Of a stretch of 64,000 nucleotides of DNA, positions 1 through 64,000 are shown in pieces. The notes beneath the pieces are model-generated. The model did not search any database, was not told where the DNA came from, and saw only the letters and a program-made list of their open reading frames with translations. The DNA comes from an uncultured Acidobacteriota bacterium. Its GTDB lineage: Bacteria; Acidobacteriota; UBA6911. The position numbers were made by a program, and so were the translations under genes. The stretch is from contig CAWHCF010000049.1 of NCBI GenBank assembly GCA_963827655.1, forward strand, positions 1 to 64,000, given 5' to 3'. The number at the start of each line of letters is the position of its first letter. The stretch's first letter is position 1.

Positions 1-214
1 GAGATAAGAAATTCGGCCGATCTGCGAGGGCGCGCAGTTCTGTGGTTGGAGAGCGGAAACGATCGCGTTCTCAGCCGAGCCCAATGGTGTGTGAATGCAG
101 TCCTACACAGGCATCGAGGCCGATGATCGAGCGGTGGCTGGACGGCAATGGCAGGTGAGCGCACCCGGCCCGCCGTGAGGCAGCTCAGTATCCGGTGCAG
201 AGTATCGCGTGAAC

Positions 215-357
215 TCAGGCCGCTCGACGGTAGTAGTACCGCAGCATGCCGCCGAGTCGCTCGCGGCACGCGATCTCGCCGGTAGTGCAGCCGCACTTCG
301 TCGCCCGCTTCGAATCAGCCGGTTGTCGAGCCCCTGGTGGTTTCGCTCTTCGTGATA
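215..357 (-). pseudogene. 3' fragment of the integrase-core transposase (YHEERNHQGLDNRLI...CRERLGGMLRYYYRRAA*)
   Basis: Typical C-terminal motifs; directly continues ...REFLIH from 3010; two extra single bases shift the frame. Confidence 0.85.
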
Positions 358-839
358 GAAGTCCGCAACACAATACCCCCAAATACGAAGTCCGCGAAGT
401 GCACTATCCCTGGCACCCGCTCTTCGGTCGACGAGTTCATGTTCACGGAGTCCTCCACAAACTCGGCCGGGATCTTTGTCGGTGTTGGCTGCCTGGGCAG
501 GAGGACCGGATTGGTTTCCAGGTGCCGGCATGGATGCTTGATCGAGCGCATTGTGCCCTCATGATCCTCCGAACCGGACCTGCGACAAACCTGCAGGCCC
601 TGCTTGAACTGAGACAGCTCTGCAACAAAATCGTTTTCCCTTCGGTTGTGACGCCAACCGAGCTGCGGCAAGCTACCCCCATTACCAATGGAGGGAATGT
701 CGATGCCAAAGCTCAGCGTCGCCCACGAACTGGCACAGCCCAGCTTGTTCGAATCAGCCCCAAAGCACCCTCGGTGGGAGGACTTACCGATGGACGTTCG
801 CCGGCGAGTCACCCGCCTTCTCTCGGCAACTGCTGTTAA
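357..839 (+). CDS. Small accessory protein of recombinase element (YPWHP...VPAWMLD motif, Y4bD/Y4pK- or DUF5372-like); start codon uncertain in integrated state
   Basis: EVHYPWHPLFGRRVHV and VPAWMLD motifs resemble ORFs found upstream of y4bA-type recombinases. The listed ATG at 246 lies outside the element. Confidence 0.6.
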   Translation, partial: RSPQHNTPKYEVREVHYPWHPLFGRRVHVHGVLHKLGRDLCRCWLPGQEDRIGFQVPAWMLDRAHCALMILRTGPATNLQALLELRQLCNKIVFPSVVTPTELRQATPITNGGNVDAKAQRRPRTGTAQLVRISPKAPSVGGLTDGRSPASHPPSLGNCC

Positions 840-891
840 ACAGGGGCGCCCAGTCACGTCTGTCCAGCGAAGCCGAAGGAGGAAACGATGA
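697..891 (+). CDS. Small hypothetical protein translationally coupled to recombinase
   Basis: GGAGGG RBS at about 690; QPSLF...PRWEDLP motif; ATGA overlap with recombinase start. Confidence 0.6.
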   Translation: MSMPKLSVAHELAQPSLFESAPKHPRWEDLPMDVRRRVTRLLSATAVKQGRPVTSVQRSRRRKR

Positions 892-2984
892 ATGAGAAGA
901 TCACGGACCGGCACTTACAGCGAAAGGCCATGTTGTACATCCGTCAGTCCTCGCCACATCAAGTCGCACACCACCAGGAAGGTCGTCGTCTGCAGTACGC
1001 AATGAGAGAGCGATTGCAGCAGTTGGGTTGGTCGGAGATCGAAGTCATCGATGAGGACCTCGGTCGCTCCGCTTCCGGGAGTGTCGAACGGACGGGCTTC
1101 GAGCGGATGGTGGCCGAAGTCTCTCTGGACCGGGTGGGTGCGGTTGCAGCCCGCGAGGTCTCACGTTTCGCCCGCAACAGTCGGGATTGGCAACAACTGG
1201 TAGAGGTGTGTCGAGTGGTGGATACGTTACTCGTCGATCAAGACGCAATCTATGACCCACGCCGAAGTAATGACCGCCTCCTTTTGGGTTTGAAAGGCAG
1301 CCTCAACGAGTATGAGCTGGATCTGCTTCGACATCGGGCGCAGGAGGCACGACGAGAAAAGGCACTGCGCGGAGAACTCATCGTAGTGCCGCCTGTGGGA
1401 TACGTGCAGGGTGAGGAAGGCGTCTATGAGAAAGATCCGGATCGGCGGGTTCAGCAGGCGATCCGGCAGGTCTTCGAGAAGTTCCTGGAACTGGGTTCCG
1501 TTCGGCAAGTGCTCTTCTGGTTTGTCGAGAACGATCTGCAGCTCCCGACACAACACTACGGGATCAAGGGTTGGCAGATCCGGTGGCGCCGACCAAACTA
1601 CGCAGCGGTGTATCGTGTGTTGACGCATCCCATCTATGCCGGGGCCTATGTCTACGGCATGACACAAACGCAGACGGTTTGGGACCACGGAAGACCTCGC
1701 AAGATCACGCGCTTCCGGCCCCGAGAGAAATGGCTTTCCTTGCTCCCAGACCGACATGAGGGTTATCTTGGCTGGGAGCAATTCCAGGGGATTCAGCAAA
1801 TGATCGCGGACAATGCGAATTGGCCCAAGGGAGAGAGTTGCGGCGCCGTGAAGGGGGGTGCCGCGCTGCTTGCAGGAATACTCCGGTGCCGCCGCTGTGG
1901 CAGAAAGCTGACCGTACACTACACAGGCCGCGAAGAAAATGTGATGCGCTACAACTGCTGCCGTGGCGCGCTGGACAATGGAGTGTCGCGCTGCATCAAC
2001 TTCGGCGGTGCCTTGGTCGATCAAGCGGTCGAGCGCGAAATCCTGAGGGTAATCCGGCCGGCGGCAGTCGAGGCCGCTCTGGAGGCAGCCCGGAACCAGA
2101 CGCAGGAACAGGGCCAGGTGCTGGCGGCACTGCAACTGGAGCTTCAGGCCGCTCGATACACAGCCGAACGGGCAGAGAAACAGTATGACTCAAGTGATCC
2201 TCAAAACCGCCTCGTCGCCGATGAACTGGAGCGGCGCTGGAACCGCGCACTGGAGCGGGTGGCAGAACTGGAACGTCGATTCGAGCAGGAGCAGAAACGA
2301 CGGCAACCACCCTGCTCGCTTGCAGCAGAGGAATTTGAGTCATTGGCTGGAGAGTTGGAGAGGATCTGGAACCATCCGGACACAGATGCTCGGCTGAAGA
2401 AGCGCATCGTACGAACTCTGATCGAAGAGGTTTTAGTGGATGTCCGTGCGGAGGCGGGCGAGATCCTGGTGACGATTCATTGGAAGGGAGGGGTTCATTC
2501 GGAACTCCGAGTGCCGCGGCGACGTCGCGGGCAGAACCGCTTACACACGGCATCGTCCACAGTGGAAGCAGTGCGGTTTCTGACGCGGATACTGTCCGAC
2601 GAGCAGATCGCCGCGTACCTCAATCGCAACGATCTACGCACCGGCAAGGGGAATCGTTGGACAGAGTCAGCAGTCGCCTCGTTGCGCAAGAAACGCAACC
2701 TGCCCAAGTACTCGGCCGAGTGCCGACAGGCGGAGGGTTGGATGACTCTCACGCAAGCCGCCTCGTTTCTCAGTATCAGTACAACCTCCCTGCGCCTGGC
2801 GGTCGAACGTCACGAGATCGAAGCCATCCATCCGCTTCCGGATGGACCATGGATCTTTCAGCGTGAAGACCTCCAACACTCCACGGCAAAGCAGCTGGTC
2901 GAGCGCATTCAACAACGACGACGAGAGGGCACTGAACCAGATTCTCGGCAGCTCCCTCTTGGCATACTCAACAACATAGCGTGA
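888..2984 (+). CDS. Large serine recombinase (resolvase + recombinase + Zn ribbon + C-terminal HTH), y4bA-like
   Basis: YIRQSS catalytic Ser, EDLGRSASG, SRFARN, CRRCG zinc ribbon, coiled coil, WMTLTQAA HTH. Confidence 0.95.
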   Translation: MNEKITDRHLQRKAMLYIRQSSPHQVAHHQEGRRLQYAMRERLQQLGWSEIEVIDEDLGRSASGSVERTGFERMVAEVSLDRVGAVAAREVSRFARNSRDWQQLVEVCRVVDTLLVDQDAIYDPRRSNDRLLLGLKGSLNEYELDLLRHRAQEARREKALRGELIVVPPVGYVQGEEGVYEKDPDRRVQQAIRQVFEKFLELGSVRQVLFWFVENDLQLPTQHYGIKGWQIRWRRPNYAAVYRVLTHPIYAGAYVYGMTQTQTVWDHGRPRKITRFRPREKWLSLLPDRHEGYLGWEQFQGIQQMIADNANWPKGESCGAVKGGAALLAGILRCRRCGRKLTVHYTGREENVMRYNCCRGALDNGVSRCINFGGALVDQAVEREILRVIRPAAVEAALEAARNQTQEQGQVLAALQLELQAARYTAERAEKQYDSSDPQNRLVADELERRWNRALERVAELERRFEQEQKRRQPPCSLAAEEFESLAGELERIWNHPDTDARLKKRIVRTLIEEVLVDVRAEAGEILVTIHWKGGVHSELRVPRRRRGQNRLHTASSTVEAVRFLTRILSDEQIAAYLNRNDLRTGKGNRWTESAVASLRKKRNLPKYSAECRQAEGWMTLTQAASFLSISTTSLRLAVERHEIEAIHPLPDGPWIFQREDLQHSTAKQLVERIQQRRREGTEPDSRQLPLGILNNIA

Positions 2985-3006
2985 GGTGGCATTATGAAGC
3001 GCAGCT

Positions 3007-3978
3007 CTAATGGATGAGGAATTCACGAACGGCGTTCCGCAGAGCCATTTCCCCGAAGAAAACCATTCGGTGCAAGCATTCGTCCTTCACCGTCCGCATG
3101 AACCGTTCGATATGTGGATTCAGATCTGGTGAGCGCGGCGGCAACCGCACAGCCTGTACGCCGGCTTGCTCGAGGATTGACCGGAACGCGTCGGAGAACT
3201 TCGTGTCGCGATCCATCAGCAGGTACTTCTTGCCACGCAGGAATCCATCATCGGCGTCGCTGAGATTGCGCGCGACCTGGAGCATCCAGAGATCGTGAGG
3301 ATTCGCGGTGCACCCGGCAAAGTGCACCCGCCGCGTCGCCAACTCCATGACAAAGAGCAGGTAGAACGTGACTAGCCCGCCCTTTGTCCAGACCTCGATC
3401 GTCGTGAAATCGACGGAGGCCAGGACATCCCAATGGGCCCGGATGAAGCTCTTCCATGTCGACTGGCGCTTTCGATCCGGCGCCGGATCGACGCCATGGG
3501 CCTTTAGAATGCTACCGACCGTGGTGTCGGAGATCTCATGGCCAAGATTAGCCAGCGCGCCCTGGATGCGGTCGTAACCCCAGGTTGGGTTCTCACGGGC
3601 CATGCGCAGTATGAGTTCAACAATCTCGTCTGGAGTGGGCGGCCGCCCGATCTTGTTGCGTCGCCCACTGTAGTTCCATTTGGCAGCCACCAATTCCCGA
3701 TGCCAGCGCAGGATCGTATCCGGAGTTACGATAGTGGCAACCTCTTGCAGCATCTTCCGGCCGAGGATCTTGCCTTTGACTGCCAGACGGCGCCGCTGGT
3801 CATCGTCGAGCAGGATGCGTTTTTTGCCGAGCTTCTCTTTGAGGATCTGGTTTTCCGTGCGCAGGTACTCGATAGCATCCTGCTGCCGGTGATTGATCCA
3901 GCCGGCCAGAATCAGAAGCAACAAATGCCAGGGCTCTAGAAAGGACTTCATATCTCTCCGAATGCCGTGTGAAAACAT
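3007..3978 (-). pseudogene. Integrase-core transposase, 5' part (interrupted)
   Basis: ENPTWGYDRIQG, VDFTT, MDRDTKF, PPRSPDLNPHIERF motifs; premature TAG created by the insertion junction. Confidence 0.9.
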
Positions 3979-4173
3979 GCAGCATCCGGGATCGGTGGGT
4001 GCCTGTCAACCCGTCCGAACAGGGATCGGATGGGTTATGGCAAGATTTGTGGCTTCAGCCACTTGCTGCTCGGCTGAGTTTTTTGACCCTACGGGTATCG
4101 AAGGTCACCCCTTGAGTGTCTCCGCCACGGGGCCGAACGTCAGCGCATTCGCCAGGCGTGCGGCGCGGTATTT

Positions 4174-4440
4174 TCTAGCCACCCCCGGCACAGAGCGTGT
4201 CTTCCGGAACGTCGGTTAGACTCTCGAAGGACAGGTCGTATCCGTCCGGGTCCGAGACCTGGGTGACCCACATGCCGTCCCCAACGAAGGGTCGTTTGGC
4301 GGAAAGGCCGCGCGCTACAAAGTCGCACCATAGGGCCACAGCGTCTTTGCAGATGAAATTGATCGACTACCTATGCCCACCTTCACGTCGGGCAGGTTGC
4401 GGTGAGGTCCCTCCTTCCAGAACTCCTGCAACATGATTTC
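4174..4440 (-). pseudogene. VOC/glyoxalase family protein, 3' fragment, frameshifted
   Basis: MLQEFWKEG...KVG, then RPFVGDGMWVTQVSDPDGYDLSFES in another frame. Confidence 0.65.
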
Positions 4441-4635
4441 GGCAACTCGACCCATCAGTTTGTCGTAGTTCACGCCGTCGAAAAACCTCTCCAGGTCCAG
4501 ATCCACCACCCAGCGGTATCCTTCAGCGATATACTGCTGCGCTTTCCGGACCGCCTGATGCGCTGAGCGCCCAGGGCGAAATCCGTGGCTGTGTTCAGAA
4601 AACGTCCGGTCCCATCGGCTCTGCAGTACCTGCAT
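4441..4635 (-). pseudogene. Group II intron reverse transcriptase internal fragment
   Basis: QVLQ..WD.TFSEHSHGFRPGRSAHQAV...WVVDLDLERFFD.VN.DKLM; no YADD region, no intron ends seen. Confidence 0.9.
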
Positions 4636-4720
4636 CGACCGGAGGTGATGGTCGGCAAGCGACGGGCGGGCGTCCCAAAGGTAGCGACGGCGAGGCGTGA
4701 GCCGACGTCTGAGGCGGACT

Positions 4721-5422
4721 TCATCCATGGAGCGTAACTTTGCCGGTCGCCAGATCGTAGATACCGGATTCGACCCGGAGCTTGGCTGCTTTCAAAGCGT
4801 CGCGAACTACAGTCGAGGATGTGCGCAACAAATTGGCCTGAAACTTGGCGTTGTTTGAAATCGCTTTCCCGAGGTCGCCGCCGGAGTGTTCAACCGAGGA
4901 CTGGATATGCTGGTAAAGCGCGCTGATTTGACCAGGAACGGCGTCGGCCTTCATGGCAGCTTTTACGGCTCCGCAGCCCGTGTGACCGAGCACGAGGAGA
5001 ACCTTGACGCCGAGGGCGACGACGGCGTATTCGAGACTCGCAATGATTTCCGGCGTGACGATATTGCCGGCGACGCGAGTGACAAAGATGTGACCGATGG
5101 TCTGATCAAAAACGAGTTCGATGGGAACGCGCGAGTCGGCACAGGCGAGGACGGCGGCAAAGGGCTCCTGCTTCTCGACTGTGTTTTCCTTGAGAATCCT
5201 TAGGTCGTGCTCGATGGAGGTGAGTTGATTGTTGTCAAAGCGCTCGTTGCCCGTCATGAGTGCACGAAGCGCTGCGTCGGGAGTCAACGGTGTTTGAGCC
5301 AGGAGGGGCCGAGGCAGGGCTACCTCGATTCCGGCCACGGCAGCGCCAGCTACCGCACCTGAGAGCACATTCCTGAGAAACTGTCTTCTAGCGATCGGAT
5401 TGGTGATGGTCTGCTCTGGCAT
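4721..5422 (-). CDS. Beta-class carbonic anhydrase with Tat signal peptide
   Basis: CADSRV and HTGCGA Zn ligands; RRQFL twin-arginine motif; AAAGGAG RBS. Confidence 0.93.
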   Translation of the reverse strand: MPEQTITNPIARRQFLRNVLSGAVAGAAVAGIEVALPRPLLAQTPLTPDAALRALMTGNERFDNNQLTSIEHDLRILKENTVEKQEPFAAVLACADSRVPIELVFDQTIGHIFVTRVAGNIVTPEIIASLEYAVVALGVKVLLVLGHTGCGAVKAAMKADAVPGQISALYQHIQSSVEHSGGDLGKAISNNAKFQANLLRTSSTVVRDALKAAKLRVESGIYDLATGKVTLHG

Positions 5423-5472
5423 GGGCTGACTCCTTTCAGCTGAGAATTTGGAGCTACCGCGTAGACTGCTGC

Positions 5473-5541
5473 GCCTAACGATCTCGCTTCAGCCGCCCAC
5501 CGCTGCTTTTGGCGGTGGGTCGGCTGCAAGCGGTGTTCAAG
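5473..5541 (-). other. attC-like integron recombination site
   Basis: Minus strand CTTGAAC...cgcttGcagccgAcccaccgc / gcggtgggcggctgaagcg...GTTAGGC: long stem with two bulged bases and a GTTRRRY core. Confidence 0.7.
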
Positions 5542-5648
5542 TAAGCCGCTGGCGCGGCAGATGGGAGAGTGCGACGGTGCCGCTATGACCTGACCCTGGG
5601 GGAAGCGGATACTTCTCACACATTCAACTCACTGTGAGGAGGCATCCC

Positions 5649-6267
5649 ATGACCCCATTGCGTCAACAGATGATGGCCGCACTCGAACTCAACGGCAAGA
5701 GTCCCGCCACCGTCGAAGCCTATGTCCGCGAAGTCGCCCTGGTCGCCAAGTTCTACCGCAAGCGTCCCGATCTGATCTCCGAAGAAGAACTCGTCCGCTA
5801 TCTGCTCCACCGCAAGAATGTCAACAAGCTCGCTCCCACTTCCATGCGTATCTGCTATAGCGGCCTCCGCTTCTTCTATCAGCGCGTCTTGGCCCGCGAG
5901 TGGAAGATCTTCGCTCTCTTGCGCGCCCGCCGCGAACTCCGCCGCCCTTGTGTGTTAAGCCGCGCCGAGGTGCACCGGATCCTGAAAGCCGCCTACCCCT
6001 TTCACAACCAGGTCTATTTCACCACCGTCTACAGTTGCGGTCTACGCCTGCATGAGGCCCTGCATCTGGAAATCGGTGATATCGATAGCCAGCGCGGACG
6101 CTGCACGTCCATCGTGGCAAGGGCGCACGCGACCGCGTCTTGCCCCTGCCCGTGCAAACCCTGCTCCTGCTCCGCCAGTACTGGAAATCGCATCGTCATC
6201 CCCGCCTGCTGTTTCCCGCCACCGGCCAGAATCACCAGCGAGCGTCCACCACCGCCGCTCCCATGAG
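5649..6267 (+). pseudogene. Tyrosine recombinase (SAM-like N-domain; type usually paired with IS91-like transposase), frameshifted and truncated by IS1
   Basis: MTPLRQQM...YSCGLRLHEAL, then (G)KG.RDR.LPL in a shifted frame; stops at the IS1 inverted repeat before the HxLRH/Y motifs. Confidence 0.85.
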
Positions 6268-7453
6268 CGTGCTTCCGTCATCAATTGTTGCTATGCTGCC
6301 AGAGGCATCCGCGTTTCATCGACACCGACCAAGACCCTCGATTGTCCGAACTTGACTTTCTCCGACAACCAAAGAAGTATCGCCGGCGGGAAGATCTCCC
6401 TTAACGTCAGCCGTCGGGTAGTCAGCCCAGCCTGGATCGCCGGCGTCCTAACCTCGTCACCGAATTTCAATGCCCTGTGAGGCCTCACGAAGTTGTAGTA
6501 GCAGCGAAGCAGCTCCAGGTGATCTTCTAGACGCTCCTTCCATCGCGCGTGGCAGATCGTCCGCCGAAAAAGATAGGCCGAGCCCTGTCGGATCGTGAGG
6601 TTCAGCCGCTCGACGAAAGAAGTGTTCAGTTTCGAGGAGTCTTCGGAGTCGCGCAGCGTCTCTTCGAATCGCGACGTGTCGCCGATCAGCGTTCTTCGCT
6701 CGACCTTGATGATGCGATCGTTCCTACGGGTCTTGATCACCTGGCCGTATAGACACGCTGGCCCCAAAATGCGACGGACAACTCTCTTGTAGAACTCGAA
6801 TCCGTCAGTGGCGATCAGGGGGACACGTTCAAGATTCATTCGGCTGGCTACGTCTTGAAAGAGAGCGAGCGTGTTTCGGTAGCTTCGTCTCCCTACGACG
6901 GTCGCAGGCCAAAGCCGAGACCAGACGTCAATCGTGGTGAAGATCCAGATCGGGTGTTTCTTGCTGCCGACGATCGTCCGAATCTCGTCAGCCTGAAGCT
7001 CTGCGACTGCGAGAGTTGCTATTCTTCGATCGTTGAACCGACGACACGAATGGGCTGCCTTTTCGAGCCATCGAGCGACGGTATTCCAGGCGATCTGCTT
7101 TACCCGTGCGATTGCAGACTTGTTCAGGCCCTCGACGCTGAGTGCGGCGACTTCGTCGAAGGTCGCGCGACGATGTTGGAGTCGATGGTAAGGTGTGCCG
7201 GTGTTCGCGCAGAATGTCTTCCCGCAACTCCGGCACCTGTATCGACGACGCTTCCCTGAGTTGGTGTTGTAGAAGCCGTAGCGAATGATGCTTCCGGGCA
7301 CTCGCCAGCGGGCACGGCTTGTTTGGACAGCTGAGACTCTTCATTACGGCTGGACCCTGTCGATGCTGGAACTGATCGTTTCAATTTGAGTCTTAAATGA
7401 TACTATGGACGGGCGTTACGATCGAGCTACCAACAGTCGATGGCGGAAGCACC
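6268..7453 (-). mobile_element. IS1-family insertion sequence with 23-bp terminal inverted repeats
   Basis: cgtgcttccgtcatcaattgttg (6268-6290) vs reverse complement of 7431-7453 ggtgcttccgccatcgactgttg, 19/23; no target duplication. Confidence 0.8.
6291..7301 (-). CDS. IS1-family transposase
   Basis: RYRCRSCGKTF Zn ribbon, HTH, ELQADE, TDG, NTSFVERLNLTIRQ, YNFVRPH. Confidence 0.9.
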   Translation of the reverse strand: MPGSIIRYGFYNTNSGKRRRYRCRSCGKTFCANTGTPYHRLQHRRATFDEVAALSVEGLNKSAIARVKQIAWNTVARWLEKAAHSCRRFNDRRIATLAVAELQADEIRTIVGSKKHPIWIFTTIDVWSRLWPATVVGRRSYRNTLALFQDVASRMNLERVPLIATDGFEFYKRVVRRILGPACLYGQVIKTRRNDRIIKVERRTLIGDTSRFEETLRDSEDSSKLNTSFVERLNLTIRQGSAYLFRRTICHARWKERLEDHLELLRCYYNFVRPHRALKFGDEVRTPAIQAGLTTRRLTLREIFPPAILLWLSEKVKFGQSRVLVGVDETRMPLAA

Positions 7454-7977
7454 AAAAAGCGCACTTTTGTGAGACGCCCGAAGTGCGACGTTGCTGCATG
7501 GAGTGCCAGGAAGGAGCCAGCGAGTGCTACCGGATCGAGAAGTGTCAAGAAACTCAGCCGATCTGGACTGACGAGCAGGTTGGGTGTTTGGGATGCGGAA
7601 TGGGCCGGGGTCTCGGTTGGTTGAGTCGAACGGCATCTTCAGGAGAGAGGTCGTTGGTTTTTCGTCAGTCGGGATGGCGAAACATCAAAGCCTGACCCGC
7701 GGGTGCTGGTGCCACGATAGGCCGAAGAATGGCGCCGTTATGATAAGAGTCATCACTTCACCCGCTTGCGGCTCGGCTGCGTCTCTTAACCCGATGCCTT
7801 CAGGCTGCGCTGAACCTGCGACAGGTCATGGCAATGGAGAGTTCGAGCAATATTGGAGAGCTATCGCCTAAACCGCAACTTTGGCGTTGCACCCATACCC
7901 CTACCACCCTTTGCGTTTCTTTGCGTCTTCGTGTCATAGTGGTTATCGCTAAACAAAACGTAGAACGGGAGGTCACC

Positions 7978-8841
7978 ATGAAGCGAATGCTTTGGTTGGC
8001 GGCGGCGCTCGGCGTCGCGATAGCTGCCGTGGGGGCGGACAGCGTGAAGGAGCTCTCCAAGGCGCTTACGTTCCACTCTTCCTTCGACAAGGGCATCGAT
8101 GCCGACTTCGCGCTTGGCGACCGGCGCCTCCACACGGCGACCTCCTACCAGAAGCGAGAGGACGCGCGGCCAGGTCTTGGCAATCCGGATGTTGCGCTCG
8201 CGCCGGGAAGGGGGCGCTTCGGCGGCGCGCTCGAGTTCAAGAAGAAGAACCAGAAGGCGATCTACTATCCGGGCGAGAAGAACGTGGCCTACCAGCCCGG
8301 CGGCTGGAATGGAAGCGTCTCGTTCTGGCTCAGCCTCGATCCCGAAACAGACCTCGAGCCCGGGTTCTGCGATCCGATCCAGGTCACCGACGCCGACTAC
8401 AACGACGGCGCTATCTGGGTCGATTTCAGCAGAGACGAGAAGCCCAGACTCTTCCGGCTCGGCGTCTTCGGAGATCTCAAAGCCTGGAACCCCCAGAACA
8501 TTCCCCCCGACAAGAATCCCGATTTCAAGAGCCGTCTCGTGCCCGTAGAGCGGCCCCCCTTCGGCAAAGGCAAATGGACGCATATCGCAATCACCTGGTC
8601 CAGCCTCGGCAGCGGCAAGGGCGTCGCGAAGCTCTATCTCGACGGGAAGGCCCGCGGGGCTGCGGACGGGATTCGCGAGCCCTTCACGGTCGATATCGCG
8701 CGCAACGCGATCCGGCTCGGGGTCAACTACGTCGGACTCTTTGATGAAGTCGCCGTGTTTAATCGCGCCTTGACCGACGCGGAGATCGAAGCGCTCAACC
8801 GGCTCGACAAAGGGGCTGCCACACTCCACGGCGGCAAATAG
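7978..8841 (+). CDS. Secreted LamG-like jellyroll domain protein
   Basis: Signal peptide; WTHIAITW, LYLDG, FDEVAVFNRALT motifs; GGAGG RBS. Confidence 0.8.
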   Translation: MKRMLWLAAALGVAIAAVGADSVKELSKALTFHSSFDKGIDADFALGDRRLHTATSYQKREDARPGLGNPDVALAPGRGRFGGALEFKKKNQKAIYYPGEKNVAYQPGGWNGSVSFWLSLDPETDLEPGFCDPIQVTDADYNDGAIWVDFSRDEKPRLFRLGVFGDLKAWNPQNIPPDKNPDFKSRLVPVERPPFGKGKWTHIAITWSSLGSGKGVAKLYLDGKARGAADGIREPFTVDIARNAIRLGVNYVGLFDEVAVFNRALTDAEIEALNRLDKGAATLHGGK

Positions 8842-8894
8842 CGCTGCGAACCAAATACCACCAGGATGCAAAGACACGAAGAAACACCAGGACG

Positions 8895-11068
8895 ATGAAA
8901 TCAAGAATCCTGTTTGGCGTCTCGACTGCTTTTCTGCTGTTGACGGCGTATGCGCCCGCGCCCAAACGAGGGATTCCCAAGACCGGCTACCGCGACTGGA
9001 AGGTCTACGGCGGCGCTGCCGACGGAATTCGCTATTCCGCCCTGGACCAGATCAACCGCAAGAATGTCGCCCAGCTTCGCACGGCCTGGACTTTCGACAC
9101 GGGCGACTCCTTCACGAATTCGGAAATGCAGTGCAACCCTATCGTCGTCGATGGCGTCCTGTACGCCACGACCCCGAAGCTCCGGGTCATCGCGCTGGAT
9201 GCAGCGGACGGCTCTCTGCGCTGGGCGTTCGATCCCTGGAAAGATAGAAAGGCTTTCAGCAAGGGCAGGAACCGCGGGTCTGACTTACTGGCGAGACGGC
9301 GATAGCGGCAGGATCTATTTCGTGGCCCGGCACTTCCTCTTCGCCCTCGATGCGCGGACGGGGCAGTTGGTTGCGCAGTTCGGAGCTTCGGGGCGGGTGG
9401 ACCTCCGCGAAGGATTCGGACGCGACCCTGCCGGCATTACAATTACGGCGACAACCCCGGGAGTCGTCTACAAGGATCTGCTCATCCTGGGAAACGTTTC
9501 CAGTGAATCGCTTCCCGCCGCGCCCGGCGACATTCGAGCCTACGACCTCCGTAGCGGCAAACTGCGCTGGAGTTTTCACACCATCCCCCATCCGGGTGAG
9601 CCCGGTTATGAAACCTGGCCCAAGGATGCCTGGCAGTATAGTGGCGCGGCCAACAACTGGGCCGGAATGACCGTGGACGAGAAACGAGGGCTGGTCTTCG
9701 CGCCGACTGGATCCGCCGCATTCGATTTTTACGGGGCGAACCGGCTGGGCGATAACCTGTTTGCAAATTCGCTCATTGCTCTCAAAGCGGAGACGGGCGA
9801 AAGGGTCTGGCACTTCCAGACCATCAAGCACGACGTCTGGGATCGTGATCTTCCGGCGCCTCCGGCCCTGGTCACCGTGCGGCGCGGCGGACGGCTGATC
9901 GACGCGGTCGCGCAGATCACGAAAACCGGACACGTCTTCGTATTCGAGCGGGAGACCGGCAACCCTCTCTTCCCCATCGAATACCGCCGAGTTCCCCAGT
10001 CCGACGTCGAAGGGGAGAAACTGGCCGACACCCAGCCGTTTCCATTGAAACCGGCGCCCGTTCGCGCGCCAGGCCGTTACCGAATCTACGCTCACAAAGA
10101 GGACCCCGGCGGCGCACGACGCCGTGCTCGCCAGGCTGCGCACACTGCGCAACGGGGCGTCGTTCGAACCCCCAAGCCTCCAGGGGACGATAGTCTTCCC
10201 TGGTTTTGACGGCGCAGGGGAATGGGGAGGCGCTGCCTTCGATCCGGAGACCGGGCTCCTTTACGTGAACTCGAACGAGATGGCCTGGATTCTTCGCCTG
10301 GTCGAGAGACCGAAGCCCGGGGCGCGCTCGAGCGGCCGTAACCTGTACCTGCAGCACTGCGCTTCATGTCACCGCGAAGATCGTGAGGGGACTCCTCCGG
10401 AGTTCCCTTCGCTGGCAGGGATCGGGGAAAAGTACTCCACATCGGAGGTCGTGAGGATCACGCTGGAAGGGGGCGGCCGAATGCCAGGCTTGACCCAGCT
10501 CCGCGGTGAGCCTGCGCGGGCGATCGCGGACTACCTGGTTTCCGGTAAAGATACCGTGGCGGGAGAGATTCCGGCGCCCTCTCCGATGGATCTGAAATAC
10601 CGTCACGACGGTTACAACAAATTCCTCGACCCGGATGGCTACCCGGCCCTGGAACCTCCCTGGGGGACGCTGAATGCCATCAGCCTGGACACAGGGGATT
10701 ACGCCTGGAAGATTCCTTTCGGGGAATTCCCCGAGCTGGTCGAAAAAGGGATGCGCAACACCGGAAGCGAGAACTATGGCGGACCGGTCGTGACGGCGGG
10801 AGGCCTGCTGTTTATAGGCGCGACGAACCATGACAGGAAGTTCCATGCCTTCGACAAGGCGACCGGAAAGCTTCTGTGGGAAACGATCCTGCCGGCATCC
10901 GGCAACGCTACGCCGGCCGTGTACGAAGTCAACGGGCGCCAGTTCATAGTAATTGCGGCCGGTGGCGGCAAGTCGGGAGCGGCTTCGGGCGGCGCCTATG
11001 TGGCTTTTGCTTTACCGGAAAACGAAAGCAACCATCGAGACGCGAAGACCCAGCCTACGGCTCGCTGA
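8895..11068 (+). CDS. PQQ-dependent dehydrogenase (glucose/quinate type) with cytochrome c insert; two frameshifts (about 9290 and 10065)
   Basis: [30 protein letters not shown] heme motif, [14 protein letters not shown] across three ORFs. Confidence 0.88.
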
Positions 11069-11174
11069 CCCGCTTCCTTAGCCGCTTGTAATTCAGCCGG
11101 CTCATTGAGATCCTTCCCAACGCCGGTACCGGCTATGCTTGTTATTGGTCCACTACGAATGGTACGCCAGCTCG

Positions 11175-11448
11175 CGCCCTGAAAGGGCGAAGGAAAGTAG
11201 TCGAGGGCAAGCGAAGCTTGTCCGCCTGGTCACACACAAGCAAAGAGACGCGCCCCGGAGGGGCGCTGGACGCTGCCACCGTCAATGCTCCTGCGCCCCA
11301 TTCAGGGCGCATAGACCGATAACGCCAAACCCCGGGCCTGCGAAGCGCTTGCCCGGGGCTAATTTCCGTCGCCCCTCCGGGGCGAAATCGCCGAGATCCC
11401 GATGAGATGACGTCGTAAGGTCGCACGAGCAAGCTACCGCACTCCAAG
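11175..11448. repeat. Cluster of REP-like GC-rich palindromes
   Basis: cgccctgaaagggcg, gcgccccggaggggcgc, gcgccccattcagggcgc, cgcccctccggggcg. Confidence 0.65.
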
Positions 11449-11503
11449 AGCGCGCGTTTGGAGTTCGCAAGGTTGTTTTCGAGACTTTCAAGGAAATCAC
11501 TCT

Positions 11504-12379
11504 ATGATCACGAAGCAAGCGTCGATAGTTTTAGGTGCTTTATTCATGCTGCTCCAGGCGGCGTGCAACGGCAGCAAGCCCGCGGCGCCGGTGCAGGAAC
11601 AGGCCAAAGCGCCCCCGGCGAAGACCCGCGCGGCAGCTCCGCCGGCAGGTGATCCGGTCTGGGGATACGAGGCATCAGAAGGCCCCTCCAAGTGGGGCTC
11701 GCTCAGCCCGAAATGGGCGGTCTGCAGCTCGGGCAAAATGCAATCGCCGATCGACATCGAGAAGACGGCAAGAATGGATTTGCCTGAGCTGAGGGCGGAG
11801 TTCAAACCGGCTGTCCTGAAGATCGTCCATCACGAACACATGGCGGATGTGATCAACACGGGCCATTCGATTCAGGTGAACTATACCGAGGGCGACACGC
11901 TGAAAGTCGGCGGCGAAGAGTTCCAGCTCCTCCAGTATCACTTTCATAGCCCGAGCGAGCACACCGTCGGTGGTAAGCATTTCCCGATAGAGATGCACAT
12001 GGTGCACAAGTCGGCCAACGGGAAATTGGCCGTCGTCGGCGTCTTCATCGAAGAAGGGAAGCATAACAGCGCCTTCGATCCCGTCTGGTCGAACCTGCCG
12101 AGTTCAAAGAGCGTGCAGCACCATCTGGAGCACGTGACCGTGGATGTGAATCAACTGTTGCCGACCAGCAAGACCAGCTACCGCTACGACGGGTCTTTGA
12201 CGACGCCGCCCTGCTCCGAGGGAGTGAAGTGGATCGTCATGACCGATCCGGTTCAAATTTCCGCGCAGCAGATCAACGCTTTCCGGAATGTGATGAAAGA
12301 CAACAACCGCCCTGTACAGCCGCTCAATGCGCGCAAGGTGGTGACTGACCGGATCGCGGAAACCAGCGTGAAGAAGTAA
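11504..12379 (+). CDS. Alpha-class carbonic anhydrase, probable lipoprotein
   Basis: QSPIDI, QYHFH, SEH, EMHMVH, GSLTTPPCSEGV; lipobox-like QAAC. Confidence 0.95.
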   Translation: MITKQASIVLGALFMLLQAACNGSKPAAPVQEQAKAPPAKTRAAAPPAGDPVWGYEASEGPSKWGSLSPKWAVCSSGKMQSPIDIEKTARMDLPELRAEFKPAVLKIVHHEHMADVINTGHSIQVNYTEGDTLKVGGEEFQLLQYHFHSPSEHTVGGKHFPIEMHMVHKSANGKLAVVGVFIEEGKHNSAFDPVWSNLPSSKSVQHHLEHVTVDVNQLLPTSKTSYRYDGSLTTPPCSEGVKWIVMTDPVQISAQQINAFRNVMKDNNRPVQPLNARKVVTDRIAETSVKK

Positions 12380-12419
12380 TGGCTGCGTGGCGATACACAG
12401 AACTCCGCCGGTCGTCGGT

Positions 12420-15400
12420 TCACCAGAGGAACCGGAGCGCCAGTTGGATATCGCGGTTATCGGCCACTGTCTCGGTGATGGTGCCGAACTGCGGCGTATT
12501 GAACACCCGGTTCGGAATCTGAAACTGCGGAGTATTCATGATGTTGAAGAACTCCGCGCGGAACTGCAGTTTCCGCCTGCCTTCAGAATCGATCGGAATG
12601 TCTTTGAATATGGACACATCAAAGTTTGTGAGCGACGGACCTGTCCCGACATTTCGACTCGTATTTCCAAACGCAAATCCGTCCGGTATGCGGAATGCGG
12701 CAGCGTTGATCCACCGATTCACGGAGCGTTCCTCCGAAGGAAGATCGGGCGAGACGCCGGTTGCATCGGGCCGGATGTTTGAAGATCCTGTGTTGGACTG
12801 ATCGAACGGCGAATTGATCGTGAACGCGCGCCCGCTCTGATGGGAAGCAATTCCGTTGATTTGCCAACCGCCGACCAGGCGGTTCCAGCCAGGAGATATA
12901 TCTCCGAACCAGGCATGGCCGCGGCCGAGCGGAAGTTCCCACAGGTAACTAAAAATCAATCGGTGACGAACGTCCTGGAACGAGCGAGACCGTTCCGCCC
13001 TGAGGTTGAACTGGTCCTGCAGGTTCCCCGTCCCACTCGTGGTTGAAAGCTGCGTCGAGTCGGAATCGTCAATTGCTTTCGCCCACGTGTACGACAGCAG
13101 GAACAGATGGCCAAGTGAGAATCGCTTCTCGACTTTTGTTTGCAACGCGTGATAGATGGAGTTCCCTCTCGGCTCCTGGAAGGTGATGCTGCCCCAACCT
13201 GGGAAGAAGCGCCTGCTGTTTACCGAGCCTGCGCTCGGCAAGGGTTGATTGATGTTGCGGTTCGCCATCAACTTGTTGGCCTTATTGCCCACATAGGCAA
13301 CTTCGATGGCATAGTCACGAAGCTCCCTGCCGATTGTGAAGTTCCACTGCTGGCTGTAAGCGGCGGCGAAGTCGTAGGGCCGTCCATTGATGTTCAGAAA
13401 TCGATTGTCGAAGTTGCCATCAGGGAAGCCGACCGGAGGGAAACCTTGAACGGGCCGAAGAGCTGTCGAGGGATCCAACTGATTACTGGGGTACGTGAAA
13501 CTCGCCGAGAAAGGCGGGTTGAAAGTTGGGTTGTGGTGACCCGCGTCTTCCAAGGTATGGAAGATGCCGTAACCCGTGCGGATGACCGTTCGCTGGTCGA
13601 GCTGAAAGGCGACGCCTATCCTCGGAGCGAAATTGTTTCTATCCGCTCGGGCGAGAGCGCGAGTTTCGAGTGATTCCGGGGCAGCCAAGACGACTTTGTT
13701 GGTGGCCATGTCAAAGTTGGCCATTCGATCAACCACTTCCGTGACCGGCGTTGTGTACTCATATCGCACGCCGATGTTCATCGTCAGGCGGTTGGATACC
13801 TTCCAGTCATCCTGAATGAAGCCGCTATAGTTTCGGACCCGAATGCCTGCGCGTACGTTGGTTCCAATTGACGATGAATCAGGCAATCCCAGCAGAAAGT
13901 CGGCAAACGGACTGCCGGTGCCTGTACGGGAAAGAGGGTTTTGGCTGAACACACCGTTGTAGGTGAAAGCGCCACGAGGGGAGCTACCCTGGCCGAGGTT
14001 GAACTGCGTGCGGCGGTGTTCAAACCCCATCTTGAAACTATGGCGGCCTGCGATGATCGTCAGATTATCCAGCAGGTGAAAGACATTCTGCCCGCGCCGA
14101 GTGTCGAAGCTGTCGCCCAGCGAGGAGAATCCGGTTATGCCTACCACGGTGAGGCCGTTTGATTGTGGATCGGAAGGGACTCCGCGGATGCCAAACTCGG
14201 TAGCAAGATTCTGTCCTTCGCTCCGTGGTGTAACAGTAGCGTAGAGCCGATTGAAACCGAATCGCGCCTCATTCACTACACGCGGCGAAAAGGTACGCGT
14301 GTAACTCATCACTGCGCCACGATTGTTGATCACCTGCGGAAGAAACTCGTTTGCCGAGAAGTAGCCGTTGTACGGGACGTCCGGAACGTTGAGCGGCACA
14401 ATAAATGTCCGGTTCCCGTGGCTGTACCGGAACATGAAGCTATCCTTTTCGCTCGCCAAATGATCCAGCTTGATATCGCCTTGATCATTATCGTCGGTAT
14501 ATTTGGGATTGAGGATGTAATTATTCGCGATGCCCGGACGATTCGGCTGCGGATAGAGCGCCAGGTATCTCTGCATGATCGGGTCGAAGCGGTTCGACGG
14601 AATTCGATTATCGGGGAACTGATCGCGAATGGCGCGGCCATCGCTGCCGACGCGTGTGGTGTCCGCATCGAAGATAGGTTGCACAAGTCCGGAGAAATCG
14701 CCTACACGCATCTCCGCAGTCGGCACTGTGAAGATTCGCGTCAGACCCTTGCGAATGCGCGTGCCCTGATAGTCGGCAAAGAAAAACGTCCGATTTCGAC
14801 CGTCATAGAGCTTGGGAAGATAAACCGGACCGCCCGCTGCTCCTCCGAACTGGTTCTGCTGGAAGGCCGGGCGTGCGCGTCCGACATTGAAGAAGTTGTT
14901 GGCGTCGAGTTTGTCGTTGCGCAGGAATTCGAAAAGCACGCCATGGAACTCGTTGGTGCCGGACCGCAGGCTAATATTTATGGTTCCGCCCAAGCCTCTC
15001 CCAAACTCGGCGGGCTGCAAATTAGACTGAACTTTGAACTCGGCGATGGCGTCGGGACTCGGCAGCACGGGCGCCTGATTGTTATCAGTCGTGTTGTTAT
15101 TGATCCCATCCAGGAGAAAGTTGTTGTTCTGAATGCGATTGCCGTTGATTCCAATTAGAAAATCCTGATACAGAGAATTGTTTTTCTGAGGGATGTATGC
15201 GCCGGGCGTGAGCGCGATCAGCTGAATGAAGTTGCGTCCGTTCAACGGTAATTCGGAGACGGGCTTTGTTGCAATCACCTGACCAAGGGATGTCGTCTCG
15301 GATGCCAGAAGAGGAGCCACGATAGTGACTTCAATGGTTTCTGTGAGTTGGCCGACCTCGAGGCCGAAATCGATTCGAACCCGGTCCTGTACGCGTAAGA

Positions 15401-15683
15401 GAACGTTCTGGCGAACACTCTTCTTGAATCCGGGCGCTTCGACCGTAATCGTATATGAGCCGATGCGCAAAGGCGTGGCGACGAACAACCCGTCGTTGTC
15501 TGTCGTGACGGTTATGCTCGTGTTGGTGCCAGTATTCAGCAAGGCAACGGTGGCATTGGGTACGGCTGATCCGCTCTGGTCCGTGACCAGACCGGTGATA
15601 ATTCCGGTGTCTTGCTGGGCGAAGCAGACGGCAGCCGAAACAAAAAAGATCGTCTTGACGATCGCGCTCCAGAAACGTGGCAT
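12420..15683 (-). CDS. TonB-dependent receptor (Oar-like, acidobacterial type)
   Basis: Signal peptide, carboxypeptidase-regulatory-like N-domain, LPLNGRNF, FEFLRN, FRAEFFN, C-terminal QLALRFLW. Confidence 0.93.
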   Translation of the reverse strand: MPRFWSAIVKTIFFVSAAVCFAQQDTGIITGLVTDQSGSAVPNATVALLNTGTNTSITVTTDNDGLFVATPLRIGSYTITVEAPGFKKSVRQNVLLRVQDRVRIDFGLEVGQLTETIEVTIVAPLLASETTSLGQVIATKPVSELPLNGRNFIQLIALTPGAYIPQKNNSLYQDFLIGINGNRIQNNNFLLDGINNNTTDNNQAPVLPSPDAIAEFKVQSNLQPAEFGRGLGGTINISLRSGTNEFHGVLFEFLRNDKLDANNFFNVGRARPAFQQNQFGGAAGGPVYLPKLYDGRNRTFFFADYQGTRIRKGLTRIFTVPTAEMRVGDFSGLVQPIFDADTTRVGSDGRAIRDQFPDNRIPSNRFDPIMQRYLALYPQPNRPGIANNYILNPKYTDDNDQGDIKLDHLASEKDSFMFRYSHGNRTFIVPLNVPDVPYNGYFSANEFLPQVINNRGAVMSYTRTFSPRVVNEARFGFNRLYATVTPRSEGQNLATEFGIRGVPSDPQSNGLTVVGITGFSSLGDSFDTRRGQNVFHLLDNLTIIAGRHSFKMGFEHRRTQFNLGQGSSPRGAFTYNGVFSQNPLSRTGTGSPFADFLLGLPDSSSIGTNVRAGIRVRNYSGFIQDDWKVSNRLTMNIGVRYEYTTPVTEVVDRMANFDMATNKVVLAAPESLETRALARADRNNFAPRIGVAFQLDQRTVIRTGYGIFHTLEDAGHHNPTFNPPFSASFTYPSNQLDPSTALRPVQGFPPVGFPDGNFDNRFLNINGRPYDFAAAYSQQWNFTIGRELRDYAIEVAYVGNKANKLMANRNINQPLPSAGSVNSRRFFPGWGSITFQEPRGNSIYHALQTKVEKRFSLGHLFLLSYTWAKAIDDSDSTQLSTTSGTGNLQDQFNLRAERSRSFQDVRHRLIFSYLWELPLGRGHAWFGDISPGWNRLVGGWQINGIASHQSGRAFTINSPFDQSNTGSSNIRPDATGVSPDLPSEERSVNRWINAAAFRIPDGFAFGNTSRNVGTGPSLTNFDVSIFKDIPIDSEGRRKLQFRAEFFNIMNTPQFQIPNRVFNTPQFGTITETVADNRDIQLALRFLW

Positions 15684-16093
15684 CGGTTCCTCCTACAGAA
15701 CAGACGTACTTTTGCTGCTTGATTATGTAGGGGTTGCTGACGGCTGCCAGTCCATCTGACCGAATAGCGGCTGCGCGTAGAACCATGGATTAACCTTAAG
15801 CGAAAGATTGAATCTGGCTGCCTCGGGTAACATCGTATCCGATCAGGTCCAAAAACTCAAAATGTCCATCTCGGAAATTCCATCGGCGCGCTTCTCATGG
15901 TCCGTGATATCGGAACTCACGCGTTATTCCGGAAACCGGGTGCCGGTGTCCGGCGGTCCGGCAGCCCAGGTGCGCCCTCGATCGGGCGGCGGCTAAACTC
16001 CGGGAACAAGTCGGGGAATCGCTGGCGGCTTCCGATGACACGCGCGCCGGTCCGCGCCAGGAAGAGTAACAGCGCGTGGTCCTGCCTGCCGCG

Positions 16094-16282
16094 CTAACTT
16101 TGTTGTTCAGGAGTTTCTGCAAGTCTATCTACGCACGCTGCATGTCGGGGGCCAATCGCAGCCATCTGGATAATCTCTCCGTCGAGCAGTTCGACCCGGT
16201 CGTCTTCGCTCAGAATCCCGGCCTCAACCATCCGGTGGTATTCCGCGGTGGTAAATGGTCGACGTGCTAATTGAAGCGCCAT
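16094..16282 (-). pseudogene. Uma2-family endonuclease, truncated
   Basis: FTTAEYHRM..AGIL.EDDRVELLDGEI..M..IGPRH N-terminus only. Confidence 0.8.
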
Positions 16283-16399
16283 AGTTCCCTCACCCTAGGA
16301 TCACTGGTTGGTGCTGGGCTGCGTTCTCGGGAATTTTAGCACAGCAGGGTGGCGCTGCCGAATGCGCCGCCACTTCGGCAGATGGAGTCAGACCCGAGC

Positions 16400-17611
16400 C
16401 TACAGCTCGCTGACCCGCTGCCGGAGCCGCTTGTCCTTCAGCAGGCTCTCATTGAGCTCCGTCCCAACCCCGATACCGGCCGGCGGGTATGCGAATCCCC
16501 CCTCGATTCTGGGCAGGGTGGTGACGATGTCGTTGTACCAGGTCGCGTTGTAGGCTCGAACCGTTTCCTGGATCAAGGCATTGGGTGCGTTCAGGCTGAG
16601 GTGTACCGAGCAGGCGAGCGTCACCGGCCCCACGCAGTCATGAGGCGCAATCGGAAGATGGTAGGCCTCGGCCAAGGTCGCGATTCGCTTTGCCTCTGAA
16701 ACCCCGCCGGTCCAGGAAATATCAAACATGCAGATGGTCACCGCCCTTTTCTCAAACAGCTCGCGAAACGCCCAGCGGGTGGACATCGTCTCCGACGCCG
16801 TGGTCGGGATATGAGTCGAATTCTTGAACTGCGCGACGCTGTCGATGTTGTCCATGGGCACCGGATCCTCGAACCAGTAAGGATCCAGCGGCTCCAGCGC
16901 CTTGGCGATGCGGATCGCCGAAGGCAGATTCCAGAGGCAGTGCATCTCTACCATCATGTCCATCCGCTTGCCAACCTTCGACCGGATCTTCCGGAACGGT
17001 TCTGCGCCCGCCTCCACGTCCTCCTTCGAAATGAACTGCCCGTTGGTCTTCTCTACAAACTGGTCGAACGGCCAGATCTTCATGGCCGTGAAGCCCTGTG
17101 ATAGCAGGTCCTCGGCGAGCGCGCCGGCGTCGGTGAGGAAGGCGTGCTGGTCCTCGTAAGGCTGCTCCGGGTGGTGATCGAGCTCGCCGGCTTTGTAATG
17201 TCCCGGCCGGTTCACGCCGTATGAATAGCCGGCGCACGTGTTGTAAACCCGGATCTTGTCGCGGAACAAGCCGCCGAGAAGCTGGTAGAGCGGCTGCTTC
17301 ACCCGCTTTCCGTATAGATCCCAAAGCGCAATGTCCAATGCAGATTGCCCGCGCACTTCTGTGCCCCGCGCCCGGGAGGTAAAGGTGCCGGCGCGCCCGA
17401 GCATCTGCCAGAGGTAGTCGAGTCGCATAGGATCGGCGCCGAGAAGGGTTTCAGCGGCGCTTTCGTGGATCCACGCCGCTACGGCTTCGGGACCGAACGA
17501 GGTCTCGCCCAGCCCGACGAGTCCATCGTTCGTGTGCAGGCGCACCCAGAGAAGCTTCGGGTAATCCGGGTGCATCATGGTTTCGATGCGGGTGATTACG
17601 GATGTCTTCAC
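16400..17611 (-). CDS. Mandelate racemase/muconate lactonizing enzyme family (enolase superfamily)
   Basis: GLGE, SALDIALWDL.GK, KIWPFD, WFEDP, APHDC. Confidence 0.92.
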   Translation of the reverse strand: MKTSVITRIETMMHPDYPKLLWVRLHTNDGLVGLGETSFGPEAVAAWIHESAAETLLGADPMRLDYLWQMLGRAGTFTSRARGTEVRGQSALDIALWDLYGKRVKQPLYQLLGGLFRDKIRVYNTCAGYSYGVNRPGHYKAGELDHHPEQPYEDQHAFLTDAGALAEDLLSQGFTAMKIWPFDQFVEKTNGQFISKEDVEAGAEPFRKIRSKVGKRMDMMVEMHCLWNLPSAIRIAKALEPLDPYWFEDPVPMDNIDSVAQFKNSTHIPTTASETMSTRWAFRELFEKRAVTICMFDISWTGGVSEAKRIATLAEAYHLPIAPHDCVGPVTLACSVHLSLNAPNALIQETVRAYNATWYNDIVTTLPRIEGGFAYPPAGIGVGTELNESLLKDKRLRQRVSEL

Positions 17612-17645
17612 GATTGACGATTGACGATTGACGATTGACGATTGG
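17611..17645. repeat. Heptamer tandem repeat (CGATTGA)n
   Basis: About 5 copies directly visible. Confidence 0.9.
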
Positions 17646-17696
17646 GCATGGTTTGAATGTGGACGTCGTCGTCACATAGGGAACAGGAGGGCCTGC

Positions 17697-18606
17697 CTAT
17701 TCGACCCATACCTTGAGGAGCAGGTAACCGAGCTTCCCGCCGGCCGGGTCCATATGGTGCGCGGTATTGCGAGGGATCAGAACCATGTCGCCCGGGCCGA
17801 TGCTGTGCCGGCGGGCGCCGGAGACGCCGGTCCCGCGGATCTCGCCCGGGGCTTCTTCCTTCGGATTGGCGATGTCACCCCCAAGCTGAGCGGTGGCGGT
17901 GCCGGTCTGGACGAAATAAATATCGGTGCAGCCGCGATGAGCCTCCCAGGGACCGCTTCGGCCGGTATAGATTACGTAATTCATCGTATAGTTCGGCGCG
18001 GCGTGAATGGGCTGGTTGCTGCTGTGTGTGGCGAAGGTGGCGTCGATCTCCGATTTCTTCAGGACGTCGGCCATGCGCCTGGGGGACAGGAAGCCTTGGC
18101 GAGGCGGCAGATTGTCTCCGGCGGGGAACACCTGTACGCGCACAAACTCCAATCGTCCGCCGCCAGGGTCAATGCGATGGGGGGTATTGCGCGGCAAGTG
18201 GACCACGTCGCCGGCGCCCACGTCGTTTGTCCGGCCGTCTTTGATGGCCTCTCCTGTCAGCTCGCCTGACGCGGACTTTCTGGCTCCGGCAAGCTCGCCG
18301 CCGACCAGAATCTTGGCCGTTCCGGCGCGGACGAAGAGAAGCTGGTCGGCGCTAGGATGCGCCGTGTGAGGACCGGGCTTGCCGGCTTGTACATCAAACC
18401 GAATTGTATAGGCGGGCGTGGAGTGCACGAGCAGACCCGGCGCTTCCTTTCCGGGTGTTACTCCGGCAAACATGCCACCGATGTCGGCGCTCTTGAGTAC
18501 GTCCCGGATTTCGGCACGGCCTGGCGCGGCTGACATAAGGAACACGAGACTCAGGCAGAAGCAGATCGTGAAGGCACCCACGGGTGAGAAGAAACTCGTC
18601 GCCATA
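17697..18606 (-). CDS. Secreted bicupin-domain protein
   Basis: Two internal repeats DVLK...H...G.A...GG...GE..G...GD...PRNT.H; hydrophobic N-terminus; start uncertain. Confidence 0.8.
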
Positions 18607-18659
18607 CGCGCCAAACGCTGACCACTAAGACACGAAGTCACCAAAGAAATACCAAAGCT

Positions 18660-21600
18660 TCAATGGGCTTCCCGTCGCGTGTGTTTCAGGAACGCCAGCA
18701 AATCAGAGAGCTCCCGCTCGGTCAGCTGTTCATCGAGGCCGGAGGGCATCACCGACACGGTGCCGGGTCGCATCTCCGCGATCTCATTCCTGGCGATCCG
18801 AACCTCGGTGCGCGCGTCGGTGGCGAGGAGTACTTCATCATTATCCTCCTTGCGCAGCACACCGTTATGCATTTCACCGGATTTGGTCTTCACCAGGACC
18901 GACTCGTAACTGCGCACGAAGCTCGCGTTGGGAAAGACGATCGACTCGAGCAGATCGCGCTCCGTGCGAATCTGGCCTATCCTCGTGAGGTCGGGACCGA
19001 GCTTACCCCCATGTAACCGATGGTATGGCACGTAGAACAGGCGGTGGTAGCGCTGTTGAAGACCGCCTGGCCACGCCGGATGTCGCCCCCCTTGAGACTG
19101 ACCAGCAACTTGTCGACGCGCGCATTCTGCTGGCCGATATCCAGGTTTACCGACGCCAGCAATTCCTCCCCTTTCTTCTGCACCGACTCCGGGAATTTTG
19201 CCAGCCGCGGTTTAAGCACGTCGGGGCGCAGCACGGCCACTCCCTTCGATTGTTTCAAGGCCGAAACCAGTTTCAGCCCCAGGGCTTCGTCACTGGCGTT
19301 CTCGTACACGGCGAGTATCTTGGGAAGCTCCATCGGTCCGACGTTCTTGAGCGAATCCGCCAGCGCGAGTAATTGATCCGGAGACAGCTTTGCCTTCCCC
19401 AAAACCGTGGCAGCGTTGCCGCGAACCGCCGGCGGTTGAGTCGACTCAACGCCGGCAATCAGAAACTGGAACAGATCCGGCTCTACGCTGCTGAGTCCTC
19501 CGGGAACGGCCGCCAGGGCATCCAGCCGCACCTCGGCGGGAAACGCCGGTTCACAGGCGACCCGGAGCAACGCCGCACTCAAGCCAGCCACAGAATCCTT
19601 GGGTGGCGCCGGAAGCACGCGGGCGGTGGAGACGGTCTGCCGAATCAACTCCGTGTCCTTGCCGGCCATGACTTTGACAAACCCGGCAGCCCAGGCGGCC
19701 GGCATTTCCTTTAAGGGCGCCTGGGCCATGGCGCGCAACACGACCAGGCGCGATTCCTTCGAGGCCGAGCCGTTCAGACTCGTGGCCAAGAAAGACTGAA
19801 TCTCGGCGTCGCGCGTGAACTGCGCGAGCTGGCGCTGTAACTCGTCGCGGTCCGCGCTGCTCAAGTCTTTGCTGGCCAGGCGCTGGCGGAAGAATCCGGC
19901 CACCGCCTGTCCCCAATCGGGATGGTGACCGGCGATCCACCAGGCGGTTTGCTTGAGCAACGCATCGCTGGAGGTAAGCAGCGGAGTAATCGACTCGGGT
20001 TTCAACCCGCCCCCGTCCATCTGGTCGAGCGCGATCAGCGCAGCCCGCCGGATGCGTGGTGAGGCAGCCTGCAATCCTGCAGCCGTCGCCCCTGGATCGC
20101 CGATCTCGATCAGAGCGTACGTCAGGGAGTGCTCGAGGACGCGGTCGGATGGAGTGTCAACGAGGGCAAATAGCTCCGGAATGGCCGTCTTGTCGCCGAT
20201 GCGGCCCAGCGCTTCGGCAGCAGCCCGCTGGAGGTGGGGCGAGCCATGTTTCAGCACATCAACGAGTGCTTGCACGGCGCCGGAATCGCGCCAGGTGCCC
20301 GCCGAATGAGAGGCGGCCTGACGGATGGTTTCGTCCTGGTCCTTCAAAGCCAGCCGGACTGCCTCGCGCGCTTCGATGCCTTCGATGCGCGTAAGGGCCC
20401 AAACGGCGTTGCGGCGGCCTTCTACCGAGCCGGAAGTCTTGAGCATGTCTGCCAGCGCCGGCACTGCTGCGCTCCCCTGTTTGGAGAGTTGATGCATGGC
20501 ACGGCTGCGTACCGCGGGCCGGGAGTCAACAAGCAATCCCGCCAGCGCCTCGGGTTTCGACGTGGCCCATTCGACTTTAAGCCCGCGCGGATCGTTTACC
20601 CCGGGGGCTCCCTTCCTCCGGACCCGGTAGATGGCGCCAAGGACGTCAGGCTTGGCCAGCTGGGAGGTTGGGCAACAGAGCTTGTACCACGCGCCCGTGT
20701 CAATCACGATCAGGCTGCCATCGGCATCTTCGAGCACATCGGTGGGGTGAAAATCGGGATCGCTGGAGACCAGGAAGTCGCTGTCGCGGGTGGTGAAGGT
20801 GGCCCCGGTGGGTTCGAGCACGTGGCGCGTGACCTTGTGCAGGTTGAAAAGCGCCGCGAAGATATTGTTCTGATAATCCTTGCCGAAAGCTTCCGAAGTA
20901 TAGGCGGTCAGCCCGCACGGGACGGCGGGACCAAGATGGGTCATGACCGGCATGAGGTCGCCGGTCTTCTTGTGGTCATTGATGACGTTGTGCTGTTTTC
21001 CGTAAACGCCGCCATAGACGGCGTGGATCAGGCCGTCGCGCCGGCCGACTTCCGGCTGAATGACGAAAGTCGAGGTAATAATCCGTTCGCCGGCTGGAGT
21101 GAAGACGACGTCCACAGGATTGTCCATGCCGCCGGTCATTACCGGCTCGATGGCAGTATCGCCGGGGCGCCGGCGAAAAATATGGGACGCGCGCGTGACG
21201 AAGGGAGGCTTGCCGGGGCGTTCGTAGGTCTGCTTGGCAAACGCTCCTTTGGCCCAATAGATCCATCCGTCCAGACCCAGGTAGGGCCCGTGCAGGTCGT
21301 TGGCGCAGTTGGTAAGGGTCGTGCCCTGAAACCACTCTTCGCGCTGGTCTGCGACTCCGTCTTCGTTGGTGTCGGTAAGTTTCCAGATGCTCGGAGGCGC
21401 GGCGACGTAAAGCGATCCGTCAAACCACAACGTCCCTTCGGGAAACATCATCTTGTCGGCGAACACGACACTCTTGTCAAACCGTCCGTCCTGGTTAGTG
21501 TCCTCGAGCCGCACGATCCGGTGAGGTTTATCCTCCAGCTGTTTTTGAACCTTGTCGTTCGAGCCCGAGGAGTCGGCGACGTAGAGCCGCCCCTGCTCGT

Positions 21601-21790
21601 CGAAATCCGCTACGATCGGGCGTTCTACCAGCGGCGGGCCCGCGATCCGTTCGACTTCGAAGCCGTCAGCCACGTTGACCATGGGCGCCGGAGATTGGAA
21701 TCGGACCTTAACCAGCCAGAAGACTACACCCGCGATGATGGCTGCGACGGATGCGCCAGCCAGGAGCACGTAAGCAAACTTAGTCTTCAT
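18660..21790 (-). CDS. PVC-type membrane-bound dehydrogenase-like / HEAT / heme c (CxxCH) protein; frameshift about 19008
   Basis: Beta-propeller N-domain, HEAT repeats, CSTCH, then GPDLTRIG...SVMPSGL after a G-run frameshift. Confidence 0.88.
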
Positions 21791-21891
21791 AGATCATTCT
21801 CCCCGCGGGGGAGTATATTCACGGCGAAGCGCTCCCGCCAGAAGAAATTCAATTGTGCTTCTTCGAATCCTGGTTTTGATTCCGCCGGCCG

Positions 21892-22482
21892 TTACTCGAC
21901 GAGAGCGCCGGCCTGGCGGATTTCCTCGAGGGCTCGCTCCCCGTCGGATTCCTTGAGATTAACCGCGCGGATTCCTTCCCGGAGCACAGTGGTGACGAAG
22001 CCAATCCGGAGCGCGTCCAGCGCGGTTTCCTTGACGCAATAATCGGTTGCGAGTCCGATAATCACGACCCGCTCAACCCCGTGACTCCGCAGCAGGCTCT
22101 CGAGCTCGGTGGGTTTGCGACTCCCGGTCTGCACGTCGGCAACGGAGAATCCCGAGTAGCCGTCTTCGGCACCGGTCCCCTTGCGTACGACTTCGCCCTC
22201 CACCCGCAGCTCCGGCGCGAAGGCAGCTCCCCAGCTGCCACGAACGCAGTGCACCGGCCAAACTCCGCCGTACTTCTGAAAATGAGGAGTGACGCCCGGG
22301 TGCCAATCCTGGGTGTAGACCACCAGGGCGCCGGCCGCCCGAGCTCTCTCGATCTCGCGATTTATCACGGGAACGACCTTCTCGCCTTCTTCGACATAAA
22401 GGCTCCCCTTTGGATCGGCGAAGTCGTTTTGAACGTCGACCACGAGCAGCGCGGTCTTCGTGTCATAGCGAACCCTGTCCAT
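21892..22482 (-). CDS. pncA: Nicotinamidase / isochorismatase family
   Basis: VDVQNDF, QDWHP, WPVHC, GLATDYCV. Confidence 0.88.
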   Translation of the reverse strand: MDRVRYDTKTALLVVDVQNDFADPKGSLYVEEGEKVVPVINREIERARAAGALVVYTQDWHPGVTPHFQKYGGVWPVHCVRGSWGAAFAPELRVEGEVVRKGTGAEDGYSGFSVADVQTGSRKPTELESLLRSHGVERVVIIGLATDYCVKETALDALRIGFVTTVLREGIRAVNLKESDGERALEEIRQAGALVE

Positions 22483-22649
22483 AACTTTCTCGGGGCCGCC
22501 GAGCGTGAACCCCGGCAGCCCGGATGATTATAGCTTCACTACCGGGACGCGGCGACGCAAAGAAGTGCCAATGGGTCACTTGACACCTTGGGGCCCGCTG
22601 ATTAACACTCGGGATAAAAATCCGAGCCAGGAGCTAAGCGGAGAACGTC

Positions 22650-24356
22650 ATGCGCAAGTACACACGGGGTGAATTTCTCGGCCTGACCACTCTTTTCGCC
22701 GGTGCGATTGGATTGCCGAACTTCCAAGCGCAGCGTCCGGGAGGGAGTGGCGGGGACGGCGGCGATGTGCGGCGTCCGGATCTCGCGTTGACCGGGGGCC
22801 GGATCTATACCATCGATCCAGCCCAGCCGAGGGCCGAGGCGTTTGCGGTCAAGAACGGCCGTTTTATTGCGGTGGGGAGCACGGCTGACATCAAGAACCT
22901 GATCGCGCGGGGCACCCAGGTAATCGATGCCGCCGGCATGACCGTTACTCCCGGGTTTATCGATACGCACTGTCACCCGAGCGGGATCGATGAGTTATAC
23001 AGCGTAAATCTCGACCTGCGCAGCATAGAGCAGATCAAGGAGGCGCTGCGGAAGAAGGCAGCGCAGACGCCGCCCGGTTACTGGGTTTCGGGGTTCAAGT
23101 TTGATGACACGAAGGTGCAAGAGCGCCGGCGCTTGCACCGGAAGGATCTGGATGAAGCGGTTCCCAGCCATCCCGTGAGCGTCGCGCATCGGGGCGGGCA
23201 CACGACCTGGTACAACAGCAAGGCGTTTGAGCTCGCCGGAATAACTCGAAACACCCCGGATCCCAAGGGAGGGCGATTCGAACGCGACTCGGAGGGAGAA
23301 TTGTCCGGGATGGTGGCCGAGCATGCTCGCGCCGTATTCGACCGGGTTGGCAAGCGCGAGGAATTCAGTCCGGAGGAACAGCGCAAGCGAGGCCACGCCG
23401 GCATGAAGTACATGTCGGAACTGCTTACCGCTTCCGGTCTGACCACGGTTCACGATGCCGGGGCCGGGCGGCAGCGGATTCTGGCATACGAAGACGCCTA
23501 TCGAGCCGGTGACCTGCGCCACCGGGTCTACATGATGGTGAGCAGCGGCATCTTTTCAGGATTCAAGACGGCCGGAATCTATACCGGTTTCGGTGATGAA
23601 TGGTTAAAGGTCGGTGGCGTAAAGTACGTCGCCGATGGCTCGGCTTCAGAGCGAACCATGTATATGAGCACACCGTTCGTCGGCCGCACCGACCGGGGGA
23701 TCCTGACCATGACACCGGAGGAAATCCAGGAGGCGGTCGAAGACGCCCACCGGCATAGCTTCCAGATCGGAATTCATGCGAACGGAGATCTCACGATTGA
23801 TTACGTCTTGAAGGCCTACGAGCGCGTCCTGATGAAGTGGCCTCATCCCGATCGCAGGCATCGCATCGAGCACTGCTCCCTCGTCAATCCGGATCTCCTG
23901 AAGCGCATTAAAGCGACCGGCTCCATCCCGACTCCATTCTGGACCTACGTGCACTATCACGGGGAAAAGTGGAAGGAGTATGGCGACGAAAAAATGAAGT
24001 GGATGTTCGCGCACCGATCCTTTCTCGACTACGGCATACCGGTGCCGGGCGCCTCGGATTACACTCCCGGCCCCTTTGAGCCTCTCATGGCGATCCAGAG
24101 CCTGGTTACGCGCAAGGACGTGGAAGGACGCCTCTGGGGGGCCAATCAGAAGGTAACCGTCGACGAGGCGCTTAAGATCGCCACCATTAACGGCGCCCGC
24201 GCTTCCTATGAAGAGAATCTAAAGGGTTCGATCACAGCCGGCAAGCTGGCGGATTTCGTGATGCTGGCGCAGGATCCTCATGAGGTCGAGCCCGATCAAA
24301 TCAAGAACATCAAGGTTGTGAGGACGGTAGTCGGCGGCCGCACGGTCTTTTCGTGA
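22650..24356 (+). CDS. Amidohydrolase 3 family (YtcJ-like), probably exported
   Basis: PGFIDTHCH, IHANGD, RIEH, ASD, GKLADFV. Confidence 0.9.
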   Translation: MRKYTRGEFLGLTTLFAGAIGLPNFQAQRPGGSGGDGGDVRRPDLALTGGRIYTIDPAQPRAEAFAVKNGRFIAVGSTADIKNLIARGTQVIDAAGMTVTPGFIDTHCHPSGIDELYSVNLDLRSIEQIKEALRKKAAQTPPGYWVSGFKFDDTKVQERRRLHRKDLDEAVPSHPVSVAHRGGHTTWYNSKAFELAGITRNTPDPKGGRFERDSEGELSGMVAEHARAVFDRVGKREEFSPEEQRKRGHAGMKYMSELLTASGLTTVHDAGAGRQRILAYEDAYRAGDLRHRVYMMVSSGIFSGFKTAGIYTGFGDEWLKVGGVKYVADGSASERTMYMSTPFVGRTDRGILTMTPEEIQEAVEDAHRHSFQIGIHANGDLTIDYVLKAYERVLMKWPHPDRRHRIEHCSLVNPDLLKRIKATGSIPTPFWTYVHYHGEKWKEYGDEKMKWMFAHRSFLDYGIPVPGASDYTPGPFEPLMAIQSLVTRKDVEGRLWGANQKVTVDEALKIATINGARASYEENLKGSITAGKLADFVMLAQDPHEVEPDQIKNIKVVRTVVGGRTVFS

Positions 24357-24843
24357 CGGAACCAGCCCCGAAGACGCCAAGACGCAAAAGTGGCGCGTGG
24401 TTGAAGGATGGCGCTGCTCGGTCCGGGTTCAGCTGAGGAGGAGATCACATGAGCGATCTCGTTCAGGAATGACCCTTCGAAGATTCTCTTCGAGCAGGGC
24501 GGCGCCATTCGAATAAGATACACAAATCGAGAGTTGGCGAACCGTCAACGAAGACACCGGTTGTGGACTATGGCGAGATGAGGGGCGAGATGAGGTTTGA
24601 TTTAAGCGTGGGTAATCTTGCAGACCCCTAAGTTCGACTGAAGCTCCAGACCACCTCGGGCATCGGCATATCACCACCACCCAAATCTACGACAAACGGA
24701 GGCGGAGCACGTCGGAGAGCGCCAGTCACGATGTGCCAATTTGATCCGCGAATCCGACAGTGTGACCTATGGCTTTCCGTCCCGAATCCCTTCGGTTGGC
24801 TAGGTCAGCATTGAGACCACCCAAATAGAGGTCTCCCCCGCGA

Positions 24844-27800
24844 TCAAAATTTGCCCGATAGAAAAATGATGGTACCCCCACCATGAGCGACCATGACCCT
24901 GACGAAATTGCGAACGTCCTTTCCTGGGGGGAGAATTGGTCTAATGTCTCGCTCACCATTCTTGGGGCTCGAACTCCACGTCATGGTGGCATTTCCTTGA
25001 CGGTCGGTTTCCACAAAACCGAAGTCCAACTGCTGGCCCGAATCCACCGGCTCACCTGAGGAGATGTCGACAAGAATGCGGTAACTGTTGTTAGCGAGCG
25101 CCCGCTCGATTCTTACACTGAATTGCTGCTGAATTTCGGTGCCCGACTGAACGAACACTATTTCGGCCTTTCCCCCAGCAGGGCCTGATACAACCGGCGA
25201 GAGAATAGCCTCCTTGAAGAACTGCCGCGAGGCGCAATAGCGCCCGCCGGTGTTGGTCGTGGGAGATCCCCCCCCCCAAACAATCATTTCACTCCCGGTC
25301 CAGACCGCGGTGGGACCGCTTCGTGCGCTGGGCGCATTCTGCGTGCTCGTTGGCTTCCAGCTATCGGTTGCCGGATCGTAGCGCCCGCCGGTGTTGAAGA
25401 CCGTAAGAAACACGGTACCTCCTCCCCAGACGATCATTTCATGGCCGGTCCAGACCGCGCTGTGAGAGCGTCGTTCGCTGGGTGCATTCTGCGTGCTCGT
25501 GGGTCTCCAGCTGTCGGTTGCCGGATCGTAGCGTCCGCCGGTGTTGAAGGGAGGTACGAAACTGAGTGTCCCTCCCCCCCAGACGATCATTTCATGATCG
25601 GTCCAGACCGCGCTGTGACCAGATCGTTCGCTGGGTGCATTCAGCGTGCTCGTGGGTCTCCAGCTGTCGGTTGCCGGATCATAGCGCCCGCCGGTGTTGA
25701 GGAACTCAGGAAAGAACCTCGTCGCGGTGCCTCCTCCCCAGACGATCATTTCATGACCGGTCCAGACCGCAGCTGTGACCAAATCGTCCGCTGGGTGCAT
25801 TCAGCGTGCTCGTGGGCCGCCAGCTGTCGGTTGCCGGATCGTAGCGCCCGCCGGTGTTGAGGGAAGGTGGGGAACTGAATTCCCCTCCCCAGACGATCAT
25901 TTCACTGACCGGTCCAGACCGCCCTGTGACTCTCTCGTCCGCTGGGTGCATTCTGCGTGCTCGTGGGCCTCCAGTTGTCGGTTGCCGGATCGTAGCGTCC
26001 GCCAGTGTGTGGTAGAAAGGAAATCCCCCCCAGACGATCATTTCATAGCCGGTCCAGACCGCGGTGTGACTGGATCGTCCGCTGGGTACATTCAGCGTGC
26101 TCGAGGGCCTGCCAGCTGTCGGTTGCCGGATCGTAGCGCCCGCCGGTGTTGAAGGAGGTAGACAGAGATTCGGTGCCTCCCCCCCAGACGATCATTTCAG
26201 TCCCGGTCCAGACCGCGCTGTGACCAGATCGTGCGGTGGGTGCATTCAGTGTGCTCGTGGGCGTCCAGCTGTCGGTTGCCGGATCGTAGCGCCCGCCGGT
26301 GTTGAAGGAGGTAGACAGAGACTCGGTGCCTCCTCCCCAGACGATCATTTCATGACCGGCCCAGACCGCGGTGTGAAACTGTCGTGCGCTGGGTGCATTC
26401 TGCGTGCTCGTTGGCGTCCAGCTGTCGGTTGCCGGATCGTAGCGCCCGCCGGTGTTGAAGGAGGTAGTAGGAAGAACCCCGGCGCTTCCTCCCCAGACGA
26501 TCATTTCATGACCGGTCCAGACCGCGGTGTGACGGTCTCGTGCGCTGAGTGCATTCAGCGTGCTCGTGGGCCGCCAGCTGTCGGTTGCCGGATCGTAGCG
26601 CCCGCCGGTGTTGAAGAAGGGTGAAAAAAATTCACTCCCCCCCAGACGATCATTTCATGACCGGTCCAGACCGCAGTGTGTTCCTGTCGTGCGCTGGGTG
26701 CATTCAGCGTGCTCGTGGGCCGCCAGCTGTCGGTTGCCGGATCATAGCGCCCGCCGGTATTGGTCGGTGCTTCCCCCCCAGACGATCATTTCAGTCCCGG
26801 TCCAGACCGCGCTATGAAACTGTCGTGCGCTGGGTGCATTCAGCATGCTCGTGGGCCGCCAGCTGTCGGTTGCTGGATCATAGCGCCCGCCGGTGTTGGT
26901 GCGAATTCCCGCCCAGACGATCATTTCATGGCCGGTCCAGACCGCGCTATGAAACTGTCGTGCACTGGGTGCATTCAGCGTGCTCGAGGGCTGCCAGCTG
27001 TCGGTTGCCGGATCGTAGCGCCCGCCGGTGTTGAAGGGAGGGGAATTGACTCCCCCTCCTCCCCAGACGATCATTTCAGTCCCGGTCCAGACCGCGGTAT
27101 GAAACTGTCGTGCGGTGGGTGCATTCAGCGTGCTCGTTGGCGTCCAGCTGTCGGTTGCCGGATCGTAGCGCCCGCCCGTGTCGGTTGTGGGAGATCCCCC
27201 CCAGACGATCATTTCACTCCCGGTCCAGACCGCAGTGTGACTTTCTCGTGGGTCAGGGGGAGCTGGCGTTGGAGTCCAGGTGTCATTAGAGCACGAGTTT
27301 AAGGCCGGCTCTATTTTCGCCAGAAAATACCCATATCCCTGCCCGGCCACTGCTCCCCGTAGCTGCGGTCGCACTCTATTCCACCACTCTGGGAACGCTT
27401 CCTTCTTCCACTCCACGGTCGCCACCTTCAGTCGCGCTCCATCCATTTCCACGACTGCCGCCACGTAGAACCGGTCCTCTCCTTCCTGTAACCGGCTCAG
27501 CTCATCCAGCGGCAGCCGATCCAGCTCCTCCCGTACATCACGCTGCTCTCCCCCGAGCTGGGCGCTAGTTTCCTTTCCTCCCGCGAATAGCCGCGCCAGC
27601 TCGCGCACCTTCGCCTCCCAGGCTGGAACTCAATACCACTCTGTTCTCACGCTCCGATTCCTCCTGGCTTCCTCCTTTCACCCACTCCAGCTCCCGATAC
27701 TCCCCGCTCATTTTCCACATCTGTCTCGGCGTCCCGTAGGAGCTCACTTCCCCCTCCGCCCGCCGCTTCAGCTCTCCGTGATACCGCTCATCCGAGGCAT

Positions 27801-28338
27801 ACCAGCTCCTGATCAGCCGATGCGCCAGCGCCGGCCGCGCCACGCACTCCGCGATCACAAAGGGATCATGCCCTAAAGCTGCCCATAGCTCCTCGAGCAT
27901 CTCCGGCCGTTTCGTCTGCCGGGCCATCCGGTTCATCTCCGCCTGCAACTGCTCACCTGTAATCGGGCGCTGCCAATAGGCCTCGAGAGCTTCCGACTGG
28001 CGCAAATAATCTTTCACCTTCCCGACGATGGTCGAAAGCGGCATTACCTGGTCCAATGACGGCTTGGGTGCGCGATTCTCTCGCGGCCAAATCCTGTGCC
28101 GCCAGTAGACCTCCTCGATGGCCCGTTGATGGGCGATACGCTCTTCCATCGTGAGACTCGCGCGTGATTGGCTCTCGCCTTCGGTGCTTGATCGAGATTC
28201 GCGATGCGATTCAACGGACGCGGCTGGCGCGATCGAGGAAAAGAGCGACACGGCAATAAAGCTCGCCAAAGCAAAGGCCGCCATTAACAACCAGGAGCTA
28301 GGGGACAGCTGGGAGATTGCGTGATCAAGTTTACGCAT
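24844..28338 (-). CDS. Large secreted kelch-repeat protein, broken by multiple frameshifts
   Basis: N-terminal hydrophobic segment, RAIEEVYWRHRIWP domain, 14 HxAVWTG.EMIVWGG...TGGRY repeats over several ORFs. Confidence 0.85.
25236..27265 (-). repeat. Tandem repeat of about 135-160 bp, 14 units (kelch blades)
   Basis: Recurring cagacgatcatttca and ctgtcggttgccggatc blocks. Confidence 0.95.
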
Positions 28339-29364
28339 GAGATACCTCTGATAAGTGAAAGGTCATTCCTTTGGTGGGGGAATGGGAAGAGCCCGAGACT
28401 CGGGACTCATGAATTAGACAAGAAACTTGGCCGCGAGCACCACCTGCAATGTGCTAGCATACCGGGCATTCACGCCAGCCCGCGTGTTGCCGCTGAGATC
28501 CGAGGTTGCCGAGATCGAAGTGTGCCTGGGTGCTAGGATCGCCTCGTTGGGAGGTTGTCGCACTCGTCCCGCAGGTGGAGGCGTTCAGCACCCAACCCCC
28601 CTTTCCCTGCTTCCCCAGGTCACCCGTCGAATTCTCGGTTGAAATCCAACCCATCCCGCTCTATCTTCCAATCGGCCCGCTGAAGCAAGTTCCGGCCCGC
28701 AACCGGATAGTCGCCATGCCCATCGTCTCCTTGCCTCGAGTCGTTGTACTGTATAAAGCGTAAATTGCGGTCGAAGACTATCACCCTGTCGAAAAAACCT
28801 ACAAAGTCTTCTTAACGCCGCTTGCTCTTTTTCTTTCAGCAATTTACAGGGTGAGGTAACATAATTTCCGTTATGATGTATCAATTCCTCGGGCCTCCAT
28901 GACCCAGGAAATCGCCCCATTGCGCGCCGCGACGTTACGCGCCGGTCTCGAAAAAATTGCCGGCGACGATCGCGCGCTGGAGAACGAGCCGGTTAGCGCT
29001 TCATCGAGTTTTTCACTGCCAAGTTAAAGCTCTGCACATAGCCCGTCGGCGCGTGCAAGTCATAGCCGTTGGAGGTTGTCACACCCTCCTTGGCCTGCGT
29101 TGCTCGGGGAACGGATTAGCCAGGGTAAGCAGAGCGGGTTCGGTGGCCAGGCGCGAATAGGTCTCGTTGGGTCAGAAAATGGGAAACCGGTCATCAAGCT
29201 GGTGCGGATCGGGTTCAGCAGGTGACCGGTATAGAAAATCCCCATCCGCCGCGCTGCACGGTTTTCTGACTCCCCAGGACGCGCCAGGCAAACCCCAGGC
29301 GAGGCGCAAAATGGCAAACTGCTTGCGACGTTTTGCTTCGAGGCGGTATTTTTACAGAAGCAGA

Positions 29365-30171
29365 TCAGCACTGCGACGCCACTGCAGTTGCCAGGTTGGC
29401 CAGCAAGTCATCCGCTTTGCTTCCGTCCGCTTCAGACGCGAGCTGCTTGTATTGCTCGAGTGACGCAATGGCAGCTCGTAAGTCACCCGCAGTGGCATGA
29501 ACCAGCCCCAGGTTGAAATACAGGTGCGGAAAACTCGGCTCAATCTCGGCCGCCATTTCGTAGTGCAGGCGCGACAGACGCAGGTCTCCGGACTCGAAGT
29601 AAAGGTTGCCCAGGTTAAAGTGAGACTCGAAGTGGCGCGGGTCGTGTTTTAGCGAATTTGCGAAGCAGTCGAACGCCTTCGTCACCCGAGATCCCTCGAA
29701 TTCGAGAATCCCCAGATTACAGTAAGCATCCGCCACGTAATCCTCGTTTTGGATCGCTTTCCAGTAGGATTCGGCGGCCCGGCTATCGCTGCGTTCATGC
29801 AGGAGCAGGGCCTCTTCGAAAGGACTGAGCCTTACCGGAAGGCGAATGAGTTGCCCGGGCTCGGGAAAAAGATTCAACTGGCCACGCAGTACCGCGTCGA
29901 TCTGCTTCAGCGTCAACCCCTGTCCGCGAAGTTCACGAACCAGGCGAAACTGGCGCAGCGCCCGAAAGTCGTAGCGCAATTCGCCCGCTTCGGAAGGCGA
30001 AGCCGTCTGGATCAATCCCTCCCGCGTCCAGCGCCGGATGTAGCGTTCGTGCAGGCCGAACTGCTGGCTGATTTCTGGAACTGTGTAAGTAGCCTTAACC
30101 GCCTGAAAGCCGAATTTGGATGGAGCGTCGCTGGGAAACCTGAGGATCCTGCCCATTTTCATATACCGCAA
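29365..30171 (-). CDS. MerR-type HTH + TPR repeat protein
   Basis: YTVPEISQQFG...IRRWTREGLI...YDF HTH; AYCNLG/HFNLG/YFNLG TPRs. Confidence 0.85.
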   Translation of the reverse strand: MRYMKMGRILRFPSDAPSKFGFQAVKATYTVPEISQQFGLHERYIRRWTREGLIQTASPSEAGELRYDFRALRQFRLVRELRGQGLTLKQIDAVLRGQLNLFPEPGQLIRLPVRLSPFEEALLLHERSDSRAAESYWKAIQNEDYVADAYCNLGILEFEGSRVTKAFDCFANSLKHDPRHFESHFNLGNLYFESGDLRLSRLHYEMAAEIEPSFPHLYFNLGLVHATAGDLRAAIASLEQYKQLASEADGSKADDLLANLATAVASQC

Positions 30172-30217
30172 ATACCGCTAAGACGCAAAGACGCGAAGGA
30201 ACGACCGAAACGCGCCA

Positions 30218-31096
30218 TCAGGCGAGTTTGGTTTTTCGAGTCTTGGCTCCCTTTCCCTCGCCGAGTTCCGGCTCTGCCTTCGCTTTTTTCGCCTTGCCAG
30301 TTGCTTTGACCATCGGTTCACGCTGTGATTTGGCCTGCTCGATACTCTCTTTCAACGCGGTCATGATATCGACCACAGGGAGCGCCTCCGGGGCGTATGT
30401 GACGATCTCTTTTCCCTGAATCTTGGCGTTGATGACTTCCCGCAGCGCCTCGCTGTACTTGTCTTTCAAATCCAGTTTGGCCAAAGACGTAGACATCGTG
30501 TCGAGCAGGTGGCGCGCCAGCTTCAGCTGCTCGCGATCGAGCTCGCGCAGGTTGTCGAGCTGCGGTACCTCGGTGATGCTCTTTACCTCTTCAGGGTATC
30601 GAAGTTTATACAGGATCAGGCCGCGATCCTGGGGCGCAATGATCACGACGTCTTCCCGGTCGCGCAAAACCACCTTTCCGATCCCTACTTTGCCGCTTTC
30701 CTTCAGCGCCTCACACAACAATCCGTAAGCTTTCGCCGCGGCCTCGCCATCCGGACCGGCATAATAGGGAGATTCGTACAGGGTAGTATGAATCTCGGAG
30801 GCGTCGACGAATCCCTGGATTTCGATGATACGCGTGCTCTTGAGCCGCAGCTTCTCCAGGTCCTCAGGTTCGATGACGACGTACTGGTCGGGCTCATACT
30901 GATACCCTTTGACGATATCCTCGTTGGCGACCTGCTGGCTGCACTTCTTGCATTTCTTGTCGTATCCGATGCGCCCGTTGCACTCTTTGTGCAACTGGTT
31001 GAAGCTGATGTTTTGGGCCGTGTCGATCGCGCTGTAGATTCGTACGGGGATTGTCACCAGTGAGAACTGAATGTGACCTTTCCAGATTGACCGCAT
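30218..31096 (-). CDS. ku: NHEJ Ku protein
   Basis: MRSIWKG.I.FSLV.IPV, IVKGYQY, VVDIM.ALK.S, basic tail. Confidence 0.96.
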   Translation of the reverse strand: MRSIWKGHIQFSLVTIPVRIYSAIDTAQNISFNQLHKECNGRIGYDKKCKKCSQQVANEDIVKGYQYEPDQYVVIEPEDLEKLRLKSTRIIEIQGFVDASEIHTTLYESPYYAGPDGEAAAKAYGLLCEALKESGKVGIGKVVLRDREDVVIIAPQDRGLILYKLRYPEEVKSITEVPQLDNLRELDREQLKLARHLLDTMSTSLAKLDLKDKYSEALREVINAKIQGKEIVTYAPEALPVVDIMTALKESIEQAKSQREPMVKATGKAKKAKAEPELGEGKGAKTRKTKLA

Positions 31097-31188
31097 GTTA
31101 GCACCTCACAGGTTATCGAAATATTCTACACGAAATCGAAGGTCCTTGGCGTTTCTTCGCGTCTTTGTGGTTGATTCTTGTCCCGGCG

Positions 31189-33522
31189 TCACGTGTCCAT
31201 TCTGCAGTTCTCGGCGACAAGGTCGGGGCGCAGCCTTTCGAACACCGGCTCTCTAAGAGTTCCGGTGGTCGTAAACGAGGCGTAGCGAACTTCGCAGACC
31301 AGCTTCGGTTCAAGCCATACCGTGCGCGCGTCGTCCACCGGCCTGGGCTCAATCGGTCGCGGCGCCGGCGGGATTTTTTTAAGCTCAGCCCGGATGGTCC
31401 GGAACAGCCGGTCGTCAAAACCCGTCCCTACCTTCCCCAGGTAGAAAAGGCGATCCCCTTTGTAGCATGCAAGGTGGAGGGCGCCGAAATAACCATCGCG
31501 ATCACCCTTTCCCTGTGTGCTGCCGATAATGATGCATTCGGTAGTCTGGCGCGCCTTGATCTTCAGCCAGTGCGGAGTGCGCCGGCCGTGGAGATACGGA
31601 CTCTCGCGCTCTTTTGCGACAATTCCTTCGAGACCGAGCTTTTGCGCGGCTTCATACAATTGAAGGCCTTCTTCAACGGCTTCGCTCACCCGATATACGG
31701 GGTTTTCGCGAATGGCATCGGCCAGCCACTCGCGACGCCGGATCAAAGGATCGCCTACGATCGGTCGTCCATCGAGGTAGAGACAGTCAAAGACGTAGCA
31801 TACAGCCGGATGCCTCGCCTGCGCCCGCCCGATTTCGGATTCGCTCGCCGGATGCAAGCGCTGCACGGAGTGCTCGAAGACAGGTTTGCCGTTCGGGGCA
31901 AGGCAAACGATCTCGGCGTCGAACAGGGCCGAAGACGCCCTGAAGGCTTCTTCAGGTATGAGCAGTTCCGGGAACAGCCGGGTGATATCCCGCTGGCTGC
32001 GGCTGCGGATGGTTAACTGCCCTTCGTCGAGGGCGATCATGGCGCGGATGCCGTCCCACTTGACCTCGTACAGGTAGTCGGGAGAGTCGAGCGGTTCTTT
32101 CCGGCTCTGCGCCAGCATGGGTTCGATGGGGTCCCGCAACCAATCCACCTGGGGAGTGTCGACTCGTTCCAGGAGCCAGTCCTTGCTTTTTGTGTCGATC
32201 AGTCGGTATTCGGCATTGACCTCCCGGCTGCGCAGGCAGAAATAGAAGCCGTCTTTCTTGTCCTTGGTCACTTCATATTTTCCGCGCGCATAGACCCACA
32301 TCTTGCCGCCTCCGTATTGCCCCTTCGGAATTTCCCCCTCGAAATTCAAATAAGAGACCGGGTGATCCTCGACCGACACCGCGAGCCGCTTGATCCCCGG
32401 GCGAGGCGGAAGCCCCTTGGGGACAGCCCACGATTTCAGCGTGCCGTCGCGCTCGAGCCGCAGGTCGTAGTGAAGTCGCGATGCATGATGCCGGTGAATG
32501 ACAAAGGACGTGCCTTGCCCGACATTCAGTTCCGGCGGCGGTTCCGGAGTCTTGGCGAAGCTTCTCTTGCTGGCGTAAGGGGCGAGAGACGCGGGAGTTT
32601 CAGAACCGGGCTTTTGGGGTTTAACCGACCTCGTCATCCGGCGCTCGGTGTGGAGCGGGGTCGCATAAGCCCCGATCGTCTCCCAGGCATCCCCATCGCG
32701 GAGCACGTGGTCCAGTGCCGTATGGATGTTGAATTCGCGCGGATCGCGGGTCGAGCGCAGCCGTTCCCAGGCGAGCGGCATCGCCACAGAGGCCCCGGCG
32801 CGGCCGCGAACGCTGTAAGCCGACACGATGGTCTGCGAGGGACGGTTGCGGTAAATGTCGACGAGCACTTTACCCTTGCGCGCGTCTTTCCTGATCTGGA
32901 GCGTGGTCGTACTTCCGTGCGCCTCGACAAAGGGCTTGGCCAGCGCCGATGCGGTTTCGAAAATGCGCTCGAAACCCCATCTGGGCTCAATCGGCGCGAC
33001 TACGTGGACCCCTTTCCCGCCCGTGGTCTTCACGAAGGCATGGTAACCGAAGCCTTCAATGTGGCTTCTCAGTTGGAATGCAATTTCCACGATACGGCCG
33101 AAGTCGTAGTTCTCCGGAGGGTCCAGATCGAAGACTATGTAATCGGGCTTATCGAAATGAGGAGCGCGTCCGTGCATCTGGTGCAGCTCGATACACGCGA
33201 GATTTGCGAGCCAGACGAAGGAGGCCTCTTCCGTCGCCAGGATGTAGTCGATTTTTTCTTCATTCCCCAGCGGAACATACTGGATCCAGTCCGGAGCCCA
33301 GTCGGGCCTGTTCTTTTGAAAGAACGCCTCCCCTGTAACCCCGTCGGGATAACGCACGAACGAAAGCGCCCGGCCTTTAACGTGCTGCAGGATCGTCGGC
33401 GCGATCCTTAGATAGTAGTCGATGAGTTCAGCTTTGCTGATCTTGTCATCGGGGAAGAGAAGTTTGGTCAGGTTCGAGAGTTCGAGCTGTCGATTCTTGA
33501 CCAACGCCACGGTTCGAGCCAT
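31189..33522 (-). CDS. ligD: NHEJ DNA ligase D (POL-PE-LIG order)
   Basis: RYPDG, FDLDP, KTTGGKGVH; HHASRLHYDLRLE, SWAVPKG; EVKWDG, EGIVAK, WLKIK. Confidence 0.96.
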   Translation of the reverse strand: MARTVALVKNRQLELSNLTKLLFPDDKISKAELIDYYLRIAPTILQHVKGRALSFVRYPDGVTGEAFFQKNRPDWAPDWIQYVPLGNEEKIDYILATEEASFVWLANLACIELHQMHGRAPHFDKPDYIVFDLDPPENYDFGRIVEIAFQLRSHIEGFGYHAFVKTTGGKGVHVVAPIEPRWGFERIFETASALAKPFVEAHGSTTTLQIRKDARKGKVLVDIYRNRPSQTIVSAYSVRGRAGASVAMPLAWERLRSTRDPREFNIHTALDHVLRDGDAWETIGAYATPLHTERRMTRSVKPQKPGSETPASLAPYASKRSFAKTPEPPPELNVGQGTSFVIHRHHASRLHYDLRLERDGTLKSWAVPKGLPPRPGIKRLAVSVEDHPVSYLNFEGEIPKGQYGGGKMWVYARGKYEVTKDKKDGFYFCLRSREVNAEYRLIDTKSKDWLLERVDTPQVDWLRDPIEPMLAQSRKEPLDSPDYLYEVKWDGIRAMIALDEGQLTIRSRSQRDITRLFPELLIPEEAFRASSALFDAEIVCLAPNGKPVFEHSVQRLHPASESEIGRAQARHPAVCYVFDCLYLDGRPIVGDPLIRRREWLADAIRENPVYRVSEAVEEGLQLYEAAQKLGLEGIVAKERESPYLHGRRTPHWLKIKARQTTECIIIGSTQGKGDRDGYFGALHLACYKGDRLFYLGKVGTGFDDRLFRTIRAELKKIPPAPRPIEPRPVDDARTVWLEPKLVCEVRYASFTTTGTLREPVFERLRPDLVAENCRMDT

Positions 33523-33559
33523 CGACCCATTTTACACCAACGATTCCAGGCGGATCTTA

Positions 33560-33792
33560 GGGCTCGCGCAGAAATAACTTCACATTCTGGCGCGAGAGTC
33601 GGTGGTCAATCATGAACCGGTTTCTGTTAGCTAACCACGCTGAGGATCGCGCCCCTTCGGGCTGCGGCCCGCAGGCCCGCTGGCTTTGTTACTCGCTCCT
33701 CACGTACCGCGCCGGGTACGCATCGTCGCTCGCGCCTCGCCAGCGGGCCTGGGGGCCTGCAGCATAATGCGAACTTATTTCTGCGCGAACCC
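33560..33792. mobile_element. MITE-like element, 233 bp, 27-bp inverted ends, TTA flanks
   Basis: gggctcgcgcagaaataacttcacatt vs gggttcgcgcagaaataagttcgcatt (24/27); TTA at 33557-59 and 33793-95. Confidence 0.8.
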
Positions 33793-33942
33793 TTAGCGGC
33801 TTCGCAGGAGCGCGCAGGGCAAAAGCAGCGCCAAGAAACAATTGCTAAATAAATTGGAAACCGATTCGGGCATTCGACTATAATGTTGGTTCGCAAATTT
33901 AACCTGTTTTAAACAATCACAGAAAACCCTAGCACCCCCACT

Positions 33943-34512
33943 ATGGCCAGAATACGTGAATTGACGCAAAAGGATATTCCTGAAACTGTTCAAATCCTCG
34001 CTGCCAGCGAACCCGTGTTTAAAAAGGGTGAAGGGCGGGAGGATGTGCAAAAACTTCTGCAGTCCGCCATCGGACGAGGCATCATCTACGTCGCCGAGGA
34101 GGAATCCCAAGTCGCTGCGGTAGTGTACTTTATTCCAGAACCGATTTTTGCTCACGGCGGCTACGTTCGCTTCCTGGCGGTCCGCCCGGAGCTGCGCCGC
34201 CGAGGCATCGGCCGCCAGTTGATGGGATTTGTCGAACGGAAGATCTTCAGCCAGTCCTCGAACGCCTACCTGTCCGTTTCAATGTCCAACGAGTCTGCGC
34301 GCAGATTCTGCGAGAAACTGGGATATGAAAAGGTAGGCGAGGTTCCCGATTTACTGGACGACGGCGACAGGGAGTGGATTTTGAGAAAGAAGGCAAAATT
34401 GGACGCGCGCCGCTATCCCCGAAGCAGTCCGCCGCCTGATACAGAACAGGCCAGGACGTCGCCCAAGGTTCCGAGAAGTCACGCTACTTTTCCCAGGCAG
34501 ACCGAAGACTAG
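33943..34512 (+). CDS. GNAT family N-acetyltransferase
   Basis: LAVRPELRRRGIGRQLM motif A; N..A..F.EKLGY. Confidence 0.9.
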   Translation: MARIRELTQKDIPETVQILAASEPVFKKGEGREDVQKLLQSAIGRGIIYVAEEESQVAAVVYFIPEPIFAHGGYVRFLAVRPELRRRGIGRQLMGFVERKIFSQSSNAYLSVSMSNESARRFCEKLGYEKVGEVPDLLDDGDREWILRKKAKLDARRYPRSSPPPDTEQARTSPKVPRSHATFPRQTED

Positions 34513-34658
34513 CTGCGGAAAACGACGGAAACCGTTGTTCCGGAGTAATTTAAGCACCTTTTCACTTGACAGCCTCAAAGACTGATGATTAAGATGACCG
34601 CCGGTGTCTCCCCAGGGATTCCTCGTCGACTCGTCGCCGGTCGTGTCGAAGCCATCGA

Positions 34659-35087
34659 ATGAAAACACCAGCCAATAGAATTGAGATGAGTATTGGCAGT
34701 GCGTTAGAGTACCTCGATCTCGTGCAGACCCTTACCGATTGTGTCACCAGTTTCATGGGCTTTGACGAAGACACGGCTCACTGGATCGGCATGTCGGTTC
34801 GAGAATCAGTGACGAATGCAATTCAACACGGAAACAAGCTTGATCAGAGCAAGAAAGTAGATATCAGGTTTGACGTAGCGTCCGACCAGCTGGAAATATC
34901 TGTGAAAGACCAGGGGACGGGGTTCCAGGTGAATGACCTGCCGAACCCCCTCGATCCTGAGAATCTATTGAAGCCCAGCGGCCGAGGAATTTTCTATATC
35001 CGCTCCTTCATGGATGAGGTAGAGTTCCGCCCGCTTTCTCAAGGGGGTATGGAGGTTCACATGGTCAAAAAAGTGGGTTCAAACTAA
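34659..35087 (+). CDS. Anti-sigma factor Ser/Thr kinase (RsbW-like)
   Basis: [22 protein letters not shown]. Confidence 0.9.
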
Positions 35088-35097
35088 GGAGAGAAAA

Positions 35098-35434
35098 ATG
35101 AAGATTGAAAATCGCACGGTAGGCGACGTTCACATTCTGGATTGTAGCGGAAAGATCATGCTGGGCGAAGGAACGATGGCGGTTCGAAACAGCGTTCGCG
35201 AGCTGCTGAAGAATGGCGGCAAGAAGATCATCTTGAACCTGGGCGACGTGAACTATATCGACAGCTCGGGTATCGGGGAACTGGTGAGCAGCTTCACGAC
35301 GGTAACAAATCAAGGCGGGCAGTTGAAGCTTCTCCATCTGACGAAGAAGATTCAGGAGCTTCTGGCCATTACCAAACTTCTGACGGTATTCTCGGTCTAC
35401 GACAGACGAAAAAGCCGCGCTTGCGAGTTTTTAG
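35098..35434 (+). CDS. STAS anti-sigma factor antagonist (RsbV-like); extra base about 35404 falsely extends ORF
   Basis: [11 protein letters not shown]; removing one base gives ...[12 protein letters not shown]. Confidence 0.9.
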
Positions 35435-36786
35435 CGGAAGAGCCGCTCGAAATCGACAATCTTGGACAGATCGTTGAAGACCACGAAACCCATCAGGAGA
35501 ATCAGAAAAACAAAGCCAACCTGAACCAGTTTCTCTTTAAACGCAAGGCTGAGTTCGCGCCTGAGGAGGCCCTCAACGACAAGCAGGGCTATAACCCCAC
35601 CGTCGAGAATCGGGATGGGAAGGAGATTGAATACGCCCAGGTTAAGGCTGATCAGCCCCAGGAAGCTGAAGAAGAACTGCGGATCGCCGGTGCGCGCCGC
35701 GCTCCCCGAGAGTCGTGCTATCTCGAGGGGTCCCGAGATAGTTCGAACCGACGCTGATCCCGTGAATATTCGCCCTATGATCTTGAAGGTAAGGATCGCC
35801 ACCTCGTAGTTGCGCCTGGCCGATCGCACGAGGGCCTGTCCCAATCCGTACTTTTCAAAATCCACCGGAACCTCCGGGAAGAACCCGATCGAAACCCGTC
35901 CGTTTGACTCCGTGGGTGTAATGGTGAGCTGGAGAATTTCCTGCGGTTTTGGGTCCGAGACGTTGGCCGATCCGGATCGCCGAACCTCGAAGGTCAGCGG
36001 AATGCCTTTACTCTCGGTGATTATGTTGAGCACCTCGTCGTAGGTCCGGCCGCTCCTCCCGGGTCCCTGAACCGAGAGGATTTCGTCCCGGTCCTTGAGG
36101 CCGGCTTTATCGGCCGGTGATTTTGGCTCCACTCTGTCGACACGGATCTGTGGAATTCGAAACCTGAACCCGAGCGACTCCGGGTCCACGGTTTGGACCG
36201 GCGGAGAATCAAGGCGGAGACGCACCCTCTCTCTGTTTCGTTCGACCTCCAGGTCGATCGGGCCTTTCGGCGCGGTTCCCAGCGCTATTTCCATTTCTTC
36301 CCACGTGCGGACCGGATTGCCGCCGACCGTGACGATAAAGTCGCCTGATTTCAGGCCGCCTCGACGCGCGATTGAATTCTCGGCCACAGGGCCCACGACC
36401 GGCGGCTCCTTGACGTGCCGCGGCACTGGCACCCCTTCCATGTAGCTGAATGTGAGGATCGCCACGGCCAGCGCGATATTCATGAAAGGTCCCGCAAGCG
36501 CCACCAGCAAGCGGTGCCACTTGGGATGAGATAAAAACTCGTCCGGCTGGTTCTGCCGGTCCTCATCAAACGTCTCCCCCGCCATCTTTACGTACCCGCC
36601 CAGGGGCAAAGCGCAAACCCGGTAATCAGTACCCCCTCTGGTGAATCCGAAGAGACGCGGGCCGAACCCCAGCGAGAAAACCAGGACCCTGATCTTGAAG
36701 AGCTTGGCCACGGCGAAGTGGCCAAACTCGTGAATTGTGATACATACGCCGAGTACGACTATGAATGCCAGAAGGGTAAAAAGCAT
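35431..36786 (-). CDS. rseP: RIP metalloprotease RseP
   Basis: [13 protein letters not shown], two PDZ domains, [11 protein letters not shown]; next to dxr. Confidence 0.95.
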
Positions 36787-36817
36787 GACCGAAGCTTCCT
36801 CTGAGAGCCCCTCGCAA

Positions 36818-38020
36818 CTATACGGAGAGGGACGATTGATCAAGGCTCGATTCGCAGCGAGGGGTGAACTTACCCGCCTCCTCGCGCGCCCAGGAGTCGG
36901 CTGCGAGCACCGACTCCAGCGTGGAAGCCTCCTCGGGAGAGTGGGCATCCAAGACCGACTCGATTATTTTGGGGATCTGGTGAAAGGCGACGCCGTCGTT
37001 CAAGAATGAGTCTACGGCAACCTCGTTTGCCGCATTCAGCACGGCCGGCGCGGTTCCGCCCGATCGCAAGGCTCGATACGCAAGGCTCAGACAATGAAAC
37101 TTTTCCCGATCGGGTTCGTAGAACTCCAGTTTCGACATCTGGCGCAGATCGAGCGAAGGCAACGAGCAAGCCCAACGGTCGGGATAGGTCAGCGCATATT
37201 GAATCGCAATGCGCATATCGGTCAAACCGAGCTGAGCCAGGACCGAGCCATCGACGAACTCCACCATGGAGTGGACGATACTCTGCGGGTGTATGGCAAC
37301 GTCGACCTCATCCGGCGAAACCCCGAACAAGAAACCGGCTTCGATCACTTCGAGACCTTTGTTCATCAGAGTCGCCGAATCGATCGTAATCTTCTTTCCC
37401 ATGCGCCACGTGGGATGATTCAACGCTTCGGCCCGAGTCACCGTCGACAACTTCTCCTTGGGTGTTTCGCGAAAGGGGCCTCCGGAAGCCGTTAAAATAA
37501 GGCGGCGCACTTCCTTTCGCCGTCCTCCCCGCAAGCACTGATGGATCGCGCTGTGCTCGCTATCGACGGGGAGAATCTCCGCCCCCTTTTCACGCGCCTT
37601 TCGCATCATGAGCTCGCCCGCCATCACAAGCGTTTCTTTATTGGCCAGGGCAATGTCCTTCCCGGCTTCCAGCGCCCGATAGGTGGGGATTAGCCCGGCA
37701 GCGCCCGTGATGGCCGCAATTACGAGGCCGGCTTCAGGGTGACAGGAAACCTCCGTGTGCCCATCGATTCCATGGACAAAGCGAGTCCGCGACAGACAGT
37801 AGCCGCGATCGCCAAGCACCGACTGCAGCTCACGGCACGCGGCCTCGGTCCCGCTAGAGACGATTTCCGGCTGGACCCGTTCGACCTGGGCCGCCAGGAG
37901 GGCGACGTTTTTACCTCCCGCCAGGCCCACGACTCGAAAAGCATCCTGAAAGCTGGAGATGACCGAAAGGGAACTGGTCCCGATAGATCCTGTCGATCCC
38001 AGAAGGGAAATAACTTTCAT
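36818..38020 (-). CDS. dxr: 1-deoxy-D-xylulose-5-phosphate reductoisomerase
   Basis: LGSTGSIG, LANKE, PVDSEH, MG.KITIDSATLMNKGLE. Confidence 0.97.
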   Translation of the reverse strand: MKVISLLGSTGSIGTSSLSVISSFQDAFRVVGLAGGKNVALLAAQVERVQPEIVSSGTEAACRELQSVLGDRGYCLSRTRFVHGIDGHTEVSCHPEAGLVIAAITGAAGLIPTYRALEAGKDIALANKETLVMAGELMMRKAREKGAEILPVDSEHSAIHQCLRGGRRKEVRRLILTASGGPFRETPKEKLSTVTRAEALNHPTWRMGKKITIDSATLMNKGLEVIEAGFLFGVSPDEVDVAIHPQSIVHSMVEFVDGSVLAQLGLTDMRIAIQYALTYPDRWACSLPSLDLRQMSKLEFYEPDREKFHCLSLAYRALRSGGTAPAVLNAANEVAVDSFLNDGVAFHQIPKIIESVLDAHSPEEASTLESVLAADSWAREEAGKFTPRCESSLDQSSLSV

Positions 38021-38085
38021 CGCAAGTCCTACCATCGACGCTAGAAAGAGCATTCTATCGGATCCTATGTCACGGCGCCATACAC

Positions 38086-38199
38086 GATTGACGATTTACG
38101 ATTTACGATTGACGATTGGATGATCTGGCAACTGACGAGAGGACGCGGGTTCAATCGTCAATCGTCAATCGTCAATCGTAAATCGTCAATCGTCAATCG
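38086..38199. repeat. Inverted pair of heptamer tandem arrays (CGATTGA)n ... (TCAATCG)n
   Basis: 38086-38118 and 38151-38199 are complementary. Confidence 0.9.
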
Positions 38200-38996
38200 T
38201 AGAGTCGGAGGAGATAAATGTAGAGTACGGGAATGGCAAAAAGAAGGCTGTCGATGCGGTCCAGCATTCCACCGTGACCGGGTAACAGGCTGGAGCTGTC
38301 CTTGACGTCGGCTGCCCGTTTGAGCAGGGATTCCCCGAGATCGCCGAGCTGCCCTACCATTCCCAGCAGCAGCGAGAGCATGATCACGTGATACAGGGGT
38401 AGTTCCATAAAGAAGAAGCGTTGCAACAAGACCGCTGCGGCCAATCCTGAGAGAAGGCCCGCGACAGCGCCCTCGTTAGTCTTTTTCGGACTGAGGCCGG
38501 GAGCAAACAGCGTTCGGCCGAAACTTCTCCCGGCCAGTAAAGCCGACGTGTCTCCCACCCAGATGACCGCGAGTAGAAGCAAGATCCAATGAAGACCTGT
38601 TTTCTCTCCGAAATCGTATCGTAAAGGCATGACCGGATAAAGGCACAGGGCCAGGTAGAGGACGCCGAAGAGGTTCGCCATCATGCCAATTACGCGTTCC
38701 CTCATCGGATCCCGGCGCCACATCGCTGTGATGAAACACGCCAGCACGACGGCGGCGAGAATCGCGGCGGCCGAAAGGTACCTCTCCTGCAATCCCACCA
38801 GGATGGACCAAAAAGCCACAAAGCCAAACCAGGGTTGCCCTCGTAGTCCGATCTTGTCGATCAGGTGGAAGTATTCACGCAGGGAAAGCGTGCCGACTAT
38901 TCCGATGGTGATCAGGAGAACGCGGGGCGGAGCAAAAAACAGCAGAGCGAGAACGCCGGGAATCAGGACCAGAGCTGATGCGATCCGTACCAGCAT
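38193..38996 (-). CDS. cdsA: Phosphatidate cytidylyltransferase
   Basis: SPKKT.EG, GDL.ES.LKR...VKDS...PGHGG.LDR.D. Confidence 0.95.
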   Translation of the reverse strand: MLVRIASALVLIPGVLALLFFAPPRVLLITIGIVGTLSLREYFHLIDKIGLRGQPWFGFVAFWSILVGLQERYLSAAAILAAVVLACFITAMWRRDPMRERVIGMMANLFGVLYLALCLYPVMPLRYDFGEKTGLHWILLLLAVIWVGDTSALLAGRSFGRTLFAPGLSPKKTNEGAVAGLLSGLAAAVLLQRFFFMELPLYHVIMLSLLLGMVGQLGDLGESLLKRAADVKDSSSLLPGHGGMLDRIDSLLFAIPVLYIYLLRLYD

Positions 38997-39141
38997 GAGC
39001 GATCCCTTCGCGTGCGCCGTATCAGGCACCGCAGCGTCCAGCCATTTATCGGCGAAGGATTTGAGGTTTCACCGGGCCCTGATCCGATCACGGATCGCGC
39101 GCGGTCTACCGAGCGTAAGGCGGACATTCCGCGCAAGGGAC

Positions 39142-39906
39142 CTAGATGCCGCCGTAACGCCGCTCTCGTTTCTGATACTCTACGATAGCCTCGAACAGGT
39201 GCCGGCGGCGAAAATCGGGCCAGTAGGTCTGGGTTATGTAGATTTCAGAATAAGCGATTTGCCAGAGGAGAAAGTTACTTATGCGCATCTCGCCGCTGGT
39301 GCGAATCAGAAGGTCGGGATCCGCGATTCCCGATGTATAGAGAAAGCGCGAGACGTCTTCTTCGCGGATCGGCGTTCGATGGCCGTTGTGGCCCAGGGCG
39401 TCGTAAATCTTGTTAAAGGTATCAACCAGTTCCGCGCGTCCGCCGTAGTTCAACGCAACATTGAGCACCATGCCCGTGTTCAGGCTGGTTTTTTGAATTG
39501 CCCGGTCAAGCTCGCGGCGAACCGATGCGTCCAGTTCCTGAGTTCGGCCGATGGTCTGAAATCGAATATTGTTCTTGTGAATATTCTTGAGCTCGCGTCT
39601 CACGTACTCTTTAAGCAGACGCATGAGCGTGCGCACTTCGGACTGGGGCCGTTTCCAGTTTTCCACTGAAAACGCGAAAAGGGTGAGGACACCCAGGCCC
39701 AGGTGCGCCGATGTCTCCACGATCTCGCGCACGGATCCGATGCCGGCCCGATGGCCCGCGACCCGAGGCAAGTTGCGCTCGCCGGCCCAACGGCCGTTGC
39801 CATCCATGATAACGGCGATGTGTTTGGGAAGTCGGGTGAGATCGATTGTTTTCAGCAGGCTGGCTTCGAGAGATCCCTTCCTTGCCAGGCCTTCCAAGTC
39901 AGCCAT
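39142..39906 (-). CDS. uppS: Undecaprenyl diphosphate synthase
   Basis: IMDGNGRWA, FS.ENWKRP, RTSGE.RISNFLLWQ. Confidence 0.97.
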   Translation of the reverse strand: MADLEGLARKGSLEASLLKTIDLTRLPKHIAVIMDGNGRWAGERNLPRVAGHRAGIGSVREIVETSAHLGLGVLTLFAFSVENWKRPQSEVRTLMRLLKEYVRRELKNIHKNNIRFQTIGRTQELDASVRRELDRAIQKTSLNTGMVLNVALNYGGRAELVDTFNKIYDALGHNGHRTPIREEDVSRFLYTSGIADPDLLIRTSGEMRISNFLLWQIAYSEIYITQTYWPDFRRRHLFEAIVEYQKRERRYGGI

Positions 39907-40051
39907 ATATAGAAAGCCTTTCCCGCTCGCGAAAAAGGCAAATGTAGCACATCCAAGGCGCAGAGGCGGCAAGGATTCTTGGTGTTTCTTCCTGTTCTTT
40001 GAGTCTTAGTGGTATTTGTTCAACAGCTCTAACCACGAAGACACGAAGACG

Positions 40052-40831
40052 CTAAGGCGATCTGTACCGCACTCTCAGCAGGACTAGCCCATGGGCCGGA
40101 ACGGTGAATCCGGCAGTTCCGCGATTCTTTCCCTCCAGCAGTCCGTGCACTTGCTCTAACGTTCTACGACCGCGTCCGACCTCCAATAGTGTACCGACCA
40201 GGCGCCGCACCATATGGTGAAGAAATCCGTCGGCTTCGACGGTGAAAAACATCAAACTCCTTTGAGCGCTCAGTTCAGCCTTGAATACGTGCCGCACCGT
40301 GTCCTCGGCGCCTCTGGATGCCGGTTGGGCATCGATCAAGCGTTTGGCCTTGCCGAAGCTGGCGAAATCGTGCGTGCCCTCAAAAATCTTTGCAGCACGA
40401 GTCATGCTTTGCAGGTTGACAGGATAGGGATAGTGGAAATGCTCGCGAGCGAGGTGCGGAGGCATGACCGGGCCGCGATAGATTTGATAACGGTATATCT
40501 TGGAGCGGGCAGAATGCTGAGCATGAAAACTGAGTGGAACCTCACGGACCGACAGGACTCGTATATCGGTGGGCAGGACACTATTCAAAGCCTTCGCCAG
40601 ACTGGACGTCGGTATCCTCGAGGATGTGACGAAATTCGCAACCAGCGCCCGGGCATGAGTTCCCGCGTCGGTGCGGCCGCTGCCTACCGGATTGACTCTC
40701 TCGCCGGTGATGGTTTGAATCGCATTCCGCACGATCCCCTGGATGCTGACGTGATTCTTTTGGATCTGCCAGCCATGGTAAGCGGAGCCGTCAAAGGCGA
40801 GCGTCAAACGAATGTTTCTGGCGGGTTTCAT
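40052..40831 (-). CDS. truA: tRNA pseudouridine(38-40) synthase
   Basis: DGS.YHGWQ, GRTDAG.HA, FL.HMVR..VG. Confidence 0.95.
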   Translation of the reverse strand: MKPARNIRLTLAFDGSAYHGWQIQKNHVSIQGIVRNAIQTITGERVNPVGSGRTDAGTHARALVANFVTSSRIPTSSLAKALNSVLPTDIRVLSVREVPLSFHAQHSARSKIYRYQIYRGPVMPPHLAREHFHYPYPVNLQSMTRAAKIFEGTHDFASFGKAKRLIDAQPASRGAEDTVRHVFKAELSAQRSLMFFTVEADGFLHHMVRRLVGTLLEVGRGRRTLEQVHGLLEGKNRGTAGFTVPAHGLVLLRVRYRSP

Positions 40832-41400
40832 CGACTACCGGGCTTGATTGCTATACTCCCGGCCTGACACAGCGGGCAGCTATCGGCGGGAAAGACCGGA
40901 ACCTCCAGTACCGCGAGCGCCCTCGAGGGCACTCCCGTCATGGCCTTGCCTCCGCTGCGATCGATCAGAGCCCCGGTGGCCAGCACGATCCCTCCCGCTC
41001 GATTCACAACTTGCATCGTTTCTCGGGTGGACCCGCCTGTCGTCACCACATCCTCGACCACAAAACAACGTTCCCCCGGTTGGACCTGAAACCCGCGCCG
41101 GAGCATGAGGGTCCCTCCCTCACGCTCGGCGAAGAGCGCCCTGATCCGCAGGGCCCGAGCGACTTCATGAGCCACGACGACTCCGCCGAGAGCCGGCGCA
41201 ACGACCAGGTCAGGAGGAGGGGCCAATTCCAGCAGCTCCGCGGCTAACGCGCTGCCTAGTGCTGCAGCCTGGTCGGGGTATTGGAGCACGAGCGCGCACT
41301 GAAGATAGCGATCGCTGTGAAGACCGGAGGATAGTCGGAAATGACCTTCCAGCAGCGCGCCGGCCTGCTTGAAAATCTCGAGGACCTGCTTCTGATTCAA
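40828..41400 (-). CDS. pyrE: Orotate phosphoribosyltransferase
   Basis: GHF.LSSG.HS, VVEDVVTTGGS, KPGSR. Confidence 0.95.
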   Translation of the reverse strand: MNQKQVLEIFKQAGALLEGHFRLSSGLHSDRYLQCALVLQYPDQAAALGSALAAELLELAPPPDLVVAPALGGVVVAHEVARALRIRALFAEREGGTLMLRRGFQVQPGERCFVVEDVVTTGGSTRETMQVVNRAGGIVLATGALIDRSGGKAMTGVPSRALAVLEVPVFPADSCPLCQAGSIAIKPGSR

Positions 41401-41509
41401 GTTGAGTTGACCTCGAAAACGAACCGTCCGACGCGGAGAAGCAAGGACCGTTGTCTAGCCCCGCATTCGGATGCTACAATAAGGGGCTTTTTCCCGATAG
41501 GAGTATCTT

Positions 41510-42256
41510 ATGTCAGGCCATTCAAAGTGGCATTCAATCAAGCACAAGAAGGCCGCAACCGATGCCAAGCGCGGGCGAATTTTCACCCGCCTGATCAAGG
41601 AAATGACCGTTGCCGCCCGGAGTGGAGGCGGCGACCTCGACTCCAACCCGAGACTGCGCCTCGCGGTGAATACCGCCAAAGCGAACAACATGCCGGCCGA
41701 TAACATCAAGCGCGCGATCATGCGCGGCACCGGCGAACTCCCTGGCGTTACCTATGAAGAGACGCAATACGAAGGATATGGTCCGGGAGGGGTGGCGCTT
41801 TTCATGCGGGTGTTGACCGACAACCGCAACCGGACCGTAGCCGAGATCCGCCACATCCTGTCCAAGCATAGCGGGAACCTGGGAGAAAGCGGCTGCGTGT
41901 CCTGGATGTTCGAGAAGAAGGGCTACTTCGTGGTTGACAAAGCGGCTGCCGACGAAGACAAACTGCTGGAAATTGTTCTCAGCGCGGGCGCAGAGGACAT
42001 GCAGGAGGACGAAGATAATTTTGAGATCTTCTCATCGCCCGAGGCTTTCGATGGAGTGAAATCGGCGCTCGAATCAGCCGGCATTGCGACCGCGGCCGCG
42101 GAGATCTCAATGGTTCCGCAGAATTATGTGAAGCTGGAAGGCAAGGACGCTCAGACCATGCTCAAGCTCATGGAAACGCTCGAAGACCAGGAAGACGTCC
42201 AGAACGTCTGGGCCAACTTCGATATAGGTGCGGCGGAGTTCAAGGAAGCTTCCTGA
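41510..42256 (+). CDS. yebC: YebC/PmpR family protein
   Basis: [22 protein letters not shown]. Confidence 0.96.
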
Positions 42257-42744
42257 TGCGAATCCTGGGGATTGATCCCGGATGCGGATTCACAGGTTAC
42301 GGCATCATCGAAACTGACGGTTCTCAACACGCCCCGATCCTCTTCGGCGCCATACAGACCCGGGCGCGTCAGCCTTTACAAGAACGGCTCCTCACAATCT
42401 ACACCGGCTTGAACCGTATTCTCGCTTCAGAAGAAGTTCACGTGGTCGCGATTGAAGAGGTCTTTCATGCGGCAAACGTCCAGTCGGCAATAAAACTGGG
42501 TCAGGCGCGCGGCGTCGCGCTGCTGGCCGCCGGGGAGCGCCATCTTCCTGTCTTCGAATACTCAGCGCTGGAAATCAAGAGCTCCATTGTCGGGTATGGC
42601 CGCGCGGAAAAGGGCCAGGTCCAAGCCATGGTCCGCTTCATCCTCAAATTACCGGAGGTCCCTAAACCCGATGCGGCCGATGCCCTGGCGGTAGCCATTT
42701 GCCACAGCCACCTTTGTTTTACTCGCATTGCTGCGGCTCGGTAA
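42256..42744 (+). CDS. ruvC: Holliday junction resolvase
   Basis: ILGIDPG, LGQARG, GYGRAEK, DAADALA. Confidence 0.96.
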   Translation: MRILGIDPGCGFTGYGIIETDGSQHAPILFGAIQTRARQPLQERLLTIYTGLNRILASEEVHVVAIEEVFHAANVQSAIKLGQARGVALLAAGERHLPVFEYSALEIKSSIVGYGRAEKGQVQAMVRFILKLPEVPKPDAADALAVAICHSHLCFTRIAAAR

Positions 42745-42795
42745 TCGGTCGTAGTCAGTCCTCTGGGTGTCTTTGCAATCTTCGTGGCAGGGAGT

Positions 42796-43599
42796 CTAGG
42801 TGATTGCCATGCCGGCGTATCCCACGACCCGGTCGTTGTCGCCGCTTGCGTCGCCGGAATTAGCGTAGCGAATCAGAATTCCTTGCGAACATCCGAGATC
42901 CCGGCAAGCGGTCAAGGCGGCAACGGTCGGAGCGAAGCCGCACATGCTGATGTTTTTCTCTCGAACAACCTGGAACAAGCCGGCGGGATCGACTGCGAGT
43001 ACCTGTTCTATGGCGTATCGGTCTTTGCGGGCGCCCACGGCAGCGGATTCGTAATGATTCATATCGGAACTGGAGATGATGAGCACAGGATCGGGAACTG
43101 ATGCGAGCACGCGGGCCAGCGCATGTCCCAGTTCCTCGAGCGTCGGGTAGCTGGTTGTACCGACGCAAATCGCCGAGAATTTGAAGCCGGTTACCAGCGT
43201 CTGAAGAAACGGAATTTGAACTTCCAATGAGTGTTCCTGCGCATGCGCGGTCCAGTCTTCCTGCAGCATCGGGCATTCCTTCAACAGCATGCCGTTCAAT
43301 TCAGAATCGATCGCGGCCAATCCCAGCGGAGTGCGCCACTGTCCGGAAGGGTATAGAGAGAGCGGAGACCCGATTCCGGTGTGATTAGGGCCCAGGATGA
43401 TGAACCGATCAGGCACCCGGACGTAGCTGAAAACGGCCCCCGCTACGCCTCCCGAGTAAATGTATCCTGCATGTGGTGACAGTACGGCTCTGGCCTTGAC
43501 CGGATTTACCGGCGGCTGAAGCAACGACTGGAGTGTGCGTGTGAGATCTTTCGGATCTGCGGAATAGAATTGGCCCGCTACGGCGGGTTCTCGAATCAT
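42796..43599 (-). CDS. AmmeMemoRadiSam system protein B (MEMO1 family)
   Basis: R.PAVAG.FY, PHAGY.YSG, EHSLEVQ.PFLQ, SSD..HY, MCG. Confidence 0.93.
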   Translation of the reverse strand: MIREPAVAGQFYSADPKDLTRTLQSLLQPPVNPVKARAVLSPHAGYIYSGGVAGAVFSYVRVPDRFIILGPNHTGIGSPLSLYPSGQWRTPLGLAAIDSELNGMLLKECPMLQEDWTAHAQEHSLEVQIPFLQTLVTGFKFSAICVGTTSYPTLEELGHALARVLASVPDPVLIISSSDMNHYESAAVGARKDRYAIEQVLAVDPAGLFQVVREKNISMCGFAPTVAALTACRDLGCSQGILIRYANSGDASGDNDRVVGYAGMAIT

Positions 43600-43686
43600 G
43601 TCAGTGACTGCTTTCCACTTGCAGGGCAGACGTTCTTCTCTGTGGTAGTATGCTCCAACTCATTCGCCAGTCAAGGAGGGATCTCG

Positions 43687-44330
43687 ATGAGAATAAGGCC
43701 GCTTTTTCCCGCTCTTGTGTGCTGGATCCTGCTCGTGGTTGGATGCGCTGACAAGAAGACCGAGTCGGGTGAGCGTGGCTCTCCTGCCCCGGCCGAGCCC
43801 AAGGCGTCACCGCCGGCGGCGGAGGGAGAAGAGGTCGCGGTGATCGAAACGGGTTCTGGAAAGATCACCCTCCGCTTCCATGATGCCGCGGCCCCCAAAA
43901 CAGTCGCGGAGTTCAAGCGACTGGTCAGCAGGAAGTTCTACGATGGGACTACGTTTCACCGCGTCGTCCCGGGACGCCTGATCCAGGGGGGCGATCCACT
44001 GTCGCGCGACGCCAATCCGTATAATGATGGGACCGGCAATTCCGGAATCCAGCTGCCGGCGGAGTTCAGCAAGCTCCAATTCAAGGAGGGGACAGTCGGA
44101 CTGGCGCGGGGTGAGGTGATCCGAACTCCGGCTCGTGCCAGTTCTTTATTTGCCTCGCGAGGAACCGCCCCTGGGATGGCAAGTACACCGCATTTGCCGA
44201 GGTGATCGACGGAATCGATGTAGCCAGGCAAATCTCGCAGGCTCAGACCAATCCTAAGGCGCCGGCCCGGAACAAGGAGCGGCCCATCCGCGAACAGACT
44301 ATCGCGAAGGTTCGCCTGGAGCGCCGCTAA
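43687..44330 (+). CDS. Cyclophilin-type peptidyl-prolyl isomerase lipoprotein; frameshift about 44115
   Basis: Lipobox VVGC; FHRVVPG..IQGGDP; NSG.CQFFI, DGKYT.F after the shift. Confidence 0.88.
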
Positions 44331-44332
44331 CA

Positions 44333-44503
44333 ATTGCAGATTGCGCCGATTGCGGATTGCGAGATTGCGGATTGCAAGCATTGACCACGATGGCGAGATC
44401 GACCCGCAATCGCAGGAGTTCTTTTCGGAGATTCATTTGGCATCTTTGCACTAATCCAACTCGTGGCACCCAATCTGCAATCCGAAATCCGCAATCCGCA
44501 ATC
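44333..44503. repeat. Inverted pair of heptamer arrays (GATTGCG)n ... (CGCAATC)n
   Basis: About 44333-44376 and 44471-44503, between convergent genes. Confidence 0.85.
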
Positions 44504-44507
44504 GAAG

Positions 44508-45548
44508 CTACCACTTCCACAAATCCCCGACGTGCTTCTTCGCCTGGTCGGAGATCTGGTGTAAGAGCGGGGTCTCTGAGACGGAGAGCTCGCGCGCTTT
44601 GTCCGCTTCCATCTCGGCCAGGACCGCCTGCGTGCATTCCTGGAGCCCTTGCATGCTGTAGCCCCCCTCCAGGACGAAGCAGATCTTGCCGTCGCAGCAC
44701 GCCTCCGCCGCCTTGATCAGCGACGCAGCCACCGAAGCGTAGCCTTTGGCCGTTGCCGCAAGGCCTCCGAGCGGATCCTGAAAGTAGGCATCGAATCCCG
44801 CGGACACCAGGATAAATTGCGGCCGGTACTGCTGCAGAATCGGATTCACGATCCGTGAGTAGAGCGGAACCAGAGTTTCATCTCCGGTTCCGGCCGGGAG
44901 CGGAAAGTTAATCGTGTAGCCTTTCCCTTCATTCAAACCTATCTCGTCGAAGTCTCCAGTTCCGGGATAGTAAGGATACTGGTGAGATGAGATATAGAGC
45001 ACGCCGGGTTCGCGGTAATAGCACGCCTGGGTGCCATTTCCATGATGAAGGTCAATATCCACAATGGCGACGCGATTGAGATGATAGGCGTGGCGAGCAT
45101 AGGCCGCTGCGACTGCGACATTGTTGAACAGGCAGAAGCCCATCGGCTTGTCAGGCTCCGCGTGATGTCCCGGCGGGCGAACGAAGGCGAAAGCTCGCCT
45201 CAGATTTCCAGAACAGATTTCCTCGACGCATTTCAAAACCCCTCCTGCGGCAAAAAGCCCGATGCGATAGCTCTCGGCTGAGACCACGGTGTCTGGATCG
45301 AGATGGAAGGGCGCTCTCCGGGCAGCCTTTTCTATGCGTTCAACGTGACCGGGACGATGGACCAATTCCAGCTCCTCCAATCGCGCGGGCCGTGGCTCAA
45401 TCCGCTGCCATCGCTGGTCAGCGCCGTGGGACGCCAGGCCCTTGTCGATTGCCTTGAGCCTTCGAGGCGACTCAGGATGGCGGCTTCCCGGATCATGCAA
45501 GAGGTAAAGGTCATCCAGGAGGAATCCATGGTTCTTTTTTGCATCCAT
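44508..45548 (-). CDS. Histone deacetylase family (AcuC/AphA-like) amidohydrolase
   Basis: HPE.P.RL, RPPGHHA, GFCLFNN, D.D.HHGNGTQ, LEGGY. Confidence 0.95.
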   Translation of the reverse strand: MDAKKNHGFLLDDLYLLHDPGSRHPESPRRLKAIDKGLASHGADQRWQRIEPRPARLEELELVHRPGHVERIEKAARRAPFHLDPDTVVSAESYRIGLFAAGGVLKCVEEICSGNLRRAFAFVRPPGHHAEPDKPMGFCLFNNVAVAAAYARHAYHLNRVAIVDIDLHHGNGTQACYYREPGVLYISSHQYPYYPGTGDFDEIGLNEGKGYTINFPLPAGTGDETLVPLYSRIVNPILQQYRPQFILVSAGFDAYFQDPLGGLAATAKGYASVAASLIKAAEACCDGKICFVLEGGYSMQGLQECTQAVLAEMEADKARELSVSETPLLHQISDQAKKHVGDLWKW

Positions 45549-45626
45549 CGTCAGGTCTCCCACAGCCGGGGCTGCGCACTGCGAGGCCGGCGGCCCCGCA
45601 GGCCTACCCTAACCCCCGGGGTCTGC

Positions 45627-45664
45627 AAAAAAAGCCGACCACGTCCACGTGCTCGTGGTTGGCT
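45627..45664 (-). terminator. Intrinsic terminator between nuoF and HDAC gene
   Basis: agccaaccacg...cgtggtcggc hairpin followed by T7 on the minus strand. Confidence 0.75.
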
Positions 45665-45822
45665 GTCGTTGTTGTTCGAGGTTGCGTCTCGCAGCCATCA
45701 GGCGCCGAGGGTGTGATCGTTGGAACCTCAATCAAAGACACCCCAATGTCCAGACTCCGGAGCTCTTCGAGACTGGCCATCGAGCCGGCGCTCGAAGCGC
45801 ACATATTGTTTCCGCACAGAGC

Positions 45823-47085
45823 CTAGGCTACGACGCAGCGCTGCTGCCTGATGTGGCCGGCGAATTCATCGTAGAATTTCTGAATGTAGCTCTCCACGGG
45901 CATCGCGGCGGCGTCGGAGAGAGGGCAGATTGTGCGGCCCTTCATTTGAATGCAGATATCAAGCAGGGTTTCCAGCTCACCCGGGCGGCCTTTCCCATTC
46001 TCGATCCGGTCGAGAATCTGGTAGAGCCACTCCGTTCCTTCGCGGCACTGAGTGCATTGACCGCACGATTCCTCGGCATAGAATCGCGTGATTCTCCGCA
46101 CAGCCTTTACCATGCACGTGGTTTCGTCCATCACGACCACGCCTGCCGAGCCGAGAAGGCTGCCGGCCTTGGCCACGGAATCGAAGTCCATGCGCACGTC
46201 AACCTGGTCCGCCGTGAAGATCGGCACCGAAGAGCCGCCAGGAATGATAGCTTTGAGCTTCCGTCCCCCGCGGATCCCGCCGCAGTGATCGTAGATGAGC
46301 TCCCTCAGAGTAACGGTCATCGGAAACTCATAAACGCCCGGCTTGTTGACGTGCCCGCTGACCCCATAGAGCCGTGTTCCGGTGTTCCTTTCGACCCCGA
46401 TCGCCGCAAACCAGTCGGGACCATTGTTGATGATATGCGGCACATTAGCCAGGGTCTCCACGTTGTTGATGACCGTGGGACACTTGTACAAACCGACCAC
46501 CGCGGGAAATGGAGGTTTGAGCCGGGGATGACCGCGTTTTCCTTCGAGCGACTCGAGCAGCGCGGTTTCTTCTCCGCAGATGTAGGCGCCCGCCCCGCGA
46601 TGCAGCACCAACTCCAGGTCGTATCCCGAGCCCAGGATGTTCTTCCCGAGGTAGCCCCGGGCACCAGCCTCTTCGATTGCCGTCTGGAGGACGCGGGCTC
46701 CGTAGAAGAACTCGCCGCGAATGTAGATGAAGGCTTGATGGCAGCCGAGCGCATAGGCCGCGATGATGGTGCCCTCCAGCATCTGGTGAGGGTCTTTTTC
46801 GATTATCAGCCTGTCCTTGAAGGTTCCGGGTTCGCTCTCATCGGCGTTGACGCAAAGATAGATGGGCTTCCCGGTGTTTTTCGGAACAAAACCCCACTTA
46901 ACTCCCGTGGGAAAACCTGCTCCTCCCCGTCCACGCAGACCCGATTTCTTGACGATTTCAGTGATCTCAGCCGGCTGGAGCGTCAGGGCCTTGCGCAATC
47001 CCTGATATCCACCGACCGACTCGTAGACGTCGATGCTGGGGAGATTCGGAATATGCATATTCCGTGTCAAGATTTTGATCGACAT
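45823..47085 (-). CDS. nuoF: NADH-quinone oxidoreductase subunit F
   Basis: GLRGRGGAGFPTG, NADESEPG, GAGAYICGEETAL, ESCGQC..CREG. Confidence 0.95.
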   Translation of the reverse strand: MSIKILTRNMHIPNLPSIDVYESVGGYQGLRKALTLQPAEITEIVKKSGLRGRGGAGFPTGVKWGFVPKNTGKPIYLCVNADESEPGTFKDRLIIEKDPHQMLEGTIIAAYALGCHQAFIYIRGEFFYGARVLQTAIEEAGARGYLGKNILGSGYDLELVLHRGAGAYICGEETALLESLEGKRGHPRLKPPFPAVVGLYKCPTVINNVETLANVPHIINNGPDWFAAIGVERNTGTRLYGVSGHVNKPGVYEFPMTVTLRELIYDHCGGIRGGRKLKAIIPGGSSVPIFTADQVDVRMDFDSVAKAGSLLGSAGVVVMDETTCMVKAVRRITRFYAEESCGQCTQCREGTEWLYQILDRIENGKGRPGELETLLDICIQMKGRTICPLSDAAAMPVESYIQKFYDEFAGHIRQQRCVVA

Positions 47086-47231
47086 CGCCCTTTTCCGCGT
47101 AAAAGGAAGCATGATACCACTAAGACTCAAAGACGCGAAGAAACGCTGAAAGCCGTGTCATGGTTATCTTGATTGCCGGGTGGTATCATTTCCAGCATCG
47201 GAACCAGAACGTCTAGAGGCAGGAAACTCCC

Positions 47232-48122
47232 ATGGTCCCAGCCGAAGCGCTCGGCGAGATTCGCGAAGCGTACGAGCGCTGCCAATTGCGCTATCCGACG
47301 ATTCGTCTGGATTTTGAGCTATTCCTCGCGCGCATCCAGGAGATCGTTGGTGAAGCCGCAGCAGCAACGGGCAGCACAGCCGTCACCGATTGCCACAGCT
47401 GGCTGCTGGTGTTCAGCGGGCTTCACCACGAGGATCTCTTTCTTGCATTGGCGTGTGTTCAAGGAGATCGCGTAGCCTGGGAGTGCTTTGCCGAAAGCTT
47501 CCTTCCTCTCATGCGCCGGTTTGCCGCCGGGGCGTGCAGGAACGTGGAAGAACGGGAAGACCTGGCCCAGGAGATCATGACTGGGCTGATGGCCGGCGCC
47601 GAAGCGGAACAGGGCACGAAACTGGCGAGGTACAATGGGCGCGGTTCGCTGGCCGGATGGTTGCGGGTCACGGTGGCGCATGCAGCCATTGACCGGTTGC
47701 GGCGGTCGAAGCGGCAGGTCTCGCTCGAAGAAATGCTCGAGCGCGGGAGGGAGCCCGCGGCAGGGAATAGCGCGCCACACTATCGCGAAGAGGAAAAGCT
47801 GGATTCCCGTTGGGGCACCGTCCTTGCGGAGCTACTGGCGCAAGAAATCGAACGCCTGACCTCTCGCGACCGGCTTCTGCTCGGACTCTATTACCTGGAT
47901 GGCGTCCCGTTGAAAATGATCGGCATGCAGTTCGGTGTTCACGAAGCTACCGCCTCACGCTGGCTGGAAACTCTGCGCAGGAATATCCGCAAGCAGGTGG
48001 AGAAGCAACTCAGGAAAAAGTATCGCATGAGTTCGCGAGACCTTCGATCCGTGTGGCGCTGGGCCTCCGAGGAAGGAGCGCCTTCGCTCGAAGGACTGCT
48101 GGTTCAGTCCAGCGAACAATAG
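47232..48122 (+). CDS. ECF-type sigma-70 factor with N-terminal extension
   Basis: DLFLA.AC..GD..AW, Y.GRGSL.GWL, region 4 GVHEATASRW. Confidence 0.85.
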   Translation: MVPAEALGEIREAYERCQLRYPTIRLDFELFLARIQEIVGEAAAATGSTAVTDCHSWLLVFSGLHHEDLFLALACVQGDRVAWECFAESFLPLMRRFAAGACRNVEEREDLAQEIMTGLMAGAEAEQGTKLARYNGRGSLAGWLRVTVAHAAIDRLRRSKRQVSLEEMLERGREPAAGNSAPHYREEEKLDSRWGTVLAELLAQEIERLTSRDRLLLGLYYLDGVPLKMIGMQFGVHEATASRWLETLRRNIRKQVEKQLRKKYRMSSRDLRSVWRWASEEGAPSLEGLLVQSSEQ

Positions 48123-48259
48123 GACGAATGGGAGCCTTTTGGCCAAAATAAGATGCAAGTCACGGATGGTCCGGCGTCCTTGCATTGTGGAACGGCCCTA
48201 ACCACGAAGACACGAAGACGCTAAGAAAAAAAATCGAATCGCGTAATAATTATTGAGTC

Positions 48260-49450
48260 ATGCAACCCAAGAAGGATTCTCGGATTGATTCAGTCTTGAG
48301 GAAAGCCCTGGCCGGGCGCGTCACCAAGGGTTCGGGCGATTGTCCCGATGAAAACATTGTGACGATGTACCTGGAAAGCCGGCTCGACCCGGCCCAGCGA
48401 GCCCACTACGAAGGTCATGCTTCCAGCTGTCGTCAGTGCCATCAGGTCCTGGCCCTTGCCATGAAGCTGGCTGCCGGCGACGAGAATGAGCCGAGCGCCA
48501 CGGTGAGCGCCGGGCATGCTCATCTTTCGCTTCGCTTTTGGCTCCCGGTGTCTGCGGTTGCCATCGTCGTTCTGGCCATCGGAGTCCTGGTCTTTCAACA
48601 AATGAGGGGCCCGCGCAAGGATGCGGAAATTGCCGAGTATCGGACTTCGGCATCCCGAGAGGCGCAGCCTGCCGTCGACCCGGCGGCACGTACCGAGGAT
48701 CTGAGTCCGGCGGTCTCTGAATTGAGGCAGGACGCGTCTCCATCCGCGGGAAGCAAGAAGGCAGTTCCGGCGTCGAAGCGTTTGACAGGCACCGGCGCCC
48801 AGGCGGAGAAACCCCGCGACCAACTTGCGTCCCAGAGGCTGCCATCCCAGAGGGCCTTGTCCGCCGCACCGCCTGCGGTTGCTGCGCCCACGGCTGAGAG
48901 TCAAAAGGAGGCGCTACCCGCCGTGGCGGGAATCAGCGCGCCGCGGCCCGACAACGCAGCATTGGATGCCGCCGGTCGTGGAATTACAAGCGGGACTGGA
49001 ATTCAAGCGAAGAGGATCGAGTCTCCCCAGGCAGTTCTGGCCGCCTTCTCCCAGCAGTTTTTGTCAGACCAGGCGTATGTGAGCCCTCTCCGTCTCCAGG
49101 ATCAAACGCCTCCGAGAAGCGCATCAGCGCTCAAGACCGCGCCCGCGTCCAAAAAGGATAGTACTCAAGCTAGCGAGGGGGTGGCCGCGAAGATCGAGGA
49201 ACCGGAAGTCGAATTGAAGTTGAAGGTTAATGCCCACAAGCAGCTTGGAGACAAAGTCTTCTACCTGGTTTCAGGATACTGGATCGACGCAGAGTGCGGC
49301 AAACATCCCCGCGACCGAGTAGTTGAAATATCAGAAGGGGACACGGGATTTGAGCAGATGCGAGAGGCTTTCCCCGGAATCACTGAGCTGCGCTCTTCCA
49401 AGACGCCCGTCTTGATTCATTGGAACGGTAAGAACTATCTGATTCAGTAG
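48260..49450 (+). CDS. Zinc-finger (ZAS) anti-sigma membrane protein
   Basis: CPDE...HASSCRQC motif, TM helix, Pro/Ala-rich linker, small C-terminal domain. Confidence 0.8.
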   Translation: MQPKKDSRIDSVLRKALAGRVTKGSGDCPDENIVTMYLESRLDPAQRAHYEGHASSCRQCHQVLALAMKLAAGDENEPSATVSAGHAHLSLRFWLPVSAVAIVVLAIGVLVFQQMRGPRKDAEIAEYRTSASREAQPAVDPAARTEDLSPAVSELRQDASPSAGSKKAVPASKRLTGTGAQAEKPRDQLASQRLPSQRALSAAPPAVAAPTAESQKEALPAVAGISAPRPDNAALDAAGRGITSGTGIQAKRIESPQAVLAAFSQQFLSDQAYVSPLRLQDQTPPRSASALKTAPASKKDSTQASEGVAAKIEEPEVELKLKVNAHKQLGDKVFYLVSGYWIDAECGKHPRDRVVEISEGDTGFEQMREAFPGITELRSSKTPVLIHWNGKNYLIQ

Positions 49451-49511
49451 GCAGTAGTCAGTGAGCAGGTTTTCATCGCTGCTGACTTTCTACTTTTTTA
49501 CTTTCTACTTT

Positions 49512-50117
49512 CTACTGCTTTCTCCCCACCCGAACCTGGGCGGGTCTCAGGAGTTGGTCGCCAAGCTTGTAACCGCGCAGGACCTCCTCGACCACCTGTC
49601 CGTCTTTATTCTCATCGGATACCGCGATCACTCCGAGGGCCTGATGCAGATTGGGATCGAAGGGCTGATCGAGAACGGGGATCGCCTCGACGCCCTGCTC
49701 CTGGAGCTTTGAGCGAAACGCATTGACGGTCATTTCCACGCCCTGGAGCAGGTCTTCCGTCTTGCCTCCAGCCTCCGCCGCTTCGATAGCTCTTTCCAGG
49801 TTGTCGAGCACATCCAGGAAAGAGAGAAGCAGTTTTTGCTTGTGGAGCGAGACCTTTCGTTCGTAGTCGGCCTCCAGACGGGTCCTCATTTTCCCGATCT
49901 CGGCGTCGACCTGTTTTCTCTTTTCGTCGAAACGACGTTCGGTTTCGGACAGCCTGGCCATGAGTTCCTCTACGACCTTCGGATACCGCGGCTTCTCTTC
50001 GACGGCGGCTTGTGAAGGAGCATTCCCGGGATCGGCGAAATGCCGCTTATCGACGACGCGGAATTCTGCCGGTTGTTCCGTTCCAGACGAGTCGCTTCGG
50101 GAGTCGCTCGATTTCAT
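49512..50117 (-). CDS. grpE: Nucleotide exchange factor GrpE
   Basis: VLDNLERA, FDPNLHQA, GY.LGD.LLRPA.V.V. Confidence 0.93.
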   Translation of the reverse strand: MKSSDSRSDSSGTEQPAEFRVVDKRHFADPGNAPSQAAVEEKPRYPKVVEELMARLSETERRFDEKRKQVDAEIGKMRTRLEADYERKVSLHKQKLLLSFLDVLDNLERAIEAAEAGGKTEDLLQGVEMTVNAFRSKLQEQGVEAIPVLDQPFDPNLHQALGVIAVSDENKDGQVVEEVLRGYKLGDQLLRPAQVRVGRKQ

Positions 50118-50137
50118 CGTAGGATTGCCGCTGCGCG

Positions 50138-50983
50138 TCATACGCGGGATCTTCCCAAGAGTCGTTCAATTCGTTTCTGCAAGGGCGGGTGCGTGCTGAA
50201 GAGGTTCAGCATCGAACGTCCGGAAAACGGATGGACGATGAACATGTGGGCCGTGGAAGGCGAGGCTTCCATGGGAAGGCGCTTGGAGTAGTTTTCGAGC
50301 TTCTGCAGGGCCGACGCCAGGCCGTAAGGATTTCCTACCACCTCCGCTCCACTCGCATCCGCCTGGTACTCGCGAGTCCGCGATATCCACATCTGAATCA
50401 GGAGAGCGGCTATCGGCGCCAGGATCATCGTCATCAGCCCCGCCAGGGCTCCACCTCCGCCTTCCTCGCGATCCCGACCCCCGCCGAAGAATGCTGCGAA
50501 ACGAGCCATGTTGGCGATCCACATAATCGCGCCCGCAAGCGTCGCGGCAATGCTGCTGATCAGTATGTCTCGATTCTTGACATGGGAGATTTCATGGGCG
50601 AGGACTCCCTGCAATTCGTTTTCATCGAGAATGCGGAGGGCTCCCTGGGTCACGGCGACTGAAGCGTGCTCGGGGTTTCGCCCGGTTGCAAACGCATTGG
50701 GTGAATCGGATGGGATCAGGTACAGCTTGGGCATGGGCATCCCCGCCCGGCTGCACAAATATTCCACCATCTCGTAGAGTCGAGGAGCTTCCTCTCGACT
50801 GACCGGCTTGGCTCCATAGATGCTCAAGGCGATCTTGTCGGAGAAGAAATAGCTCCCAATGTTCATCGCTACGGACATCACCAATGCGAAGGTGAGCCCC
50901 TGTTGGCCCCAGAAGCTGCCTATGAAAAGGATGACGCCCGTGAGGGTACCCAGAAGCAAAACAGTCTTGACGTTATTTACCAT
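50138..50983 (-). CDS. htpX: Zinc metalloprotease HtpX
   Basis: [25 protein letters not shown]. Confidence 0.95.
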
Positions 50984-51065
50984 AGTAGTGAATTCCTGAC
51001 TTCAAATAAGTCCACCCATCGAGCCGATCAGTAGATCGTCAGAATGTTACCACAGCCGATCATAA

Positions 51066-51134
51066 CGATTGACGATTGACGATTGAGTCTGGCGTTGGCT
51101 GTTAGTCTGCAATCGTCAATCGTAAATCGTCAAT
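51066..51134. repeat. Inverted pair of heptamer arrays (CGATTGA)n ... (CAATCGT)n
   Basis: Directly visible. Confidence 0.85.
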
Positions 51135-51142
51135 TCCAAAGA

Positions 51143-51169
51143 GAACGCCCCGCTTTTGGCGGGGCGCTC
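51143..51169. terminator. GC-rich hairpin downstream of hsp20 (possible terminator)
   Basis: gaacgccccgc-tttt-ggcggggcgctc. Confidence 0.5.
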
Positions 51170-51214
51170 GACTTCACTTAAGGTGCCCCGGGCGAGTAGC
51201 GCCCCAGGCGGTCG

Positions 51215-51676
51215 TTAGTTTACGCTCACCGGAATCTCGCGCGGTTTAACCTCCGGTTTTTGCGGAATCGTGACCGTCAATACGCCGCTCTTGTAGTCCG
51301 CCTTGATCTGGTCTCGATCGACTGACTCAGGCAGCGTAAACGACCGGCTGAAGGCGCCGTATAATCGCTCCATCCGGTGATAGTTGTTGCTCTCCTGCTC
51401 GTCTTCCAGTTTCCTCTCCCCTCTCAGGGTGAGGACGTCTCCGTCGAGCTTCAGGTCGATTTCTTTCTCGTTCACTCCAGGCAATTCGGCCCGGAGAATC
51501 AGGTTTCCATCCTTCTCAAGAATGTCGACGGCCGGAGTCCAGCTGCGCGCCGTCTCATGGAACGCGGACCGGAACGGCGATTCGCTGAAGAACTCATCGA
51601 AGAGATTCGGGAAAACAGATCTTTCCGACCAAAGACTGGACGGTTCAGATTTCCGTAACACAGGTATAAACCTCAT
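51215..51676 (-). CDS. Hsp20/alpha-crystallin small heat-shock protein
   Basis: PAVDI.E, ELPG, ER.YG.F.RSF.LP, GVLT. Confidence 0.95.
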   Translation of the reverse strand: MRFIPVLRKSEPSSLWSERSVFPNLFDEFFSESPFRSAFHETARSWTPAVDILEKDGNLILRAELPGVNEKEIDLKLDGDVLTLRGERKLEDEQESNNYHRMERLYGAFSRSFTLPESVDRDQIKADYKSGVLTVTIPQKPEVKPREIPVSVN

Positions 51677-51718
51677 AATCTTTCCTCCCTTTAGGTTCAT
51701 AGCATTTAAGCATGTTCG

Positions 51719-51747
51719 CTTATAGAATCTTAGTCTCTCTTTGTCAA
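51719..51747 (-). promoter_or_regulatory. Sigma-70 promoter of hsp20 with HAIR-like operator
   Basis: TTGACA-17 bp (aagagagactaagattc)-TATAAG. Confidence 0.65.
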
Positions 51748-51762
51748 ATATAGCCGTGAAAA

Positions 51763-52212
51763 TCAGGCGGTGCCGATGCTGATAGCACGCGACCTGGCTT
51801 CCGGCTTCTGGAGAATCGTGATGGTCAGAACGCCGTTTTTGTAGGCGGCTTTGATCTGGTCGCCATCAGCGCCGTCGGGCAGCGTAAACGAGCGCGTGAA
51901 AGTGCCGTAGTGACTCTCAACCTGATGGTAGGTAAAGCCATTGGGGTTTTCAGGCTTCCTCTCACCTTTGATCGTGAGAACCCTACCCTCTAGTTTCAGG
52001 TCGATTCCCTTCTCGTCTACTCCTGGAACTTCAATCCGCAGAATTAAATTGCCATCCTTTTCAATCACGTCGACGGGCGGCTTCCAGGTTTCGTCTCTGA
52101 CTGCAGAGGAACGGACGGCCCAGTCGTTGAAGAAGTCTTCAAATAACCTGAACGGGCTCGGGGGATACGATGGTTGAACGTATTCTGTTTTCGTTGAAGC
52201 GGATTCTCTCAT
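51763..52212 (-). CDS. Hsp20/alpha-crystallin small heat-shock protein
   Basis: PPVDV.E, EVPG, YG.F.RSF.LP, NGVLT. Confidence 0.95.
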   Translation of the reverse strand: MRESASTKTEYVQPSYPPSPFRLFEDFFNDWAVRSSAVRDETWKPPVDVIEKDGNLILRIEVPGVDEKGIDLKLEGRVLTIKGERKPENPNGFTYHQVESHYGTFTRSFTLPDGADGDQIKAAYKNGVLTITILQKPEARSRAISIGTA

Positions 52213-52281
52213 TTTCTATTGGTCTCCTGTCCTTTCGATACTCCGAAGCTGGATTTACTTCCCAAACTTTATGACAACCAC

Positions 52282-52311
52282 ATTAATAAAATCTGAGCAA
52301 AGCATTGTCAA
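52282..52311 (-). promoter_or_regulatory. Sigma-70 promoter of second hsp20 with same spacer motif
   Basis: TTGACA-atgctttgctcagattt-TATTAAT. Confidence 0.6.
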
Positions 52312-52460
52312 ATCACTTCCCAGGTTTTTCTTTACCCGGGCGAAGCTGTTACTGGCTGTTTCGCGACGGCGGCAGGCAGGCTGCTCTTAGCTTAACGCTT
52401 GTAGAGCCTTTAACTTAGCGAGAGCTTACCCTTACCAACCCGGGAGATGCGGCCAGAAGG

Positions 52461-54509
52461 CTAAATCGAAAGTTTCCTTAGAGAACGGCGGACAAGCAGG
52501 ATGCAGAGCACGGAGAACATGATGAGGGCGCTCCAGGTGGCGTGTTCTCCGAAGATCTCGAGGATGTTGAGCTGCGAGCCCAGGGCCCCGGCCCATGCGG
52601 TGAATGCCTGTGCCCAACCCCAGTCGACCGACGCAAGGGTAGCAATCAAGAGGCCCGCAATCGAACCTCCAGCGACGAGCCCGGTTGAATACAGCATTCC
52701 GGAGGAGACCTCGCTTTCCTCCTGTTTTCCCCGGATCTTGTCACTGAGCCAGCGCATAGACCCGCCCACGAAGATCGGAAAGGTCGTAGAAATGGGAAGG
52801 TAGGCGCCGACCGCCCAGGCCAGACCCGAGACACCGCACAACTGGACCACCAGGGCCAGCGCGGCGCCCACAAAAATAAAGCCCCAGGGGAGATCTTGCG
52901 AGAGAACCCCTTTGATAATCGTGGCCATCAACGTGCCTTGAGGGGCGGGAAGTCTCGACTCCCCGATCGGCCCGTATTCGGAGTTATGCAGACCGATGAG
53001 CGTCAACCCGATCACACTGACTGAAACCACGACGCCGATTATCAGCCCGATTTGCTGTCGAATGGGGGTCGCGCCTACCAGGAAACCGGTCTTTAGATCT
53101 TGTGAGGTGGCGCCCGCATTGGCAGCCGCGATACAGACGATCGCGCCCACGCAGAGCGCGGCTCCCTGATACGCGTCTCCCCCCATTCCGAGAGAAAGGA
53201 AGATCAGGGTCGTACCGAGCAGCGTCGCGATTGTCATTCCAGAGATAGGATTCGAGGAGCTCCCTATGAGCCCTACAATCCTGGAGGATACGGCGACGAA
53301 AAAGAAACCAAAGACGAGAATAAGCAGGGCGGTAAGGACATTTCCCGGGAAGACACCGGTGGGTAGATTGGGCAGAAGAGCGATGATAAGCGCGAGCACA
53401 ACCGATCCGGCCAGAACCCAGCTTATCGGCATATCTCTTTCGGTTCGCTTCAGCGCCACGGTCTCACCCGGCTTGGCAGCGCTGAGGTCCCGGATCGAGC
53501 CCCGGACCGAAGAGACGATCGTCGGCAGCGTCCGGATCAGCGTGCTCAGCCCTGCCATGGTCACGGCGCCGGCTCCGATGTATCGGACGTAGGCCCGGTA
53601 GAACCACTCGGCAGGTAAATGGGTATCGATCCACTGCTGGGTGAAGCCCAGTTTCTTGAGATCGGCGTGGACGGTCGCGTCGCTGACGAACATCGATAAC
53701 AAGGGAATCAGGCCAATCCAGGCAAGGACCGAGCCAGAAACCATGATGCCGGCGATCTGAGGGCCGATGATGTAGCCGACCCCAAGATACTCCGGGGTTA
53801 CTTCGGAGGTTAAAGTTGCGTTCTTGAAGGCGGCGTTCGGACCGGTTCTGAACTGGAATGTCTCGCGCCAGAATCTTCCGATCTTCTGAAAGATCGAGTA
53901 GAAGAGCGCAATCCAAAAGCCGGCGAATACGGTCCGCGCCATTTCGCCGCCACGCTCCCCGGCCACGAGCACCTCGGCGCAAGCGGTTCCCTCCGGGTAG
54001 GGGAGTTTCCCGTGTTCCCGAACGATCAGCGCACGACGCATCGGGACCATCAGCAACACTCCCAGGATGCCTCCCACCGCAGCCAGGGTCATGATTTGCA
54101 GGTAATTGAAGTATTCCCGGCCCCCGGCGATAAAGAGAAACGCGGGTGTGGTAAAAACCACGCCGGCTGCGATCGACTCCCCCGCGGAGCCTATCGTCTG
54201 CACGATATTGTTTTCCAGAATGGTGGATCGGCCGATTTTCTTGAAAACCGCGATCGACAGAACCGCGATTGGAATCGAGGCGGAGACGGTCAGCCCTGCG
54301 CGCAGGGCGAGGTAAACGGTGACGGCGCCGAAGAGCAGGCCGAAGAAGGATCCCAGGACGACGGCTTTGAGGGTGAATTCAGGGACTTCCTGTTCCGGGG
54401 GTATGTAAGGGCGGTGCTCGGCGGCTTCTCCTTTTTCCTGGATCTCGACTGGGTGTGCCAACGCTTGCTCCTTGGGATCGGGACCTGATGACGGCGGCGA
54501 TCCTAGCAC
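52461..54509 (-). CDS. OPT family oligopeptide transporter
   Basis: [42 protein letters not shown]. Confidence 0.95.
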
Positions 54510-54594
54510 AAATGCAAGTGGTTACCAAGGCTTGGATCCTTGACAAAAATACCACTAAGACTCAAAGACACGAAGAAACACCAAGGCTCGGGCG

Positions 54595-55855
54595 CTATGT
54601 GCTCTGGGCCCGGCTCCGTGTCTTTAACGCCTGATTCTCGAGCGAGAGGTCGGCGATGAGAATCTTCAGCCGGTAGTTCTCCTCTGCGAGTTGCTCGGTC
54701 GGCGGGCCGCCGGCTGCCCGATCTGCGCCTGGCGGGCGGTAGCTTACCGCCAGGTCGTTCAAGGCGCCCACGAGCGTGCCGATTTCGTCGGTCGAGGGCG
54801 TTCCGACCGGGCCGCTACGTTCACCGGTTGTGAGGCCGCGAACGGCAGAAGTCAGCGTCCGCAGACGTGTCACAGAAATGTGCCCAATCCAGAGTGAGAT
54901 GAAGATCCCGATGAGCGAAATTGAAATCACCCACCCCAGAGCCCAGTTGCGTTCGCTGGAGCTCTGCATCGATTCGTTGCTTGAGCAAGTCGTCGAGAAG
55001 CGAGACCGTTATGTCGTACAACTTGAAGGTGCGGGTCTGGGCTTCTTCGAGCGCGCTTTGGAGCGCGCTCGCGTTCGCGTTTCGATCAGTCCCGAGGACT
55101 GCATGGTCGAACAGTGCCAGCAACTGATCCGCCGATCGCTCGAACTGTTGGCGTGGTTGTTCCAGCGTGAGCTTCAACTTCGGATTGAAGTCAGTGGCGA
55201 CGCCCAGGTCCGACTTCACGGCTTGAATGTCAGCCTTCAGGAGCGTCAGCGTTGCCACCAACTCGTCACGGTTGCGCTCGGGCATCGGAGCGTTCGCGGC
55301 CAACCCTGGAGTTTGATCGATCAGCCGGTTCAAAAGATCGCTTTCGTTCTCGAGCTTCACCACGGAAGCGTCCATGAGGTAGTAGCTGTCCAGCACAGGG
55401 TCGAGGATCAGGCCGCTGGTGTCAATGACGAGGGCATGGAGAGATCTCAGGCTGCCGTCGATTTTGGCCTCCAGCTCAGCCGCGCCCGGCTCTGCCGCGC
55501 GCTCCTTCAACTGCTGCCACATTTTCTTGAGCTTGACGAAATCGTCAGTCGTGCCGAGCTGCGACCCGAGCTGAAGGTCGAGCTCGTCGAGTCGCGTCAT
55601 GGCCAGGTCGATGGCGACGCGCTTCTCAGCCAGCGCCTCCGATCCCGCGCCGCCTGCCTTGAGCCGCCGCGCCTCCGTAGCGAGCGCGCGAACCTGCCTC
55701 AGCGGACCGAGGTACGTGAGTCCGGTTCGCTCCTTGGCTGCAATCGAGATCGGCTCGCGCTTGTCAGCCGCCAGGAAGAACAGAGCAAGAATGTTCGCCG
55801 TAACCAGCACGGCGAACGCGACAAGCAACTTTTCCCAAATCTTCAAATGTATCAT
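54595..55855 (-). CDS. Membrane sensor-like protein: TM - helical periplasmic domain - TM - HAMP - short leucine zipper; frameshift about 54950
   Basis: Two ORFs (54821-55855, 54595-54969); SGLILDP.LDSYYLMD ligand-binding-domain motif; DEIG.L..ALN HAMP. Confidence 0.72.
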
Positions 55856-55917
55856 CGGCGGGTACTCCTTACGGCAGTTGATAAAACCGCAACGTCCGTG
55901 TTACAAACGGACTGTCT

Positions 55918-56742
55918 GTGGACATCATCTGGCTCTATCAGATTCCAAACTGGCTGCTGTGCCTCCTGGTCGTGGGCGTATTCACGACTGTCTCCCTCGT
56001 TGGCCTTAAGCTCACGCGGCCCTGGGTAAGTTCCTTCAAGACGCACCACAACGATATCGTGGCTTCCTTTGCGGCCTCGGTGGGCGTCCTGTACGCCGTG
56101 CTGCTCGCGATGATTGCCGTCGCGGCCTGGACGAATTACACGACCGTTGATTCATTGGCGGCCCAGGAAGCCGATCTGGTTCATTCGCTCTTTCGCGACA
56201 TCGAGGCGTACCCGCAATTCGAGCGCGATGAACTGCGGGGCCTGCTGCGAGAGTATGTCGACACCGTGATTCATACCGAGTGGCCGGCTCTCCAGAACGG
56301 ATCGACCGACAGGCGCGCCGCACTGGTCGTGGATTCTATCTTTTCGGGGTGGATCAAGTTGGATCCGAGGACCGAAGCCCAGAAAATCGTCAACGCTGAG
56401 ACTCTGGCGCGGCTCAATTTGTTCCAGAGCGTGCGGCAGAGCCGCCTCCAGACGGGCGGCAATGGCCTCGATGCGGTCCTGTGGGTCGTCGTGCTGGCCG
56501 GAGCCATGATGAGCATCGGCATTTGTTACCTGTTCTGGGTGGAGAACAAGCTGCTCCACCAGGTCATGATTGCCATCCTCGGTGTGATGATCGGCGTCGT
56601 GGTCTATCTCATCCTGGCGCTGGATCATCCGATGTGGGGCGCGATCACCATCCGGCCCACGGCATTCGAAGCGGTGGCGGATTCGATGGACCGGGTCTTA
56701 CACCCGCTGACGCCTGGCGAGCGGCGCGTCTCACAACGCTAA
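55918..56742 (+). CDS. DUF4239 (bestrophin-like) membrane protein
   Basis: GVLYAVLLA...W, EA, EWP, R..R, LDHP..G pattern; 4 TM. Confidence 0.82.
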   Translation: MDIIWLYQIPNWLLCLLVVGVFTTVSLVGLKLTRPWVSSFKTHHNDIVASFAASVGVLYAVLLAMIAVAAWTNYTTVDSLAAQEADLVHSLFRDIEAYPQFERDELRGLLREYVDTVIHTEWPALQNGSTDRRAALVVDSIFSGWIKLDPRTEAQKIVNAETLARLNLFQSVRQSRLQTGGNGLDAVLWVVVLAGAMMSIGICYLFWVENKLLHQVMIAILGVMIGVVVYLILALDHPMWGAITIRPTAFEAVADSMDRVLHPLTPGERRVSQR

Positions 56743-56789
56743 GGCTCGTCCGTGCGCTTGATCCATCGGTGGATTTCACGACCATCCAC

Positions 56790-57818
56790 TCAACGGTCCG
56801 TCAGAAAGAAAAGCGCCGTGAGCAGCAGCACCGAAACAACGGCGACCGCCGGGAACACCATCCGCGCAGCCCGGGACAGCCATTCCGCCCTATCCGTGTC
56901 GCCACGGCGGACGCTGCCGTGTGCCAGGATGGTCTCCACCATCACCAGAAAGATGAGACCGTACGACGCCAGACAGACGCCATCCATGAAGGTCATGTAG
57001 GAGACACGCGGCCGATTGCCGGCAATCACGAGGCTGAACGCGATTGCGGTCAGCATCGCGGTGAGACCGATGTTCATGCGGGTCTGCAAATCCGCCGGCG
57101 TCACCCAGAACGAAGTCCACGACAGCGCCGTGATCAGGGCAATCGGCAGGAACACGTTCCAAAGGTAGTACCCCACCTTCCGGCGAACGCGGATCTCGAA
57201 GGAGTATCGGGAGTAGGGGCGCCGGTCCGGATTGTGGTCGTCCATGTCGAATCGGTCACTCGCGTCGAGGATGTCCCAGTCAGGCAGAAACGCCGACGGG
57301 CTCCGCATCTCACGGCCGGCTCGCGGGACGAACACGAGCTCATCCTGGCCGAACCGAAAAGACTCGATCTGCAGCGGCAGCGTCTGCTCGTCGAACGGAA
57401 AGCGGCGCAGGTTCAATTCGGCAGCCAGATCGACCGTGAATCGCTCCTCATATTTTACGCGCCCTTCCGGGTCGAGGGTGATCTGGGCATTGGCAATCTG
57501 CCGGGGCGAGTGCTGATTCATCAACTCGATGTTCGGCGACCAGATCTGACCCAGCGTCACCCCTGCTCGATCCAGCGCCGGTGCCGCCTGCAGGCTGAGT
57601 CGAGGATCTCTCCATTCGAGCGTCAGGTAGCCGTCCATCGTGTAGATAAGGTTCTCTTCATCGACCCGAACGAAGTCGATCAGGTATGCGGCAATTTCCA
57701 CACGCACGGGCCGTTCGTTCGGCAGGTCTCGCAGGCCCGAGTGGCTGCTGGTCTGGGCTGAGCCTGCCCAGGAGACCGTCACGACCAGAAACAGGACCAT
57801 GGAAACCCGTCGACCCAT
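56790..57818 (-). CDS. Pentameric ligand-gated ion channel (GLIC/ELIC-like)
   Basis: Signal peptide; W.DPRL, IW.P.I...N, LRRFPFD.Q.L, four TM helices, PRVSYMTFMD. Confidence 0.9.
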   Translation of the reverse strand: MGRRVSMVLFLVVTVSWAGSAQTSSHSGLRDLPNERPVRVEIAAYLIDFVRVDEENLIYTMDGYLTLEWRDPRLSLQAAPALDRAGVTLGQIWSPNIELMNQHSPRQIANAQITLDPEGRVKYEERFTVDLAAELNLRRFPFDEQTLPLQIESFRFGQDELVFVPRAGREMRSPSAFLPDWDILDASDRFDMDDHNPDRRPYSRYSFEIRVRRKVGYYLWNVFLPIALITALSWTSFWVTPADLQTRMNIGLTAMLTAIAFSLVIAGNRPRVSYMTFMDGVCLASYGLIFLVMVETILAHGSVRRGDTDRAEWLSRAARMVFPAVAVVSVLLLTALFFLTDR

Positions 57819-57868
57819 ATGCTCTCCACCATTCCCGCAGGCGCCTGGGACCATTCTGTCACCGCGTT

Positions 57869-58876
57869 TCAGGTGAGGAAAATACCGGCGATCACGAGGT
57901 TCGATAGCAAGAACACGAGTGGAAACGCCCACAGGCATATTCTTGACATCGCCTCGGCCCGGTCAGGTGATCCCGATCGGCGGATGAGAACGTGTCCAAA
58001 CACGGATCCGGCGGCGGCGAGAAAGATGACCGCGTAGGCGCTGAGAAAAACTGCGTCCATGAACGTGATGTAGGAGACGCGCGGCCGCGAGTCGGCGATC
58101 ACGAGGCTGAACGCGATGGCGGTCAGGAGCGCCGTGATGGAGATGCCGGTTCGAGTCGAGATGTCCTCGGGGGCGATCCAGAAGACCGACCAGGCGAGCA
58201 CGGCGATCAGCAGGAGCGGCAGGCAGATGTTCCACAGGTAGAAGCCGGCCTTGCGCTGCACCCGGATTTCGAAATTGTACCGCGAGTAAGGCCGCCGCTC
58301 GGGATTGTAATCGTCGACATCCATCCGCTGGGATGCCCCGAGGATATGCCATTCCGCGAGAAACGCGCGCGGACTGACAAGCTCTTGTCCTTGAATGGGC
58401 GTCAGGACGAGCGCGGACCGATCATAGCGAAACGATTCGATCGAGAGCGGCAGCGTCTGCGAGTCGAACGGGAACCGCCGCAGGTCGAGTTCGGCGGCGA
58501 GCCTGGCCGTGAACCGCTCCTCGTACTTCACCCGTCCGTCATCGTCGATCGTGATCTGCGAGTTGGTCGTCTGTCGCGGTTCGTGCTCGTTCGCGAACTC
58601 GAGGTTGGGCCACCAGATCTGATCGACGGTCACCGCGGCGCGATCCAGATCCGGCGCAGAACCCTTGACCAGACGCGGGTCGTGCCAGGTCGCGGTAAGG
58701 TACGCGCTGACCGTGTAGGTCAACGTCTCTTCGGCGATTTCCTCGAAGTCGATCAGGTACGCGCCTACGCTGACCTCTACGTGATTGCCGGGTGGGAAAG
58801 ATTTAAAGCTCTGGGCCCACGCCTTGGTGCAGGCGACTAGGGCCAGTGCGGTCATGACCGCAGCTACACGAATCAT
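57869..58876 (-). CDS. Pentameric ligand-gated ion channel (GLIC/ELIC-like), paralog
   Basis: Signal peptide; WHDPRL, IWWPNLEF.N, LRRFPFDSQTL, PRVSYITFMD. Confidence 0.9.
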   Translation of the reverse strand: MIRVAAVMTALALVACTKAWAQSFKSFPPGNHVEVSVGAYLIDFEEIAEETLTYTVSAYLTATWHDPRLVKGSAPDLDRAAVTVDQIWWPNLEFANEHEPRQTTNSQITIDDDGRVKYEERFTARLAAELDLRRFPFDSQTLPLSIESFRYDRSALVLTPIQGQELVSPRAFLAEWHILGASQRMDVDDYNPERRPYSRYNFEIRVQRKAGFYLWNICLPLLLIAVLAWSVFWIAPEDISTRTGISITALLTAIAFSLVIADSRPRVSYITFMDAVFLSAYAVIFLAAAGSVFGHVLIRRSGSPDRAEAMSRICLWAFPLVFLLSNLVIAGIFLT

Positions 58877-59294
58877 GTCGGGCCTCAGGCGGGTCGATTG
58901 CGGCCAGGATCCTTATCCGCCCGAGCCGGGGGTTACTCGAGGAGAATTCACGGCATAGACGCTGGGCGGCAACTCCGCCCAGGAATCGTCGCGCTGCCGT
59001 GGGCCGCCAGGTTGCTCCTTACTTCCGCCAATTTGCGGGAAGTGTGGTTATTGTATTTGCGCGTCAACTGTTCCGGAGTTCCTACAGGCGCCGGATTCTA
59101 CACCAAGAAGATGCAAAAAGTCGCCACTGGTGTTCATCAACTTAAACCCGGCAATGCTGTCCTTGTAGGTTCGTGGTAGTGCTGCCGAGCAAAGCCAGCT
59201 TGAAGACGCTATGTCTCGAAGTTAACCCGACTCGCCGAATACAAGCCTATTGCCGGCTATTCGAGCTTTGCGGTAATAATGGGTCTTCAAGATC

Positions 59295-60953
59295 ATGAAA
59301 CTCGACCTCTCCTACAAGAACTGTACCGTGGGCAATCTCCTTACCGAGCTGGCGCACCGGTTGCCGGACCACGAAGCCCTGGTCTATCCTTACAGGAATC
59401 TACGTTGGAACTTTGCCCGGCTCGAAGAGGAGGCCGTCCGGGCGGCGCAGAGCCTGCTGGCGCTGGGTATTGAAAAGGGAGATCGAGTCGCGATCTGGGC
59501 TACGAATACTCCGGAGTGGATCGTGCTCCAGTTCGCCCTGGCCAAGATCGGCGCCATCCTGGTCACGGTCAACACTGCGCTAGGACGGCGAGAGATCGAA
59601 TACCTGCTCGCCCAGTCTGAAACCAGCACGCTTTTCCTGATTTCGGGCTTTCGCGATGTCAACTATCTCGCGACTCTGCGCGAGATCGCTCCCGAGTTGC
59701 CGCATCAAGCATTTGGCGCCTTGCGCTCGAAGAACCTGCCCTTCCTGCGGCGTGTGATCTACCTCGGAGAGGAAACCCAGCCTGGCATGCTTCGTTATTC
59801 CGATCTTCTCGAACTTGCCGGCCGTGTGGCGCCGGGAGAATTGTCTCGGCGCGAGGCGATGCTCGACGTCGACGAAGTGATCAATATGCAGTACACCTCA
59901 GGGACCACCGGGTTTCCCAAAGGAGTCATGCTCAGCCATCGCAACATTCTCAACAACGGCTCCTATCTCGGGGATGGCTTGGGTTATACGCCGTCGGACC
60001 GTCTCTGTCTTCCGGTGCCGCTATTTCACTGCTTCGGTTGCGTCATTGGCGTGCTGGGAGCCTACACCCACGGAACCACATTGATTCCCCTCGAATTCTT
60101 TGATCCGCGGCAAGTGCTCGAGATTGTCAGTCGCGAGCGGTGTACCGCCATCTATGGCGTGCCGACGATGTTTATTGCCGTGCTCGAGCACCCTGACTTC
60201 CACCAGTACGACCTCTCGAGTCTGCGGACCGGGGTGATGGCCGGCTCTCTTTGTCCGATCGAGTTGATGAAGCAGGCGATCGCCAAGATGCACCTCAGGG
60301 AGCTGACAATTGCTTATGGGTTGACGGAGGCTTCGCCCGGTGTGACCCAAACTTCTCGCTTCGATACCCTTGAGAAACGAACCACGACTGTGGGGCGCGC
60401 GCTGCCGGAGGTAGAAGTGAAGATCGTGGACCCTGGGGACGGCAACACCCTCGAGCCCGGCCAGCAGGGGGAGCTCCTTACCAGGGGATACCACGTGATG
60501 AAGGGATATTACAAGAATGAAGCGGCCACACGAGAGACCATTACTACCGAAGGATGGCTTCGAACCGGCGATCTGGCAAGCATGGACCAGGAGGGGTACT
60601 TCGTCATCACCGGCCGGATCAAGGACATGATCATTCGTGGCGGTGAAAACATCTACCCGAAAGAGATCGAGGAGTATCTTCGAACCCACCCTGCGGTAAG
60701 CGATGTGGCGGTGTATGGCGTACCGAGCGCGCGCTATGGCGAAGAGGTCGCCGCCGCAGTGAAGCTTAAGCCGGGGTTGAAGACGAACGCCGAGGAGCTG
60801 CGTCGCTTCTGTGAGGGAAATCTTTCGAGATTCAAAATTCCAAAGTACATTCAATTCGTAGAAAGCTATCCGCTCACCGCCAGCGGAAAGATTCAGAAGT
60901 TCATCCTTCGGGAGAGAGCCGCTGCAGACTTCGGCCTGGAGAACGTGTCTTAA
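59295..60953 (+). CDS. AMP-binding acyl-CoA synthetase
   Basis: [41 protein letters not shown]. Confidence 0.95.
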
Positions 60954-61011
60954 AGAATCGTCACTCCAGAGCCAGCGAAACAAATACCACCAGGACACGA
61001 AGACACCAAGG

Positions 61012-61039
61012 TTCGTTCGGGGACTTCGCCCCGAACGAA
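61012..61039. terminator. Hairpin downstream of acyl-CoA synthetase
   Basis: ttcgttcgggg-acttcg-ccccgaacgaa, 11-bp stem, no clear U tract. Confidence 0.45.
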
Positions 61040-61200
61040 AGGCCCCTTGCGAACGACAACATGTTGGTTTGAACGTTTCACCAAGCGTCTAAGAACCTAA
61101 GACACGCTGTTCGCATGTCCCCGATCGAGAATGATCCTCCGCTGGCGTGCCTCCGGGACAGAATTAAGGTATCATTACAACTTTTCTAAGGAGCCCCCTG

Positions 61201-64000
61201 GTGCCCGCTGCGCTCGAGATCAAGAACACCGTGAACCTGCCGAAGACCTCATTCAGCATGAAGGCCAATCTGCCACAGCGAGAGCCGCAGATGCTGAAGT
61301 TTTGGGAGAGCATCGATGTATATGGCCAGATCCGCGCGGCCCGGGCGGGTAAACCCGCTTACGTTCTCCACGACGGCCCCCCTTACGCGAACGGGGCGAT
61401 TCACATGGGGACCGCCATCAACAAAATTCTTAAAGACATCATTGTGAAGTCCCGCACCATGATGGGATTTGATGCGCCGTACGTTCCAGGGTGGGACTGC
61501 CATGGCCTTCCGATCGAGATCAAGGTCGACCAGATGCTCGGGCCGCGCAAGGCCGCGATGAACAAGGTCGCCATCCGGCAGGAGTGCCGCAAGTACGCGG
61601 AAAAGTATATCGATTTACAGCGCAAGGGATTTCAGCGCCTCGAGGTCTTCGGGGAGTGGAACCGACCTTACCTGACGATGGACTACTCCTACGAAGCCGA
61701 CATCGTCCGCGCTTTCGGCGAGTTTGCCGAGAAGGGACTGGTTTACAAGGGTCTCAAGCCTGTCTACTGGTGCTTCTCCTGCAGGACGGCGCTTGCGGAG
61801 GCCGAGGTTGAGTACGAGGACCACGTCAGCTCTTCCATTTATGTGGCTTTCCCGGTTGAATCGGATCTTTCCGATCTTGGCTTGGCGGGTCAGGATTGGT
61901 CCATCGTAATCTGGACCACCACGCCCTGGACCTTGCCGGCCAACCAGGCGATCGCATTTCATCCGGATTTCGAATACTGCGGCGTACGTGTCAACGGCCG
62001 GGGGTACATCGTAGCCAGCGCGCTTCTCGAGGCGGTTTCCCAGAAATGCGGTTGGAAAGATCCAGTAATCGCCGGCCGATTTCACGGACGTTCCATAGAA
62101 CGGCGCAAAGCGCGCCATCCTTACCTCAATCGAGAGTCGCTGCTGGTGCTGGGAGACTATGTCACTCTCGACCAGGGAACCGGCTGCGTTCACACGGCGC
62201 CGGGTCATGGCTACGAGGACTATTTGACGGGCGTGCGCTACGGCCTGGAGATTCTCTGTCCGGTTGACGGCAACGGCCGATTCACAGCCCAGGTCGAGCA
62301 CTTTGGCGGAATGCACGTCCTGGAAGCCAACCCTGAGATCGTCAAACTCCTCCGGTCGCGGGGGAGGCTCCTCCATCTCGAGGAATTCGCGCACCAGTAC
62401 CCTCACTGCTGGCGCTGTCATAATCCCATTGTCTTTCGCGCCACGCCGCAATGGTTTATCGCTCTTGACGCCGATGGCTACCGGGGAAAAGTTTTGGATG
62501 CGATCAAAAATGTACGGTGGATTCCCGGCTGGGGGGAGGAACGCATCAGCAACATGGTGAAGGATCGCCCTGATTGGTGCATTTCGCGCCAGCGAGACTG
62601 GGGTGTGCCGATCGTAGCCTTCTACTGTAAGGCCTGTGGGGAGATCCTGCTGGACAAGCAGGTCATCGACTACGTCGCTTCCATTTTCGAGCGTGAAGGG
62701 GCCGATGCCTGGTACGCAAGGGACGTCACGGCGTTGCTTCCGGGGGGGACCTCGTGCCGGAAATGTGGAGGAAGTGAGTTCGGAAGAGAATTTGACATAC
62801 TTGACGTTTGGTTTGACTCGGGGAGCAGTCATCTGGCCACGCTAGGCGGGCGTAAGAATCTTCCCTGGCCCTCCGATTTATACATCGAAGGTGGCGACCA
62901 GTATCGCGGCTGGTTCCAAAGCTCGCTTCTGATCGGTGTCGCGCTGCGCGGCAGCTCTCCCTATCGAGCTTCGATCACGCATGGCTGGACCCTCGACGAA
63001 CTCGGCCGGGCGATGTCCAAGTCGAAGGGAATCGGAATCGACCCCGCCGAGCTGATCGAGCAGCGCGGCGCCGAAATTGCGCGTTTGCTGATCAGCTCGG
63101 TCAACTACGTCGAAGATGTGCGGATTTTCGATGAACTCCTGGAGAATCTGAGCACAGCCTACCGGAAGATTCGCAATACCTGCCGGTTCATGCTGGGAAA
63201 TCTGAGTAACCAGCTGGACGCGGACCATCCGCGCTTCGACCCGCAGCTGGACTCGGTGCCTTTCGACGAGATGCCGGAGATCGACCGCTGGGCGCTTGCG
63301 CGCACAGGTCAAGTAATCCAGAAGTGCCTGGAAAGCTACGAGGCCTACCAGTTCCATCAGGTCTATGGCGCTTTGTACAACTTCTGTGTTGTCGACCTGT
63401 CGGCCTTCTACCTCAACATACTCAAAGACCGTCTCTATACCCACGCAGTCCGGTCTATCTCGCGCCGGTCCGCTCAAACCGCTCTATGGCACATTCTCGA
63501 TTCGCTGGCCCGATTGCTCGCTCCCATTCTTTCATTTACGGCCGAGGAAGTCTGGCAGGCAATGCAGGAAGGGAAAGGCCCCCGTGAGTCCGTTCATGTG
63601 CAGGTGTTTCCAGCCTTCGTGCCGCAGAACAACCAGACGGTGTTGCTCGACGAGTGGGAAAAACTCCGGAACCTGCGCGAGGTCGTCAGCCAGGCGCTCG
63701 AGGAAGCAAGGCGCGCCAAGACCATGGCAGATTCCCTCGAGGCGAAGCTGGTCCTGCGCGCCGCCCCCGATGTGTCTGCGCTGCTGCGCAGGCACGCCGC
63801 CGACCTGCGCTATCTGTTCATAGTGTCCGAGGTCGAACTAGTGGAAGCGGAGCGGGCGGAAATCAATGAACTAAAAGTCGAGGTGATGCCCGCTCAGGGC
63901 AAGAAGTGTGAACGATGCTGGAATTACTCGGTCGAGGTGGGAAAAAATTCTCAGTTTCCCACCCTGTGCGAGCGTTGCGTTCCGGTTGTGCTCGAGATGG
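61201..64000 (+). CDS. ileS: Isoleucyl-tRNA synthetase (runs off window end; absent from ORF track)
   Basis: AAGGAG RBS, GTG start, NLPKT.F.MKANL, DGPPYANG.IHMG, GWDCHGLPIE, DWCISRQR.WG, AMSKS, C-terminal KCERCW...LCERC. Confidence 0.97.
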   Translation, partial: MPAALEIKNTVNLPKTSFSMKANLPQREPQMLKFWESIDVYGQIRAARAGKPAYVLHDGPPYANGAIHMGTAINKILKDIIVKSRTMMGFDAPYVPGWDCHGLPIEIKVDQMLGPRKAAMNKVAIRQECRKYAEKYIDLQRKGFQRLEVFGEWNRPYLTMDYSYEADIVRAFGEFAEKGLVYKGLKPVYWCFSCRTALAEAEVEYEDHVSSSIYVAFPVESDLSDLGLAGQDWSIVIWTTTPWTLPANQAIAFHPDFEYCGVRVNGRGYIVASALLEAVSQKCGWKDPVIAGRFHGRSIERRKARHPYLNRESLLVLGDYVTLDQGTGCVHTAPGHGYEDYLTGVRYGLEILCPVDGNGRFTAQVEHFGGMHVLEANPEIVKLLRSRGRLLHLEEFAHQYPHCWRCHNPIVFRATPQWFIALDADGYRGKVLDAIKNVRWIPGWGEERISNMVKDRPDWCISRQRDWGVPIVAFYCKACGEILLDKQVIDYVASIFEREGADAWYARDVTALLPGGTSCRKCGGSEFGREFDILDVWFDSGSSHLATLGGRKNLPWPSDLYIEGGDQYRGWFQSSLLIGVALRGSSPYRASITHGWTLDELGRAMSKSKGIGIDPAELIEQRGAEIARLLISSVNYVEDVRIFDELLENLSTAYRKIRNTCRFMLGNLSNQLDADHPRFDPQLDSVPFDEMPEIDRWALARTGQVIQKCLESYEAYQFHQVYGALYNFCVVDLSAFYLNILKDRLYTHAVRSISRRSAQTALWHILDSLARLLAPILSFTAEEVWQAMQEGKGPRESVHVQVFPAFVPQNNQTVLLDEWEKLRNLREVVSQALEEARRAKTMADSLEAKLVLRAAPDVSALLRRHAADLRYLFIVSEVELVEAERAEINELKVEVMPAQGKKCERCWNYSVEVGKNSQFPTLCERCVPVVLEM

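Follow-up and report, generated by a model that had tools for sequence, protein, structure and literature searches.

What is the 2.65-kb stretch that interrupts a transposase gene in this DNA, and how did it come to lie at that particular codon? The window (the whole 64,000-nucleotide stretch analysed, from an uncultured Acidobacteriota bacterium) carries between the two halves of the gene a serine recombinase preceded by two small genes. We consider it very likely that this is a ~2.65-kb member of a family that is moved by a large serine recombinase (LSR), occurs very widely and inserts at one conserved codon in the transposase genes of other insertion sequences. The family seems to be new to science; we found no description of it in the literature. 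The features needed for the argument are as follows.

103–357, minus strand: C-terminal part of the host transposase, starting YHEERNHQGLDNRLI, with the conserved attB half-site at ~326–355
212–4080, minus strand: host insertion sequence (IS), ~1217 bp without its passenger, with terminal inverted repeats at 212–222 and 4071–4080
356–357: TA crossover core, left copy (attL), forming with base 355 a Tyr codon of the host transposase (minus strand)
357–839, plus strand: orf1 in its integrated form, conserved domain at ~357–668, stop at 837–839
358–3009, plus strand: mobile element, 2652 bp counting one TA; the similarity of related copies stops at its ends, and contigs skip 2652 bp
358–390, plus strand: left end, the P′ arm of attP and also the start of the orf1 body, matching the right end 14/22 as an inverted repeat; family half-site profile conserved over ~30 bp
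703–891, plus strand: orf2 (~62 aa in relatives), from an alignment of 28 relatives, with a GGAGG-type ribosome-binding site at 690–695
828, plus strand: one-base insertion (C) peculiar to the window copy, absent from relatives L016, L018 and L020 and left out of a contig from run X1 (‘left out 1’ at 828)
888–2984, plus strand: large serine recombinase, 698 aa (Pfam), its start overlapping the stop of the upstream frames (ATGA)
2983–3007, plus strand: right end, the P arm of attP, conserved across the family
3008–3009: TA core, right copy (attR), from the junction reading, related copies and empty-site contigs
3010–3978, minus strand: N-terminal part of the host transposase, 323 codons with HTH_32, rve and rve_3 domains (ORF and Pfam), ending ...EFLIH

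Both junctions read as the earlier note had quoted them, with copies of the TA core at 356–357 and 3008–3009. The minus-strand ORF 3978..3010 ends in ...EFLIH and the frame running downward from 357 is YHEERNHQGLDNRLI; excising 2652 bp (the element and one TA) restores a single rve/rve_3 transposase frame by Pfam, the restoration that the note had described. The note had also suggested looking for empty sites, and these exist in Logan soil-metagenome contigs from two studies (one contig in run X2, two in run X9; criterion ≥90% likeness and a side of 36 nt): 355 is joined to 3008 and 2652 bp are skipped, with 2 ambiguous bases. Copies elsewhere agree on the boundaries: the similarity of L017, L018, L023 and L027 to the window ends precisely at 356, at ~3012 or at both. 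From junctions, related copies and empty-site contigs together, attP and attB can indeed be read directly in the window. The imperfect terminal inverted repeat is present as well, although it counts 14/22 and not the 15/22 first given; only 6 of 20 000 random 22-mer pairs from the element score as high. The window copy is the only one of its kind in the 8.2-Mb draft genome, and no circle junction was seen in the assembled contigs of four runs, a kind of contig that cannot show rare forms.

The interrupted gene is an IS481/IS3-like DDE transposase. The ends of its IS were placed by local alignment of both ends, and related copies lose similarity at 212–217. Scored on the N-terminal piece alone, the 323 codons reach 87.3 bits with the IS481 family model (NCBIfam NF033577, cut-off 224 bits) and 69.7 bits with the IS3 model, both below cut-off for a truncated piece.

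The recombinase has the layout of an LSR: a resolvase catalytic domain with its serine nucleophile (PF00239, residues 15–163, 1e-18), then Recombinase (PF07508, 189–309, 2e-16) and a zinc ribbon (Zn_ribbon_recom, PF13408, 327–385, 3e-7) with a coiled-coil region at ~393–473, the last recognised by a weak coiled-coil-type match. A C-terminal extension of ~215 aa follows (model pLDDT 88.7), with an HTH_17 domain at 618–664. The window protein keeps every column that is invariant among 21 family members (itself included), among them Y17, R19 and S21. The 2-bp core occurs once in the empty site and once per junction, without target duplication. These domains, the junctions and the empty-site contigs bear out the note's picture of a self-contained serine-recombinase element of ~2.65 kb with a TA core; ORF list and Pfam yielded no further ORF family inside it. 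The nearest solved structure is SprA (E 1e-10). The closest NCBIfam model is XisF, the fdxN-element recombinase (NF041201), and membership was rejected at 104.9 bits against a curated cut-off of 375.

Relatives are 2575–2656 bp long and carry the same three translationally linked genes (orf1, orf2 and the LSR). In a protein search 6946 of 8000 scored proteins matched at E≤1e-3; for 85 of the best 120 matches the longest contig is ≤3.6 kb (hand count). There are at least 573 matching stretches in species-representative genomes and 456 matching plasmid records, and in a sample of 301 genomes of the window's phylum 9 have a match. For comparison of sites we took 98 sequences (97 loci and the window), chosen by recombinase similarity only and not by their flanks. 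The recombinase end was present in 91 of these, both element ends could be located in 77, and 71 of the 77 have identical cores: TA/TA at 68 loci, TG/TG at two and AA/AA at one. Contigs from short-read metagenomes may mispair flanks; L017 and L018 share a right flank and differ in the left.

The earlier note supposed that target choice was relaxed, and here the loci say otherwise. At 63 of the 71, which span many phyla, the insertion point is at positions 1 and 2 of the codon (Tyr, Phe or His) with which the motif Y-N-x-x-R-P-H-x-x-L-G of rve-type DDE transposases (IS481-like, IS3-like and others) begins, the left flanks reading [YFH]-x-x-x-R-x-[HN] in one orientation. The target dinucleotide is usually TA (Tyr); TT (Phe) and CA (His) are rare. 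At four further loci (L041, L055, L082 and L097) the motif was recognised by eye. Where an N-terminal flank part was available (n=34), it matched the IS481 model in 33 cases and the IS3 model in 32 (E≤1e-5), and Pfam rve in 29; these host transposases are only 12–51% identical to the window's. Eight of the 71 loci do not fit the pattern: at three the flanks do not extend far enough for a verdict, L031 and L033 match it only partly, and no transposase site can be recognised at L056, L064 (in a pilin-like DUF1559 gene) or L091. The comparison of flanks that the note had proposed thus returns both a TA core and a target consensus.

Within the target, conservation is confined to the motif-encoding half-site and the right half-site is nearly without information, in keeping with the little symmetry noted before. 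The target's TG.GG block, formed by the Arg-Pro-His codons, is 5 bp closer to the core than the same block in the element's right arm. The 63 loci all face the same way, L061 and L091 being the only reversed ones. In Bxb1 and phiC31 polarity is set by the central dinucleotide alone, and with a core as symmetrical as TA either orientation would be expected; the one-way bias of the 63 loci runs counter to this.

A possible objection is that target choice is nearly random and that the element lies inside a transposase gene by accident. The almost uninformative right half-site fits this, as do the few insertions outside transposase genes (L064, L056, L091) and the window's own subclade, in which attP and attB have only the TA in common. 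We nevertheless hold chance to be highly improbable, given that loci picked by recombinase similarity and not by flanks share one codon of one motif in 63 of 71 cases, with flanks matching IS481 and IS3 in 33 and 32 of 34 cases. A single ancient insertion into an ancestral IS, since then an immobile passenger that spread and diverged with its host, is a further alternative, and it finds some encouragement in the identical elements within identical flanks at L039/L040 and L012/L095 and in a window copy that is single and frameshifted. Against this, elements that are 100% identical (L104/L105 and L092/L094) or 99.2% identical (L063/L064) sit in flanks only 51–56% alike, and the first two pairs lie in unrelated flanks on megabase contigs of one genome. 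Identical copies in unrelated flanks of one genome mean that the family is mobile, and they refute the passenger account as a general one. Furthermore, elements 82–94% alike occupy different IS families and empty sites of the window's own IS exist; we find this account hardly credible.

It could also be argued that the stretch is an intervening switch that silences the IS, excision restoring the gene as with the skin or fdxN elements. If the element left at the core, the reading frame would indeed be exactly continuous again, and XisF is the best NCBIfam match. That match, however, stays below the curated cut-off, there is no sign of regulated excision, and a family that crosses many IS families and phyla and enters new sites within genomes behaves as an autonomous element; we regard a switch as very unlikely.

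The targeted, autonomous element that we prefer has a gene divided by its own attachment site. In the integrated form orf1 is without a ribosome-binding site, an ATG and its first five codons, all of which lie at the opposite end, at 2983–3007: the P arm holds a GAGGTGG ribosome-binding site (2983–2989), an ATG (2994–2996) and then 11 bases, which become the beginning of orf1 in the joined form. Joining the ends in silico gives an ORF of at least 100 codons with a W-H-P motif in 66 of 66 distinct elements, whereas joins shifted by 1 or 2 nt give one in 4/66 and 2/66. The start codon at the right end is ATG in 60 and GTG in 6 of the 66. The orf1 frame extends to the ATGA in 56/67 elements and the orf2 frame stops at +5..+10 in 66/67; codon-phase entropy supports orf1 at −531..−261 and orf2 at −171..−36 (by a wobble signal), and the same analysis detected no amino-acid constraint on the orf1 tail. 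We found no sigma-70-like promoter inside the element. The orf1 model (pLDDT 81) resembles only a generic SH3/KOW/Tudor-like barrel (best Z 5.7). DUF5372 (PF17342) matches 3 of 28 orf1 members (best E 4.6e-6), the first member, near-identical to the window's orf1, being unmatched; in the nearest Atlas clusters DUF5372 occurs in 12% and 33% of members.

No sequence-family match was found for orf2. In predicted complexes with the recombinase it scores an ipSAE of 0.64 against 0.00 for the best control, a mark reached by 58 of 80 solved complexes and by 2 of 110 mismatched pairs; at least 89% of contacts are common to the runs and the pLDDT of the partner is at least 59. The predicted interface on the recombinase comprises residues 384–404 and 483–538. 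Because the small protein is predicted to bind the base of the recombinase coiled coil, it is a candidate directionality factor. Solved SPbeta SprA–SprB structures are present in the PDB copy, and the complex model may echo them.

These observations suggest a cycle in which the recombinase would excise the element as a circle and insert it by attP × attB exchange at the core, reading the Tyr-Asn and Arg-Pro-His codons as an attB half-site. Insertion would remove the C-terminal helix of the transposase and thereby disable the host IS. Only the circle would have a complete orf1 translation unit; extending as far as the ATGA where the recombinase begins, this unit could raise recombinase synthesis for re-insertion. 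Tentatively, and as a possibility that may well prove wrong, we go further and picture a hyperparasitic IS-homing family that reads, as DNA, the codons of a constrained rve motif, disables the IS that it enters and has its direction set by translation. Such a motif would be hard for rve transposases to alter, and nearly every genome or plasmid would then hold somewhere to land. Once the element is circular, the rejoined orf1 would be translated across the orf2 start to the recombinase ATG, giving recombinase without orf2 and favouring integration; in the integrated form orf1 is startless, and orf2, binding the coiled-coil base as a directionality factor, would be made together with the recombinase and favour excision. 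Hosts might benefit from such a curb on IS expansion.

Several known systems share parts of this scheme. The clostridial transposons Tn4451/Tn4453 (TnpX) and Tn5397 (TndX) are moved by an LSR as the sole transposition enzyme, with a 2-bp core and an excised circle, as presumed for our family; they are larger, carry cargo, use a GA core, belong to a DUF4368 clade and are not known to aim at transposase genes. No DUF4368 match occurs in the element at E≤0.01 and the core is TA at 68 of 71 loci, which sets the family apart from the TnpX/TndX-type clade (DUF4368, GA or TT core). The joined ends of Tn4451 create a promoter for tnpX, a logic like that proposed here, although in our family it is a translation unit that the joint makes complete, by supplying ribosome-binding site, ATG and five codons, in place of a promoter or in addition to one. 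Phage LSRs (phiC31 with gp3, Bxb1 with gp47, SPbeta SprA with SprB) have the same domain order and a small partner, predicted in our case to sit at the coiled-coil base. Their attP arms are by rule longer than their attB arms with a shifted motif, and our half-site profiles show the same, shifted 5 bp. Our family differs in having no phage cargo, a palindromic core, an attP inside a gene, and as attB a codon motif common to thousands of genes and not one chromosomal site; the window recombinase also has the additional C-terminal region of ~215 aa with HTH_17. IS607 too is a minimal insertion element with a serine-recombinase transposase, but its TnpA is small, has an N-terminal MerR-like HTH, usually travels with TnpB and shows low target specificity. 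Our elements have a 698-aa LSR with Recombinase and zinc-ribbon domains, a C-terminal HTH (HTH_17), no TnpB and a defined target.

Circle-junction control in IS911 and the IS3 family, and SSV1-type integrase genes split by their own attP, likewise have a gene or expression signal that is intact only while the element is circular and is broken up by integration; those are DDE transposases or tyrosine integrases, whereas here an accessory ORF upstream of a serine recombinase is split. Other mobile elements, as safe and widely spread landing sites, are also the targets of the ‘res hunters’ Tn5053/Tn402 and of group II introns that reside in IS elements. Our family differs from both in landing where DNA codes for a conserved protein motif, which its serine recombinase reads in one IS family after another. 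Durrant et al. (2022, PMC10083194) call a recombinase multi-targeting when one 90% cluster occurs in >3 target gene clusters at 50% identity. By that rule, as given in passages of their paper, our family would count as multi-targeting; the multi-targeting clade described in those passages differs in its DUF4368, TT core and AT-rich sites, and the same passages make no mention of transposase genes as targets.

The family would add to the minimal mobile elements a big group, with thousands of protein clusters, in soil phyla and on rhizobial and Burkholderiaceae plasmids, which genome annotation currently records only as ‘recombinase family protein’ plus hypothetical protein. Its targeting, at DNA encoding a constrained protein motif of other transposable elements, would be a new strategy for serine recombinases, and its presence would explain the ~2.6-kb contigs that repeatedly break assemblies. 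The insertion sites form a natural series of attB variants with one half-site conserved and one free, and with cores, some palindromic and some not, that vary with whether the codon is Tyr, Phe or His; the series bears directly on DNA recognition and polarity in LSRs and on the application of these enzymes as integration tools. A gene completed by circularisation alone offers a testable scheme of direction control.

The two small ORFs mentioned earlier do correspond to two genes, but the frames 246..839 and 688..891 are readings of conserved genes distorted by the extra base at ~828, and the first gene is itself split by the attachment site. The base shifts the orf1 tail as well as the C-terminus of orf2, replacing the last ~21 residues of orf2 and moving its stop from 893–895 to 889–891. 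It may be a mutation, by which the window copy may be impaired, or an assembly error.

The element lies inside the transposase gene of a host insertion sequence (IS), and the TA dinucleotides at 356-357 and 3008-3009 are present with the flanks that the earlier note had quoted. The minus-strand ORF 3978..3010 ends in ...EFLIH, and the frame read downward from 357 gives YHEERNHQGLDNRLI; removal of 2652 bp therefore rejoins a single transposase, in which the HTH_32, rve and rve_3 domains are found, so that the restoration of the host gene reported in that note holds. The main features of this end of the window are as follows.

~212-4080, minus strand: host IS, with short terminal repeats
888-2984, plus strand: large serine recombinase, 698 aa, with Resolvase, Recombinase and Zn_ribbon_recom domains, a coiled-coil region and a C-terminal HTH_17
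4315-4728, minus strand: truncated reverse-transcriptase ORF (RVT_1, E 7e-9), just past the host IS end
4721-5422, minus strand: beta-class carbonic anhydrase (Pro_CA, E 1e-33)

The empty site was found in soil metagenomes, in Logan contigs where 355 is joined precisely to 3008 with 2652 bp skipped and 2 bases ambiguous (run X2, n=1; run X9, n=2; two studies). Since contigs were matched to the window at ≥90% likeness, these may come from related IS copies; they are evidence of an empty site, not of an excision event. No circle-type joint, one that goes back from right end to left, was found among the contigs of four runs, a result that weighs neither for nor against a circle, since assembled contigs drop rare forms; some runs had no cover over parts of the stretch. 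No intact copy of the window's host IS turned up in its own genome, only fragments, and no empty version of the IS that hosts a copy on a Sinorhizobium meliloti plasmid was found within that plasmid record. In the terminal inverted repeat described earlier, 14 rather than 15 of 22 positions match, a level reached by just 6 of 20 000 random 22-mer pairs drawn from the element. The reading frame of the host transposase runs on for ~36 codons past the inferred IS end at 212 (window 103-211, minus strand).

The target was studied in 98 sequences, namely 97 family loci and the window. Seven without a recombinase end were dropped (leaving 91), as were 14 without a locatable left or right end; the remaining 77 had both element ends placed by two conserved landmarks. 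The dinucleotide at the core, where crossover would take place, was equal at both ends in 71 of the 77 (TA 68, AA 1, TG 2), and the 6 with unequal cores were set aside. In three loci of the unequal-core set (L041, L082 and L097) and one of the set whose end was not located (L055) the heuristic had misplaced the ends, which are canonical by eye. On the opposite strand, 63 of the 71 left flanks start with [Y/F/H]-x-x-x-R-x-[H/N], which corresponds to Y-N-x-x-R-P-H-x-x-L-G, a motif found in rve transposases; the four loci with misplaced ends fit it too. Right flanks supplied 34 ORFs of ≥120 codons, nearly all of which match the IS481 model (33/34) and the IS3 model (32/34) at E≤1e-5, with Pfam rve in 29. 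The encoded proteins are just 12-51% identical to the transposase of the window's host IS, and the residues directly preceding the joint come from widely differing contexts among loci. The concentration of insertions at one motif of transposase genes contradicts the relaxed target choice supposed in the earlier note; motif-directed homing into such genes is the better reading.

The core follows the codon that it interrupts: TA is found with Tyr, AA (TT on the gene strand) with Phe, and TG (CA) with His. An AA core with a Phe target occurs in L016, L021, L022 and L028, all close relatives of the window's element, and a TG core with a His target in L033 and L068, so that core co-varies with target codon. 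Among the off-pattern loci, three flanks were too short to judge, L031 and L033 are partial fits, and L056, L064 and L091 have no recognisable transposase gene; the L064 insertion is in a planctomycete pilin-like DUF1559 gene, and that of L091 is reversed, within an unidentified non-transposase ORF. Despite the palindromic TA core, one orientation is common to 63 loci and only two are reversed, L091 and L061, the latter inside a transposase motif. This one-sidedness may reflect selection against those insertions that are read through from the IS promoter. Our literature search, which covered listings and abstracts, found no serine-recombinase element aimed at transposase genes; such targets go unmentioned in passages of PMC10083194 and PMC8989519, whose supplements may bear on the point.

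Half-site profiles were made from TA-core loci only, leaving out L091 and counting each distinct flank once. In the target, the left half-site holds information over ~30 bp: gTTG, from the Tyr-Asn codons, adjoins the core, and TG.GG.CG, from the Arg-Pro-His codons, lies at -18..-11. The right half-site of the target is nearly devoid of information. From these profiles we infer that the recombinase dimer would grip attB, the empty target, chiefly through the motif-encoding half-site, and the extra C-terminal DNA-binding units of the recombinase may assist in reading it. Both element arms have agTTG adjoining the core, and the TG.GG block of the right arm is at -23..-19, 5 bp farther out than its counterpart in the target. 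This offset was reportedly described in 2013, by Rutherford, Van Duyne and colleagues, for the zinc-ribbon-domain motif in attP versus attB half-sites of large serine integrases.

A single old insertion, inherited along with its surroundings, might be offered in place of repeated targeting, and it is ruled out by near-identical elements in unlike flanks. Of three pairs of loci, each within a single genome and on long contigs, two have 100% identical elements (L104/L105 and L092/L094) and the third has elements 99.2% identical (L063/L064), with flanks in all three just 51-56% alike; elements 82-94% alike occupy different IS families. The family therefore moves, choosing the motif anew each time.

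The window recombinase retains all columns that are invariant among 21 family members. Its C-terminal 215 residues gave a confident model (pLDDT 88.7), in which the extension consists of helices, a three-stranded sheet and two helix-turn-helix units; HTH_17 is present in 25 of 29 family members. Foldseek matches of this model superposed at an rmsd of ~21 Å with TM <0.2 and are meaningless, the sole local match being a MerR-like helix-turn-helix. The closest solved relative is SPbeta SprA (E 1e-10), and the top NCBIfam model is XisF, far under its cut-off. Placement of the element in the DUF4368 clade, in IS607 or in XisF was tested and rejected. The C-terminal tail varies naturally in length: contigs of runs X1, X2 and X3 skip 99 bases in frame at window 2870-2968.

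Upstream of the recombinase there are indeed two small genes, orf1 and orf2, but the ORFs read there from the window alone, 246..839 and 688..891, are distorted because of one extra base at ~828, which is absent in an alignment with relatives 81-96% identical and likewise from a contig of run X1. The window copy may be impaired. A codon-phase test of the region between left end and recombinase in 67 distinct sequences gave two coding signals: between -531 and ~-261 codon variability peaks in the phase of the orf1 frame, and between -171 and -36 in that of orf2. The latter gene encodes ~62 aa from its own GGAGG-type site and ATG, with a conserved core of Q-L-x-L-F...P-x-W-x-x-L-P...L-L-A-x-L-L; it found no credible match in sequence searches of Pfam, NCBIfam or PDB.

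In the integrated element orf1 has no start. The conserved right end has GAGGTGG, an ATG seven or eight bases on, 11 bases more and then the core; when the right end is joined to the left across a single core, an ORF of ≥100 codons runs through the invariant W-H-P in all 66 distinct elements, and offsetting the joint by one or two bases leaves it in only 4/66 and 2/66. The attachment site thus splits orf1. Stops at the recombinase start are linked as well: the orf1 frame is open to the TGA of the recombinase-start ATGA in 56 of 67 sequences, through a tail in which amino-acid constraint is absent, and in 66 of these 67 the orf2 frame ends 5-10 bases inside the recombinase gene. Gene callers extend orf1 N-terminally by 2 to ~160 flank-derived residues. 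One database protein, P0227 (214 aa, from a 4409-bp ENA contig), starts with the N-terminus expected only from joined ends, and by its sequence is a possible sign of a circle or tandem. Two others (P0190 and P0262) fuse orf1 and orf2 in a single frame, a hint that their products work jointly.

At E≤1e-3 the orf1 domain is matched by at least 3000 representatives; DUF5372 matches 3 of 28 orf1 members, and a literature search for "DUF5372" returned 0 papers. Its model (pLDDT 81) is a small SH3/KOW/Tudor-like barrel with helices, for which Foldseek gave chromo/Tudor-like barrels (best E 0.08) and VIA-align gave KOW, SH3, Tudor and the retroviral integrase C-terminal domain (best Z 5.7); as modelled, this is a common small fold, uninformative on function. 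A promoter and terminator scan found none within the element, no transcript was seen, and Rfam had no match at E≤0.1 over window 1-4300.

We propose that the element would excise as a circle and re-insert through exchange at the core, in the way of phage serine integrases and of Tn4451 and Tn5397, transposons that a recombinase drives. The full orf1 translation unit would exist in the circle alone, coupled to the recombinase start, much as junction promoters arise in IS911 and Tn4451. Insertion would strip the transposase of its last helix, and so would disable the IS. The orf2 product would be a directionality factor. Its predicted complex with recombinase residues 170-698 scored 0.64 versus 0.00 for the best control; 58 of 80 solved complexes attain that score, as do 2 of 110 mismatched pairs. 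Model runs had ≥89% of contacts in common, with partner pLDDT ≥59. The modelled interface (recombinase 384-404 and 483-538) flanks the coiled-coil region, at the place where other serine integrases are acted on by their directionality factors. These models support binding of orf2 to the recombinase, and they may draw on solved SprA-SprB complexes.

The finding is real and reaches well past this window. Relatives of the recombinase number in the thousands, at ~691 aa (6946 of 8000 scored proteins match). By hand count, 85 of the best 120 are on contigs of ≤3.6 kb, because a ~2.6-kb repeat breaks short-read assemblies in that way, and several repeat contigs of 2.5-2.7 kb end exactly at the core. 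Species-representative genomes contain at least 573 matching stretches; the first search of genome contigs, with a single recombinase as query, gave 53 pattern matches and 0 confirmed, and was rerun with an alignment (A1). On plasmids 456 records match, mostly from Rhizobium, Sinorhizobium and Bradyrhizobium, and in the window's phylum 9 of 301 sampled genomes do; carrier phyla include Pseudomonadota, Acidobacteriota, Planctomycetota, Gemmatimonadota, Verrucomicrobiota, Myxococcota and NC10. The NCBI annotation of two plasmid copies gives just "recombinase family protein" and a 65-aa hypothetical protein. Besides these many outside copies, the window's own genome has two further, diverged members.

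L112, contig 19, 82.9-85.5 kb: complete 2641-bp element with TA cores, recombinase 57% identical
L120, contig 45, 118859-120829: third member, cut by the contig end

The L112 target is a Y-N-F-V-R-P-H site, and the transposase part upstream looks decayed. L120 has TC instead of TA after the right-end ATG and 11 bases, and so may belong to a subgroup with a different core. At L024, L043 and L111 another gene for a recombinase of this broad family lies 1.3-1.7 kb away, and elements thus cluster in IS-rich patches. The reverse-transcriptase ORF at 4315-4728 is probably a group II intron remnant, and beside the host IS it would make this contig end a patch of mobile DNA.

What the first reader, a model, noticed from the sequence alone, without database searches (positions are those of the whole stretch)
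2983..3009. Excision would switch on a gene: circle junction supplies SD + in-frame ATG to the element's first ORF
Seen: just after the recombinase stop lies GAGGTGG-catt-ATG AAG CGC AGC TCT A (ATG at 2994), pointing out of the element and stopping after 7 codons in the integrated state. Joining 3009 to 358 gives ATG AAG CGC AGC TCT AGA AGT CCG CAA CAC..., i.e. MKRSSRSPQHNTPKYEVREVHYPWHP..., in frame with ORF 357-839 (165 aa). That ORF has no ATG inside the element before its conserved motif. Inference: the accessory protein (possibly a directionality, integration or targeting factor) is made only from the circular form, coupled to recombinase translation, making a recombination-gated genetic switch. 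In-frame fusion arises by chance 1 time in 3, but the strong SD aimed at the junction supports function.
Basis: partly seen in the sequence, partly recalled or inferred. Interest (0 to 1): 0.88.

Follow-up and report, generated by a model that had tools for sequence, protein, structure and literature searches.

The report
Gene split by its own element's ends
A small jumping element keeps the start of one of its genes at its far end, so the whole gene exists only when the element has cut itself out as a circle, and relatives across many bacteria share this layout.

Summary
A 2652-bp element (358-3009, TA duplicated) sits in an rve transposase gene. A soil contig joins 355 to 3008, which is the empty site. 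After the recombinase stop come GAGGTGG, then ATG at 2994 and four codons. In the integrated state this reads MKRSSNG*.

- Of 48 right ends, 45 have ATG, 2 GTG and 1 GCG at that position.
- All 45 elements with both ends give a stop-free joint frame into HYPWHP.
- The Shine-Dalgarno match is strong: median -7.9 against -2.4 kcal/mol for random ATGs.
- 25 of 32 rows have no in-element start before the motif, and GTG399 is not conserved.

Caveats:
- The ATG mirrors a His codon in the palindromic recombination site, so frame conservation is partly geometric.
- No circle joint and no expression was observed.

I judge orfA a gene split by integration and restored in the circle (0.7). This is a new variant of junction-dependent expression. 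The family also inserts into conserved motifs of other IS genes.

The parts
356..357 (.). Left copy of the TA crossover dinucleotide (target duplication)
   Evidence: the X2 contig joins 355 to 3008 with 2 ambiguous letters.
358..383 (+). Left arm of the recombination site. It overlaps the first codons of the orfA body (RSPQHNTP).
   Evidence: both arms share the motif NCA(T/C)-N-N-(T/C)-G/A-CC, 11-20 nt from the core; in the IS66-targeting subfamily the matching stretch is invariant at all codon positions.
360..839 (+). Body of orfA. It has HYPWHP at 402-419 and PAWMLDRA further on, a stop TAA at 837-839, and no ATG before the motif.
   Evidence: residues 8-95 model at pLDDT about 95; 4354 cluster representatives; third-codon-position variability in this frame.
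690..891 (+). orfB, a small conserved ORF in the +1 frame of orfA. GGAGGG lies at 690-695 and the likely start ATG at 703 (ATG also at 688 and 697). The stop TGA 889-891 overlaps the recombinase ATG.
   Evidence: the frame and the W-x-D-L-P ... L-L motif are kept in all lineages printed. PGAP calls the homologous ORF in pRL10.
828..828 (+). The window has one extra base here compared with relatives. It ends frame A at 839 and changes the orfB tail.
   Evidence: P0001-P0005 continue in the other frame; the base is left out in the one X1 contig covering 828 and kept in X3..
888..2984 (+). Large serine recombinase, 698 aa
   Evidence: Resolvase 1e-18, Recombinase 2e-16, Zn_ribbon_recom 3e-07..
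2983..2989 (+). Shine-Dalgarno-like GAGGTGG, overlapping the recombinase stop
   Evidence: duplex energy -7.8 kcal/mol, against a median of -2.4 for random ATGs.
2994..3009 (+). Detached start of orfA: ATG plus four codons, ending in the crossover TA. It lies inside the right arm of the recombination site.
   Evidence: the same geometry in 47 of 48 right ends.
3008..3009 (.). Right copy of the TA crossover dinucleotide
3010..3978 (-). N-terminal 323 codons of the interrupted target gene, an rve-type DDE transposase
   Evidence: HTH_32, rve_3 and rve..
103..357 (-). C-terminal remainder of the same transposase gene. It begins with the YHEERNHQGL reading.
   Evidence: No Pfam hit on its own.

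Best explanation
Window 358-3009 is a 2.65-kb insertion-sequence-like element moved by a large serine recombinase. It carries three genes in one direction: orfA, orfB nested in the +1 frame of orfA's tail, and the recombinase.

The crossover site lies inside orfA, between codon 5 and codon 6.
- In the integrated state, the ribosome-binding site, the ATG and the first five codons sit at the right end, just after the recombinase stop. The other roughly 160 codons sit at the left end with no start of their own.
- When the recombinase joins the two ends, as a circle or a head-to-tail tandem, orfA becomes a whole gene placed directly behind the recombinase gene. It can then be translated by coupling or from its own Shine-Dalgarno site.
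- In most relatives frame A then runs on to a TGA that overlaps the recombinase ATG. The three genes therefore form a closed ring of coupled reading frames.

OrfA is thus a marker of the excised state.

Shown: the anatomy, the boundaries, and the conservation of the start, the Shine-Dalgarno site and the frame.

Inferred: that the circle forms and is translated. Also inferred is that OrfA, an SH3-like barrel plus helices, acts after excision. It might favour re-integration, choose the target, or damp further excision. orfB, which has its own start, would be available in both states.
For: Boundaries
- An empty-site contig exists for the window.
- Multi-site comparison fixes the ends in a Rhodobacterales genome with 11 copies.
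- The same holds for the Acetobacteraceae group L012, L014, L015 and L017.
- The target reading frames are restored in IstB, IS66 and rve genes.

Start codon
- Of 48 right ends, the codon 14 nt before the core is ATG in 45, GTG in 2 and GCG in 1.

Ribosome-binding site
- The median duplex energy with the anti-Shine-Dalgarno motif is -7.9 kcal/mol in both sets.
- 16 of 21 and 25 of 27 right ends reach -6 or below.
- For 7043 random ATGs the median is -2.4 and 11% reach -6.

Frame
- 45 of 45 joints are stop-free from the start into HYPWHP, against 62% of random windows.
- The one length change seen between the left end and the motif is 3 nt, in L045.

No other start
- 25 of 32 rows have no in-frame ATG, GTG or TTG between the left end and the motif.
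- In C19, L020, L024 and L030 the first in-frame start is the Met of PAWMLD.

orfA is a real gene
- The family has 4354 cluster representatives.
- Entropy by codon position is 0.42, 0.43 and 1.12 bits downstream of the left arm.
- The N-domain model is confident.

Coupling signatures
- The recombinase stop overlaps the orfA ATG in several lineages.
- The frame-A stop overlaps the recombinase ATG in 18 of the 32 rows (my count from its stop contexts).

Annotation
- PGAP calls orfB and the recombinase but nothing over orfA in pRL10.
- 28 of the 30 listed plasmid rows have no feature under the orfA match.

Suggestive
- The gene calls P0043 and P0039 begin with M plus four residues. These resemble right-end-coded leaders of this subfamily and not flank readings.
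Against: No direct observation
- No circle or tandem joint was seen in any of the loci held (0 hits).
- None was seen in the contigs of four runs. Contigs cannot show rare forms.
- No expression data were available.

The palindrome confound
- The ATG is the mirror of a CAT/CAC His codon in the left arm, with 24 nt between them.
- Its conservation and the frame could therefore follow from recombinase-site geometry alone.
- Part of the G-run of the Shine-Dalgarno site (GGGCA) also belongs to the shared arm motif.
- The four leader codons show little protein-level constraint.

Weak or missing starts
- Five of 21 right ends in set A have a weak Shine-Dalgarno match of -3 to -4 kcal/mol: L012, L014, L015, L018 and L049.
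- L012 has GCG instead of a start at the canonical position.

Other routes to translation
- Seven of 32 rows, the window included, have an in-frame GTG or ATG shortly before the motif.
- The frame is open into the flank in all copies, so read-through translation cannot be excluded.

Other points
- The core dinucleotides differ between the two ends in 7 of 45 elements.
- No promoter-like site was found in 200-3200.
- The window copy carries a 1-nt difference that alters orfB, so this copy may not be fully functional.
Confidence: 0.7

Rival explanations
1. By-product of the recombination site. The ATG, part of the purine run and the fixed spacing are kept because the recombinase reads them as DNA in a palindromic attP-like site. 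OrfA would be made some other way in the integrated state, for example from rare or non-canonical starts, by read-through from flanking translation, or as an N-terminally shorter protein.
For: - Both arms share NCAT-N-N-TGCC, 11-20 nt from the core. The ATG is the complement of the left arm's His codon, so the frame follows from symmetry.
- The left arm is invariant at all three codon positions in 66 sequences, which shows strong DNA-level constraint there.
- The leader codons 3 and 4 vary freely.
- 7 of 32 rows have an in-frame GTG or ATG before the motif.
- One subfamily has a weak Shine-Dalgarno match.
Against: - By eye on the sequences, the purine-rich run beyond the shared motif is present only in the right arm.
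- The left arm tolerates CAC, TGC and CGG at the mirror position. The right arm keeps ATG or GTG in 47 of 48.
- The stop-start overlaps ATGA and TAATG with the recombinase gene are translation signatures, not binding-site features.
- Most lineages offer no in-element start for the most conserved part of the protein.
Confidence: 0.17
2. Outward translation. The right-end Shine-Dalgarno site and ATG exist to translate into the flanking target. This could make a short peptide or load ribosomes or RNA polymerase antisense to the disrupted IS gene. They would not serve to complete orfA.
For: - The start points out of the element.
- In the IS66-targeting subfamily the element always lies antisense to the target gene, so a fixed outward product is conceivable.
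Against: - In the integrated state the ORF from this ATG has no fixed length: median 28 codons, range 5-200, over 42 copies.
- In the window it is 7 codons.
- Flanks differ between subfamilies (rve, IstB, IS66 and non-IS sites) while the start is kept.
Confidence: 0.05
3. orfA is not a protein-coding gene. The conserved HYPWHP and PAWMLD stretches would be DNA or RNA elements such as accessory binding sites, and the open frame an effect of high G+C.
For: - There is no Pfam or NCBIfam family.
- There is no annotated gene in most plasmid records.
- The first 25 nt are constrained as DNA.
Against: - Third-position variability is 2.6 times that of positions 1 and 2 downstream of the left arm.
- Synonymous variants of the HYPWHP codons occur across lineages.
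- HMMER finds 2317 representatives at E <= 1e-10.
- AlphaFold2 gives pLDDT about 95 over residues 11-70.
Confidence: 0.03

Closest known systems
Tn4451/Tn4453 of Clostridium (large serine recombinase TnpX)
   Same: This is a small mobile element moved by a large serine recombinase through a circular intermediate, and joining the ends creates an expression signal. For this I saw only the title of Lyras and Rood 2000 in the reference list of PMC13023037. The details are recalled.
   Different: - There the joint forms a promoter for the recombinase gene. Here the joint completes the coding sequence and ribosome-binding site of an accessory gene.
- No DUF4368 hit appeared in the window recombinase at E <= 0.1.
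- No promoter-like site was found.
ICEclc Pcirc and ICEKp1 P3'end: a promoter at one end drives int across attP only in the excised form
   Same: Expression depends on state, because an expression signal and its gene lie at opposite ends of the integrated element (passage in PMC13023037).
   Different: - Those are tyrosine-recombinase ICEs of about 100 kb and the signal is a promoter.
- Here the element is a 2.65-kb serine-recombinase element, and the split lies inside an ORF, five codons after the ATG.
Archaeal 'suicidal' SSV-type integrases
   Same: The recombination site lies inside a gene of the element, so integration splits that gene and only the free circle holds it whole (passages in PMC8371274).
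   Different: - Those are tyrosine integrases splitting their own gene, and the review describes them as exclusive to archaea.
- Here the host is bacterial, the enzyme is a serine recombinase that stays intact, and the split gene is an accessory one.
- Excision therefore remains possible.
Junction promoters of IS circles (IS911, IS2, IS30, IS492; IS110/IS1111)
   Same: A circular IS intermediate creates a signal that boosts expression of element genes and drives re-insertion. This is recalled. For IS110/IS1111 I saw only search listings and abstracts.
   Different: Those are DDE or DEDD transposases, and the joint assembles -35 and -10 boxes. It does not assemble a start codon with its ORF.
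Serine integrase plus recombination directionality factor (phiC31 gp3, Bxb1 gp47)
   Same: A large serine recombinase has its reaction direction set by small accessory proteins. This is recalled, apart from a passing mention of RDFs in the 2021 bioRxiv preprint read.
   Different: - Known RDFs are made from the integrated prophage to allow excision. OrfA would be made after excision.
- No sequence or fold match to a known RDF was seen.
- Nothing here tests directionality.

Membership tests
Large serine recombinase | N-terminal resolvase catalytic domain, then recombinase domain and zinc ribbon | tested here: met
   Resolvase residues 15-163 (1e-18), Recombinase 189-309 (2e-16), Zn_ribbon_recom 327-385 (3e-07). 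The YIRQSS stretch is near residue 17 in the translation. Reading it as the catalytic serine motif is recalled.
Large serine recombinase | 2-bp crossover with the same dinucleotide at both junctions | tested here: met
   TA lies at 356-357 and 3008-3009. The empty-site contig has 2 ambiguous letters. Cores are equal in 38 of 45 relatives.
TnpX/TndX-type transposing serine recombinases | DUF4368 domain common in that clade (2021 bioRxiv preprint) | tested here: not met
   DUF4368 is not among the Pfam hits at E <= 0.1.
TnpX/TndX-type transposing serine recombinases | Circular intermediate | not testable with these tools
   Only contigs were on hand, and no back-joint was listed.
IS607 family | Small serine transposase with the DNA-binding domain before the catalytic domain (abstract of PMC4058570 in the listing) | tested here: not met
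   The protein has 698 aa and its catalytic domain is at the N-terminus.
Elements with junction-dependent expression | Expression signal at one end and its gene at the other, joined only in the circle | tested here: met
   The Shine-Dalgarno site and ATG lie at the right end and the ORF body at the left end. This holds in the window and in 47 of 48 right ends. It is shown as anatomy only, not as expression.
Elements with junction-dependent expression | Higher expression from the joined form than from the integrated form | not testable with these tools
   No reporter data and no raw-read RNA data were available.
Suicidal (SSV-type) integrases | The attP site lies inside the integrase's own gene, which is a tyrosine recombinase | tested here: not met
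   The recombinase ORF 888-2984 is intact and of the serine type. The split gene is orfA.
Recombination directionality factor (for OrfA or OrfB) | Binds the integrase and switches attP x attB to attL x attR | not testable with these tools
   There is no family hit. The fold is a generic SH3-like barrel, with a best Z of 5.7.

The most novel reading that the evidence does not exclude
A very large, unnamed family of 2.6-kb serine-recombinase elements hunts other insertion sequences. Its members insert into the DNA that encodes their most conserved motifs: YN..RPH of rve transposases, the Walker A loop of IstB, and GRKNWLF of IS66.

The family also runs a ring-shaped operon whose first gene exists only in the excised circle. 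On this reading OrfA is an 'excised-state factor' that sets the direction of the next reaction towards integration and away from re-excision. The topology of the DNA would itself be the memory that decides which accessory protein is made. That is the reverse logic of a phage RDF.
Probability: 0.3. Interest if true: 0.9.

Novelty: new variant of a known kind. Interest (0 to 1): 0.8.

Why it matters
Mobile elements must behave differently when integrated and when free. The known solutions are promoters assembled at the circle joint, and in archaea an integrase gene that integration breaks.

Here a bacterial serine-recombinase element appears to do this at the level of translation. The ribosome-binding site, the start codon and five codons of an accessory gene are parked at the far end of the element.

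- **Scale.** If the reading is right, thousands of such genes are invisible to gene callers. Most plasmid records leave orfA unannotated, and gene calls in protein libraries start at arbitrary flank codons.
- **Directionality.** It gives a compact natural example of a recombination-gated switch. It also gives a handle on how a serine recombinase that both excises and integrates sets its direction.
- **Target choice.** The family's targets are conserved motifs of IS3/IS481-type, IS21 and IS66 genes. This points to a layer of parasitism among insertion sequences. It also offers recombinases with predictable protein-motif-encoding targets.
- **Testability.** A copy lies on pRL10 of the laboratory strain Rhizobium johnstonii 3841, so the idea can be tested directly.

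Tried and rejected
- **Direct evidence for a circle.** Read laying on X1, X2, X3 and X16 offered only contigs. It listed the empty site but no back-joint. A regex scan of all held loci for a start, leader and left end in one piece gave 0 hits.
- **Apparent joints that were not.** L106 and L123 first looked like joints, because a recombinase 3' end lies about 120 nt upstream of orfA. They turned out to be two different elements inserted about 40 bp apart in one IS66 gene.
- **Gene calls with a six-residue leader.** Calls such as M-x-F-C-P-E looked like joint products. They match the reading of the conserved IS66 flank instead.
- **Viral contigs.** The scan found no relative.
- **Complex prediction of orfB with the orfA N-domain.** No verdict, score 0.00. 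This counts neither for nor against binding.
- **Fold searches.** They gave only generic small-barrel matches: Foldseek best E 0.076, VIA best Z 5.7. No function follows from them.
- **Promoter scan of 200-3200.** 0 sites.
- **A reading I corrected.** After I held that orfB was a mere alternative frame of orfA. One search showed that a conserved peptide with its own start sits in the +1 frame in all lineages printed.
- **End finding by inverted-repeat score alone.** It failed for 6 of 20 elements: L011, L019, L021, L023, L024 and L029. For these I placed the right end by positional homology and by the matching core. Three elements (L029, L042, L048) have one mismatched core base.
- **Literature.** Searches, and a reading of passages of the 2021 bioRxiv LSR preprint, found nothing on this family, on y4bA, or on a start codon supplied by a circle joint. 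Supplements were closed and may hold LSR target lists that bear on the IS-targeting claim.
Full report
**What is in the window**

Positions 358-3009 are a discrete element.

On the minus strand, an rve-type transposase ORF (3010-3978; HTH_32, rve_3 and rve) ends abruptly at the element. Its reading resumes at 357 and downward with the YHEERNHQGL stretch. Removing 358-3009 and one of the two TA dinucleotides (356-357 and 3008-3009) restores one frame.

A DNA contig of soil run X2 joins 355 to 3008. It skips 2652 bases, leaves 2 ambiguous letters, and has 36 letters on the shorter side. This is the empty site.

The own genome holds this element once, plus a diverged relative on another contig (L002, called C19 here).

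**The genes**

- The recombinase is 888-2984. It has the Resolvase, Recombinase and Zn_ribbon_recom domains of a large serine recombinase.
- Upstream lies orfA, in the frame of 360-839. It carries HYPWHP and PAWMLDRA and matches no Pfam or NCBIfam family.
- I first took the overlapping ORF 688-891 for an artefact. Translating the region in three frames in 24 loci showed a conserved small protein in the +1 frame of orfA in every lineage printed.
- This orfB has a purine-rich stretch and a Met, a Q-L-x-L stretch, a W-x-D-L-P ... L-L helix and, in most, an acidic tail. It ends at or just after the recombinase ATG.
- PGAP annotates exactly this ORF and the recombinase on pRL10 of Rhizobium johnstonii 3841. 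It annotates nothing over orfA.

**The observation**

GAGGTGG (2983-2989) overlaps the recombinase stop. ATG is at 2994, and the integrated reading is MKRSSNG*. Position 360 is a codon start of orfA, so joining 3009 to 358 is in frame and gives 165 codons.

There is no ATG in that frame before HYPWHP. There is a GTG at 399, and the frame is also open into the flank up to ATG 246.

**Relatives**

Sources:
- A protein search gave 9 close homologues whose gene calls all run upstream into flank DNA.
- A scan of one genome per species gave 38 loci from Acidimicrobiia, Alphaproteobacteria, Acidobacteriota, Chloroflexota, Gemmatimonadales, Myxococcota, Margulisiibacteriota and others.
- A metagenome scan gave 80 more loci of one subfamily.
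- A plasmid search gave 277 records.
- A profile search counts 4354 cluster representatives at E <= 0.001.

How the boundaries were fixed in relatives:
- Eleven copies in one Rhodobacterales genome have three different flank pairs and identical ends, with an AT core.
- The Acetobacteraceae elements L012, L014, L015 and L017 lie at different sites with a TA core.
- Elsewhere, flanks plus one core restore the reading of IstB, IS66 or rve genes.

In all of these the left core lies 46 nt before the His codon of HYPWHP (49 nt in L045).

Start codon. Of 48 right ends (21 from genomes, plasmids and the own genome, 27 from metagenomes), the codon 14 nt before the core is ATG in 45, GTG in 2 (L014, L015) and GCG in 1 (L012, which has an in-frame ATG 9 nt upstream).

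Frame. Of 45 elements with both ends, all 45 give a stop-free frame from that codon through the joint into HYPWHP. Random 26-codon windows of the same sequences are stop-free in 4521 of 7260 cases. These copies are related, so they are not 45 independent trials.

Ribosome-binding site. Pairing of the 15 nt upstream with the anti-Shine-Dalgarno motif has a median of -7.9 kcal/mol in both sets.
- 16 of 21 and 25 of 27 right ends are at -6 or below.
- The two metagenome exceptions are script artefacts.
- The five weak ones in set A are one subfamily: L012, L014, L015, L018 and L049.
- For 7043 random ATGs the median is -2.4 kcal/mol and 11% are at -6 or below.

Stop-start overlaps. The recombinase stop overlaps the ATG as TAATG in L030 and as ATGA in L043, L048, L074, L084, L086 and L101.

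Alternative starts. GTG399 is shared only by L013. In all, 7 of 32 rows have any in-frame ATG, GTG or TTG between the left end and the motif, and 25 have none. In C19, L020, L024 and L030 the first such codon is the Met inside PAWMLD.

Outward product. From the right-end ATG into the flank, the integrated-state ORF has a median of 28 codons and ranges from 5 to 200. No conserved outward product exists.

**Is orfA a real gene?**

- In 66 distinct sequences of the IS66-targeting subfamily, mean entropy by codon position downstream of the left arm is 0.42, 0.43 and 1.12 bits.
- AlphaFold2 with 28 sequences models residues 11-70 at pLDDT about 95. The model has four strands and three helices, and the tail is disordered.
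- Fold searches give only generic SH3-, KOW-, Tudor- or chromo-like barrels. The best is Z 5.7 (rmsd 2.0 over 46 residues), and a retroviral integrase C-terminal domain scores Z 4.8.
- In most lineages frame A stays open across orfB. It stops at a TGA overlapping the recombinase ATG in 18 of the 32 rows.

In the joined form the frames are therefore chained: recombinase stop, orfA start, orfA stop, recombinase start.

**The main caveat**

The two arms of the recombination site share a motif, NCAT-N-N-TGCC, 11-20 nt from the core.

- The right-arm ATG is the complement of the left-arm CAT or CAC, which is the conserved His of the S-x-x-H-S-A-H stretch.
- 24 nt lie between them, so the in-frame relation follows from the symmetry of the site.
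- The left arm is invariant at all codon positions, so DNA-level constraint there is strong.

Several things are not explained by symmetry:
- By eye on the sequences, the purine run beyond the shared motif is present only in the right arm.
- The mirror position of the left arm tolerates CAC, TGC and CGG, while the right arm keeps ATG or GTG.
- The stop-start overlaps are translation features.
- No other start exists for the most conserved part of OrfA.
- The one indel seen between the left end and the motif is 3 nt long.

In the window alone the terminal repeat is weak. It matches 14 of 22 positions and is not among the 25 best pairs.

**What was not seen**

- No circle or tandem joint was found, and there are no expression data.
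- Two loci that looked like joints are pairs of different elements about 40 bp apart in one IS66 gene.
- Four gene calls among the proteins I hold have exactly the joint geometry of nine residues before the His.
- Two of them, P0039 and P0043, begin with leaders that resemble right-end-coded leaders of this subfamily and not flank readings. I could not fetch their DNA.

**The window copy**

Relatives lack one base near 828. The protein homologues P0001-P0005 continue in the other frame, and the one X1 contig covering the place leaves the base out while the X3 contig keeps it.

Without that base, orfB would end in an acidic tail like that of C19, and frame A would reach the recombinase ATG. This copy may therefore be slightly impaired in orfB.

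**Targets, seen in passing**

Insertions lie in DNA that encodes conserved motifs of other insertion sequences:
- rve transposases at H-Y/Y-N..RPH: the window, L012, L018, and C19/L011 by reading.
- IstB at the Walker A loop, profile position about 101 of 238: L025, L034 and L045.
- IS66 transposases between ..A-L-R-G-I-A and G-R-K-N-x-L-F: L043 by Pfam. Of 69 metagenome left flanks, 52 match by regex and about 8 more by eye. The element always lies antisense to the gene.

**Comparison with what is known**

- Joint-dependent promoters are described for ICEclc and ICEKp1 (passage in PMC13023037) and for Tn4451/Tn4453 (title only, same call).
- Genes split by their own element's integration are described for archaeal suicidal integrases, which the review calls exclusive to archaea (PMC8371274, passages).

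I found no report of a bacterial serine-recombinase element that parks the ribosome-binding site and start of an accessory gene at its other end. I also found none on this family or its IS targets. Supplements were closed.

**Verdict**

I put 0.7 on orfA being a gene split by integration and restored in the excised form. What OrfA does remains open.

Noticed in passing
window 103-357 and 3010-3978 (-); L012, L018, L025, L034, L043, L045; L051-L130: The family inserts into DNA that encodes conserved motifs of other IS genes: rve transposases at Y-N..RPH, IstB at the Walker A loop, and IS66 transposases next to GRKNxLF. Each subfamily has its own target. In the IS66 group the element always lies antisense to the target gene.
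   Followed up: partly
window 690-891 (+): orfB is a conserved small ORF of 56-73 aa with its own purine-rich stretch and ATG. It is nested in the +1 frame of orfA's tail and ends at the recombinase start. It is fused in one frame with the orfA domain in gene calls P0039 and P0118.
   Followed up: partly
window 828: The window has one base more than relatives here. The base is absent in the one X1 contig covering the place and present in the X3 contig. It turns the orfB tail from acidic to basic and ends frame A 50 nt before the recombinase start.
   Followed up: partly
window 2870-2968: Contigs of three soil or rhizosphere runs (X1, X2, X3) skip 99 bases (33 codons) of the recombinase C-terminal region that the window has.
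   Followed up: no
L106 about 200-410; L123 about 2500-2680: Two different elements of this family sit head to tail about 40 bp apart in the same IS66 motif region. This suggests two subfamilies with neighbouring target positions.
   Followed up: partly
L030-L041 (one Rhodobacterales genome): There are eleven near-identical copies with an AT core. Most lie in a repeated site, in both orientations, and one (L035) lies in an unrelated site.
   Followed up: partly
L051-L130, left arm +13 to +30 from the core: Eighteen nucleotides that encode H-S-A-H-I-G are almost invariant at all three codon positions in 66 distinct sequences. These conserved residues of OrfA are probably dictated by the recombinase-binding site rather than by the protein.
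   Followed up: yes
L002 (own genome, another contig): A second, diverged element (68% DNA identity over 641 nt) has intact orfA, orfB and recombinase. It is inserted at a C-Y/Y-N-F-V-R-P-H reading of another gene, and L011 from an Acidimicrobiia genome has the same kind of site.
   Followed up: partly
plasmid records; L049, L050: 277 plasmid records, mostly from Rhizobium, Sinorhizobium, Bradyrhizobium and Agrobacterium, hold orfA. 28 of the 30 listed rows have no annotated feature under it. The PLSDB table omits pseudogenes, so some may be annotated as such.
   Followed up: partly
window 4315-4728 (-) and 5634-6266 (+): Just beyond the disrupted transposase lie an ORF fragment that reads like a reverse transcriptase and an ORF that reads like the start of a tyrosine recombinase. 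Both labels are recalled from the translations and were not tested. The region looks like a dump of mobile elements.
   Followed up: no

Follow-up and report, generated by a model that had tools for sequence, protein, structure and literature searches.

A tandem pair of pLGIC genes in a soil bacterium: a probably autonomous subunit and an optional, strain-variable paralogue

Two adjacent pLGIC genes and their surroundings

The window analysed here is a stretch of 64,000 nucleotides from an uncultured Acidobacteriota bacterium (contig CAWHCF010000049.1), to which all positions below refer. On its minus strand, the list of open reading frames contains two intact, co-oriented genes for GLIC-type pLGIC subunits, named A and B, with 50 bp between them. 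They are the only pLGIC genes of this soil bacterium genome of 8.2 Mb. The locus is organised as follows.

55918-56742, plus strand: bestrophin-like (PF14023) membrane protein, convergent neighbour (Pfam E 1.3e-54)
56790-57818, minus strand: gene B, 342 aa, divergent paralogue, intact and strain-variable (open reading frame, Pfam, AlphaFold model)
57819-57868, minus strand: A-B spacer, 50 bp from the A stop to the B ATG, carrying GGAG, the ribosome-binding site of B, at 5 nt from that ATG
57869-58876, minus strand: gene A, 335 aa, GLIC-type pLGIC subunit (open reading frame, Pfam, GLIC match)
58877-59294, no strand: intergenic region of 418 bp between A and a divergent acyl-CoA-ligase-type gene, presumed A-B promoter region

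The protein encoded by A is made of a signal peptide, a beta-sandwich ligand-binding domain and four transmembrane helices. The longest frame of B covers 56790-57938; translation probably starts at ATG 57818, which a GGAG precedes by five bases. With this start, B has 342 residues, and its length is therefore equal to that of P0011, its 96% identical orthologue. The A-B spacer differs between strains by small indels, located at 57836-57852 in contigs of runs X1 and X3.

Transcription of A and B is probably joint and would begin upstream of A. A promoter scan returned no sigma-70-like site in 58877-59294 (0 sites), and the four terminator-like sites that were predicted, every one within coding sequence, were left unused. 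An Rfam search of 56600-59400 at E≤1 gave no match, hence no riboswitch pointing to a ligand. Two RNA-library contigs of 151 nt, with a depth of 2, fell on the 3′ third of B (56806-57104) and may be DNA carry-over; no RNA-library contig was found across the A-B gap.

Family membership and divergence of the two subunits

The extracellular ligand-binding domain, PF02931, was found in A with 84.3 bits and in B with 81.8 bits, both above the Pfam cut-off of 26, and the four-helix transmembrane domain, PF02932, with 46.5 and 36.3 bits respectively, again above the cut-off (28.1). Hydropathy segments were present in A and in B. The best sequence match among solved structures was GLIC, on which HMMER aligned A end to end (A residues 33-333 onto chain residues 16-314, E 7e-43). 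The AlphaFold model of B (pLDDT 87.7) has a GLIC-like fold, in which a beta-rich domain precedes helices at 217-238, 244-268, 275-304 and 308-341; the top Foldseek match of this model was GLIC (E 2e-26, TM 0.64-0.70), and the probability was 1.00 for both GLIC and GABA-A beta3 chains. The Pro-loop proline, P136 in A and P141 in B, lies in the motif RRFPFD and was invariant in the 44-sequence alignments. This proline is described as the sole absolutely conserved residue of pLGICs in a survey of the superfamily (Jaiteh et al. 2016, PMC4795631). By all these sequence signatures, A and B are prokaryotic GLIC-like members of the pLGIC, or Pro-loop receptor, superfamily. Open reading frames, Pfam domains and an identity of 55% agree with the initial annotation, which had described two intact, co-oriented paralogous subunits 50 bp apart.

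The pairwise alignment of A and B extends over 326 columns (E 3e-130). Identity reaches 60% in the extracellular domain, 54% in M1, 43% in the M1-M2 loop, 74% in M2, 35% in M3 and 32% in M4. The pore regions are the following.

58079-58168, minus strand: M1-M2 loop and pore helix M2 of A, residues 237-266, EDISTR TGISITALLTAIAFSLVIADSRPR (translation)
57006-57095, minus strand: M1-M2 loop and M2 of B, residues 242-271, ADLQTR MNIGLTAMLTAIAFSLVIAGNRPR (translation, pairwise alignment)

The peptides quoted in the initial annotation were all recovered, TALLTAIAFSLVI and APEDISTRTG in A, TAMLTAIAFSLVI and TPADLQTRMN in B, and its observation that the M1-M2 region differs between the two subunits at pore-lining positions was confirmed. 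With prime numbering inferred from the conserved Arg (0′), B differs from A at -5′, -3′, -2′, 1′, 2′, 4′, 5′, 8′, 20′ and 21′. The near-identical outer M2 had also been pointed out, but this segment is nearly invariant in all 32 aligned family members, and its resemblance in A and B is therefore no sign of co-adaptation. This also calls for caution: as the conservation of M2 is family-wide, adjacency combined with a common M2 is no argument for heteromery.

A and B each retain all of the 43 invariant columns of the family alignment (32 sequences), and B also retains the 19 that do not vary in the wider alignment of 44 sequences. Near-invariant family columns are altered at 8 of 104 positions in B, and at 3 of 103 in A. 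Since seven of the eight deviations of B are common to P0011, they are old and fixed. Synonymous divergence between A and B is high (dS 1.45), the two genes have no exact run in common longer than 20 nt, and both show a GC3 of 0.79. Gene conversion between A and B was ruled out on the basis of this dS and of exact runs that do not exceed 20 nt.

Relatives of A and B, and strains without B

Orthologues of A were found in soil metagenomes at 95, 87, 83 and 82% identity, to which the loci L004 (93%) and L008 (88%) are added. Those of B formed a single cluster, P0011, and the search gave no B-type protein in the identity range from 57% to 96%. In the family tree, the A clade has 6 rows (82-95%) and the B clade 2 rows, B and P0011; the initial annotation had asked whether the pair persists as two clades across genomes, and the two genes are not retained together across lineages: A occurs without an intact B in L008, L004, X2 and X3 (below), and B-type proteins occur only at 96% or above. 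The tree resolves A, B and the remaining 29 family rows only as a trichotomy, with a deep B branch that is as long as the others. The AU test (p 0.42) speaks neither for nor against monophyly of A and B, and B is 48-57% identical to every other family member, a range similar to its 55% with A.

Tandem pLGIC pairs are rare: in a sample of the phylum, a pLGIC was present in 20 of 401 genomes, and two on one contig only in the source genome. None of 40 family- and class-level relatives had a pLGIC at E≤1e-10, and a bestrophin-like orthologue was absent at E≤1e-20 from 30 same-family genomes, so that synteny could not be traced in isolate or MAG genomes. A one-genome-per-species scan with the family alignment gave 74 pattern matches and 1 confirmed relative, a cyanobacterial pLGIC (34%). 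The three contigs of the 50% family held one pLGIC each within the available sequence. No fused or longer form of B (600-2000 aa) was found at E≤1e-20, which is weak evidence.

Close relatives of A defined one further feature.

56924-57818, minus strand: deleted segment of 895 bp, from the B ATG through codon 298, absent in close relatives

In L008, the A stop is followed by 106 bp, then by the orthologues of the bestrophin-like gene (86%) and of the 344-aa neighbour (72%); B is absent, and the flank holds no remnant of it. L004 matches the window at 95% nucleotide identity over 1117 bp and has an intact A of 335 aa. Its position 1117 corresponds to window position 57819, and position 1118 to 56923. 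Sequencing runs X2 and X3 each had a single contig with the same joint, 56923 to 57819. This deletion allele retains the spacer to the last base before the B ATG, and leaves a start-less 3′ remnant of B. A possible second deletion, joining 56767 to 57757, was seen in X3 (one contig, with a side of 35 nt). Contigs of X1, for their part, bridge A into the 5′ end of B, and the 3′ end of B into the neighbour. For X2, X3 and X19 only the joints were used, the uncovered parts of the stretch being no evidence of absence, and L004, X2 and X3 are possibly not independent samples. Taken over the readable downstream flanks of relatives (L008, L004, and the X2 and X3 contigs), an intact B was found in none, and an A orthologue in all.

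The dN/dS ratio for the C-terminal half of A against L008 was 0.11, equal to that of the neighbouring gene, and for the whole of A against L004 it was 0.27. A thus appears to be kept intact under purifying selection where B is missing. The A protein of L004 carries F135C in the otherwise nearly invariant FPFD motif of the Pro-loop, and together with the ratio of 0.27 this could mean that A is relaxing there after the loss of B. As the contigs are short, strains scored as lacking B could also carry a B-like gene elsewhere. A functional linkage of the bestrophin-like neighbour with the pLGIC genes was considered and dropped, because only in the close relative L008 does this gene adjoin a family member; at the remaining 17 loci it does not. 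It is context, marking the conserved flank which abuts A directly where B is missing.

A strain-specific recent duplication had been named in the initial annotation as an outcome that would speak against its proposal. The strain-specific half of this is upheld, the pair being confined to a very narrow lineage and B being present or absent among near-identical strains. The duplication is not recent, however: dS of 1.45, a longest exact run of 20 nt and the deep B branch rule this out.

Role of the second subunit and comparison with known channels

The explanation that we favour, with a probability of roughly three in four, is that A is autonomous, that B is optional, and that the pair is not an obligate heteromer. 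A is the conserved subunit and would work alone, presumably as a homopentamer. B is an old and still intact paralogue, kept only in the immediate kin of the window and deleted in near-identical strains, and this distribution points to an optional accessory rather than to an obligatory partner. The strongest reading of the initial annotation is instead an obligate heteropentamer; neither subunit would then work alone, as in muscle nAChR or GABA-A receptors. The tight tandem on the same strand, the ribosome-binding site proper to B, the intactness of both genes and the unlikeness of A and B at pore-lining positions would all suit such an assembly. It is nevertheless contradicted by A being intact and under purifying selection without B, in L008, L004 and the contigs of X2 and X3; the excess of A-clade over B-clade rows (6 vs 2) and, weakly, the lack of a fused A-B form among longer proteins go in the same direction. 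We consider it very improbable, and on comparative grounds it is already largely refuted for A, although B may yet depend on A.

Where B is present, it would most likely be co-expressed and partly mix into A pentamers, a scenario to which we give slightly less than even odds. Such mixing would change the charged and polar pore rings at -5′, -2′, 2′ and 20′. In the same estimate, we gave a lower but appreciable weight to two independent homopentamers, A5 and B5, with different ligands or ions, the tandem providing only co-regulation. Both subunits retain motifs of both ligand-binding faces (IESFR, NP[DE]RRPYSRY and GRVKYEERF), so that neither looks purely principal or purely complementary; M3 and M4, the lipid-facing and inter-helix segments, have identities of only 35% and 32%; the available contigs show other family members as single genes; and the B branch, as long as the others, gives no sign of a dependent, fast-evolving subunit. 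Against this alternative, no B-type singleton was found, B being known only beside A, and co-expressed paralogues of homomers at 55% identity commonly still co-assemble. A complex prediction for A (22-335) with B (23-342), made with a 44-row alignment for each and no controls, gave a score of 0.06 and a mark of 0.32, and counts neither way. Mixing could also be the sole mode of action of B, if B were unable to form channels alone and acted only within A pentamers, as part of a strain-variable heteromeric bacterial pLGIC. B was never seen apart from A and has stayed intact over a long divergence, as would then be expected, but it is readily lost, and we find this rather unlikely.

Two further proposals concern the fate and the origin of B. 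It might be a redundant duplicate on its way out, under relaxed selection, intact by chance in the strain of the window and contributing nothing. The identical 895-bp deletion in L004, X2 and X3, the possible second one in X3, and the greater share of altered near-invariant columns (8/104, vs 3/103 for A) would fit this. We hold it for improbable, given that the frame is open, that the 43 and 19 invariant columns are kept across a dS of 1.45 from A, that the model is confident (pLDDT 87.7), and that 7 of the 8 deviations, being present in P0011 too, are old and fixed; the RNA-library contigs on the 3′ part of B add a weak argument. As to origin, an unsampled lineage may have been the donor of B, which would then have reached its place next to A by lateral transfer and not by tandem duplication. 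This is unlikely, but less so than decay. Consistent with it, B is as distant from A (55%) as from other family members (48-57%), monophyly is left undecided by the AU test (p 0.42), the L008 flank has no B remnant, pLGICs are patchy (0/40 relatives, 20/401 genomes of the phylum sample), and their frequent transfer and loss are invoked in PMC4795631. It would on the other hand imply an insertion exactly downstream of the sole homologue in a genome of 8.2 Mb, which would be a coincidence, and A and B do not differ in GC3 (0.79).

A bacterial heteromer, if true, would mean that subunit mixing predates animal nervous systems, and would offer a simple, crystallisable model of heteromeric assembly. 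As far as its sequence and those of its relatives tell, the A-B locus does not provide one, A being able to dispense with B. What it gives is a more modest practical handle: natural deletion alleles, a subunit that suffices by itself, and an optional, divergent paralogue whose pore rings differ. With such a pair one could examine if paralogous bacterial subunits ever co-assemble.

To our knowledge, every characterised prokaryotic pLGIC is a homopentamer. From the presence of a single gene in most genomes, Tasneem et al. 2004 (PMC549065) argue that bacterial members are homopentameric. A alone would fit the homopentamer expectation of this study and of Jaiteh et al. (PMC4795631), and the sparse, patchy distribution with loss is also like that of the single-gene bacterial ART-LGICs described there. 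Unlike in these surveys, two members lie here side by side, a situation that is not discussed there; neither bacterial heteromers nor tandem pairs are mentioned in the passages searched. The literature searched yielded no bacterial heteromeric pLGIC or tandem pLGIC pair, although paralogue pairs might figure in the sequence tables of PMC4795631.

GLIC, the proton-gated pLGIC of Gloeobacter violaceus (PDB 3eam, 2xq9, 6hja), comes from one gene and forms a homopentamer, whereas the present locus has two genes. Its length is similar to that of A and B which, like GLIC, are devoid of a cytoplasmic domain between M3 and M4 and have a Pro-loop without cysteines. The positions aligned with D32, D122 and R192 of GLIC are kept in A as E49, D138 and R208. 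There are also differences: identity is only about 26% in the structural alignment (B model), the M1-M2 loop of A is two residues longer, 11′ is Ala here and His in GLIC, and the residue that aligns with the selectivity Glu of GLIC, immediately ahead of M2, is not acidic.

Among animal receptors, 5-HT3A/5-HT3B, GlyR alpha/beta and nematode GluCl alpha/beta are facultative heteromers in which one subunit is self-sufficient. The likeness with the present pair is that A appears, by comparative evidence, able to stand alone, and that the second paralogue is ~40-55% identical and differs in its pore-lining rings. Unlike in these animal systems, B is strain-variable and not fixed in the genome, and a shared A-B pentamer is here only conjectural. 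Should B act only within A pentamers, it would correspond, in a bacterium, to 5-HT3B or GlyR beta, and strains with and without B would make up a natural experiment on the contribution of a second subunit.

Two tandem pLGIC genes and their neighbours

The genes concerned, in window coordinates, are the following.
57869-58876, minus strand: gene A, open frame of 335 aa
56790-57938 (longest frame), minus strand: gene B, 342 aa from the start ATG at 57818
55918-56742, plus strand: bestrophin-like (PF14023) membrane protein, convergent to the pLGIC genes and 47 bp from the B stop
54821-55855, minus strand: protein of 344 aa, hydrophobic segment at the N-terminus, no above-threshold Pfam family

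The longest B frame would run into the end of A. The ATG at 57818 has GGAG 5 bases upstream and yields 342 aa, the length of P0011, a B orthologue from the protein-cluster search. With this start the gap is 50 bp, as in the initial annotation, which had described two intact subunits in tandem and whose quoted peptides were all found in the translations. For the pLGIC ligand-binding domain, and likewise for the transmembrane region, both proteins scored above the curated Pfam cut-offs. They share 55% identity (178/326 columns, E 3e-130), and A aligned with GLIC end to end (E 7e-43). The AlphaFold model of B (44-row alignment, mean pLDDT 87.7) predicts a beta-rich domain and, after it, four long helices; its best fold matches were GLIC chains (E 2e-26), GABA-A beta3 chains coming next. 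For region 56079-58168, query-normalised TM values of the B model were 0.70-0.73 with human GABA-A beta3 and 0.64-0.66 with GLIC, meaning that the human chains match the predicted fold about as well as GLIC.

Degeneration of B was considered and rejected, given that B retains 43/43 invariant columns of the family alignment, together with 19/19 in a wider alignment, and that its deviations at near-invariant columns (8/104, against 3/103 in A) lie within the family range of 0 to 18. Seven of the 8 are common to P0011. A weak hint of B transcription came from a metatranscriptome library, where two 151-nt contigs of depth 2 matched 56806-57104, one with 3 mismatches and the other with none.

Residues 1-21 of A (58814-58876, minus strand) form a signal peptide containing LVAC, the equivalent being LVSC in the metagenome locus L004. 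LVAC presumably resembles a lipoprotein lipobox, and what we take to be a signal-peptidase-I type site, AWA-Q, is also present; for a channel subunit with four helices, lipidation would be unexpected.

No orthologue of the bestrophin-like gene was found at E<=1e-20 in 30 same-family genomes. Two putative ion-channel families adjoin here, and were seen together in this narrow lineage only. The 417-aa frame at 54776-56029, opposite in strand to the 344-aa gene, overlaps that gene as well as the beginning of the bestrophin-like one and is unlikely to be genuine.

A and B are the only pLGIC genes of the 8.18-Mb assembly. A search of 40 relatives, of which 24 belong to the same family and 16 to the same class, gave no pLGIC match at E<=1e-10. 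In an even phylum sample, 20 of 401 genomes had a PF02931 match, the window's own genome (G000) counted among them; four of these 20 had two matches, both on one contig in G000 only. Three matches of that sample, L031 (G042:C1:411515-411946), L038 (G096:C46:35205-35633) and L039 (G092:C3:4110-4451), lie in frames of 1130, 856 and 651 aa; these pLGICs carry large additional domains and may belong to the DeCLIC type. Full-text literature searches turned up no account of heteromeric or tandem pLGICs in bacteria. In the passage concerned, Tasneem et al. 2004 (PMC549065) considered bacterial members to be probably homopentamers, the argument being the single gene in most genomes. The A-B pair is real and uncommon; as a member of a known channel family, it is ordinary in kind.

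Relatives with and without B

Searching A against 5.8 billion protein clusters (E<=1e-20) gave 59 matches: four orthologues (at 95, 87, 83 and 82% identity), 26 proteins at 50-59%, then a fall to 36% or less. B gave 36 matches at E<=1e-60, of which P0011 alone was close (96%), the next best being at 57%. The 50-59% proteins are about equally distant from A and from B. A maximum-likelihood tree of 45 rows was built under LG+C20+F+G4, with ultrafast bootstrap and SH-aLRT as support values; in it three groups join in a three-way fork without resolution. One is the A clade, with 6 rows and support 100/99; the second, the B clade, has 2 rows (100/100) on a stem of 0.62; the third gathers 29 other rows (93/98). 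A constraint joining A and B lowered the log-likelihood by 0.37 units; with an AU p of 0.42, their sister grouping is neither supported nor rejected. Codon comparison of A and B gave dN 0.385 and dS 1.45, with a longest exact shared run of 20 nt and a GC3 of 0.79 in each. The split is therefore old, recent gene conversion being ruled out by the short run and the dS, and both genes match host composition in GC3. B could stand beside A through an old tandem duplication, lost repeatedly, or could have been acquired late.

A family-alignment scan of metagenome contigs yielded 17 loci, to which one genome locus was added; tblastn with A and B found a single pLGIC in 18/18. In metagenome locus L008, an A orthologue (88% identity) is represented by its last 149 residues, and 106 bp after the A stop there follow:
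L008 557-1447, minus strand: bestrophin-like orthologue (86%), convergent and directly adjoining A
L008 1441-1920, plus strand: orthologue of the 344-aa protein (72% over 160 aa), beside the bestrophin-like gene
Downstream of A in L008, B is absent, with no recognisable remnant in 95 unaligned bases.

L004 matches the window at 95% identity along 1117 bp, and the A that it encodes is complete, at 335 aa (93%). Co-linearity with the window extends across the A-B spacer as far as 57819, the base before B's ATG; the next base corresponds to 56923, in B codon 299. The 895-bp deletion has taken away the B start together with 298 codons, and what is left of B is a tail lacking a start. Contigs of four public sequencing runs were compared with window 55500-59300. 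The same joint (56923 to 57819, skipping 895) was found in one contig of run X2 (depth 9.3, shorter side 53 letters) and one of run X3 (depth 2.2, shorter side 102 letters). L004, X2 and X3 are possibly not independent samples. Another X3 contig has a different joint (56767 to 57757, skipping 989, shorter side 35 letters), which could, on this weak evidence, be a second, independent deletion. Run X1 has one contig (57639-58773) running from A into the first 60 codons of B and another (55500-57561) from B codon 86 onward through the neighbour, so the tandem is present there, at about 97% identity. Within the spacer, at 57836-57852, X1 and X3 contigs show two 1-base losses and insertions of ATCC, C, T and T, meaning that the spacer is not conserved even among B-keeping strains.

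Among 50%-family contigs, no second pLGIC was found within 2.7 kb (L005) or 1 kb (L006) upstream, or within 3.5 kb downstream (L007), the other side being too short in each. The pair is not kept together across relatives, B being missing in L008 and deleted in L004 and in contigs of X2 and X3; these contexts are short metagenome contigs, and B-less strains may have a B copy elsewhere. Two intact GLIC-type subunits stand in tandem, of which A is conserved and long separated from B, while B is limited to near-identical kin and deleted in part of them.

Substitution rates between the window and B-less loci
Comparison; dN/dS; dS
A C-terminal half, window vs L008; 0.11; 0.59
Bestrophin-like neighbour, window vs L008; 0.11; -
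Whole A, window vs L004; 0.27; 0.12

Between closely related sequences, 0.27 is no exceptional value. As far as sequence tells, A survives without B. One of the 23 replacements in the L004 A is F135C (L004 462-464), which falls in RRFPFD, an otherwise nearly invariant Pro-loop motif (FPFD); it could point to relaxation of A in that strain, and may be a first sign of decay, a sequencing error or a polymorphism. Separately, a single base of A, at window 58223, is missing from one low-depth X3 contig (2.5 of 14.3); the cause would be an error of assembly or else a frameshifted A allele that is rare.

Assembly of A and B

The obligate heteropentamer of the initial annotation is contradicted by the natural B-less relatives, and we consider it very unlikely. 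Instead, A would form functional homopentamers, the two genes would be transcribed together, and B would be an optional accessory. Where B is present, the chance that it mixes into A pentamers is, in our estimate, a little short of even: the presumed co-expression from one locus speaks for mixing, as do the identity of 55% and the constant occurrence of B next to A wherever it was seen. That B builds pentamers of its own is a more tentative proposal, to which the conserved motifs of both binding-domain faces, retained in A and in B, lend weight, as do the low identities in M3 (35%) and M4 (32%). The pair offers a modest test case for facultative co-assembly.

Pore helix M2 and the M1-M2 loop

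The near-identity of outer M2, pointed out in the initial annotation, is genuine as a likeness. The motif TA[LM]LTAIAFSLVI hardly varies, however, among the 32 aligned members of the family; judging from this alignment, the likeness reflects constraint on the whole family, A-B co-adaptation not being its cause. The M1-M2 loop does differ, as had been noted, with 3/7 positions identical: the family consensus is PED..TRT, from which B departs (PAD..TRM).

Pore-facing residues (prime numbering, conserved Arg set to 0' by inference)
Position; A; B
-5'; E; A
-2'; S; Q
2'; G; N
20'; D; G

Compared with GLIC, A has an M1-M2 loop two residues longer, and is without an acidic residue at the position aligned just before M2. 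The longer loop has what we take to be the length found in anion-selective animal receptors, which the M2 pattern presumably also resembles. The selectivity of the family may differ from that of the cation-selective bacterial models.
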